Origin: an uncultured archaeon
GTDB lineage: Archaea > Asgardarchaeota > Thorarchaeia > Thorarchaeales > Thorarchaeaceae
Assembly: GCA_964610875.1 (NCBI GenBank)
Contig: CAZSWP010000036.1
Coordinates: forward strand, 1 to 37,074
Reading direction: 5' to 3'
Length of the DNA: 37,074 bases
Positions 1-37,074 of this stretch are shown here, one piece after another. The number at the start of each line of letters is the position of its first letter. The first letter of the stretch is position 1. Both the position numbers and the translations under genes were made by a program. The notes under the pieces were generated by a model. The model ran no database searches and had not been told where the DNA came from. It worked only from the letters and a program-made list of their open reading frames with translations.

Positions 1-112
1 TCCAGTACTTCTCCAGGTGTACTCTTCTCCCAAAGGGATTGAAGAGGATGATCCACCCTGACAGTATGATAATCCCGATGACGCCTAATGCAATCAGTTG
101 CTTCCGTTCCAT
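1..112 (-). CDS. Partial ORF running off the window edge; N-terminal membrane-anchor/signal protein
   Basis: Own translation from ATG at 112: MERKQLIALGVIGIIILSGWIILFNPFGRRVHLEKYW..., i.e. basic N-terminus plus a hydrophobic helix, open to position 1. Not in the ORF track. Confidence 0.6.
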   Translation of the reverse strand, partial: MERKQLIALGVIGIIILSGWIILFNPFGRRVHLEKYW

Positions 113-167
113 TTCTCTCAGTCCTTCATTTGTTCTCAGTCTTATAACTCACACTTTTTTTTGGTGA

Positions 168-188
168 GGGAGAGGGGGTTCCTCTCCC
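168..188. terminator. 8-bp GC-rich hairpin (possible terminator or stabiliser)
   Basis: gggagagg (168-175) pairs with cctctccc (181-188), just past the stop at 197 of the minus-strand ORF. Confidence 0.4.
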
Positions 189-196
189 ATAATACA

Positions 197-475
197 CTAG
201 GCATAAGCCCACACACTGTTCGAAGCCATCACTGGCATGCGCATCATGACGATAGAGAACTGTAATGCCAGTGCTCCAGTGGTCAGTGCAGTACGTATCT
301 TGTAGTAGCTTGGCTTGGGTTGCACTCCTGACTCTATCATGTCTATACCACGCTTGTTCCACCTGTTCATGATTCCCTGTAGTATTATGGATGCTGTCAC
401 TGCCATCATAAAGGTGCTCGCCCCGCCAAAGGGTTGAGCTGCCTGATTCATGCTCATCATGTTGTCGAAGGCCAT
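197..475 (-). CDS. Small Met-rich hypothetical membrane protein (about 92 aa)
   Basis: C-terminal part of track ORF 197..607. Start moved to MAFDNMM (475) to avoid overlap with the roadblock gene. Two hydrophobic segments and a downstream hairpin. Confidence 0.5.
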   Translation of the reverse strand: MAFDNMMSMNQAAQPFGGASTFMMAVTASIILQGIMNRWNKRGIDMIESGVQPKPSYYKIRTALTTGALALQFSIVMMRMPVMASNSVWAYA

Positions 476-553
476 CTCAAATACATATACACAAGCCTTA
501 TGTTCTGTTTTTTTCACCCTATCAAAGTAGTAATCTTCTAAACGTCCAAGGAT

Positions 554-871
554 GTGCCTCAGATGCCTGCAATGCCTAAACGAGAAATCTTTGAAAGAAT
601 CATCCAAAACATCACAAGTAAATTTCCAGACGTCTACGCAGCACTTTTTATCAGTCCGGAAGGATTTCCCATCAATACTTGGGGTGTATCCTTAGAGCGG
701 GCCGAAGAAATTTCTGCACTACTTAGTGCGTTGATAGGCAAAACGAAAGAAGTAATCTCTCAAGTTGAAGAGGGTGGAGAGATGCAATTTATCCAAATTC
801 AGACAAACAAAGGTGGTATACGCATAGCTCCACAAGAAGAGTTCATTCTTGTTACCTTAACTAAGATGTAG
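554..871 (+). CDS. Roadblock/LC7 (MglB-like) domain protein
   Basis: About 100 aa with the pattern helix - AALFISPEGFPI - helix (AEEISALLSALI) - QFIQIQTNKGGIRIAP - FILVTLT. True start may be 563 or 572. Confidence 0.8.
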   Translation: MPQMPAMPKREIFERIIQNITSKFPDVYAALFISPEGFPINTWGVSLERAEEISALLSALIGKTKEVISQVEEGGEMQFIQIQTNKGGIRIAPQEEFILVTLTKM

Positions 872-1048
872 CTTTTCTAAATCATTGTTGGTCTATAGAT
901 TACGGAACAGAAACCAAATTACACCTGGATATTTAAGGAGTTACAGCTCGGAAAGTCAGCTAGTGCTATTTTTATACCCTCCATACTGACTAGAAAGTGG
1001 CAGGATGCAGAGGTATAAACCCTTAATGCATCAAGGGAGGTCATCAAG

Positions 1049-2077
1049 ATGTCACCGAAGAAAGATGAAAACGATGAAGATATTGATTACGAAGAATTCG
1101 AGGGAGATGAAGAAGACTCCTCCGATGATGAAGATGTAGAAGCTCTAGAAGTTACTGATTTACCAGGTGTAGGACCTGCCATTGGAAAACGCTTGGTGGA
1201 AGCTGGTTACAAAAGTGTTGAAGCCATTGCTGTCGCATCTCCCGGTGAGCTTGCTGCAGCAGGATCAATTGGCGAAGCTACAGCTACAAAGATAATAAAA
1301 GCCGCCCGAGAGATGCTTGATATTGGTTTTGAAACAGCCGACCTTCTACTCGAGCGTAGAGCTACCGCAGGAAGAATCACAACGGGTTCAAAAGCTCTTG
1401 ACGAGCTTTTCGGTGGTGGTCTTGAAACACAGAGCATGACAGAGATGTACGGGTCATTCCGCTCAGGAAAGACTCAGATGGCTCATCAGCTCGCGGTTAA
1501 TATTCAGCTGCCCCCAGAGCAAGGTGGTTTGGAAGCGACCGCAATCTATGTTGATACCGAGGGCACATTTCGTCCAGAACGTCTTGTACATATGGCTGAA
1601 GCTCTAGAACTTGACACAGCGAAAGTTTTGAAGAATGTTGTTTGGGCGCGAGCTTACAACTCAGATCATCAGATTCTGTTATGTGACCAAGCCATGGAGA
1701 TGGCTCCTGAGAAGAATGCGAAATTACTCATTGTCGATTCTATAACCAGTCATTTTAGAGCAGAATATACTGGTCGTGGAACCCTTGCTGCACGACAACA
1801 GAAACTCAACAAGCACCTCCATCATTTGCAGAGAGGTTCTGAGATTAACAATATGGCTGTATATATCACAAACCAAGTCATGTCTCGACCTGATGCATTC
1901 TTTGGAGACCCCACTGCTCCCGTAGGTGGTCACGTACTTGCACATGTCCCACAGACACGATGCTATCTCAGGAAATCCAAAGGTGAGCGTAGGATCTGCA
2001 GACTGGTAGACTCTCCAAATCTACCAGAAGGAGAAGCTGTCTTTACTATTCTCAAAGAAGGTATTAGAGACGTATAG
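1049..2077 (+). CDS. radA: DNA repair and recombination protein RadA
   Basis: HhH N-domain (LPGVGPA), Walker [22 protein letters not shown], Walker [28 protein letters not shown]; SD ggaggt upstream. Confidence 0.98.
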
Positions 2078-2094
2078 GATATATTGGTGTTTGG

Positions 2095-2112
2095 GGTGGT
2101 TATAATACCACC
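2095..2112. terminator. Hairpin between convergent radA and GGR
   Basis: ggtggt-tataat-accacc inverted repeat in the 44-bp convergent gap. Confidence 0.45.
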
Positions 2113-2121
2113 TTCCTATTT

Positions 2122-3474
2122 TTAGTTGAAAACAGCTGCATCGATTACATCCTGTACTGAATTCTTCCATTGGTATAACCTTGATGGAATAGAGGGATAT
2201 TCAGCGTAAAGTCGATCTATCTTTTTCATCAAACTTGCTGCTTTCTGTATCTTTCTCAATAGCCCTAGATTTCGTATTCCGCGTTGAACTCTTTGTATTT
2301 TCTCGAAGATGCTCATCGAGAATCCATCTCCTCTATTTGCAGCCATTAGGTCTCCAGCTTCAAGAATCTGTTTCTCAAATCCAAAGTTCATATCTTGATC
2401 TTTAACATCAGTGAGAAAGCGCTTGAAAATCTCTAATGAAGCCAAACGTCTACCAAAATTCGAAAGAAATCTTGTGTTATAATGCCAAAGACCTTTAGCT
2501 GTGAGGTCTCTTCTAGCTATTGCTTCTTTTGCTACCTCTCCTAGAACTATTCCAGCTCGCATTCCAGCACCAATTCCACCACCATGGATGGGGTTAACCA
2601 TATAGGCCGCATCCCCAACGAAGGCGACTCCATCAGATACAAGACTCCAGATGGGTCTCCGAACTGGGACTGCTCCACCACCAGCTTCTATTACTTTGCA
2701 ACCATAAAGCAAAGGGTATTCATCTTTGAATTTCTCAAAGAGCCTCTTAGGAGACCCTCGTCCTTCTCCTCCTGTAATACCTATCCCCGCGTTTACTTCT
2801 TGAATACCTTTGGGAAAAATCCAAGCATAACCTTGAGGTGCATATTTTCCTCCGAGAAATACACGTGCAACTTCTGGTTCTGCAAGAGGAACCTTGAGTT
2901 TAACAATCTCTCTGTAACACAGAGCGATATCACTCTTATCAATATCTTTCTCAATATACGGTGATTCTAGCTTGTTTCTAATCACTGCTGCAAATCCACT
3001 TGCATCCACAACTATCTTGCAGTAGATTTCGTGCTTTTCCTTATCTTCGCCCACGGTATAATAAAGACCTATTACTTGATCTTCTCTGAGAATAGGTGAA
3101 CCAACTCGTGTATTTGGTTTAAATAGGACTCCTGCTGCTATCGCTTCTTGTAACATTCGTTTTCCAAACGCAGGGCGATCAACTGTCCACCCATCAAACT
3201 CTTGCCAGCCTCTGACTTTAAGCTCGTTTATCATATTAGGTGGATATACATCCGCGCCTGCTATTGCGCTTGATACTTCATCATCTTTTGGAAAATCAAT
3301 ACCCGTTGCTTTAAAGTGTGACCTACTGATTTCGTCTCCGCATACTTTTTTTCCGATATCATCTTCAGATTTTTTATCCATTAATACGGTACGGAGTCCC
3401 ATTTCTGCACATCTTCTAGCTGTAACACAACCAGCAGTGCCAGCACCTACGATAACAACATCTGCGCGTCTCAA
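2122..3474 (-). CDS. Geranylgeranyl reductase family (digeranylgeranylglycerophospholipid reductase-like)
   Basis: GAGTAG FAD-binding motif, KVCGD, DASG, YAWIFP, GDAA...NPIHGGGI. Confidence 0.88.
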   Translation of the reverse strand: MRRADVVIVGAGTAGCVTARRCAEMGLRTVLMDKKSEDDIGKKVCGDEISRSHFKATGIDFPKDDEVSSAIAGADVYPPNMINELKVRGWQEFDGWTVDRPAFGKRMLQEAIAAGVLFKPNTRVGSPILREDQVIGLYYTVGEDKEKHEIYCKIVVDASGFAAVIRNKLESPYIEKDIDKSDIALCYREIVKLKVPLAEPEVARVFLGGKYAPQGYAWIFPKGIQEVNAGIGITGGEGRGSPKRLFEKFKDEYPLLYGCKVIEAGGGAVPVRRPIWSLVSDGVAFVGDAAYMVNPIHGGGIGAGMRAGIVLGEVAKEAIARRDLTAKGLWHYNTRFLSNFGRRLASLEIFKRFLTDVKDQDMNFGFEKQILEAGDLMAANRGDGFSMSIFEKIQRVQRGIRNLGLLRKIQKAASLMKKIDRLYAEYPSIPSRLYQWKNSVQDVIDAAVFN

Positions 3475-3588
3475 AGTCTATCGAGTTTTAAAAACAACTC
3501 CAAGATATAAGCTCTCAGTTATCTCAGCGTATTTTGAGTTAAGGACAATGGTTATCAACAAACATCAAAGCTCAAAAATTGATTCAAG

Positions 3589-4878
3589 ATGCAGAATCTA
3601 GTAGTTGTCGGTCTTCAATGGGGTGACGAAGGTAAAGGTAAACTTGTGGATTATCTCTCGGAACAATTTGACATAGTGGTCAGGTTCCAGGGAGGTAGTA
3701 ATGCAGGACATACGGTCAAAGTCGGTGATGATGTATTCAAATTACGGATAATGCCAACAGGTGCCATTCGTGGAAAGAAAGCTGTAATTGGAAACGGTGT
3801 TGTGGTTGATCCCAAGGTGCTTCTTGAAGAGATTGAGTCTTTAAAGGGATCTGGAATTGCTGTTGACCTTTTGATAAGTGATCGCGCCCATGTAATAACA
3901 CCATTCCAAATATATGAGGATAAACTTCAAGAAACAGCTCGTGCTAATGATAAAATATCTACTACAAAACGCGGCATAGGACCTACTTATTCAGACAAGA
4001 TATCAAGAGTAGGTCTTAGAATCTGTGATTTCATTTCAGAAGACGGTGAAGAAAAATGGGGGGATTTTAGTGAACACTTTAGACAGAAACTATCTTCTCT
4101 CTACGGAAAAGATGCTTCTGAATTTGAAACATATGATATTCTTAGGAAGATGAAAAGTCTCTCATCATATGTTGCAGATTGTGGGGATTACTTAAATTCA
4201 ATGATGAGTAAAGGTGAAAGAATTCTTTTTGAAGGAGCTCAAGGAACCCTTCTAGATATAGATCACGGGACATATCCTTATGTGACCAGCTCAAATTGCA
4301 TTTCAGCGGCTGCAGCTACTGGGTCTGGTATTGCTCCATCTATGATAGGTGATGTATTGGGGATTACAAAGGCATACATGACTCGTGTTGGTTCGGGTCC
4401 TTTTCCAACAGAACTTGTTGATGAATACGGAAAGGCATTGCAAGAACGGGGAAACGAATTTGGGACAGTGACTGAGCGACCAAGAAGATGTGGTTGGTTG
4501 GATCTCGTTGCGTTACGATACGCTGTAAGATTGAATGGAGTGAAGTATCTGGCTGTGACAAAAGCTGATGTCCTCTCTAATTTCGAAACCATTAAAGTAT
4601 GTACTAGCTATTCGATAAATGGCTGTGTGTCAACAACATATCCTGCAGGAGAATCAGAATTTTCCGAGTTACAACCTGTCTATGAAGAATTTGAGTCTTG
4701 GAGTAGTGAGAATATTCTGGAATTAATGTCAGGCTTCGATGGAAATTTTGAATCCCTACCTAAACCCTTGTTCAATTATATTGATGCAATACAGAAATTC
4801 ACTGGTGTAGAGGTTTCTATGATCTCGATAGGTCCTGAACGTTCTGCTACATTGGTTAGACAAGACTTTCAACCTTAG
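3589..4878 (+). CDS. purA: Adenylosuccinate synthetase (long form)
   Basis: GLQWGDEGKGK, GGSNAGHT, TKRGIGPTY, EGAQGTLLDIDHGTYPYVTSS, GTVTERPRRCGWLD. Confidence 0.98.
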   Translation: MQNLVVVGLQWGDEGKGKLVDYLSEQFDIVVRFQGGSNAGHTVKVGDDVFKLRIMPTGAIRGKKAVIGNGVVVDPKVLLEEIESLKGSGIAVDLLISDRAHVITPFQIYEDKLQETARANDKISTTKRGIGPTYSDKISRVGLRICDFISEDGEEKWGDFSEHFRQKLSSLYGKDASEFETYDILRKMKSLSSYVADCGDYLNSMMSKGERILFEGAQGTLLDIDHGTYPYVTSSNCISAAAATGSGIAPSMIGDVLGITKAYMTRVGSGPFPTELVDEYGKALQERGNEFGTVTERPRRCGWLDLVALRYAVRLNGVKYLAVTKADVLSNFETIKVCTSYSINGCVSTTYPAGESEFSELQPVYEEFESWSSENILELMSGFDGNFESLPKPLFNYIDAIQKFTGVEVSMISIGPERSATLVRQDFQP

Positions 4879-5411
4879 AGATGTTTGAACTCCACTGCTA
4901 CAATAGATAGGATAATCGTTCCAACGATTATAGCTATTGTAATAGGCATCCAATTCAGAAAGAGTTCGAAATATGTCAGTATTGTACTCGGACCAATTGG
5001 ATTTATAATGATGATTGCATAGATTAAGAGAAAACCATAGATTGCAAAGATTGGATAAAGAATTGGTCCGCCAGTAATTACAAGCAGAATTATTATGACA
5101 GCTAGTTTGCTTTTTGTCGGATCTAATATAGGTATAGGAATCACTTCATCATCATCAATCTGGAAATAATAGCTAATGAGAAAAGAAGGCATTCTAATGT
5201 GAATTAATTGTAGGATTTGTATTCCTAGTTGAATCGACAATAACATGAATGTATGAACTAACATGTATCCAAGTACAAATGTATTTAGAAATGGGAGATC
5301 ACCTGTAAAGAGTTGAAAACTCTCTATTATTCCGACTAATACTAAGAAATCAATGCATAGCAAAGCGACATGCCCAAATGCCCCTTGAAGTATTTTTCTT
5401 CGCTCTGGCAT
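4875..5411 (-). CDS. Hypothetical multi-pass membrane protein
   Basis: About 4-5 hydrophobic helices and one polar loop (YYFQIDDDEVIPIPILDPTKSK); 32 bp downstream of the GTPase on the same strand. Confidence 0.8.
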   Translation of the reverse strand: MPERRKILQGAFGHVALLCIDFLVLVGIIESFQLFTGDLPFLNTFVLGYMLVHTFMLLSIQLGIQILQLIHIRMPSFLISYYFQIDDDEVIPIPILDPTKSKLAVIIILLVITGGPILYPIFAIYGFLLIYAIIIINPIGPSTILTYFELFLNWMPITIAIIVGTIILSIVAVEFKHL

Positions 5412-5443
5412 GTTACTCCCCTTATTGAATATGCTTGCCCTTC

Positions 5444-6034
5444 TTAAACTGTTTTATGTGTGTCTGGTCCAGCAGCCATACTTCCCAATGCGCCTAGTTC
5501 TCGTTGCTTATCAATTGAGCGAACTACCAGATCGGTGAACATATCGTTGATGTTCTCTCCTGTTTTTGCACTTGTTTCATAGTGACGAACATCTAGCCAC
5601 TTATAGATCATCTCGCCTGCTTCAACAGGCACTAATCGATCAGCTCTATCAATTTTATTAGCTACCACTGCCACAACAGCATTTGGACAAACAGTGACAA
5701 ACTTCGTGTACCATTCGCCAATATCAAGAAAAGTCTGTGGTCTTGTGACGTCATACACGATTATGGCCATAGAGGCACCAGCCATGTATCTCCTTCGAAG
5801 CTCGTTATATGTTGGTTGACCTGCAAGGTCCCAAAGAACAACACGTGCCTTCACATTGGATTTATCGGGAGTGTCCACCTCGACTGTCTTTAATGCAAAA
5901 GTTGTACCGATTGTCATTATGTAACGGTCGCTGAAACTTCCCTCTGTATATCTGCGGATACATGAGGTCTTGCCGACAGCTCCATCACCCAGTGCAACGA
6001 GCTTGAACATGTGGGAGATGTTATCTGCGGTCAA
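5444..6034 (-). CDS. Rab-like small GTPase (Ras superfamily), paralog 1
   Basis: G1 GDGAVGKT, G2 TIG, G3 WDLAGQ, G4 NKID, G5 SAK; RabF5-like IVYDVT. Confidence 0.95.
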   Translation of the reverse strand: MTADNISHMFKLVALGDGAVGKTSCIRRYTEGSFSDRYIMTIGTTFALKTVEVDTPDKSNVKARVVLWDLAGQPTYNELRRRYMAGASMAIIVYDVTRPQTFLDIGEWYTKFVTVCPNAVVAVVANKIDRADRLVPVEAGEMIYKWLDVRHYETSAKTGENINDMFTDLVVRSIDKQRELGALGSMAAGPDTHKTV

Positions 6035-6231
6035 CGTGGCTACTTCCTATCCAAATCCATTAGTAAATCATTACTTTCTACTTTAAATGATTCTGGGAAT
6101 TCCATTATTAGATATATCCTGCATGTGTCTATTTCGACTTTTTTCCTTTGAAACGCCTAATAACTCATCAGGTAAACGCTTTTGTATTGTTTTCTAGATT
6201 AGGACTACATAAGTTTAATCCGGTGAAAATC

Positions 6232-6915
6232 ATGGCAGAGGAATTCGTAAATCGACTCAATAAAATCGATAAAAATATCGAATATCTAGGTGAAACACTG
6301 AAACGTATGATTACTATTCTTGCAACAGTCACGGAAGTCAAGAGCGATGTGCGCCAAGCTAAAGAAGAGATACTTGAAGCTTTAAAGGACCTCCCATCAT
6401 CCATACCAAAACCTGAAGCAGCACTAGCGGAGCCTACAATTTCAGTAGAAGATATCTCTGCAATTATCAAGGCTGAGATGACATCTTTCATGGAATTTGT
6501 CGATGAGAGCATCGAGTCAATGAAGAGTGAACTAGATGAAGCAATCTCGAAAATTCCTGCAAGTATTCCTACTGCCGTTTCAGCTGCAGCTCCTGTTAGC
6601 GGGGCCGCTGAAACCCCTGTACCAGTAATGGCATCCTCACTATCTCCTGATAGAGCTATGAAGGTTGCAGATCATCTGGAAGCAATTTTGGCATCCCTAA
6701 AAATGGGGTGTGTTGCTGGGGACGTCATCGATACTATGACTGAAGCCAAATCTGAGATAATGAAACTCGTTCCTTCTGACCAAATAATGGTCAAAATTGA
6801 CAAATGGGCTGGAGTGGTTAATACCTACAATCTAAGACATGAACTTCAAGCACGAGACATTTTGAAACTCAAAAAGGAAATCAAAGCTGAGATACCCTCC
6901 TACAGGCCAGCTTAA
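6232..6915 (+). CDS. Helical protein with a putative Vps28-CTD-like C-terminal domain
   Basis: Start moved to MAEEF (6232, SD ggtga). N-terminal coiled-coil segments, Ala/Pro linkers, and a C-terminal 4-helix pattern resembling the Vps28 CTD. CDS is secure; the family call is inference. Confidence 0.6.
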   Translation: MAEEFVNRLNKIDKNIEYLGETLKRMITILATVTEVKSDVRQAKEEILEALKDLPSSIPKPEAALAEPTISVEDISAIIKAEMTSFMEFVDESIESMKSELDEAISKIPASIPTAVSAAAPVSGAAETPVPVMASSLSPDRAMKVADHLEAILASLKMGCVAGDVIDTMTEAKSEIMKLVPSDQIMVKIDKWAGVVNTYNLRHELQARDILKLKKEIKAEIPSYRPA

Positions 6916-7319
6916 TCATCAATACTGAGAATCTCCGCAAGCTGTTTAACATTTGCTAAGACTCTAATAACATCAGATGTTGCCACAAGACCTATGATTT
7001 CCTCCTCGTCTAATACTGGAACATGATGTTTTCCAGTCCTATTCATCAAGCCTACTAGTTGGCCTAGGTCTGCATTCGCGCTTATGCTTACAACCGGTGA
7101 CTGCATAACTTCCTCCAAAGTCAAAGAGTGATAGATTTCATCTGACAATAATTGAGCAGATATTAGATCCGACCGTGTGACCATACCGACGAGCACATCG
7201 TTCTTCGTCACAACAACGCTTCCTATACTCTCTGCGGCCATGAGTTTTGCTGCATCAACTACTAATGTGGTATGCTCAGCAGTCACTATCATTTTGGTCA
7301 TGAAGTCTCGTACCATCAT
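6912..7319 (-). CDS. CBS-domain pair protein
   Basis: VRDFMT...IGSVVV...LVGMVTRSD and EEVMQSPVVSI...HHVPVL...IIGLVATSD. Confidence 0.93.
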   Translation of the reverse strand: MMVRDFMTKMIVTAEHTTLVVDAAKLMAAESIGSVVVTKNDVLVGMVTRSDLISAQLLSDEIYHSLTLEEVMQSPVVSISANADLGQLVGLMNRTGKHHVPVLDEEEIIGLVATSDVIRVLANVKQLAEILSIDD

Positions 7320-7359
7320 TTTCTTATGCGCTCCTTATTTTTTGAATTTGATAAATGTA

Positions 7360-7968
7360 TCACATTGTAGACTTCTTTGAAGCCTCCAACTGATTCTTAA
7401 GAATCGTTTCAGCAACTTTCTGAAATACATCGTCGACGCGTGCTCCAGTCTTTGCAGATGTTTCATAGTATGCTGCTTGAAACCAGTCACGAAGCATAAG
7501 TCCTGGTTCTACAGGCACCATTCGTTGATCTTTGAGGTCAACCTTGTTTGCAGCTATCACTGCTATTGAATCAGGACAGGCCTCTCTAAAGGATTCATAC
7601 CAGTTATTCATAGCCATAAATGTTTCAGGACGAGTCACATCAAATACAATTATTGCTCCAGAAGCACCTTTCATGTACTGCCTTCTTAATTCTCGATAAG
7701 TTGCTTGACCTCCCATATCCCAGCAAACTAGGCGTACCTTCCGTTTTGTTCCGTCGTCATCTTCAACTTCTACATCTTTTGATGAAAATGTTGTACCAAT
7801 TGTCTGTTTGTATTCCTCATCAAAAACATTCTCTGTGTATCTTCTAAGGAGTGCTGTTTTTCCAACCGCAGCTTCTCCAAGTAATACCACGCGGAATTTA
7901 AAACCATCAAATGAACCATCTTTTGATTCATCAGGTGGGTTACTACCTGGGACGCCGTTCTTGCTCAT
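7360..7968 (-). CDS. Rab-like small GTPase, paralog 2
   Basis: G1 GEAAVGKT, G2 TIG, G3 WDMGGQ, G4 NKVD, G5 SAK; YMKGA and IVFDVT. Confidence 0.95.
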   Translation of the reverse strand: MSKNGVPGSNPPDESKDGSFDGFKFRVVLLGEAAVGKTALLRRYTENVFDEEYKQTIGTTFSSKDVEVEDDDGTKRKVRLVCWDMGGQATYRELRRQYMKGASGAIIVFDVTRPETFMAMNNWYESFREACPDSIAVIAANKVDLKDQRMVPVEPGLMLRDWFQAAYYETSAKTGARVDDVFQKVAETILKNQLEASKKSTM

Positions 7969-8095
7969 TCTCCAACTACCTCTAATGACCGAGTTCTTTT
8001 TCCCTCTCTACATTTTCTTATATCTTTTCTGAGAGAGCATTATCTGTAAAATGGGTAAGATTCCCCTACTTATTATGATTTGTGAGGGGAATCGC

Positions 8096-9760
8096 CTACC
8101 ATTTTCCATCTCTCAGCAGCATTAATTCAAACGCCACCACTGGTTTTTCTATCTCGAAATTTGATAATACTTCTGGGGATATCTCACCAAAACGACCAAC
8201 TCTTTTGCCTTTTACAATTATATCTGCACATCTACCATCCATGAAACTGGCATCAGATACCGCTTCAAATGAAAATTCATCTGCAAGGTCCAAATTCCTT
8301 AGGAGAAATCCTATATGGCTCATCAACTCGGTGATATTTACTGTGACATCGGTGTAGAGTCCACTCACGTAAGGTATCTGTTGACTTCTTGTTTCGGCAT
8401 TCTTGTCTGGTTTAACGACGTCGCCGACTTCGAATATCAAATGGGGATAGTCTACATGTTGGTTTTGGGATGTGAATGATAGTAGCACTGGAATGAGCGA
8501 GTTTCTTAATACTGAGTAATCTCTACTTTTTGGATTGCCAGTTTCTACTAATGGTTTGTTTTTCAGCATGAATGTATTCATAATATCAGGTGAAGACATT
8601 ATGTAACTCAGGACTTCCTGATAACCCATCCCTATCAACAGGTCGCGTGTCTTATTTTTCAGACGCGTTGCAGCAGTCAGTTTACCCGCAGTCATTGTTG
8701 ATGGCATTGTTGCTTCAATTCTATCAAAACCATATCCAATTGCTATATCTTCAATCACATCTACAGCATGAAGGATGTCAGTTCTATATGCTGGTATTTT
8801 GATGCTGAACTTTCCTTTTGATGTTATTTTAGCTTCATAACCCATCTTTTCAAGAGACTCAACGACTTCATCATCGCTCAATCCAAGTGCAGTCAGTTTT
8901 TCAATCTCTTTTGATGTGATTTTCATCTTTATTGGCTTTAGATTTGGTGTGTTGTAGACGCTACCATCAGGATACTTTACTTTCACAGATTGAATAGTTC
9001 CTCCTCGTTCAGCGAGAGAAGTGCACATAATATTCAGAGATTGCTCAACAGTTGGAAGATGAGTTCCAGTTACTTCCACAAATATGTTGCTAGTATGCTC
9101 TGTAACTCTACCTAAACTATTACTGTTGATAATAGGAGGTAAACTCAAGATTTGTCCGTCAGCATCTGATAGCAGTGGCCATTCTTTGAAATCAGAGATA
9201 ATTCCTCCAAATTCTATTCCTTTCTCATGTTTATTGAGAATCTCAATACCATCCATTTCACTTTCCGTGCCCAGCGGAATGAATTTGATCTTTGATGGAC
9301 TCTCGGTATGATATCTCACAGGATACTGAATATCATCGTGGACGTAAAGTCCAATACTTGCTTTCCTTCGATTCCTTCCATGTGTTGATGTCAAAGCTTC
9401 TTGAAGGTGCATATACTCTTTTATCAAGATGTCATCTACTGTTATCCCCAATACGATACCACATGCGATATATGGACGGATTTTTGTGAGTCCTGGTTTC
9501 ACAATGATATCATGACCTGATTTCTTGACATCAAATTTCTTCAGACCTTTTTCAATTCCTAGAAATGATTTTACTGCACGAGCAATTCCTTCTGCAGACA
9601 GCATATCCTGTCTATCGGGATTGATCTCAATTTCAATCTCATTTCCCTCAATCCTTTCAACTTCTGCTTTTAATAAGAACAAAGTATCTTCAAGTTTCTT
9701 TATACTCAACTTCTTGCCAATCAAATCCATCAACGAATCAACCAAACACTTGACTATCAT
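8096..9760 (-). CDS. pheT: Phenylalanine-tRNA ligase beta subunit (archaeal type)
   Basis: NPDRQDMLSAEGIAR, RPYIAC, LSLPPIINS, IPAYRTDILHAVDVIEDIAIGYG, FGEISP. Confidence 0.97.
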   Translation of the reverse strand: MIVKCLVDSLMDLIGKKLSIKKLEDTLFLLKAEVERIEGNEIEIEINPDRQDMLSAEGIARAVKSFLGIEKGLKKFDVKKSGHDIIVKPGLTKIRPYIACGIVLGITVDDILIKEYMHLQEALTSTHGRNRRKASIGLYVHDDIQYPVRYHTESPSKIKFIPLGTESEMDGIEILNKHEKGIEFGGIISDFKEWPLLSDADGQILSLPPIINSNSLGRVTEHTSNIFVEVTGTHLPTVEQSLNIMCTSLAERGGTIQSVKVKYPDGSVYNTPNLKPIKMKITSKEIEKLTALGLSDDEVVESLEKMGYEAKITSKGKFSIKIPAYRTDILHAVDVIEDIAIGYGFDRIEATMPSTMTAGKLTAATRLKNKTRDLLIGMGYQEVLSYIMSSPDIMNTFMLKNKPLVETGNPKSRDYSVLRNSLIPVLLSFTSQNQHVDYPHLIFEVGDVVKPDKNAETRSQQIPYVSGLYTDVTVNITELMSHIGFLLRNLDLADEFSFEAVSDASFMDGRCADIIVKGKRVGRFGEISPEVLSNFEIEKPVVAFELMLLRDGKW

Positions 9761-9766
9761 ATGTTG

Positions 9767-11275
9767 TTACCTCGTGAAGTAAGTCCTCCTAAGCCATGCA
9801 AGGTCTCTTGAATAGAGTTCTCTTATGTCGTTTATGCCCATTGATGCCATATACATACGTCCTGAACCGATTCCCCATGCAAGCACACTTTCTTTAATCC
9901 CTAGAGGGTAAGTTACCTCTGGTCTGAATATGCCGCCTGGAGCAACCTCTATCCAACCTAGAACATCATGCTTCGCAAAACATTCGACACTAGGTTCTGT
10001 GAAGGGAAATTGGCCCGGTTTGAATTTCATTTTCTTAATGCCAACTCTTCTTACAATCTCAGAAATGTATCCCATCAGGTCTCTTAGTGTTAGATCCTTG
10101 TCTAGAATAATGCCCTCACACTGATTGAATTCCATCGCATGGCGAGCACTAAGTGTTTCTGACCTGAAATTCCTGTCAATAATGAACATCTTCTGAGGAG
10201 GTTCTCGATGCTCATGTAGATAACGCATAGACACTGGTGTGGTATGAGCACGAAGTACTAGCCTCTCTGAAACTTCTTTACTAAATGTTGATTGCCATCC
10301 AATAGATTCAGTATTCCCACCATCTTCATGAACAGCCTTGACTGCTCTGAAATGCTTCTTGTCGATAATTGTGCCATGTGAATATGGTTTTACGACTCTA
10401 AATTGATCTTGAACATCACGCGCTACATGGTCTTGCGGGACAAATAAGACATCGTTATTCCAGAACTCGGTTTCAACATATGGTCCGAACCATTCCGTGA
10501 ATCCTAGTCCTACCAATATCTCCTTCAACCAGTCATTGAACTCTGCGTATGGATTTTTCTTTCCATAGTTTATATATGGTGGAATTGCTTCAACATTAAA
10601 TGGACGGAATGAAATGTTCTTCCAACTACCCAGTTTTAGCATTTCTGGAGTGAGGTTAGCTACTCCTGAAGTTTCACCAGACAGCAATAATTTAATCTCA
10701 GGAATTTTAGTCGGTTGTATTTGAGCATGGAATCTCTTAGAAACTAGAACCTCAACAAGATTGCGCCTTATCGCTTTTTCCAATCCATTAGTTAGATGAC
10801 TTGGTACCTCTGCTTTTTCTCCCTCTAGATGTTTCAATACTCTCATTATTGGTGAATCTATCTCATCTACTTGAGCAGTAAGAAATGATTTTCCATCATC
10901 TTTCGTTATTTTCAACCATTCGTTTTTGAGTGCCCAGTTTATTGCAATACCCTTTTGTTTTGAACCAAGTCCTGATTTCTTGATTGCTTTGTCTAATGAT
11001 GTTGTCCCACCTAATTCCTTTACTGCTCCAAAGAGTCGAACCTCTGGTAACCAGTGAATCGCATAGTCAAGACCCTCTTCTGTTAGAACATATGATTCAA
11101 CTTCTTCTATACGAATTTCTACCAGATCTTTCTCAGCAAGAGAGTTCAAAATTGAGATTATCCGTTCGTTACCTTCATCGAGTTTCTTTGCAAGAGTATT
11201 GGAAACAACTTCCGAATCTATCTTGATTAGCTCTCCTAGTACTGATTTTTCTCCTGATGTGAGCTGTTGTGTCAT
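9767..11275 (-). CDS. pheS: Phenylalanine-tRNA ligase alpha subunit (archaeal/eukaryotic long form)
   Basis: FWNNDVLFVPQDHVARD, LRAHTT, FRSE...HAMEFNQCEG, FPFTEPS, GIFRPEV, AWGIG. Confidence 0.97.
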   Translation of the reverse strand: MTQQLTSGEKSVLGELIKIDSEVVSNTLAKKLDEGNERIISILNSLAEKDLVEIRIEEVESYVLTEEGLDYAIHWLPEVRLFGAVKELGGTTSLDKAIKKSGLGSKQKGIAINWALKNEWLKITKDDGKSFLTAQVDEIDSPIMRVLKHLEGEKAEVPSHLTNGLEKAIRRNLVEVLVSKRFHAQIQPTKIPEIKLLLSGETSGVANLTPEMLKLGSWKNISFRPFNVEAIPPYINYGKKNPYAEFNDWLKEILVGLGFTEWFGPYVETEFWNNDVLFVPQDHVARDVQDQFRVVKPYSHGTIIDKKHFRAVKAVHEDGGNTESIGWQSTFSKEVSERLVLRAHTTPVSMRYLHEHREPPQKMFIIDRNFRSETLSARHAMEFNQCEGIILDKDLTLRDLMGYISEIVRRVGIKKMKFKPGQFPFTEPSVECFAKHDVLGWIEVAPGGIFRPEVTYPLGIKESVLAWGIGSGRMYMASMGINDIRELYSRDLAWLRRTYFTR

Positions 11276-11584
11276 TGTTCTCTCAGAACTCCTTTTCTTG
11301 CTATATATGTGGAATATACAGAAAGTAGACTGAACTTACACAAAAATGAATGCCCTAACGGGCTTGATGAAATTGGTAGTACATTCCTTCTTCACCTTTT
11401 TGATTTGCGGGAGATATCTACCTTTTTAACTTGTCGCAACAATGTAAGTTCAAGAAAAAGCATTGGATTTCAATGTCATTGACATAATGTTTAAAATAAT
11501 GTTCAATGTGGAGCTAATTTAGCCTTTAGCAGGCAAATGCTTGTTCTTGGTGACTTTATGTCATTACTCAAGAAAAGGTGAGAT

Positions 11585-12667
11585 ATGATGTCGGCTATGC
11601 GACAAAAGTTGAAGAGGAAAATCAAAGAACTAAAAGCATACCAAGGTAGGCATAGTTCATTTACCACAATCTATGTTCCACCATCAAAGAATCTCACCGA
11701 CGTAATTGGTTTTGTCAGGGATGAGCTTGCGGGAGCAGAGAATATCAAGAGCAAACAGAATCGAAAGAACGTACAAGATAATCTTACAGCAATTCTAAGT
11801 GAACTCACAAAGATTGATGATATTCCTGAAAATGGGATTGCATTTTTCTTTGGAATTGAAGAGGAGGGCGGCACTACAAATGATATCCGTGAGATACTAA
11901 TTCCACCAAGTCCAATCTCTCAATTCATTTACATATGTGGAAGAGAGTTTGTAACCGAAGAACTTGAGATGATGACCACCCCTAAAAGCATGATAGTAAT
12001 AGTACTCATCGAAGGTGGAAAAATAACAATTGGATACCTCCGCGGAAATCATGTAGAATTAGTTTTGGATGAGGATTTTTACATCATTGGAAAAACTCGT
12101 GCTGGTGGTCAGAGTGCTAAACGATACCTTCGCATTAGAGAGGAAAAAATGCAGGAGTTCTTCAAGTATGTCGGAGAGAAATTAAAGGAACTTCTAGTCG
12201 ATGACTTGGATAATGTTGATGCAATTGTTCTCGGTGGAAACACAATCAGATGTCAAGAATTCTTAGAGAAAGGTGACTTAGATTATCGTCTAAAAGAGAA
12301 GATAGCGGATACTATAATTCCTGTTGGTATGATTGATGAAACTGGCTTGCAACAGGCTGTAAAGGAAGCATCCCGCGTAATGAAAGAAACTGAAATCTAT
12401 GCTGAGCGACAAGCATGGGACTCCTTCATCGGTGACTTGATGAGGGGAATGAATACAGCTGCCTATGGTAAAGATGAAGTCATAAGAGCGCTGAAAAACG
12501 GACGTGTTGAAACACTTATGGTTACTGAGGAAAGTGTTGGAGATATAGAAGAGTATCTTGATGACCTGAGCGGCTATGGCACAGAACTCATGGTTTTCTC
12601 CCCTCAAACTGAATCTGGTGCACAACTGAAATCATTTGGTGGTATTGCTGCCCGATTGAGATGGTAG
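11585..12667 (+). CDS. prf1: Peptide chain release factor aRF1 (short, divergent)
   Basis: NIKS (GAENIKS), YxCxxxF (YICGREF), GGQS (RAGGQSAKRY), C-terminal FGGIAARLR; SD aggtga. Confidence 0.9.
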   Translation: MMSAMRQKLKRKIKELKAYQGRHSSFTTIYVPPSKNLTDVIGFVRDELAGAENIKSKQNRKNVQDNLTAILSELTKIDDIPENGIAFFFGIEEEGGTTNDIREILIPPSPISQFIYICGREFVTEELEMMTTPKSMIVIVLIEGGKITIGYLRGNHVELVLDEDFYIIGKTRAGGQSAKRYLRIREEKMQEFFKYVGEKLKELLVDDLDNVDAIVLGGNTIRCQEFLEKGDLDYRLKEKIADTIIPVGMIDETGLQQAVKEASRVMKETEIYAERQAWDSFIGDLMRGMNTAAYGKDEVIRALKNGRVETLMVTEESVGDIEEYLDDLSGYGTELMVFSPQTESGAQLKSFGGIAARLRW

Positions 12668-12669
12668 TA

Positions 12670-13080
12670 CTAGTCCTTTGGTGGTCTTGGTAGATCAGCG
12701 AGAGTTTCTATATCAACTACCCAAGAATTTAGCTCGTCTAAAATCTCTTCAATATATTTTTCCAATCTCTCCAAGAATCTTCGAAAATGTTCGTATTCCA
12801 ATTTCTGTTTGTCCTTCAAATCCCTGACACGTTTTGGTAACCCGATCGACCACTTCTTCAAGTTTAATTTTGCCTTTCTGTCGTCAAGAACACGTCTTGA
12901 TGTCTTTGTCTTTCTTCGCAATTCAATTAATCTTTCAGCGGTTTTTTCAAGTGATATTATTGTTACAACAAGACGTTTTGAGTCAGCCTTCTTACCCTCA
13001 TCTCGTGTTGTGTAATATATCTCTTTCAAATCACGCTTGGCCATTGCGATACGGGTCTGAAACTCTCTCAGCTCATACAT
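12670..13080 (-). CDS. Hypothetical all-helical protein
   Basis: 136 aa filling the gap; amphipathic helices, basic N-terminal two-thirds, acidic end and an LPRPP tail. Confidence 0.75.
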   Translation of the reverse strand: MYELREFQTRIAMAKRDLKEIYYTTRDEGKKADSKRLVVTIISLEKTAERLIELRRKTKTSRRVLDDRKAKLNLKKWSIGLPKRVRDLKDKQKLEYEHFRRFLERLEKYIEEILDELNSWVVDIETLADLPRPPKD

Positions 13081-13117
13081 AGTTTGCGTCAGGTAACGAA
13101 ACTAGATTACTGTTTTG

Positions 13118-13786
13118 CTATATTGCGGAATAGTTACACTGTCCGTTTTTTGAATAGGGACATCTTATGCATTTCTCTTTTTCAGGTGAGGCAATAGGTT
13201 TTCTATCTCTAAACCATATCTGATCCAGTCTTTCAATTGCTTTGGTTGTTTCTCGGGTATTGAATTTGTTAACATAGACTCTCCCTCTATCACAATTGAT
13301 GCATGATTTTGCGTCATTACTCTGGATACATCTTTTCGCCTCATGTTGCAAACAGTATATTGTGACTATTTTAGTCGAAGAACATGACATACCGCACTCT
13401 CTCAAAGCTAAAGCATAAAGACTAGCTTGAAAAACATCCTCTTCTCTTGCTTTATTCGGGAGATATTTTGCTGGGAATTTTCTCTCAATCATTACTTCAA
13501 GAATTGGAGATTCATCCCATCTCAAAACAGCCGCATCAAATCTTCCTAGAAATCTATATGCCATTGAATGAATGCTCTCCTCTGTAAAAAGAAAGGCTTT
13601 ACTTGATTTGGGACGGTTCCTCACTAACTTCATAAATGAGGACAAATCCCATTCAGCAATTTGAGCAGATTTCAGCCATCTAAGACGGGATAAATGAACG
13701 ATTCCCATTTCTTTTAGAAATAATAATAATAGACCAACAATGAAGAATGTGAGATATAGGAGAGATGAAAATGGCTCGATTTGCAT
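13118..13786 (-). CDS. Cas4-like PD-(D/E)xK nuclease, C-terminal portion with N-terminal TM helix
   Basis: TM (LLYLTFFIVGLLLLFL), TEE, GRFD, IERK, QASLY (QxxxY), C-terminal CIRC-x7-C. ATG at 13786 overlaps the upstream stop (TAATG). Confidence 0.85.
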   Translation of the reverse strand: MQIEPFSSLLYLTFFIVGLLLLFLKEMGIVHLSRLRWLKSAQIAEWDLSSFMKLVRNRPKSSKAFLFTEESIHSMAYRFLGRFDAAVLRWDESPILEVMIERKFPAKYLPNKAREEDVFQASLYALALRECGMSCSSTKIVTIYCLQHEAKRCIQSNDAKSCINCDRGRVYVNKFNTRETTKAIERLDQIWFRDRKPIASPEKEKCIRCPYSKNGQCNYSAI

Positions 13787-14034
13787 TATCCAAACACCCA
13801 CAATAGGATTGCCATAATACTAAGCAAGAGAAGACCCCATCTGAACAAACTGATTTTCCTAGTCGAATGATTTCTAGTTGAGATTGCATGATGTAATCTC
13901 TCTCCTTCAATTGCATATTCTGATGGCATTTCACCAAGTTTTTGTCCAAGATGAAATCTGTATTCACAGAAATATTGAATCCTTAGGTCTGACACTTCCC
14001 TATAGTGTTTGATCGACCTAGAATACTCTTTCAT
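13786..14034 (-). CDS. Cas4-like N-terminal fragment with C-terminal TM helix
   Basis: VSDL..QYFCEYRF...EGERLH matches the Cas4/AddB N-terminal motif (first Fe-S Cys and G..xH), followed by WGLLLLSIMAILLWVFG. Confidence 0.8.
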   Translation of the reverse strand: MKEYSRSIKHYREVSDLRIQYFCEYRFHLGQKLGEMPSEYAIEGERLHHAISTRNHSTRKISLFRWGLLLLSIMAILLWVFG

Positions 14035-14081
14035 CTTTTATCCTCATGAATAGGTCTTAGGCATCCTTGAAAAAGGGCACA

Positions 14082-15272
14082 CTATTCCTTAATTTTGTTG
14101 AGAATTGGAACTGACAGAATTACAAAGATGAGAGGAACAAATAGCGCTTCTCTGAAACTGATACCTGGAATATCAGCTATTACTCCAGTTAACAATGGTC
14201 CAACAGTGCCTCCAAATAAAGCGAAAATTCCAGATATTCCAAATAGACTACCTTCCAAACCATGTGGAATTAATTTTGCATATAATGCTCTTGATAATGC
14301 AATATTTCCACCTAATGCAAAGCCAGCAATACTGGCAATCAGAATATTCGGAATAGTACCTCCAATGAATAGAATCGTGCCTATTCCTATTGACCATAAA
14401 ACGAGATTGAATAGGAGCACTCTTACTATTCCATATCTGTCCCCAAGCTTCCCTTGAAGTAGAGCACCAATCATGGCTCCTGGAAGTGCCATTGCTAAGA
14501 AGATACTGGCATTTATTTCAGGAATTAATAATACCTCTACTGCAATTATTGAAGCAAATGTCATAATTGTTGAAACCGCATCACCCCAAAGGACAGATGC
14601 GAGAAGATAGTACTTTACATTCTTGTTTTGCATTACAGTAGTAATCCCTAACTTTGTACCTTTGGATATGGATTCTGCTTTAGGCGAATATACTTGATAT
14701 TCCCTAAGCGCAATTCCTGGAATTATGGCAAAAATCAGCAGAAATGCAGCCACGAAAATTAAAGCTGACATCCTGTTTAGGATATTCTCAACTATTACGG
14801 CACCTAATGCACCAATTCCCCCTCCTAGATATCCAAACAAAACTCCTGTACCTGAAAGGGCTCCCAGTTTTTCAGTATCCCCCTCTGAAGCAAAATATGA
14901 ATTGATGGCTGTCCAACCAGTTTGAATACCAAGTGACATACCGATGAATGAGAGAATTAGGAAGATTACACTCTCAGCTATTGCTATCATTATGATACAC
15001 GCACTGGAAATCACTGCTGCTAGAATGATTATTATTCGGCGCGTAGTGCTACGCTTATTGCTGGTATCAATCATACTTCCAAGAAGCGGTGTCCAAAGGG
15101 CTGCTGCCGCTGCGGTGATAAGTGGTAGTATTCCAACTAATGTAAATGACCCTCCATATGCAATGATTAGGAGTGGGAGATACATGGAATTTACTGCAAA
15201 AGCTACTGGAGTTGTAGCAAAATCGTAGAATATCCATGCGATTACATCCTTTCTTTTCATGGAAAATACCAA
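14082..15272 (-). CDS. MFS transporter (UMF1/Atg22-like)
   Basis: About 12 TM; AWIFYDFA, GSMID, GKLGDRYG, LSRALYAKLIP. Confidence 0.9.
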   Translation of the reverse strand: MVFSMKRKDVIAWIFYDFATTPVAFAVNSMYLPLLIIAYGGSFTLVGILPLITAAAAALWTPLLGSMIDTSNKRSTTRRIIIILAAVISSACIIMIAIAESVIFLILSFIGMSLGIQTGWTAINSYFASEGDTEKLGALSGTGVLFGYLGGGIGALGAVIVENILNRMSALIFVAAFLLIFAIIPGIALREYQVYSPKAESISKGTKLGITTVMQNKNVKYYLLASVLWGDAVSTIMTFASIIAVEVLLIPEINASIFLAMALPGAMIGALLQGKLGDRYGIVRVLLFNLVLWSIGIGTILFIGGTIPNILIASIAGFALGGNIALSRALYAKLIPHGLEGSLFGISGIFALFGGTVGPLLTGVIADIPGISFREALFVPLIFVILSVPILNKIKE

Positions 15273-15384
15273 CTTTTCATAATGACTTTAAACCAGAGAG
15301 CTTTATTAATTAGTGACGGTGGTATTGTTCTATACAATTGTAATCCTTCGTTAAGAAGCGACAAGGAATTTGATAGGTGATCAG

Positions 15385-15807
15385 ATGTCTGACAGAGAGT
15401 ATAATGGGGCAACTGCTGGAATGGTGCTTGTTTTCGATGATAGTGAAACCGTCAAGTTTCCGAGCAAGTTCAAAGATGCGATGGGGACTGATAAGGGTCT
15501 AATGGTTCTAGTGCATAAGGACCGACTCATTAAGATATTTCCACTTGAGAGCAATGATGTTAATTATCTAAGCCTTGAAATCGGAAAACTAACCAATGAC
15601 TTTTTGACAAAACTCTCTCAGATATTCAAAAAGTCGGGATTGGTTGATTTACTCTTCTCAACAGGAGTCTGTTTGCGCGGGACCAGATGTTTCTATGAAT
15701 GTTATTTCAACCCAAATCAGCTGAGTACATCATTGGATGAATTGCAGTCTTCTCTATCAGAACTTGATGGAGTAAAGCATGTCATCGTTGAAGCAGTTTC
15801 GCAATAG
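15385..15807 (+). CDS. Hypothetical protein, probable AbrB-like N-domain plus ACT-like C-domain
   Basis: DDSETVKFPSKFKDAMG resembles AbrB D..G.i.iP..iR..lg; C-half has an ACT-like pattern ending LSELDGVKHVIV. Start after SD aggtga. Confidence 0.55.
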   Translation: MSDREYNGATAGMVLVFDDSETVKFPSKFKDAMGTDKGLMVLVHKDRLIKIFPLESNDVNYLSLEIGKLTNDFLTKLSQIFKKSGLVDLLFSTGVCLRGTRCFYECYFNPNQLSTSLDELQSSLSELDGVKHVIVEAVSQ

Positions 15808-15984
15808 CATCTACATAATTGACCGCATAGTGTAATCAGAGAAGTATACCTGTATGGATAATTTACAAGATTTCTAAGACAATAGTTAAGAAACTATTCT
15901 TGTACATAAATATTGAAACATCTATATCCAAAGCCATTACTTTGAAACATAACTTCGAAAACAAATAACATGGATGTCAGCTGA

Positions 15985-16659
15985 ATGCAAGATCTTGTAG
16001 AAATTATGTTAGATCTAATACTACAAGGGTATTTGGGTCTCTTTATCGCCTGTTTCATTATCAATATGATACCTTTCCTATCACCTTCAAACATGGTCCT
16101 TGCTGGAGTTGCAGCAATGCTGCTTCTAACACTCGATAGAGTTTTGATAGGCTTTATTGTAGCAATCGCTGCAACTATTGCGAAACTAATTCACTATTAT
16201 GTAGTACGAGGATCAAGAATTATGCTTTCTGAAGAACGTCTTGCGTCTCTAGATTCTGAAAGGCAACGTGTTGAGAAGTATGGAGCTCTGGCCCTATTCA
16301 TTGCAGCAGCCTCTCCTGTGCCTGATGATCCTTTAATTGTCTATGTAGGTCTTACCAAATATAGTGTACCCAAATTCGTCGTTGTGTATTTTTTGGGAAA
16401 GGTTGCAATCACCTTGGCTGGTGCACTTATTGGAGGATTTGTTGGGGATTTCTTTGAAGGTCTTCCGATTATTATTGCGTCAGTAGCACTCACTGCTTTG
16501 ATTACCGGAATACTGTTCAAGAGGAAAACTGAGAGTGAGGCGTCAGATACGCTTCAAGATATCATAGAAGATTCTATCGAAGACAGTTCGGCTGAAAATT
16601 CTTATGAGGAGGATGAATCCTCACAGGAATATAAAAATTGTGGTCTTCGGAACTCTTAA
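15985..16659 (+). CDS. DedA/VTT (SNARE-associated Golgi protein) family membrane protein
   Basis: GLFIACFIINMIPF, ATIAKLIHYYV, KYGALALFIAAASPVPDD, YFLGK; acidic tail. Confidence 0.85.
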   Translation: MQDLVEIMLDLILQGYLGLFIACFIINMIPFLSPSNMVLAGVAAMLLLTLDRVLIGFIVAIAATIAKLIHYYVVRGSRIMLSEERLASLDSERQRVEKYGALALFIAAASPVPDDPLIVYVGLTKYSVPKFVVVYFLGKVAITLAGALIGGFVGDFFEGLPIIIASVALTALITGILFKRKTESEASDTLQDIIEDSIEDSSAENSYEEDESSQEYKNCGLRNS

Positions 16660-16698
16660 GTGCTCATTCTTGAGTTCTCTTTCCAATTGGTGATATCA

Positions 16699-17094
16699 TT
16701 GCCTGGTACAACTACAACCGAAGTAAAATGTATCAAGTGTAAACAAACCTATGAAGCTGAAGTAATCGAGCACATTGATTTGAGTGAAGACCGTGACTTG
16801 ATCAAGAAACTTAGGTCTGGAAAAGCTAATCGGGTTCAGTGTCCAAAATGTAGGAAGGTAATGTATCTCGACAAAAGCATTGTAATTAATTTTGAGCCTC
16901 AAAGTATGATTGTAACATATGATCCTGAGGCAAAATCAAAGAAGAAGAAGGAAGAACATGAGCAAGAGTACACTGATGTTATTTCCTTTAATGAAACCTT
17001 GGAGGAAACTGCTGAAGATACCGAATTCAAAGTAGTTAGTGACCTTGATGAACTCAGGAAGTTGTTAAAGGCGTACACGAAGGAGTACGCCTAA
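16699..17094 (+). CDS. CpXC-type zinc-ribbon protein
   Basis: CIKC ... CPKC about 35 aa apart; TTG start after SD ggtga. Confidence 0.75.
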   Translation: MPGTTTTEVKCIKCKQTYEAEVIEHIDLSEDRDLIKKLRSGKANRVQCPKCRKVMYLDKSIVINFEPQSMIVTYDPEAKSKKKKEEHEQEYTDVISFNETLEETAEDTEFKVVSDLDELRKLLKAYTKEYA

Positions 17095-17102
17095 AACAAT
17101 AA

Positions 17103-18170
17103 TCAATTACTGCGTTTTCCTAAAAGGAATTCTTCAACCCATCTCTCTGCTCTGTACATTGTGGTTGGTACGGGAGGCATCTTAAAGCCATATGCAGAAA
17201 TTGATTCTAATGAACCACCAATACCTCTTTTCATAGCGAGTTTTGTCCCTCTTATGGCATCCATCAATATTGGCCCCGCATTTGGTCCATCTGTGACTTC
17301 CATTCTAATATCAATCTTGATAGGTGCTCCTCCAAATTGTCGGCCATGAATATAGAAATATGAATCTCTTGCATTATCCATGAATGGAACATAATCTGAT
17401 GACCCCGCTACCAATGGTGCATCATATGGCAAATCTTGGTGTATTGCACTGCTTTTGACTCCACGTTTCCGAAGTCTACCTCTATAATGAGAATCAAGAG
17501 ATTCTGCACCACCACCAACATCCAACTGATAGCTTTTGTCTACCTTAACACCTCTAGCAACTAGTAGCTGGAGGATGTTTCTATGAAGCACAGTGGAACC
17601 TAGTTGATCTTGAATATCGTCCCCGACCAATGGAAGCCCTTTTTCAGCATATTTCTTACTCCATTCCGGATCTGAAGCAATTGAGATTGGTGCACCATTA
17701 ATGAATGCACAACCTGCATCTAAGGATGCTTGTGCATAGAACTTGGTAGCTTTCTCCGCAGAACCTGGAAGAAGATTGATTACAATCTCTGCACCTGATT
17801 CTTTGAGTTTCTTCACAATATCAACATCAGTGGCATTAGAAACTTTGACGAGAGCTCTCAAAACATCATCAACACCATCGTAGAGATGACCTTTTTCAAC
17901 CTTGATTCCTGTCTTTTCCACTTTTGCGAATCTCATCACATTATTTGGGTCTGCAAATATTGCATCAGCAAGATCAACTCCAACTTTTCCTTCAACAACA
18001 TCGAAAGCTGCTACAAACTCAATGTCTCTAACATGAAATCCTGCAAAATCTGCATGATTCAATCCAACATTCTCAATACTTGCTTTAGCATCAGCATAGT
18101 ATTTCACACCTTGCACAAGAGCGCTCGCGCAGTTTCCAATTCCCACAAGAGCGACTTTTATTCCATTCAT
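17103..18170 (-). CDS. ino1: Myo-inositol-1-phosphate synthase
   Basis: VGIGNCASALVQG, IEFVAAFDV..KVG.DL, GDDIQDQLGST, YQLDVGG, DGPNAG. Confidence 0.9.
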   Translation of the reverse strand: MNGIKVALVGIGNCASALVQGVKYYADAKASIENVGLNHADFAGFHVRDIEFVAAFDVVEGKVGVDLADAIFADPNNVMRFAKVEKTGIKVEKGHLYDGVDDVLRALVKVSNATDVDIVKKLKESGAEIVINLLPGSAEKATKFYAQASLDAGCAFINGAPISIASDPEWSKKYAEKGLPLVGDDIQDQLGSTVLHRNILQLLVARGVKVDKSYQLDVGGGAESLDSHYRGRLRKRGVKSSAIHQDLPYDAPLVAGSSDYVPFMDNARDSYFYIHGRQFGGAPIKIDIRMEVTDGPNAGPILMDAIRGTKLAMKRGIGGSLESISAYGFKMPPVPTTMYRAERWVEEFLLGKRSN

Positions 18171-18282
18171 GAGATTCACGTCCAAATTACTATTACTACA
18201 ATGAATGAACCTTGTGATTCTTTTAAAGTTTTATGACCATAGAATAGTTTCATATGTCTTTGGGAAAATGCGTAGATTTAAT

Positions 18283-18561
18283 TGGGTTTATGACCCATAT
18301 ATGGACAGGACGACAGGTTGGCTGAAGCTCGAACTGTGGTCCTGCAATTTGCGGGATGACATACCTGTGCTTCATTGATGTTTGGAATGTCCACCAAAGG
18401 AGATTTCAGCCTCACACAATGTTCAGAGGCAATCGATGATCGTACGGAGTTGCGAGCGATCATGTTCATCTGGGATAAAAAAAGGGGTGGACTCAGCCGC
18501 TAACGACGCGGAGAAAATGATTGTAAAAGAAATATGGGTCAACCGTCGTCCACCTTCTTTT
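18283..18561. ncRNA. Candidate structured non-coding RNA or cis-leader, family unknown
   Basis: GC-enriched intergenic block with many complementary segments: 18291-18300/18532-18541, 18308-18320/18540-18551, 18323-18328/18369-18374, 18409-18413/18426-18430, 18436-18443/18456-18463, 18481-18492/18548-18560. Confidence 0.5.
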
Positions 18562-18573
18562 GATATTTGCAAT

Positions 18574-19575
18574 CTACAATTGCTTTTGGTACCATTGCTG
18601 ATGAGTCGATAATTTCATTCGACATTTTTTGTAGAGTTTGATGGCCTTTTCATTGGTAGCTCCAGTACCTACTAATGCATAACGACATCCATATTTCTTA
18701 AACTCCTCAATGACTGCTGAAACGGTAAAATATGCAATACCCTTCCCTCTGGCATGAGGAATGATACCAACCGGGCCTAGTACTGCAGTTGCGAGTTGAT
18801 ATCCTCTATCCAGAACTGAACCTCCTACAATTCCGGCAACCTCTCCTCTAATGAACACAACCTTCCAAAATTCACGAGGTGCTGGACCAAGACCTCCACC
18901 AAGAATATGATTCACGCTTTTCAAAGCGCCATTATAAGTTGTCACTGCTCTATCCCAATCATGCATTTCAAGATCTTCCTCAGTCGTGGAAAAAGATTTC
19001 ACAATGAACTCTGCCAATTCTTCATTTCTGAAATACCTTGCATCTTTCAATTCAGCTCCTATTGGCTGTTTGGAACGATTTTTCCACTCTTCTAGATCAG
19101 TGAATAATAAAACGGACGTACTTGCTTCATCTTTTATGAATCCATGTTTCTTGAAAAGACTTCTAAGAAAATTACCATCATCTTGGTCTTCAAATGGCGT
19201 CTTAACATATGCTCGAATGATTTTGACATCTTTGTTTTTTGCATCCTCTATTGCTCTATCAAGTAATGCATCTGCCACATTCGATGAACGATATTCAGGT
19301 AGAATTGCTGGTTCCCAATTTCTCAAACGCATGGATTTTTCCTTTATTGAATAACCAAGTACACCAACTGGTTTCTTATCATCATGAGCAATCAAAAATC
19401 CAAAATTATCCTTTTGAAAAGAATCCTGTATTTCTGCAATTTCTTCTGCTGGACAATACACTGTTGGTATGTCTTCATTCCACCAATAACTATCCTGCAT
19501 AGCACTTTTCCATGCATCAAGATATTTCTCCATGTTTCTTGCTCTTTCAATATCCATATCACCGCACCATGACAA
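18574..19575 (-). CDS. Tandem GNAT N-acetyltransferase
   Basis: Two motif-A regions (ILPEYRSSNVADALL; IIPHARGKGIA) and NEKAIKLYKK. Start may be 19557. Confidence 0.9.
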   Translation of the reverse strand: MSWCGDMDIERARNMEKYLDAWKSAMQDSYWWNEDIPTVYCPAEEIAEIQDSFQKDNFGFLIAHDDKKPVGVLGYSIKEKSMRLRNWEPAILPEYRSSNVADALLDRAIEDAKNKDVKIIRAYVKTPFEDQDDGNFLRSLFKKHGFIKDEASTSVLLFTDLEEWKNRSKQPIGAELKDARYFRNEELAEFIVKSFSTTEEDLEMHDWDRAVTTYNGALKSVNHILGGGLGPAPREFWKVVFIRGEVAGIVGGSVLDRGYQLATAVLGPVGIIPHARGKGIAYFTVSAVIEEFKKYGCRYALVGTGATNEKAIKLYKKCRMKLSTHQQWYQKQL

Positions 19576-19798
19576 TCAGTCGTAAATAAAGAAAATAATC
19601 TTACGAAAAGCGCTTTATTCCATTGACCCATTTATAAGGAATTTTTTCCGCACACCGAGGGTTTAAAGGCAATCAACCAAATGCAAGCGTGCATGCCCTT
19701 GAAGAGGGTCGGATACACTATAGGCACTATCAATTCGAATTGTGTTTCACTACGTATTGTTTCTTTTCAGGCTTGCTAACGTTATACTAGTGATAGAA

Positions 19799-20299
19799 AT
19801 GAGTACCGAGATTGAGCCCATTGAGGCTGTAATTGCAGATTTGAAACCTAGAATGAAAGGTATCAACATAACTTTCAGATTGATATCTAAAGGAGAAAGT
19901 AGGGAAGTAACATCCCGCCGTGATAATTCAACACACACAGTGGCTGATGCAGTTGTTGGAGATCAAACAGGTTTGGTGACTATGCCATTGTGGGACGAGT
20001 CAATCGAGAACCTTGAAGAGGATAAGACCTATCGTCTTGAAAATGGGTATACTACTATTTTTAGAAACAATCTGCGATTGAACATTGGAAAATATGGTCA
20101 GATTTCCGAAGCTGAGATTCCGATTGAAGCTGAGGAGATAAATAATGAAGTTGACATGTCCCTCGAGGAACATGAAGACTATCGCCGACGTCGCAGCTAT
20201 GGTGGTAGAAGCTATGGTGGTGGCCGTGACCGCTCATATGGTAGTGGAGGTCGCCGTGATAGTAGCTATGGTGGTCGTGACAGACGCCGTCGATACTAA
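19799..20299 (+). CDS. ssb: Single OB-fold single-stranded nucleic acid binding protein (crenarchaeal SSB-like) with RG/SYGG tail
   Basis: IADLKP, VADAVVGDQTG, LWD, ENGYTTIFRNNLRLNIGKYG. Start moved to MSTE (19799). Confidence 0.88.
   Translation: MSTEIEPIEAVIADLKPRMKGINITFRLISKGESREVTSRRDNSTHTVADAVVGDQTGLVTMPLWDESIENLEEDKTYRLENGYTTIFRNNLRLNIGKYGQISEAEIPIEAEEINNEVDMSLEEHEDYRRRRSYGGRSYGGGRDRSYGSGGRRDSSYGGRDRRRRY
20195..20275 (+). repeat. Three exact 12-bp repeats agctatggtggt (SYGG) in the ssb tail
   Basis: Copies at 20195, 20210 and 20264. Confidence 0.85.
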
Positions 20300-20309
20300 C
20301 AACAGACTT

Positions 20310-20335
20310 CACTGAAGGAATTTCCTCCTTCAGTG
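20310..20335. terminator. Perfect 10-bp hairpin between convergent genes
   Basis: cactgaagga-atttcc-tccttcagtg followed by tttct. Confidence 0.7.
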
Positions 20336-20347
20336 TTTCTCATCTTT

Positions 20348-21511
20348 TTATTCTAAGCTTCTTGCTAGAAGCTCAACAATGTCAACAACACTAACATCGC
20401 TATCTAGAATTTTCGTGCCTGCATTCAAATTGTGTTCGCAGAAAGGACATGCTGTAGCTATCTGTTGAGCTCCGACATCTACTGCATCTTGAACTCGAGA
20501 CGCAGCGATTTTCTTTGAGAGGTTTGCTTCTTGTGAACGTAATCCTCCTCCAGCTCCGCAACACATTGCAGTGTCCCTGTTCGTTTCCATCTCAACAACT
20601 TCTATTCCTGGAATATTTCTGAGTACTTCTCGGGGACTCTCATAGATACCAAGTTCTCTTCCCATGTGGCAAGGATCATGATAAGTGACCCTAACTTTTG
20701 ATTCGATTCTCTTTGGTTTAATTCTCCCTTCTTTCAGTAATTCTTCTGCATATTCTACTATGTGAAGGATCTCTGGCATTTCGATCCCAAATTTCTCCGG
20801 ATAGTCTTTTCTAAGAGTCTTAAGGCACCCTGCACAGGAAACAACAATTCGCTTGACACCTGTAGCTTCTAACATCTCAGCAACATTTTCCGCATTCTTT
20901 TTTGCTGCATCCATTCTGCCAGTCCTCATCATGACTGAACCACAGCATGGCTCGTTTCGCATTATGGCAAATTCATCACCACTAGCTTTGAGGATTCTAG
21001 TTGTATATTCTGCAACTTCAGGTATTCTCATTGCAGCTGTACAGCCAACATAATACAGGGTCTCTCCTTTCTCAGGTACTTCGAAATCAAGTGATTCTAT
21101 CCACTTTGCTTTCAGTTCTCTATCTTCCTCGTACGGATTACCATAGTCCATTATCTTCTTTGTAATTGTGTCTCTAACCTCATTTGGTACCTCATTGAGA
21201 TACTCACGTACTTTCTCAAGTGCGTGTGCTGGTTCAAACTCTGATGCACAAATGTTGGTACAATTTCCGCAAAGTGTGCATTCAAAGATCGATTGCATAT
21301 TTTCAGGTGTTTTATCAAGAACGCCATCTATGAGAGCAAGAGCTACCTGTATCTTCCCTCTCATGAAACTGGTTTCAAAACCACTAGTATTTTTCCAGAC
21401 AGGGCAGACTCCATCAAAACCTCTTGCTTCATAGACTGCATTTCTACAAAGACCGCATCTTCGACATTGGAGTAATTCTTCTTTCAGCTCATCGATATCT
21501 AGTTGTGTCAT
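20348..21511 (-). CDS. Fe-S oxidoreductase with CCG domains (GlcF/HdrD-like)
   Basis: CRRCGLC...CP, CTLCGNC..IC, YVGC, PCCG, SCAGC, YHDPCH, CCGAGGG, TACPFC. Confidence 0.92.
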   Translation of the reverse strand: MTQLDIDELKEELLQCRRCGLCRNAVYEARGFDGVCPVWKNTSGFETSFMRGKIQVALALIDGVLDKTPENMQSIFECTLCGNCTNICASEFEPAHALEKVREYLNEVPNEVRDTITKKIMDYGNPYEEDRELKAKWIESLDFEVPEKGETLYYVGCTAAMRIPEVAEYTTRILKASGDEFAIMRNEPCCGSVMMRTGRMDAAKKNAENVAEMLEATGVKRIVVSCAGCLKTLRKDYPEKFGIEMPEILHIVEYAEELLKEGRIKPKRIESKVRVTYHDPCHMGRELGIYESPREVLRNIPGIEVVEMETNRDTAMCCGAGGGLRSQEANLSKKIAASRVQDAVDVGAQQIATACPFCEHNLNAGTKILDSDVSVVDIVELLARSLE

Positions 21512-21513
21512 AC

Positions 21514-22920
21514 TCAGAGACCTCCCATTACTCCTGGGTTCATGATTCCATTAGGATCAATGGTTTTCTTTATTGATTTGATTAATTCCATGTATCCTTT
21601 CATCTCTCTGACTCCTTCCATCCAATAAGGTGCCAGTTTGAACGGCACCGCTCCAGTTTTGAAGAGTCGTTTTGAAAGTTCAGCATGTGCTGCACGAACT
21701 TTCTCTTCTTCCTCTGAGTCTTCTGGGTCAAAATATAGATGCGGATAGAAATTATAGCTGGTATGTCCTGTTAGAAATCCTGCTGTATGACCAAGCAGTC
21801 CAAATTCGTCCATGACATCCCATATCTCCTTCACCGATCTATGCCAATTTGTTGGTGTCTGGTGATGATACAAAATGCGCCACCACCAACCATGGGCATA
21901 TGATGATCTGGCAAAGGTTCTCATTCTGTCATCCCATTCACCTTGAGGGAGTTCTGGAACACCAATTACTGTTCCTCCTAGTATCCTGCATACTTCTTCC
22001 GCTTTCTTCACATCACTCTGAAGTATATCTTCTCTGACATGACCTATTGTTGCGGAAACAGTAAATGGATGCCATTCAGTTGGCGGAATTCCATATTCTT
22101 CACCAAGCATATCGAGAAAGAACTCAAGGATTCGTCCTTCATAGATTGAAGCAAATACAGCATTAATATCGTTATGTTTCAGTTCTCCAAGGAACTTCTC
22201 TGCTTGTTCTGTAGTTTCAAAACCGTAGGTTTCATAATGGAAATGTCGCATCTTTCTAAAGAGTTTAACAGACACTGAAGTTATTATCCCTAGACTTCCT
22301 AAACTTCCTATGAATAGACCTGTTAAGTCAGGTCCAAAAGCATATCTCAAGAACGGACCTGGTGCATTCGGGTTTGCTTCCGTTCCAGTTTGGATTATTT
22401 CACCATTAGGCAACACAATCTCCAGACCAAGGACCATCTCTGCAATACATCCATATTTGCTTGACCCTGGTCCTGCACCATTTACAGCAACATTACCTGC
22501 AACAGTACAGACGAGTGATGACTCTGGGTATATCGGTAACCAGAGGTCGAACTGATTGAGGTGTTTATCTAATGCGCCAAATGTCACTCCTGCACCAATT
22601 CTTGCCGTTCTAAGGTCATGAAAAATCTCAATGCTCTCAAGTCGCATCAATTCAATAATTAATCCGTCTTCCTTGGGAATGACTTCACCTTGAAGACTTG
22701 AGCCACCAGAACGAGGTGTTACTGGTATTTTATCTTCATTAGCAATTTTCAGAATCTGTGATACTTCTTCTGTAGTTGCTGGTCTGACTACTGCACCAGG
22801 AAGTACACTATCATAGCCTATTGATGCAGATGTTGAATAAGCCAGTAAGACATCCTTTCTTGATGAAACATAATCATCACCAACTATTGCTTTTAACTTC
22901 TCTATAATCTTAGGATCCAT
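21514..22920 (-). CDS. FAD-linked oxidase, GlcD/VAO family
   Basis: VVRPATTEEVS, PRSGGSSL.G, GAGV, TVAGNVAVNGAG, GSLGSLGII, DPNGIMNPG. Start at MDPK after SD ggagg. Confidence 0.9.
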   Translation of the reverse strand: MDPKIIEKLKAIVGDDYVSSRKDVLLAYSTSASIGYDSVLPGAVVRPATTEEVSQILKIANEDKIPVTPRSGGSSLQGEVIPKEDGLIIELMRLESIEIFHDLRTARIGAGVTFGALDKHLNQFDLWLPIYPESSLVCTVAGNVAVNGAGPGSSKYGCIAEMVLGLEIVLPNGEIIQTGTEANPNAPGPFLRYAFGPDLTGLFIGSLGSLGIITSVSVKLFRKMRHFHYETYGFETTEQAEKFLGELKHNDINAVFASIYEGRILEFFLDMLGEEYGIPPTEWHPFTVSATIGHVREDILQSDVKKAEEVCRILGGTVIGVPELPQGEWDDRMRTFARSSYAHGWWWRILYHHQTPTNWHRSVKEIWDVMDEFGLLGHTAGFLTGHTSYNFYPHLYFDPEDSEEEEKVRAAHAELSKRLFKTGAVPFKLAPYWMEGVREMKGYMELIKSIKKTIDPNGIMNPGVMGGL

Positions 22921-22946
22921 CAAGGCGCCTCCAGTGTCCAATTAAA

Positions 22947-23285
22947 TTAGAAGATATGTCTTAATTTCATCAAGTCTTTCGCAGAGCCCTTGACCTTCAA
23001 TTTTCGTTTCAATAATGCTGCAGCCGCACTCATTTCCTCTAGAAATAATTTTCTGATACTATCTTCGTCGCTTTCTATTTTCATATCAGGATTTTCCATT
23101 GGACCATCATATACAGTGATATTATTGTCCTTGACAATGAAATGAAATTGTGGTCCCTCCTTTAGAGTAAGAAGAGCTGTCCGTTCCCAACCTTCTATTG
23201 CTTCTAGAGTTTTTTCGCGTTCTAAACCCACTGCAATACGTCTTTGCATTAAATCAAGTAGTGGTTCATCGTTCAAAGTTTTCAC
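22947..23285 (-). CDS. SCP2 sterol/lipid-binding domain protein
   Basis: FHFIVKD..ITVYDG...PDMKI...LF...MSAAAALLKRKLKVKG...LMKL. Confidence 0.85.
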   Translation of the reverse strand: MKTLNDEPLLDLMQRRIAVGLEREKTLEAIEGWERTALLTLKEGPQFHFIVKDNNITVYDGPMENPDMKIESDEDSIRKLFLEEMSAAAALLKRKLKVKGSAKDLMKLRHIF

Positions 23286-23365
23286 CTTGCAGGTTTGCCC
23301 GTTCAGAAAACGTGTTTTAGTTGTTTCCGTAGAGCTCTGAAATGAATCGACTATTGCCGATGTGG

Positions 23366-23393
23366 CATATAAATACCAAGTGAGTAATACTCA
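23366..23393 (-). promoter_or_regulatory. TATA box plus upstream palindrome for the SCP2-glcD-glcF operon
   Basis: Minus-strand TTTATAT at about 23367-23373 and the perfect palindrome TGAGTA-A-TACTCA at 23381-23393. Confidence 0.45.
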
Positions 23394-23568
23394 TTTCTTT
23401 ATCCTAGGACAATTGCCATATTTTAGAGGCGAGTCATGGAATTTTTATTATCCCCGACTACTCAACAACAACCCCCCTTTCCGAACAAATCGGCTCGCCT
23501 CATGTTATTTTCAAAAAAAGAAAAGTCTACCTGCAGCATCTCAATGCAGCAGGCATAAATTAAAAATT

Positions 23569-24153
23569 CTAGAATGGTTCGTTATGTATTTTGAAGTATG
23601 CTCTTGAATGGTCACAAGCTGGGCATTTCTCTGGTGGAGTTTCACCAGTATGAATGTAACCACAATTTCCACAGCGCCATTTTATTACGCTATCGCGTTT
23701 GAACACCTTATCATCTGCAATATTCTGTGCAAGCTTGATGTATCTATCGTGATGCCATGTTTCTGCTTTGGCTATCATTCTCCATACATGAGCAATGTTC
23801 TTGAAACCTTCCTCTTCTGCTATATCTGCAAAACCTGGATACATAGTGGAGAATTCATGTTTCTCTCCTTCTGCTGCAGCTCTTAGATTCTCTTCTGTAG
23901 TCCCAAGTGGACCAGATGGAAACTCATAGCTTATTTCTACTCCATGATAGTCTCCAGCCTCTTGTAAGAATTTGAAGAATCTCTTTGCATGTTCTTTTTC
24001 TTCGTTCGCAGTTTCTTCGAAAATTTTTGAAATCTGTACATATCCTTCATTCTTGGCAACCTTTGCATAATACGTATATCTGTTTCTTGCTTGAGATTCG
24101 CCAGCAAATGAAGTCAATAGGTTCTTTTCTGTTTTAGATCCTTTTAGATCCAT
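23569..24153 (-). CDS. rbr: Rubrerythrin
   Basis: FAGESQARNRY, EKEHA, GEKHE, AETWH; rubredoxin-like CGNCGY...CPAC. Confidence 0.97.
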   Translation of the reverse strand: MDLKGSKTEKNLLTSFAGESQARNRYTYYAKVAKNEGYVQISKIFEETANEEKEHAKRFFKFLQEAGDYHGVEISYEFPSGPLGTTEENLRAAAEGEKHEFSTMYPGFADIAEEEGFKNIAHVWRMIAKAETWHHDRYIKLAQNIADDKVFKRDSVIKWRCGNCGYIHTGETPPEKCPACDHSRAYFKIHNEPF

Positions 24154-24404
24154 TTAGCTATTCCTCCAATGCATCCATCCGCTACATTTCGGACATGCAT
24201 TAATGTGTCGACGTGATGCATCTCGTTTTATTAATGCTGTGAAATAACACAATTTTATATCTAATTATTCATTATTTTATATTCAAGGATGTGCCTGACA
24301 TAATCAAGATTCAAACATAAACGACACTCCACAAAATGATACGATGATTAAAATATCACCATAGTATCAAGCTGTTGTATAGAAGATGAAAGGAAGAGGG
24401 CGTT

Positions 24405-25484
24405 ATGGTGCGTATGGCACACATCTCAGATTCACATCTTGGTGCATCAATGTTTCAATTGAGTGAGAGAAGAGAAGATGCAAGAAAGTGTTTGAAGAAA
24501 GCAGTGGATATGGCAATGCGACATTCACCTGATTTACTCGTGCATACTGGTGATTTATTTGATTCTCCTTTCCCTTCCGTCACTGATGTTGATTTTGCGA
24601 TGGCTACTTTCAAGGAAATTGACATTCCTATCGTAGTCATACAGGGGAATCATGACATCCCTTATGGTTATAGATACAGTCAGAGTCCCATTCGGATGTT
24701 TGAAACTACTGAACTTGTACTATCTACTGGAAATGATGGACACGGAAAACATTTGATTGAAATCGATGGTAAGAATGTTGAGTTGCATCTATTTTCTTGG
24801 ATGCGTGGTCGAACATTAAGTCGACTAATGCACGAATATACTCCACAAGAGGATTGTTGCATTTTGCTGTGTCATGATATTGGGGGTAGATTTGATGAAT
24901 TACCAGTCTATTATGACTACATTGGAATAGGACACTCACATAATTTTATGCTAAGAAAAGATGATTCAATTGGACGTCCTGGCTCAACATGTATTGTTGA
25001 CTGGAAACGAGAGATGGGTGGGAAAAGCAAACTCATCATAGCTGATATTGATCGACAGGGTGTGGAATTTGAAACTGAAGCATTAAATGATGTACGTGAA
25101 TTCAAATTCCTTACAGGATTAAATGTCACAGGAATGGGTCCTGATGAGATTAATGAAGTAATGAAAGAATGGCTAAATAGATTGTCCAGAAAGAAGAAAG
25201 GAAAACCAATTATCATTATGCAGGTTAATGGTATGGTCCATGCAGATACTGAGAACATGATAAATCGCAATGAGCTCATAGAGTACGGTGAAGAAAAACT
25301 GAATCCACTATTTTTACATATTGAACCCAATTGGGAGAATTTGGGTCCTCGTAGCGTGACTCTCTCAAGTCCGCTAAACGTAGAGAAGACCATTCAAGAA
25401 TATATTGAGCAAACTGGAGAACTTGGTGGTGAAGATGCATTAGCTCAATATAAGGTAATAATGGGAGAGAATAGCAATGATTGA
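24405..25484 (+). CDS. mre11: Mre11/SbcD-family nuclease
   Basis: Phosphoesterase motifs SDSHLG, GDLFD, GNHD, LLCH, GHSH; overlaps the Rad50-like gene by 8 bp. Confidence 0.88.
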   Translation: MVRMAHISDSHLGASMFQLSERREDARKCLKKAVDMAMRHSPDLLVHTGDLFDSPFPSVTDVDFAMATFKEIDIPIVVIQGNHDIPYGYRYSQSPIRMFETTELVLSTGNDGHGKHLIEIDGKNVELHLFSWMRGRTLSRLMHEYTPQEDCCILLCHDIGGRFDELPVYYDYIGIGHSHNFMLRKDDSIGRPGSTCIVDWKREMGGKSKLIIADIDRQGVEFETEALNDVREFKFLTGLNVTGMGPDEINEVMKEWLNRLSRKKKGKPIIIMQVNGMVHADTENMINRNELIEYGEEKLNPLFLHIEPNWENLGPRSVTLSSPLNVEKTIQEYIEQTGELGGEDALAQYKVIMGENSND

Positions 25485-26763
25485 ACGAGTTGCTTTGAGA
25501 GATTTCAAGGTTTTTGAAGATGCCGAGCTCATATTTGAAAACGGCACAACCGCCATTGTGGGTCCTAATGGGTCTGGAAAAACTACAATTTTGGAAGCAA
25601 TAGAATTTGCCCTATTTCGGCATGTTACTAGAAAGGAGAAAAAAGTGCCTCGAGTGGAAGAACTCATTCGACACGGTCAAAAGAAAGCACTGTTAGAACT
25701 TGACTTTATTGCTCCAGTGAATAGGCGTACTTACCGCGTAAAACGTATGATATATCCTGGTGAAACAAAAGCTGATTTGTATTGTGATGGTCAAGATGAA
25801 CCTGTTTATTCAGGGCCTACAAATGTTGATGATGAGGTTGCTAGAATTTTAGGAATGGATCGTTATGCTTTCTCCGCTTTGACTTATGTGCGACAGGGTG
25901 AGATCGACCGCTTATCCAGAATGACCCCGAAGTCTAGAAAATCAGACCTTTCCAGTATGATGGGACTAAGTATCTATGAGAAGATTGGTGGAACGATTCG
26001 GAAACATAATAGAACTCTGAAAAAAGAAATTGATAATCTCGAGAACACTCGTGAAAGATTGACGCATCTAATGGATTTCCTTCCAACCCGAAATGAAGTT
26101 GAAGAATCTCTTGTTGCCATCTTAAAATTGGTTGAATCATCCAAAAGAACTGACGAAACCAATCAGATAGAGCAGATACTAAGGAAGATATTGAACTCCA
26201 TATCAGAAGTAGAAAAGCAGCTTGAATCAGATGAGCTCTCTAGCGATTACGATGAACTACAAAGAGAAACGGAGCGAACAAGAAGTCTAAACAGAATAAT
26301 CGAATCCATCCCCGATATTGCAGAAAGTCAAATTCGTCCACATATTCGAAAAGAAGCAAGAAACATATTCCGAGGGATATTTGGTGATCGCTACAGCGAT
26401 CTTATCATTGGTGATGATTACGAGGTTTCCCTTTTCGACCTTAGAGGTAACCAAGTTCCTCTTATGGCTGCTTCAGGAGGAGAAGATGTTTGCGTAAATT
26501 TTGCACTTCGAGTTGCTGTGAATACTGCTTTGCAAAAGCATTCGATAACTGCACCACCTCCTGGTTTGATAATTCTTGATGAACCCGGTGCTGGATTAGA
26601 TGCCCAGAGGCGTCGTTGGCTTCCTGATGCAATTTCAGGATTAGATTCGGTGAATCAGGTTATTGTTGTCACGCACATGGAAGAACTCAAAGAGAGTGTA
26701 GATAATGTCATCACATTGATTCCACAAGGTAAGGGCAGACAACCAAAAATTGAGATTTCCTAA
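25477..26763 (+). CDS. rad50: Short Rad50/SbcC-like SMC ATPase (428 aa)
   Basis: GPNGSGKTT, Q-loop YVRQGE, signature ASGGE, Walker B/D-loop IILDEPGAGLD, H-loop VVTH. Confidence 0.85.
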   Translation: MIERVALRDFKVFEDAELIFENGTTAIVGPNGSGKTTILEAIEFALFRHVTRKEKKVPRVEELIRHGQKKALLELDFIAPVNRRTYRVKRMIYPGETKADLYCDGQDEPVYSGPTNVDDEVARILGMDRYAFSALTYVRQGEIDRLSRMTPKSRKSDLSSMMGLSIYEKIGGTIRKHNRTLKKEIDNLENTRERLTHLMDFLPTRNEVEESLVAILKLVESSKRTDETNQIEQILRKILNSISEVEKQLESDELSSDYDELQRETERTRSLNRIIESIPDIAESQIRPHIRKEARNIFRGIFGDRYSDLIIGDDYEVSLFDLRGNQVPLMAASGGEDVCVNFALRVAVNTALQKHSITAPPPGLIILDEPGAGLDAQRRRWLPDAISGLDSVNQVIVVTHMEELKESVDNVITLIPQGKGRQPKIEIS

Positions 26764-26767
26764 TTAA

Positions 26768-27961
26768 TCATGATTCGAATATCTCATTACGAGGATCTGT
26801 TACTTTTTCCTCAGTTCTAATGAGCTGTCGAAGTCTGAGTGCGATTTTTCTATCCCCCAAAGCAATACCTCCTACTACAATATGGTCTTTCATTACAGCT
26901 TTGAGATATATTCCTTCATTCTCATCTGACATGACAACTGATTCAAACTCTGGAGATTGTGGATTGAATAAACCAACAGAGGTCAAATCAATGCCTGCAA
27001 CTTGTAGAGTGTTTGATGGTGTAGTTCCTGGGTATGATTCTGAACCATGATTCAATAAGTTCGCAGCTGCAATTTTTGCCGTTTCTACTGCGACAGGAAT
27101 AATCCCCCAGCATATCCCCTTCCATTCTGTGCAATCACCTGCAGCATAGATTTTTGGAATTGATGTTTTCATGTACTCATCGACAACAATTCCTCTTCCT
27201 GTACCTACTTCAATACCTACTTTCTTAGCTAAATCTATATTTGCTCTGACTCCAGTAGCGATTACCACTAAATCTCCTTTTACCTTATCCCCTTCTGTTG
27301 ACATTACCCCTGTGGTTGATTCAGCACCCGTAATTTGACTACAGGTGAAACCAAGAAGAACACTCAATCCCAGTTTATTCAGACGCTTCAGTAGCATACT
27401 GCTTGCTCCTTGGTCAAGTTGAGCTGGAAGTAATGTGTCTATATTGTTGATTACAATTGGTTCTCCACCTGCATTTTTGATAGCTGCAGCCAATTCAATC
27501 CCAAGAATTCCACCGCCAACTATTATTTCACGACCAGATCCTTTCACTGCTTCCTTGATGTCTTTAGCGTCATCAAGAGTTCTTAGAACATGAACACTTT
27601 TTTTCTCTACCCCATGAAATGGAGGGACAAATGGATGGCTACCATTTGCTAACAATATCTTATCATAACCAAAATATGTGTCAATCTCTGTAAGTATACT
27701 CATTGTATCAGGAAGAATTTCAGTTACTGACTCTCCTGTTTTCAATGTTACATTATTTTTCGAATACCAACTATAGTCGTATTGAATTATATTTTCTTCA
27801 CTAATTCTATCTGCTATGAATTCAATGAGTTTTGGCCGCGGGTAGTAAGGATACTTCTCATCGGTGAAGACATCTATTCCAACATCTTTGTCCTGCTTTC
27901 TGATTTCTCTAACAGCTGTCACCGCAGCTATGCCATTTCCAATTATCCCAATTTTCTTCAT
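26768..27961 (-). CDS. NAD(P)H/FAD-dependent oxidoreductase (rubredoxin reductase/NirB-like)
   Basis: GNGIAA, YPRPKL, LRTLDD, GGGILGIE, ATGVRAN, TSIPKIYAAGD. Confidence 0.9.
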   Translation of the reverse strand: MKKIGIIGNGIAAVTAVREIRKQDKDVGIDVFTDEKYPYYPRPKLIEFIADRISEENIIQYDYSWYSKNNVTLKTGESVTEILPDTMSILTEIDTYFGYDKILLANGSHPFVPPFHGVEKKSVHVLRTLDDAKDIKEAVKGSGREIIVGGGILGIELAAAIKNAGGEPIVINNIDTLLPAQLDQGASSMLLKRLNKLGLSVLLGFTCSQITGAESTTGVMSTEGDKVKGDLVVIATGVRANIDLAKKVGIEVGTGRGIVVDEYMKTSIPKIYAAGDCTEWKGICWGIIPVAVETAKIAAANLLNHGSESYPGTTPSNTLQVAGIDLTSVGLFNPQSPEFESVVMSDENEGIYLKAVMKDHIVVGGIALGDRKIALRLRQLIRTEEKVTDPRNEIFES

Positions 27962-28122
27962 ATGCAGAACTACCCCGATGATGAAGGTGCTCTTGGCTTA
28001 TACTTGAAGGTATCGCCAATGAATTCGAATAGTGAATGAAGATAGTACTCAAACCACCATCCTCATATTAGTTACAGTGAACAGCTGCCAACACAACAAC
28101 ATGACAATTCGAGGTGTTCACA

Positions 28123-28869
28123 GTGATTATTCGTACAATCCTCTTCGACTTACATCATACATTGACAAAAACCAACGAGTCAGTGATCTCTATGTTCCGC
28201 CAAATATGTTCTGAGCATGGAATCAATTTAGAAAATCATTCTGAACAAGATATTTCATCTGCTTTTAGAGTGTCTGATAAATGGCTCAACTCCATCCAGA
28301 TAAAGATGAATGTTGACAAACATCATGGTACAGACCCTGAAGATTGGATAGAAGCAAATAGCATTCTTTTCAAAGAACTAGGTTTCAACAAACTAACCAA
28401 GGACGTTATTTATCAGATAGAGAATGAGTTCCAAGAAGCTCGATGGAAGAGGAACTGGGAATCACTGAAAGAAGATTCATATGATACCTTAGAAACACTC
28501 TCCACGCGAGGTTACAAAATCGGTATTTGTACCAGACGTCATGATAATCCAGCAAAATTTTTAGAAAAAGTAGGTATTGATAGATTCCTATCAGTAATCA
28601 CTTGGTCCGGAGTCACTGGATACGCAAAACCAAGTCCATACACTCTATTGGAAGCTGCATATCAAATTGGAATCAATCCCAAGCTTTGTGCGTTTGTGGG
28701 TAATTATGTCGACTCTGATGTGGAAGCTGCGATTCGTTGCTATATGTTTCCTATTCTATTGACATGGGCCAACCCCAGTGAGAAAGAGATTGCTCCAGAT
28801 GACACTCTAGTTCTAGAAAATCCCAGCGATTTGCTAGAAATCTTCAAGAACCCAGAGGTTCCTCTGTAG
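28123..28869 (+). CDS. HAD-superfamily hydrolase with atypical motifs
   Basis: ILFDLHHTL (motif I), ICT (II), KP (III), FVGNYVDSDV (IV). GTG start after gaggtg. Confidence 0.85.
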   Translation: MIIRTILFDLHHTLTKTNESVISMFRQICSEHGINLENHSEQDISSAFRVSDKWLNSIQIKMNVDKHHGTDPEDWIEANSILFKELGFNKLTKDVIYQIENEFQEARWKRNWESLKEDSYDTLETLSTRGYKIGICTRRHDNPAKFLEKVGIDRFLSVITWSGVTGYAKPSPYTLLEAAYQIGINPKLCAFVGNYVDSDVEAAIRCYMFPILLTWANPSEKEIAPDDTLVLENPSDLLEIFKNPEVPL

Positions 28870-30172
28870 ATGTAGAATCTTCTGCTGTCATTTTCTCTTG
28901 ATCAGTTTGTATATTGTTTTCAGAAACGCCAAATCTCCTGAACTTATTCTTCAGGAACGTGCTAAAAGATGACATTATCCTGACTGGGAGAACAGCAATT
29001 CCGAATAGGCTTCTCAGTAACTTATTTTTTATTGTAGCTCTCTCAGGATAGCCAATATATGATAAAGTATGTTCTCTCAGAATGTCATCTAAGGCAACCG
29101 CTAAAGCTTGTTTTCCCAGCTTGGGGATATTCAATCCTTGGAAAACATCACTCTCATCAAAGCTCTTGGAGTCGATGACACTCTTCCATTTCAGATATTT
29201 TGCTTTTTCAATAATATCATACAGACTATAGGATAATTCTCCCAAATATGGTAAAAGGTCTTGCTGGAGTTCTGTAGGAGTTGGTTCGGATTCTAGTTCA
29301 TCATGTATTCTTTTTGCGGGTTCATAACCCATAACAGGTGGTTTAAACCAGAGAATGTGAAGCAGTCCCTCAATTCTTCTTAGTGTTTCTTTATTACGTT
29401 CCTCAAGATGTTTTGGGACCTCATCAAGTACAACTTCTTTTGCCTTACCTATTGTCCCTCGTGATAGGTTTCTCCAAGCCTTTTCCAATTGAATTACAGC
29501 TTGAGCGTATCTATAGAATTTGAAATCCAGTGCTTCTTCAATTTCGTTGGCATCAAGTACTTCAATGCATTTGACTGACCAACTTTTATTTCCTGACGCA
29601 ATTTCCCAAATCAATTGGGATATACTTGTTCCATTTCTTTCGCTTCTTGGAATCTCTAAACGTAATGCATGGTCTCCCGGTTGTGCAACTAAATGACATT
29701 TGTCCAATACTCCTTCAACTGTATCAAATTTTGTAACATCTGTAGGGAACAGATCCAGAGCTCCATGTCCTGTTGTTGACCAGCAATACATATTCCCAGT
29801 TTCAGTGCTTCTTTCGATAATTATTCGTTCTTTATCGCCAAGATGGTCAAATTGATCAGTCAAACCTTTACTATATGCCATCACTCCATATACAACATAC
29901 CTTTCCTTCCTTGCATCAAGCCCTGGCATTCTAAGAATAAGTCCTACCATATCGAGAGGTTCTCCAGAAGACAACCAAGCTCCAGTAGCTTGATCCCATT
30001 CCCATCTGTCCCCCAGTTGATAGAAAACCTCACGTAAAGACCTAAGATCCTTTGCTTCTTTTGCCTGTCTTAGCGTTTCAGATTCCCATGACTCATAGTC
30101 CTTTTTCATCTTGGACATACTCTTTTGTTCTAATTCCAACCATCGCGAGTCGATTTTTAGGCGCACTTTCAT
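28844..30172 (-). CDS. Hypothetical protein with possible Vps62/NPP1-like domain
   Basis: 442-aa ORF with HLGDKE, WSTTGHG and VAQPGDHA motifs, then a helical C-half. The family call is tentative. Confidence 0.7.
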   Translation of the reverse strand: MKVRLKIDSRWLELEQKSMSKMKKDYESWESETLRQAKEAKDLRSLREVFYQLGDRWEWDQATGAWLSSGEPLDMVGLILRMPGLDARKERYVVYGVMAYSKGLTDQFDHLGDKERIIIERSTETGNMYCWSTTGHGALDLFPTDVTKFDTVEGVLDKCHLVAQPGDHALRLEIPRSERNGTSISQLIWEIASGNKSWSVKCIEVLDANEIEEALDFKFYRYAQAVIQLEKAWRNLSRGTIGKAKEVVLDEVPKHLEERNKETLRRIEGLLHILWFKPPVMGYEPAKRIHDELESEPTPTELQQDLLPYLGELSYSLYDIIEKAKYLKWKSVIDSKSFDESDVFQGLNIPKLGKQALAVALDDILREHTLSYIGYPERATIKNKLLRSLFGIAVLPVRIMSSFSTFLKNKFRRFGVSENNIQTDQEKMTAEDSTSTEEPLGS

Positions 30173-30301
30173 TTTTAGGACACTCTATAATTCCATCAAG
30201 CTTGTATAACCTCTCGATATGAGTAGTTGTGATATAGATGCTTCCAAACCTATCGTAGTTTTGTATGTTCTTATGGATATCGTTAGACGAACCTGTTCAA
30301 A

Positions 30302-31294
30302 TCATTTACATCCGTCTAATAGTAGGTCAGCTATTTTGGGAATATCCTCATTTAATATTGTTATCTTTAAGAATGAGTGGGGTCTTGACAATGAAATCTC
30401 TTTTGATATGTTTTCAATCGTTATCTCGTGCGATTCTTCAGAGAATCTCAAATTCCAGGTGTTGATTTTGTTTTCCAGTTTTTCTTTAGTTTCATAGAAT
30501 GCTATGCTATCATAAAAGGTAACGACGAACTTCTCAGGTTCATCTTTTGGGAGTCCAAGTTTATAGATGATATTGACATATGGATCTCGGGTTTTGAATT
30601 CTATTTTGATATCATTGAGAATAAAGCTATCATCCAAAATTTTCCATTCAATGAGCTTTTGACTTTTCCATCCTAGAGTATCACTAACATAATCAGTTTT
30701 GGCAATTACATAGTATTCCAAGTGAGTAAGGTATTCAGAGTATGTTCCGTTCTTTGCATTTATGTAAGCTGAGTAATAGCTTCCTAGTAAAATTGCTGAA
30801 ACCACCATCGCTGAAATCAACATCAGTATAATCCTAGGACCAAAAATCAACACCATTATAGTGGATGCCATTGACCAAACACCTACAGCAAACCATGCCA
30901 AGTCGTTAGTATCATCTTTTGTGTCTTCTTCAACAGATTCCGCTTCTATTATCATTCTCTCAAATACTCTAGATATCTCTTCAGTATGCACTTTTACTTC
31001 CTTCAAACGCCACCTGTGATTGAGTGATGAAGGTTCAATTAATCCAAGCAAAGATTTTGCTTGTGCTCCTTTTGAGTGATATACTCGTGTTAGCGTCATA
31101 CCTAGCGTAATTTGAAATATCAGTGATACTATTGCTAGGGTTGGTACATCAGGAATTAGAAAAATGAGAAAGAGACCAAATGTAAGTACAACTAGGAATG
31201 CAAAAATGCTGAAGAGCACTATTACATGGGTTTCTCGGACCCGTGTCCAATCAAGAACCTTCTGGGATCCTTCAAATGGTTCTCCAAGACTCAT
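30302..31294 (-). CDS. Hypothetical membrane protein (2+2 TM plus soluble C-domain)
   Basis: 330-aa ORF with two TM hairpins separated by a soluble region. Confidence 0.8.
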   Translation of the reverse strand: MSLGEPFEGSQKVLDWTRVRETHVIVLFSIFAFLVVLTFGLFLIFLIPDVPTLAIVSLIFQITLGMTLTRVYHSKGAQAKSLLGLIEPSSLNHRWRLKEVKVHTEEISRVFERMIIEAESVEEDTKDDTNDLAWFAVGVWSMASTIMVLIFGPRIILMLISAMVVSAILLGSYYSAYINAKNGTYSEYLTHLEYYVIAKTDYVSDTLGWKSQKLIEWKILDDSFILNDIKIEFKTRDPYVNIIYKLGLPKDEPEKFVVTFYDSIAFYETKEKLENKINTWNLRFSEESHEITIENISKEISLSRPHSFLKITILNEDIPKIADLLLDGCK

Positions 31295-31411
31295 TTCGTT
31301 TACCTGTTGTTTAGGATGAAACTCTAACGTATTGATTAATCTTTATGGATATAGCTTGGATACAACATTCTTGTAAAAGCTTCATGATCTCTGTAAATTC
31401 AGGTATTTATC

Positions 31412-31804
31412 CTAATCTATGAAATACACATTTCCTTCATTTTCATGTGCAATAATACGAATATGCATGCCATTCTCAAGTACGTTGGTCGCATCAAAAA
31501 CTCTGATTAGTGCTATAGCTTCCTGTGTGTGTGCAGAAGCTGAAAATTCACTGATTGGATCTCCAAACTCAGCTAGTACAGCTCCACATTGCTCAAACAG
31601 TTCATGTAAGATCTTTGGATTTTCTTTCAGGTAATGGTTTAGGTCATCAGAAAGGATAGCCACATTATCAGACTTCCATTGTCTGGAGAGCTGTTCAATT
31701 TCAAGGATGATTACCACAGTACCACTGAACTCGCCATCTTCTCCAACTGATTCTCCTTTTAGTATTGGAAAAAGTACTGTATCATTTTCTTTATCATCCA
31801 TCAC
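31412..31804 (-). CDS. Stand-alone PEP-utilising mobile (swiveling phosphohistidine) domain-like protein lacking the phospho-His
   Basis: LKG.SV..G..SGTVVII...GAVLAEFGDPISE..A......I.V.DATNVLENG..I.I....G.V pattern. Confidence 0.7.
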   Translation of the reverse strand: MMDDKENDTVLFPILKGESVGEDGEFSGTVVIILEIEQLSRQWKSDNVAILSDDLNHYLKENPKILHELFEQCGAVLAEFGDPISEFSASAHTQEAIALIRVFDATNVLENGMHIRIIAHENEGNVYFID

Positions 31805-31955
31805 ATCGATACACCTACAATTCTGAAGATAACTAAATTATCTCATTACATAGAGATGCCTTTAATCTTTCGTGCACGTTTCAGAAGGAGATGCGGAGCA
31901 AATAAATCCGAATTCAGTATGAAATTACTTACTCGAACCTAAAGAGGCTAAAACT

Positions 31956-32480
31956 ATGGTTGTATATGAATTTGAGGGAAGAATCCCAGAAATTGGAGAG
32001 AATAGCTATGTCAGTACCACAGCTTCTGTTATTGGTAAGGTGACCATTGGATCTGAGTGTTATATCGCACCTGGTGCTGTAGTCAAAGGTGACTATGGCG
32101 AAATAGTAATTGGGAATGGGACTAGTGTCCAAGATAATGTAGTAGTCCATGCAAGACCGGATGAAACCACTATAATTGGAGATAATGTTACTCTTGGTCA
32201 TGGATGTATAATCCACAATGCAACAGTAAATAATGAAGCTGTGATTGGAATGGGTGCTATTGTATCTGACTATGCTGATATTGGCGAATGGAGCATCGTT
32301 GGTGAGGGTGCAGTAGTTAGAGCCAGATTTCAAGTTCCCCCAGGCAAAATTGCAGTGGGAGTACCTGCAAAAATAATTGGAGATATTCAAGAACATCACA
32401 AGGAAGAATTAACCAGATTCAAATCAGTCTATCGAGACCTTGCAAAGAGATATCCTGATGGATTGAAGAAAATGTCGTGA
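31956..32480 (+). CDS. Gamma carbonic anhydrase family (CaiE/PaaY/YrdA-like)
   Basis: Hexapeptide repeats; QDNVVVH, GHGCIIH metal-binding His triad; GVPAK. Confidence 0.93.
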   Translation: MVVYEFEGRIPEIGENSYVSTTASVIGKVTIGSECYIAPGAVVKGDYGEIVIGNGTSVQDNVVVHARPDETTIIGDNVTLGHGCIIHNATVNNEAVIGMGAIVSDYADIGEWSIVGEGAVVRARFQVPPGKIAVGVPAKIIGDIQEHHKEELTRFKSVYRDLAKRYPDGLKKMS

Positions 32481-32515
32481 TAATAAATAGATGAGGGCCT
32501 CGCCCCACCAAATAT

Positions 32516-33277
32516 CTACGCCATCGAAACCATTTTGTCTCTGTTGAATTGCTTCACTGCAAGTATCCAGGTCACAGCAAATAGTGCAATTGAGATCATA
32601 ATGGTAATAATATTTGTAATCCATACAAGATTTTGATCTACTAATCCAGTAACTGGATCAATACTTATCCAAGGAACCATCATGGGAATAATGAAGATGA
32701 GCACAACAGCTCCAGTCATTTGGTATGCTTCATAGACTCGTGAAACCTTTCCACTTATCAGAATCATTACAGCTACCACCGCTAGAATGGTGAATGGGAC
32801 ACCAACGAATAGGAGTACTAAATCTGGGAGGGTTAGTACCATCATGATGCCTAATCCCAAATAGAAAGATGTAGCAAATCCAGCTACTAATGTTATGAGA
32901 ACACTTCCTACAAGAATTGCTAAACATGGTATTGCTGAGCTGAGTAGTTTTCCATATAGAAGCTCTTGATCAGTAAGAGGTGTGCAGAGAAGCGGCTCCA
33001 AGGTACGTTGTTCTCTTTCACCAACGAGTGCATTTGCTGAAATCATTGTACTTGGAATTATGGAAAAGATGGCTAACATTATTGCCAACGTTGATCCAAG
33101 AATCGAGATTAAGATTGCAAATTCTTCTGGAGGTATCCCTATAACAATAAAGCTACCAAAAAGAAGAATTGCCATTAACGGTCCAAATGCTCCTGCCATT
33201 ATGAGGCCATATTTGACGAACCGAACTTTCATGGCCATTTTCAAATCTGCTTTTGCTACAATCATCGATTTGTTCAT
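32516..33277 (-). CDS. ABC-2 type exporter permease
   Basis: About 6 TM; GEREQRTLEPLLCTPL...LLYGK. Confidence 0.92.
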   Translation of the reverse strand: MNKSMIVAKADLKMAMKVRFVKYGLIMAGAFGPLMAILLFGSFIVIGIPPEEFAILISILGSTLAIMLAIFSIIPSTMISANALVGEREQRTLEPLLCTPLTDQELLYGKLLSSAIPCLAILVGSVLITLVAGFATSFYLGLGIMMVLTLPDLVLLFVGVPFTILAVVAVMILISGKVSRVYEAYQMTGAVVLIFIIPMMVPWISIDPVTGLVDQNLVWITNIITIMISIALFAVTWILAVKQFNRDKMVSMA

Positions 33278-34233
33278 TGGACATCTCCTCCTTTTATCAC
33301 CTGAAGATATAGGTCTTCCAATGTTGTTTCTTCTTCTGCAAATTCAACCAGATTGACTCCTTGATCTATCATGGTTCGCATTAATCTGGAATTATTCTGC
33401 ATTGGGTTTTCAATTTCCACAACTAGTGTATCCGCTTCTTGTTCTACTGATTTTACGAAACTTTGACTCTCAGCAATAATACGTGCCCTTTCTAATTCTC
33501 CTTGGATGAGTATACGATACTTTTGTTGTGCCTTGAGTTTACCTCGTAATTCAAGAGTATTTCCAGCTAGTAATATTCTACCTTCATCAATGATGGCTAT
33601 CTTATCGCAGAGTCTCTGAACTTCTGCCAGATTGTGTGAGTTTATGAAGAAGGTCTGATTGTATTTTTGGGCAAGATTCAGAATTAACTCCCTTACACGT
33701 TTCGCTGCGATGGGGTCAAGTGCTGAAGTGGGCTCATCCAACAAGAGAACACTTGGTTCATGTAGAAGTGCTCTGCATAAAGCTAATCGTTGTCGATTTC
33801 CAGTACTAAGTTCTCCTGCGTTATCATCCTTTCTATCCCATAACTCCATGAATTTCAGTAATTCCTTAATCCTCTGTGGAATTTTATTCTCTGGAATATT
33901 GTAGAGCCTAGCAAAATATTCTAGATTTTCATAGGCACTCATTGTTGGGTACAAGGTATGATTACCTTCTTCAGGTAGAACTCCTGTCCTCTCTCTTACT
34001 TTTACTGGCTCTTGAAGTATATCATGTCCAGCTACGATTGCCGTACCACTATCTGGTCTAAGTAGTGTGCAAAGCAGACGGATTGTTGTACTCTTTCCCG
34101 CCCCATTTGGGCCTAATAGACCAAAGATAGAGCCAGGCTGAACATCTAATGAAACTCCATTGACTGCAATAATATCTCCAAAGCACTTTGTCAACTCGGA
34201 TATTTTTACCTCATACACTTTTACCACATCCAA
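33274..34233 (-). CDS. ABC-2 type exporter ATP-binding protein
   Basis: GPNGAGKST, LSTGNRQR, LLLDEPTSALD, NSH. Confidence 0.95.
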   Translation of the reverse strand: MDVVKVYEVKISELTKCFGDIIAVNGVSLDVQPGSIFGLLGPNGAGKSTTIRLLCTLLRPDSGTAIVAGHDILQEPVKVRERTGVLPEEGNHTLYPTMSAYENLEYFARLYNIPENKIPQRIKELLKFMELWDRKDDNAGELSTGNRQRLALCRALLHEPSVLLLDEPTSALDPIAAKRVRELILNLAQKYNQTFFINSHNLAEVQRLCDKIAIIDEGRILLAGNTLELRGKLKAQQKYRILIQGELERARIIAESQSFVKSVEQEADTLVVEIENPMQNNSRLMRTMIDQGVNLVEFAEEETTLEDLYLQVIKGGDVQ

Positions 34234-34336
34234 TGAGTAATAGAAATCGATTAAAGGTTTTGAACATCTTTTCGAATTTGCTAACTAATTTGAATAAAAA
34301 GAAGCTGGCGTTTTCAAAATATCCTCTCAATTGTAA

Positions 34337-34588
34337 TTAAACCGAATACATTTTTTCTACCACTGCTGTAGAGGTTTCAATTATGCCAGGAATTTTGTGT
34401 ATTCTATGTACTGTAATATCATAGAGAGCTTCCAAGCTTTCTACTTCGACTAGTACAATTATGTCAAACTGTCCAGTAGTAACAGAAACTCTCACAGCCT
34501 CATCGATCTCTCTAAGTTGGTTAATCACATCATCCGTATGACCGATTTCTACGGCAAGTAAAACATATGCCTTTACTGTTTCTGTCAT
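34337..34588 (-). CDS. Stand-alone Lrp/AsnC ligand-binding (RAM) domain protein
   Basis: AYVLLAVEIG, TTGQFDII, IHKIPGIIETST; no HTH. Confidence 0.92.
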   Translation of the reverse strand: MTETVKAYVLLAVEIGHTDDVINQLREIDEAVRVSVTTGQFDIIVLVEVESLEALYDITVHRIHKIPGIIETSTAVVEKMYSV

Positions 34589-34600
34589 TTATTTCAAACC

Positions 34601-35860
34601 TCACCTGTATTCTTTCATAATCACTAATGTTTCTACTGAATCTACTTGAGGTATCATCTGTACCTTTTGAAGTATGTTTGTTCTTGTTTTCTTCAGACTT
34701 CTACTCTTGATGCTAAGCATATAGTCCATTGTACCAGCAATTGCTGAAGCTTGTTCAACACCCTTAATATCAAATAGTTCCGGTAGAATATCACCTGTGC
34801 CTGGTTTTACTTTGATCAAGACAAGTGCTCTCACATCTGCTGCCTCCAATGCAATTACACCAATCATGACAAGAATGACCCCGAAAATCTTCAATGCCCA
34901 CAGAAATCCATCAGCTGTCACAATACCAAATGCACCGGGAATAAGGAGATTTCCTATCAGTGTCATTGGAATTCCGAGAACAACGGATATTGATGAAAGA
35001 GAATTAACTACAGCCATCGATCCGCGACCAAGTGCTCTAACATACATTACCAGCGCAAGAAATGTGGCGACCGAGGAACCAATCATTGGTATTAACAAAG
35101 GTGCGAAGTAGACAGTAAAAAGTTCTATTATGTTCACGGGAGTATATGGTATTGAAAGAAGTGTCATCATAGTATTTAGTACAAGTAAGCTCCAAACTCG
35201 CATATTGAGTGAATCAACATTCAATCCTGGACTAATCTCCATCCTTTTCGTTATTCTTTGAAAATATGTCATGAATGCAGATGAGATGTTCATAGGAACA
35301 AGGACAATGAATAATGTAACTAAATCAAAACCCCCTGGTTCAACACCTACTAGTATTACTCCGAACATAATTGACACAATACATTGCATCTCAATTATAG
35401 TTGGAGTGTCTTTTTCTGCCATAAGATCTCCAAGAAGTAGGTAGATGATTACTAGTTGTCCGTAGGGGAGTACTGTGGACGCATCTTTTGCTCCTGCAAT
35501 CAGATAATAAGAGAAAGTGGCAATTCCTGCAAATACTCCACCAATAATTAGGTATACCATAGGTTTCTTGGGAAGGAGTCTGAAACGCCCAAAATCAGGA
35601 TCCAATCTAAATCCTATTGGTCGTTTCTTTTCGCCTGTTTTGATCTTTATACTCAAAACTATGACGAGAGAGAACGTGATGACGAATGATACCCACTGAG
35701 ATAATACACCATATACAATTGGATCGACATCTGACGTGTTGAGTGCAACGATATCGAATCCTACAGAAAGGGTTCGCATGACCCCTGATCCGAGAGCAAG
35801 AAAGTAAAAGACTGTGACAGCTGAACGCCTTCCAAACGGTCTCTGGCTTCTACTAGACAT
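34601..35860 (-). CDS. EamA/DMT-like membrane protein fused to a C-terminal Lrp/AsnC RAM domain
   Basis: About 10 TM in two repeats, then ALVLIKVKPG...IAGTMDYML...VQMIPQVDSVETLV. Confidence 0.75.
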   Translation of the reverse strand: MSSRSQRPFGRRSAVTVFYFLALGSGVMRTLSVGFDIVALNTSDVDPIVYGVLSQWVSFVITFSLVIVLSIKIKTGEKKRPIGFRLDPDFGRFRLLPKKPMVYLIIGGVFAGIATFSYYLIAGAKDASTVLPYGQLVIIYLLLGDLMAEKDTPTIIEMQCIVSIMFGVILVGVEPGGFDLVTLFIVLVPMNISSAFMTYFQRITKRMEISPGLNVDSLNMRVWSLLVLNTMMTLLSIPYTPVNIIELFTVYFAPLLIPMIGSSVATFLALVMYVRALGRGSMAVVNSLSSISVVLGIPMTLIGNLLIPGAFGIVTADGFLWALKIFGVILVMIGVIALEAADVRALVLIKVKPGTGDILPELFDIKGVEQASAIAGTMDYMLSIKSRSLKKTRTNILQKVQMIPQVDSVETLVIMKEYR

Positions 35861-35914
35861 GCAGAATCCCCCTCTTCAGAAACTTAGTGCAACATAGTTT
35901 GTGCTCTTGAGTTT

Positions 35915-36880
35915 CTATTCGGTTTCATCATCTGAATTTTCTTCTTTGTCTTTTGAACCACTCTTACCTTTCTTTTTGTCGTCGCCAACAACTCTTCTAG
36001 CGAGAATGAACTCATCAAAGGTTAGTCTTTTACCTGATTTAAGCTTATCAACTGCTTCTTCTACTTTCTCTCTCTCTTGAGCTTTCTGACGGGTCTTGCG
36101 TTCATATCGTTCTGATTCTTTATGTTCAGATGAGTGTTTTCTTAATTTGCCGTGAATTTCATCAATCTGTGTTCTAACAGCTTTGAGGATTGCTTCACCA
36201 TCTTTGACTTTCTTCAACCATTCTACAAAATTCTGATGTGCAGTGTCTGCCAACTTTTTGTATTCTTCAAGTTGAGGTCTTATTCGAACAACTTCTTGAT
36301 GATGAACTTGTGATTTTTCAGAAAGATCCAAAACTTTCTGATGTGCATCAGAAGCCTCAGTTTTTAATTTTCTTGCAAGACGACGGAGTTCACTAATTCT
36401 ATCTTGTTTCTCTTTCTCTTGGCCGATTTTGACTAGCTTGGTTTCGATTGTAGCAATCTCCTCAACAATGGATCGTTCTTCTTCTATTGTGAGCTGTTCT
36501 GTTTGTTGTTTCCATTCTAGTTCTTCAACTCGACGCATCATTCTACGCTGATCATTGGATGGGCTACCAACAAGATTGGAACGAAGCTCCCTTATCTCAT
36601 CATAGACGCTCTTTAATTGAGCATGGAGAGCTGTTCTCTTGTCTTTTGCTTCACCTATATCAGCATTAATCCTATCTCTTTCTTCGCGTTCAGCTTTCAC
36701 TGATTCAATAAGGCTCTTGACTTCCTTATTGTGGTCATCGCGTATTCTCTTGTACTCCCGCATCTTATCGCGGTTTCTTCGGAGTTCCTCAAGATCTTCT
36801 CTAGCTTGACTTTTCAATTCCCTAAGTTTAGCTCGAAGGAACTCAACATCCTCTGGCATTGTTTCGGCGGCTTCTGTCAA
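35915..36880 (-). CDS. Archaeal long coiled-coil protein
   Basis: Continuous heptads; ELEWKQQT..LT.EEE..IVEEI, ADTAH, KLKSGKRLTFDE. Start is TTG 36880 or ATG 36859. Confidence 0.85.
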   Translation of the reverse strand: MTEAAETMPEDVEFLRAKLRELKSQAREDLEELRRNRDKMREYKRIRDDHNKEVKSLIESVKAEREERDRINADIGEAKDKRTALHAQLKSVYDEIRELRSNLVGSPSNDQRRMMRRVEELEWKQQTEQLTIEEERSIVEEIATIETKLVKIGQEKEKQDRISELRRLARKLKTEASDAHQKVLDLSEKSQVHHQEVVRIRPQLEEYKKLADTAHQNFVEWLKKVKDGEAILKAVRTQIDEIHGKLRKHSSEHKESERYERKTRQKAQEREKVEEAVDKLKSGKRLTFDEFILARRVVGDDKKKGKSGSKDKEENSDDETE

Positions 36881-36916
36881 AATCTGAAACCTCAGAATTT
36901 CGTTTTGCTTGCCCTG

Positions 36917-37031
36917 TTCTACAGGACGGATTACGAATTTACCGGAAAAGTAATCTCACCAATCCGGCTTCACGTAATTCATCGCTTGAGAGCCTTCTTA
37001 AAAGTCTATCCATGAGACCGGCTCTGTAGAA
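36917..37031 (-). ncRNA. Candidate structured leader upstream of the coiled-coil gene
   Basis: Closing stem 36917-36924/37024-37031 plus internal stems 36930-36935/36973-36978, 36942-36946/36963-36967 and 36989-36994/37020-37025. Confidence 0.4.
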
Positions 37032-37074
37032 AAAGTCACCTCCTAGCACACTCCAGATAGTTCAACCGTTCGAT

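Follow-up and report, generated by a model that had tools for sequence, protein, structure and literature searches.

A split, membrane-anchored EXO5/Cas4-type nuclease predicted from a conserved gene pair of Thorarchaeota

Two small, coupled genes in the genome of a Thorarchaeota member, an Asgard archaeon, raise the question of whether an iron-staple nuclease can be assembled from two separately encoded, membrane-anchored chains. The pair lies within a stretch of 37,074 nucleotides that was analysed as a whole (the window), and each of its genes encodes one predicted membrane helix and one part of a nuclease. Cas4, EXO5, Dna2 and AddB are soluble single-chain domains, in which both terminal segments of a single polypeptide are held together by the Fe–S cluster. 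The original prediction proposed that the pair encodes a Cas4-like nuclease that is split, doubly anchored and ligates its cluster in trans. The explanation preferred here, with a probability of about 0.7, is that the two products are subunits of one EXO5/Cas4-type iron-staple PD-(D/E)XK DNA nuclease at the cytoplasmic face of the membrane, and this figure covers the molecular architecture rather than the cellular role.

The features that gave rise to the proposal are present in both translations. Gene 1 encodes a Cas4-type N-terminal cysteine motif (...DLRIQYFCEY..., with C23), a GERLH motif (with H48) and a terminal transmembrane stretch. Gene 2 begins with a transmembrane stretch, which is followed by E69, D84 and the ExK motif, by QxxxY, by an additional four-Cys cluster and by three further cysteines. 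At the junction, the sequence TAATG contains the gene 1 stop codon TAA and the gene 2 start codon ATG, which overlap by one base. Alignments of 29 orthologues showed that all eight cysteines, H48, D84, E101, K103, Q120 and Y124 are invariant, and the motifs are thus well beyond what chance would give. Invariant positions in gene 1 include R12, V14, L17, R18, Q20, C23, E24, G44, L47, H48 and W79.

Table 1. Positions in the window of the two genes and of their predicted functional elements.
Feature	Positions	Strand	Description	Basis
Gene 1	13786–14034	minus	82 aa; N-terminal nuclease piece, then C-terminal membrane anchor	ORF and translation
Gene 2	13118–13786	minus	222 aa; N-terminal membrane anchor, then catalytic core	ORF
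TAATG	13784–13788	minus	Stop/start overlap of gene 1 and gene 2	Read directly from the sequence
Gene 1 residues 9–48	13891–14010	minus	Helix with first Fe–S Cys (C23) and G-x3-H (H48)	
Gene 1 residues 63–81	13792–13848	minus	Predicted tail-anchor transmembrane helix	Hydropathy
Gene 2 residues 6–24	13715–13771	minus	Predicted N-out/C-in signal-anchor transmembrane helix	Hydropathy, charge; AF2 helix 5–26
Gene 2 D84...E101-x-K103	13478–13537	minus	PD-(D/E)XK metal-binding and catalytic motif	Invariant in 29 sequences
Gene 2 Q120-x3-Y124	13415–13429	minus		Invariant in 29 sequences
Gene 2 C145-x7-C153-x8-C162-x2-C165	13292–13354	minus	Extra four-Cys insert, predicted second metal site	Invariant Cys
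Gene 2 C206-x2-C209-x7-C217	13136–13171	minus	Three C-terminal Fe–S ligands (predicted)	Invariant

Single-chain relatives of the pair occur among soluble prokaryotic EXO5-like proteins of 236–270 aa (alignment A3), which exceed the Pfam Exo5 cut-off and match human EXO5 (7LW7) at E 1e-16. In hhalign comparisons with these relatives, gene 1 aligned to columns 32–75 (probability 96.2%, E 2.3e-9), with their four invariant residues (C, E, G and H) all in register, and gene 2 aligned to columns 106–257 (probability 99.5%, E 5.8e-23). Judged from these alignments, the products of the two genes correspond, in collinear order, to parts of soluble, single-chain EXO5-like nucleases. Mapped transitively through the single-chain relatives, residues C23 and H48 of gene 1 correspond to EXO5 C92 and H121, residues D84, E101 and K103 of gene 2 to EXO5 D182, E196 and K198, and residues C206, C209 and C217 to EXO5 C343, C346 and C352.

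EXO5 is a 5′-to-3′ single-stranded DNA (ssDNA) exonuclease that requires a free end. In its one-chain nuclease domain, an Fe–S region, in which C343 ligates the cluster, joins N- and C-terminal cysteines and a crossover helix passes over the ssDNA path; the mutation H121A abolishes nuclease activity (PMC8710748). Since H48 is the equivalent of this required residue, not only the cluster but also the active site of the pair is probably composite.

The order of elements (...Q..CE... helix, G-x3-H, D, ExK, QxxxY and W..R.P...KC..C...C) is the same in EXO5, the single-chain relatives and the pair. Like gene 2, the two best-scoring relatives (P0046 and P0048) carry a Cys-rich insert, and it occupies the same position. 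Whereas EXO5 is one chain, the pair is two, cut by a stop codon right after the crossover-helix His in 57/60 loci, and a predicted membrane helix on each side of the cut takes the place of approximately 30 soluble linker residues that come after this His. The last cysteines are spaced C-x2-C-x7-C in the pair and C-x2-C-x5-C in the EXO5 type, and gene 1 has no conserved counterpart of EXO5 residue E125.

The assignment to Cas4 in the original prediction held for the iron-staple nuclease motifs, but the single-chain relatives place the pair nearest to an EXO5-like family and not to CRISPR Cas4. The pair resembles Cas4 (PF01930/TIGR00372; SSO0001 4IC1, 8D3L and 7MI4) in its PD-(D/E)XK core, with D84, E101, K103, Q120 and Y124 supplying the D, ExK and QxxxY residues, and in its iron staple of 1+3 cysteines, which by sequence are spread over two chains (C23; C206, C209 and C217). 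Unlike Cas4, it is split and predicted to be membrane-anchored, with an extra four-Cys insert. The profile TIGR00372 scored 20 bits on gene 2 against a cut-off of 65 and did not match gene 1, and PF01930 matched no protein of the window, finding three other loci rather than the pair in a scan of the genome. Similarly, the Exo5 model PF09810 matched neither protein of the pair and gave nothing at E <= 0.01 across the genome. Among orthologues, PF01930 matched 4/29 below threshold (E at least 0.015), and PF09810 matched 2/29 orthologues of gene 1 below the curated cut-off (E at least 0.054). PADLOC Cas4 profiles matched both halves collinearly, gene 1 at profile positions 5–55 and gene 2 at profile positions 50–165, with E values of 5e-7 and 1e-3, the latter for gene 1 with the Cas4d profile.

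Fold comparisons of the gene 2 model returned Cas4, EXO5 and MGME1. Cas4 structures matched best: the top Foldseek match was type I-C Cas4 (8d3l; E 3e-4, probability 1.00), and the best Atlas match was an archaeal Exo5/PDDEXK_1 cluster (TM 0.56). By VIA, the model aligned to Cas4–Cas1 (7mi4) with Z 9.6 and rmsd 4.2 over 136 residues, a score tied within approximately 1.5 Z with those of MGME1 and EXO5, and to EXO5 (7lwa) with Z 8.1 and rmsd 4.6 over 144 residues at 17–18% identity, a score that lies within 1.5 Z of those for Cas4 and MGME1 and does not distinguish among the three. Matches to AdnAB (Z 7.3, rmsd 3.7, 120 aligned) and to Dna2 (Foldseek E 9e-3) were also obtained. AddB/AdnB and Dna2 belong to the same superfamily and likewise have a Cys staple that links N- and C-terminal segments; however, their nucleases are domains of large helicase-nucleases, whereas no helicase gene adjoins the pair. 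A profile of gene 1 searched against PDB sequences returned chance matches only.

The absence of a CRISPR context, as originally claimed, is borne out by the neighbourhood of the pair, which is of a housekeeping kind (aRF1, PheRS alpha and beta, an MFS transporter, a VTT-domain protein, ino1 and GNAT). No cas1 or cas2 gene was found near the pair, and the pair lacks the association with cas1/cas2 and a CRISPR array that is expected of CRISPR Cas4 but not of solo-Cas4; the cas1 genes of the same genome, each with a canonical cas4, are on other contigs (C70 and C114). PADLOC gave no defence-system match except the Cas4 profiles. In being encoded away from cas genes, the pair resembles solo-Cas4 (Hudaiberdiev et al. 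2017, PMC5704561), and that phylogenomic study of Cas4 does not mention membrane-bound or split forms. No Cas4/EXO5-like nuclease that is split or membrane-anchored came to light in full-text literature searches or in the same study, and the pair is apparently undescribed. The single literature match to both "Cas4-like" and "transmembrane helices" deals with an unrelated DUF2779 fusion in Mycoplasma.

Structure prediction was consistent with a complex of the two chains. The soluble parts of gene 1 and gene 2 docked with an ipSAE of 0.86, compared with 0.00 for the best control, where the ipSAE mark is reached by 58/80 solved complexes and 2/110 mismatched pairs, a calibration from which this prediction departs through its own alignments and a riding 4Fe-4S ligand. 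The score may also stem from single-chain Cas4/EXO5 folds that the model has memorised, the chains being halves of a split gene. The complex runs share at least 84% of their contacts, with a partner pLDDT of at least 66. In the predicted interface, gene 1 residues 9–47 face gene 2 residues 73–81, 104, 115–124, 183–191 and 197–219; the lowest-error contacts join the QxxxY motif of gene 2 to gene 1 residues 14–21, and gene 2 residues 205, 209–211 and 216–217 touch gene 1 residues 25–26. The Cys-bearing helix of gene 1 is therefore modelled against the C-terminal Cys loop of gene 2, and such contacts of neighbouring residues suggest that the four cysteines converge and that H48 approaches the active site. 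The two membrane helices are not among the confident contacts of the model. Ligation of the cluster in trans, as originally proposed, thus draws support from this docking and from the collinearity with single-chain relatives.

Of the other readings, the one that survives best, although it is unlikely, is that gene 2 alone makes a working membrane-anchored nuclease, to which the gene 1 product binds as a small regulator, chaperone or inhibitor. D/ExK, QxxxY and 7/8 cysteines are all on gene 2, which folds confidently by itself (AF2 model, pLDDT 84.4). Gene 2 is intact in one genome in which a TnpB-like insertion has displaced gene 1 (G206), and another genome has a premature stop in gene 1 (G290). 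In addition, the solo-Cas4 of Methanosarcina mazei is reportedly active without its cluster, as quoted in PMC13621843, so the cluster of the pair may not gate catalysis if the quoted report holds. A dispensable gene 1 is nevertheless difficult to reconcile with its alignment to a helix that is an integral N-terminal part of the single-chain relatives, C, E, G and H in register, with the requirement of EXO5 for the equivalent of its His, and with the invariance of C23 and H48 in 29 sequences and the integrity of gene 1 in 57/60 loci.

A second alternative, that the complex mainly acts as a membrane-bound Fe–S sensor (of redox state or oxygen) or as a scaffold that has retained the nuclease fold, is improbable. 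Two predicted Cys4 metal sites, a predicted membrane location and the lack of partner genes suggesting a DNA pathway are in keeping with it, but the invariance of H48, D84, E101, K103, Q120 and Y124 would be unexpected had catalysis been abandoned.

The sidedness of the enzyme depends on its anchors. The gene 1 helix has 19 residues with a mean Kyte–Doolittle hydropathy of 2.19 and a single residue after it; across 30 orthologues the mean is 2.74, with 0–3 residues after the helix. The gene 2 helix is preceded by 5 residues and has a mean of 2.44 (2.60 across 30 orthologues), and in orthologues its N-terminal tail has 1–7 residues of net charge 0 to -2, while the 15 residues after it include 1–8 K/R. 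In every orthologue, hydrophobic helices flank the cut, with K/R on the side of the soluble domains. Each protein thus has, by hydropathy and charge, the single terminal helix of approximately 19–20 residues with an inward charge bias that marks tail and signal anchors, and both soluble parts are predicted to lie in the cytoplasm.

Bacteria possess membrane-bound extracellular nucleases, and a single terminal hydrophobic helix on each protein could also be accommodated by a surface-anchored enzyme whose soluble parts degrade environmental DNA outside the cell. This topology is most improbable. Gene 1 lacks a signal peptide, and because its sole hydrophobic segment occupies the very C-terminal end, the part before it would be expected to remain in the cytoplasm. 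The neutral or acidic N-terminal tail of gene 2 and the K/R after its helix predict an N-out/C-in orientation, and direct reading of both translations revealed no twin-arginine motif for the export of a folded Fe–S domain.

The two-gene split, sought in other genomes, recurs throughout the group. An intact gene 1 that stops (TGA or TAA) directly before gene 2 was found in 57/60 distinct Thorarchaeota loci, where gene 2 is in frame +1 relative to gene 1 in 33, +2 in 23 and 0 in one, and the orthologous junctions are offset by -7 to +11 nt. No fused gene 1–gene 2 ORF is encoded by relatives in these 60 loci. A profile of gene 2, searched against 1.84 billion representatives, likewise retrieved no fused ORF of any length, but only Thorarchaeota orthologues and soluble EXO5-like proteins; the longest orthologue has 252 aa, the excess being a miscalled N-terminal extension. 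A search for longer proteins with a gene 1 profile, which is weak evidence, found no fused form either. Stand-alone homologues of gene 1 (70–105 aa) form at least 125 clusters and are from Thorarchaeota wherever named.

These junctions bear on the idea that programmed frameshifting or stop read-through yields one protein of approximately 305 aa with a two-helix membrane hairpin. The genes do overlap or stand a few bases apart, and at one locus (L005/L006) both are in one frame with only TGA and one codon between them. However, in every locus gene 2 can start at the junction from an ATG, GTG or TTG of its own, and no single recoding event or slippery site could serve all loci, because three frame relations and a range of offsets occur; recoding is accordingly a very remote prospect. 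That the split is an assembly indel or reflects the decay of a single-chain nuclease gene into a pseudogene, for which one might cite the existence of single-chain relatives and the few lineages that have lost or damaged the pair, is refuted by the comparative data: the stop codon conserved in 57/60 independent assemblies with differing junction sequences makes an indel untenable, and dN/dS values of 0.25 for gene 1 and 0.16 for gene 2 indicate purifying selection on both, with invariant catalytic and ligand residues and hydrophobic helices at the cut in every orthologue. On this comparative evidence, neither an error of assembly nor decay accounts for the split, in agreement with the functional arrangement first proposed.

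Gene 2 was found in 65/76 genomes of one Asgard family and, with the same query, in 0/224 other genomes of the phylum; all named loci (57/57) are Thorarchaeota-type metagenome-assembled genomes. As far as these searches extend, the pair is restricted to that single family. Within the family, the syntenic slot lacks the pair in two genera, and the pair has decayed in one genome and is disrupted in two others, so it is dispensable in some lineages. No relatives were found in viral contigs.

The mechanism proposed for the two-subunit nuclease begins with the gene overlap, which would couple translation and give roughly equal amounts of both chains. Gene 1 would insert as a tail-anchored protein with its N terminus inside, and gene 2 as an N-out/C-in signal-anchored protein, so that both soluble parts would be cytoplasmic, as in a hairpin of two helices whose outer loop has been cut. 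The helix formed by gene 1 residues 9–47 would then dock on two elements of gene 2, the QxxxY helix and the C-terminal Cys loop, completing a [4Fe-4S] site of C23 with C206, C209 and C217, and adding H48 to the metal site of D84, E101 and K103; with C23 and H48 supplied by the docked gene 1, both the cluster and the active site would be composite. The four-Cys insert, which is placed between strands 139–144 and 169–174 in the gene 2 model, may bind a second metal (Zn or an Fe–S cluster) in a structural role. The enzyme should form only where both proteins meet at the inner membrane face, and once assembled it would cut or resect ssDNA or DNA ends beside the membrane.

As to cellular role, DNA maintenance or DNA-end processing at the membrane is favoured, although at somewhat less than even odds, because the pair is present in single copy, keeps a conserved place in the core genome and follows a vertical pattern. 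A role in destroying or processing incoming DNA ranks second and is doubtful.

The single polypeptides of EXO5 and Dna2 form a closed tunnel around ssDNA, which only free-ended DNA can enter. In the pair, the cut in the chain comes immediately after the crossover-helix His and both cut ends are predicted to run into the membrane, so closure of such a tunnel would be non-covalent. A speculative and rather unlikely extension is that the pair forms an openable clamp, closed through the two membrane helices and active only where and when the chains meet. Such a clamp could close on DNA that has no free end, or could act on DNA moving along or through the membrane during uptake, conjugation, virus entry or segregation.

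Two membrane-anchored chains that share cluster ligands, and probably a catalytic His, would constitute a natural split enzyme, in which cluster and ssDNA-tunnel functions could be probed with chains that can be expressed apart, mixed and mutated singly. Asgard archaea are the closest prokaryotic relatives of eukaryotes, which also possess this protein family, and the pair would suggest that DNA is processed at the membrane in these archaea. Its value is limited for now, the pair being restricted to one archaeal family that lacks cultured, genetically tractable members.

Two neighbouring genes were considered as partners of the pair and rejected. The downstream gene for a 136-aa coiled-coil protein is not an obligatory third subunit, as it is present in 70/76 genomes, including those of genera without the pair, where it directly abuts the upstream 145-aa gene; the upstream MFS transporter occurs in only a minority of loci. 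The single-chain relatives lie on short contigs or among unannotated neighbours. A homologue of Get3/ArsA, a possible inserter of tail-anchored proteins, is encoded in the genome, but the model used to detect it also matches all 14 control genomes.

At the level of sequence, gene 1 and gene 2 form a conserved two-gene module that encodes collinear halves of a predicted nuclease, with catalytic and ligand residues that do not vary and hydrophobic helices at the termini. Direct reading places their junction in an overlap within the pentanucleotide TAATG. Gene 1 carries the motifs VSDLRIQYFCEY and GERLH and closes with a hydrophobic stretch of 19 residues followed by one more. Gene 2 opens with five residues and another 19-residue hydrophobic stretch, downstream of which lie E69, D84, E101-x-K103, Q120-x3-Y124, a C-x7-C-x8-C-x2-C insert (C145–C165) and the C-terminal motif C206-x2-C209-x7-C217. 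Everything stated in the original prediction about the ORFs, motifs and junction was correct on re-reading.

Coordinates of the module, its neighbours and related loci
Feature	Location	Strand	Description
Gene 1	window 13786-14034	-	82 aa
Gene 2	window 13118-13786	-	222 aa
136-aa gene	window 12670-13080	-	highly charged coiled coil, without Pfam family; between gene 2 and aRF1
p145	window 15370-15807	+	145 aa; no Pfam family
SSB-like OB-fold gene	window 19742-20299	+	~6 kb from the pair
SSB-like OB-fold gene	L004:54-527		near a related locus
cas4 directly beside cas1	C70:7267-8599		canonical; contig of the window's own genome
cas4 directly beside cas1	C114:19-840		canonical; contig of the window's own genome
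Same-frame pair	L005:3743-4660	+	TGA plus one codon between the genes
Gene 1 remnant	L045:2462-2662		genome G046; 66 aa, frameshifted
TnpB-like ORF	L032:59-1441	+	genome G206 (genus g5); 460 aa
Interrupted gene 1	L029:1199-1459	+	genome G290; in-frame TAA immediately following the CEYR motif
EXO5-like protein	L124:205-1140	-	genome G123; 311 aa; motifs CE...G..IH, D..DYK, W..ERKP...C..C...C

Neither protein reaches a Pfam or NCBIfam model cut-off; the best score is to TIGR00372 (cas4), at 20 bits versus a cut-off of 65. A gene 2 profile search of 1.84 billion representatives, at any length, returned 21 orthologous clusters (E < 1e-30), all of at most 252 aa, and a next tier (E ~1e-6) of soluble single-chain proteins of 236–270 aa that exceed the cut-offs of Pfam Exo5 and/or PDDEXK_1. 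The profile of these relatives (alignment A3) matches human EXO5 (7LW7/7LWA) at E 1e-16 and SSO0001 Cas4 at only 7e-4. Profile–profile comparison placed gene 1 on A3 columns 32–75 (probability 96.2%, E 2.3e-9) and gene 2 on columns 106–257 (99.5%, E 5.8e-23), and PADLOC Cas4 profiles gave the same collinear order (gene 1 on positions 5–55, gene 2 on 50–165). These placements identify the pair as the predicted N- and C-terminal pieces of one Cas4/EXO5 'iron-staple' superfamily nuclease, with EXO5-like proteins as the nearest branch. Whereas those single-chain proteins have ~30 soluble linker residues between the two parts, the pair has a short linker and a membrane helix before the gene boundary, and a second membrane helix and then ~45 gene 2 residues after it.

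Chaining alignments from the genes to A3 and from A3 to human EXO5 equates gene 1 C23 and H48 with C92 and H121, gene 2 D84, E101 and K103 with D182, E196 and K198, and gene 2 C206, C209 and C217 with C343, C346 and C352. In EXO5, D182 and E196 form the metal site, C343 is a cluster ligand, and the Fe-S region links N-terminal and C-terminal cysteines (PMC8710748). The mapped residues of both genes are invariant in the 29 orthologues aligned. By homology, these equivalences and this invariance suggest that gene 1 supplies a ligand of the predicted Fe-S cluster. It probably also supplies a catalytically required histidine where the crossover helix begins; that helix is predicted to continue directly into the membrane anchor.

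The AlphaFold2 model of gene 2, built with its alignment (pLDDT 84.4), has an N-terminal helix (5–26) and a three-stranded meander bearing D84 and E101/K103; in it the four-Cys insert forms a pair of short helices that lie between strands. Foldseek matched it to type I-C Cas4 8d3l (E 3e-4) and the ESM Atlas to an archaeal Exo5/PDDEXK_1 cluster (TM 0.56); VIA-align aligned it to Cas4-Cas1 7mi4 (Z 9.6, rmsd 4.2, 136 aligned), MGME1 (Z 8.7, rmsd 3.5, 116 aligned) and EXO5 7lwa (Z 8.1, rmsd 4.6, 144 aligned). Prediction of a complex of gene 2 and gene 1, with 4Fe-4S riding along, scored 0.86, a mark that 58 of 80 solved complexes attained, as did 2 of 110 mismatched pairs; the highest of three controls scored 0.00. 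Runs agreed in at least 84% of contacts, with partner pLDDT of at least 66. The confident interface sets gene 1 residues 9–47, including 43–47, against the gene 2 QxxxY helix (115–124), 183–191 and the Cys loop (197–219), and takes in gene 2 residues 78–81 and 104, adjoining D84 and K103; gene 1 R26 contacts gene 2 C209 and residue 211. Because the two proteins come from a split gene whose single-chain relatives have solved structures, this pass may partly be the model's memory of the single-chain fold, and the prediction indicates likeness, not binding.

Topology was analysed in 30 orthologues. The gene 1 helix (mean hydropathy 2.74) is followed by only 0–3 residues and is thus a predicted tail anchor. 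The gene 2 helix (2.60) is preceded by 1–7 residues of net charge 0 to -2, with 1–8 Lys/Arg in the 15 residues after it; this pattern, the reverse of a signal peptide, predicts an N-out/C-in orientation. With both helices so placed, the soluble parts of both proteins should lie in the cytoplasm, where Fe-S proteins are expected. The two helices resemble a hairpin whose outer loop has been cut.

The gene 2 homologues, of ~220 aa, occur in Thorarchaeota-type metagenome-assembled genomes. In a phylum sample of 301 genomes, the window's gene 2 as query found it in 65 of 76 genomes of its own family and in 0 of 224 from other families. Of 60 loci, each with a different gene 2 sequence, 57 have an intact, stop-terminated gene 1 (TGA in 52, TAA in five) directly upstream of gene 2; the split recurs in other genomes, and no fused ORF was found in these loci or in the representative search. 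Median pairwise dN/dS, over pairs with unsaturated dS, is 0.25 for gene 1 and 0.16 for gene 2. An assembly indel is contradicted by the shared split in 57 loci, three frame relations and purifying dN/dS, and a pseudogene by the intact gene 1 and the same ratios. A single recoding event would have to span frames of +1 (33 loci), +2 (23) and 0 (one), with gene 2 start positions that vary from 7 nt upstream to 11 nt downstream of where the gene 1 stop codon ends. All three are therefore excluded or very unlikely. The gene 1 profile matches at least 125 clusters of stand-alone 70–105-aa proteins and no longer protein was found, which is weak evidence. At the sole same-frame locus of the 57 (L005 and L006), read-through would yield a 306-aa fusion with a two-helix hairpin.

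Nearly all loci keep the order p145 (divergent), gene 1, gene 2, 136-aa gene and convergent aRF1, some with an MFS gene between p145 and gene 1; p145 shows very strong family-wide conservation (tblastn E ~1e-64 to 1e-75) and in every case points away from the nuclease module or the MFS gene. Housekeeping genes make up the wider neighbourhood (PheRS, ino1, GNAT, VTT-domain protein). PADLOC found no defence context around the pair, and no relatives were found on viral contigs. In the window's own genome, cas1 genes adjoin canonical cas4 genes on other contigs, so its CRISPR adaptation modules have their own Cas4, and the predicted lack of CRISPR context at the pair holds. A third PF01930 match lies on contig C118. 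The 136-aa gene, confined to this family (70 of 76 genomes), was rejected as an obligatory partner, being present also in two genera without the pair, where it abuts p145. The SSB-like gene was rejected as a functional link, its distance being too great and synteny too generally conserved.

At L041–L044 (genera g4 and g16), p145 and the 136-aa gene abut with no pair between them, and G046 retains only a decayed remnant; the pair thus behaves as a cleanly losable cassette. In G206, the TnpB-like ORF (Pfam Cas12f1-like TNB domain, E 4e-13) occupies the gene 1 position, immediately before an intact gene 2, and an IS element apparently ousted the small subunit. The premature stop in G290, where gene 2 is intact, stems either from recent inactivation or from a sequencing error in that MAG. 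Context, losses and damage together indicate a module that is vertically inherited, under selection and dispensable.

It is proposed that translation of the two genes is coupled, and that both chains would insert into the membrane, soluble parts inside, and dock, so that the [4Fe-4S] site and the active site would each be built from both chains; the four-Cys insert may be a structural second metal site. The predicted activity is that of a metal-dependent nuclease on ssDNA or DNA ends at the membrane. The core-genome, single-copy, vertical pattern favours a role in DNA maintenance or end processing there (probability about 0.4), with action on incoming DNA an unlikelier candidate. The literature searched yielded no description of a split or membrane-anchored Cas4/EXO5-type nuclease. 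In the rest of the phylum, EXO5-like genes of the soluble, single-chain type occur sporadically, except in Asgard family f27, where 10 of 11 genomes carry the 311-aa form, which may be the Asgard counterpart to the EXO5 of eukaryotes.
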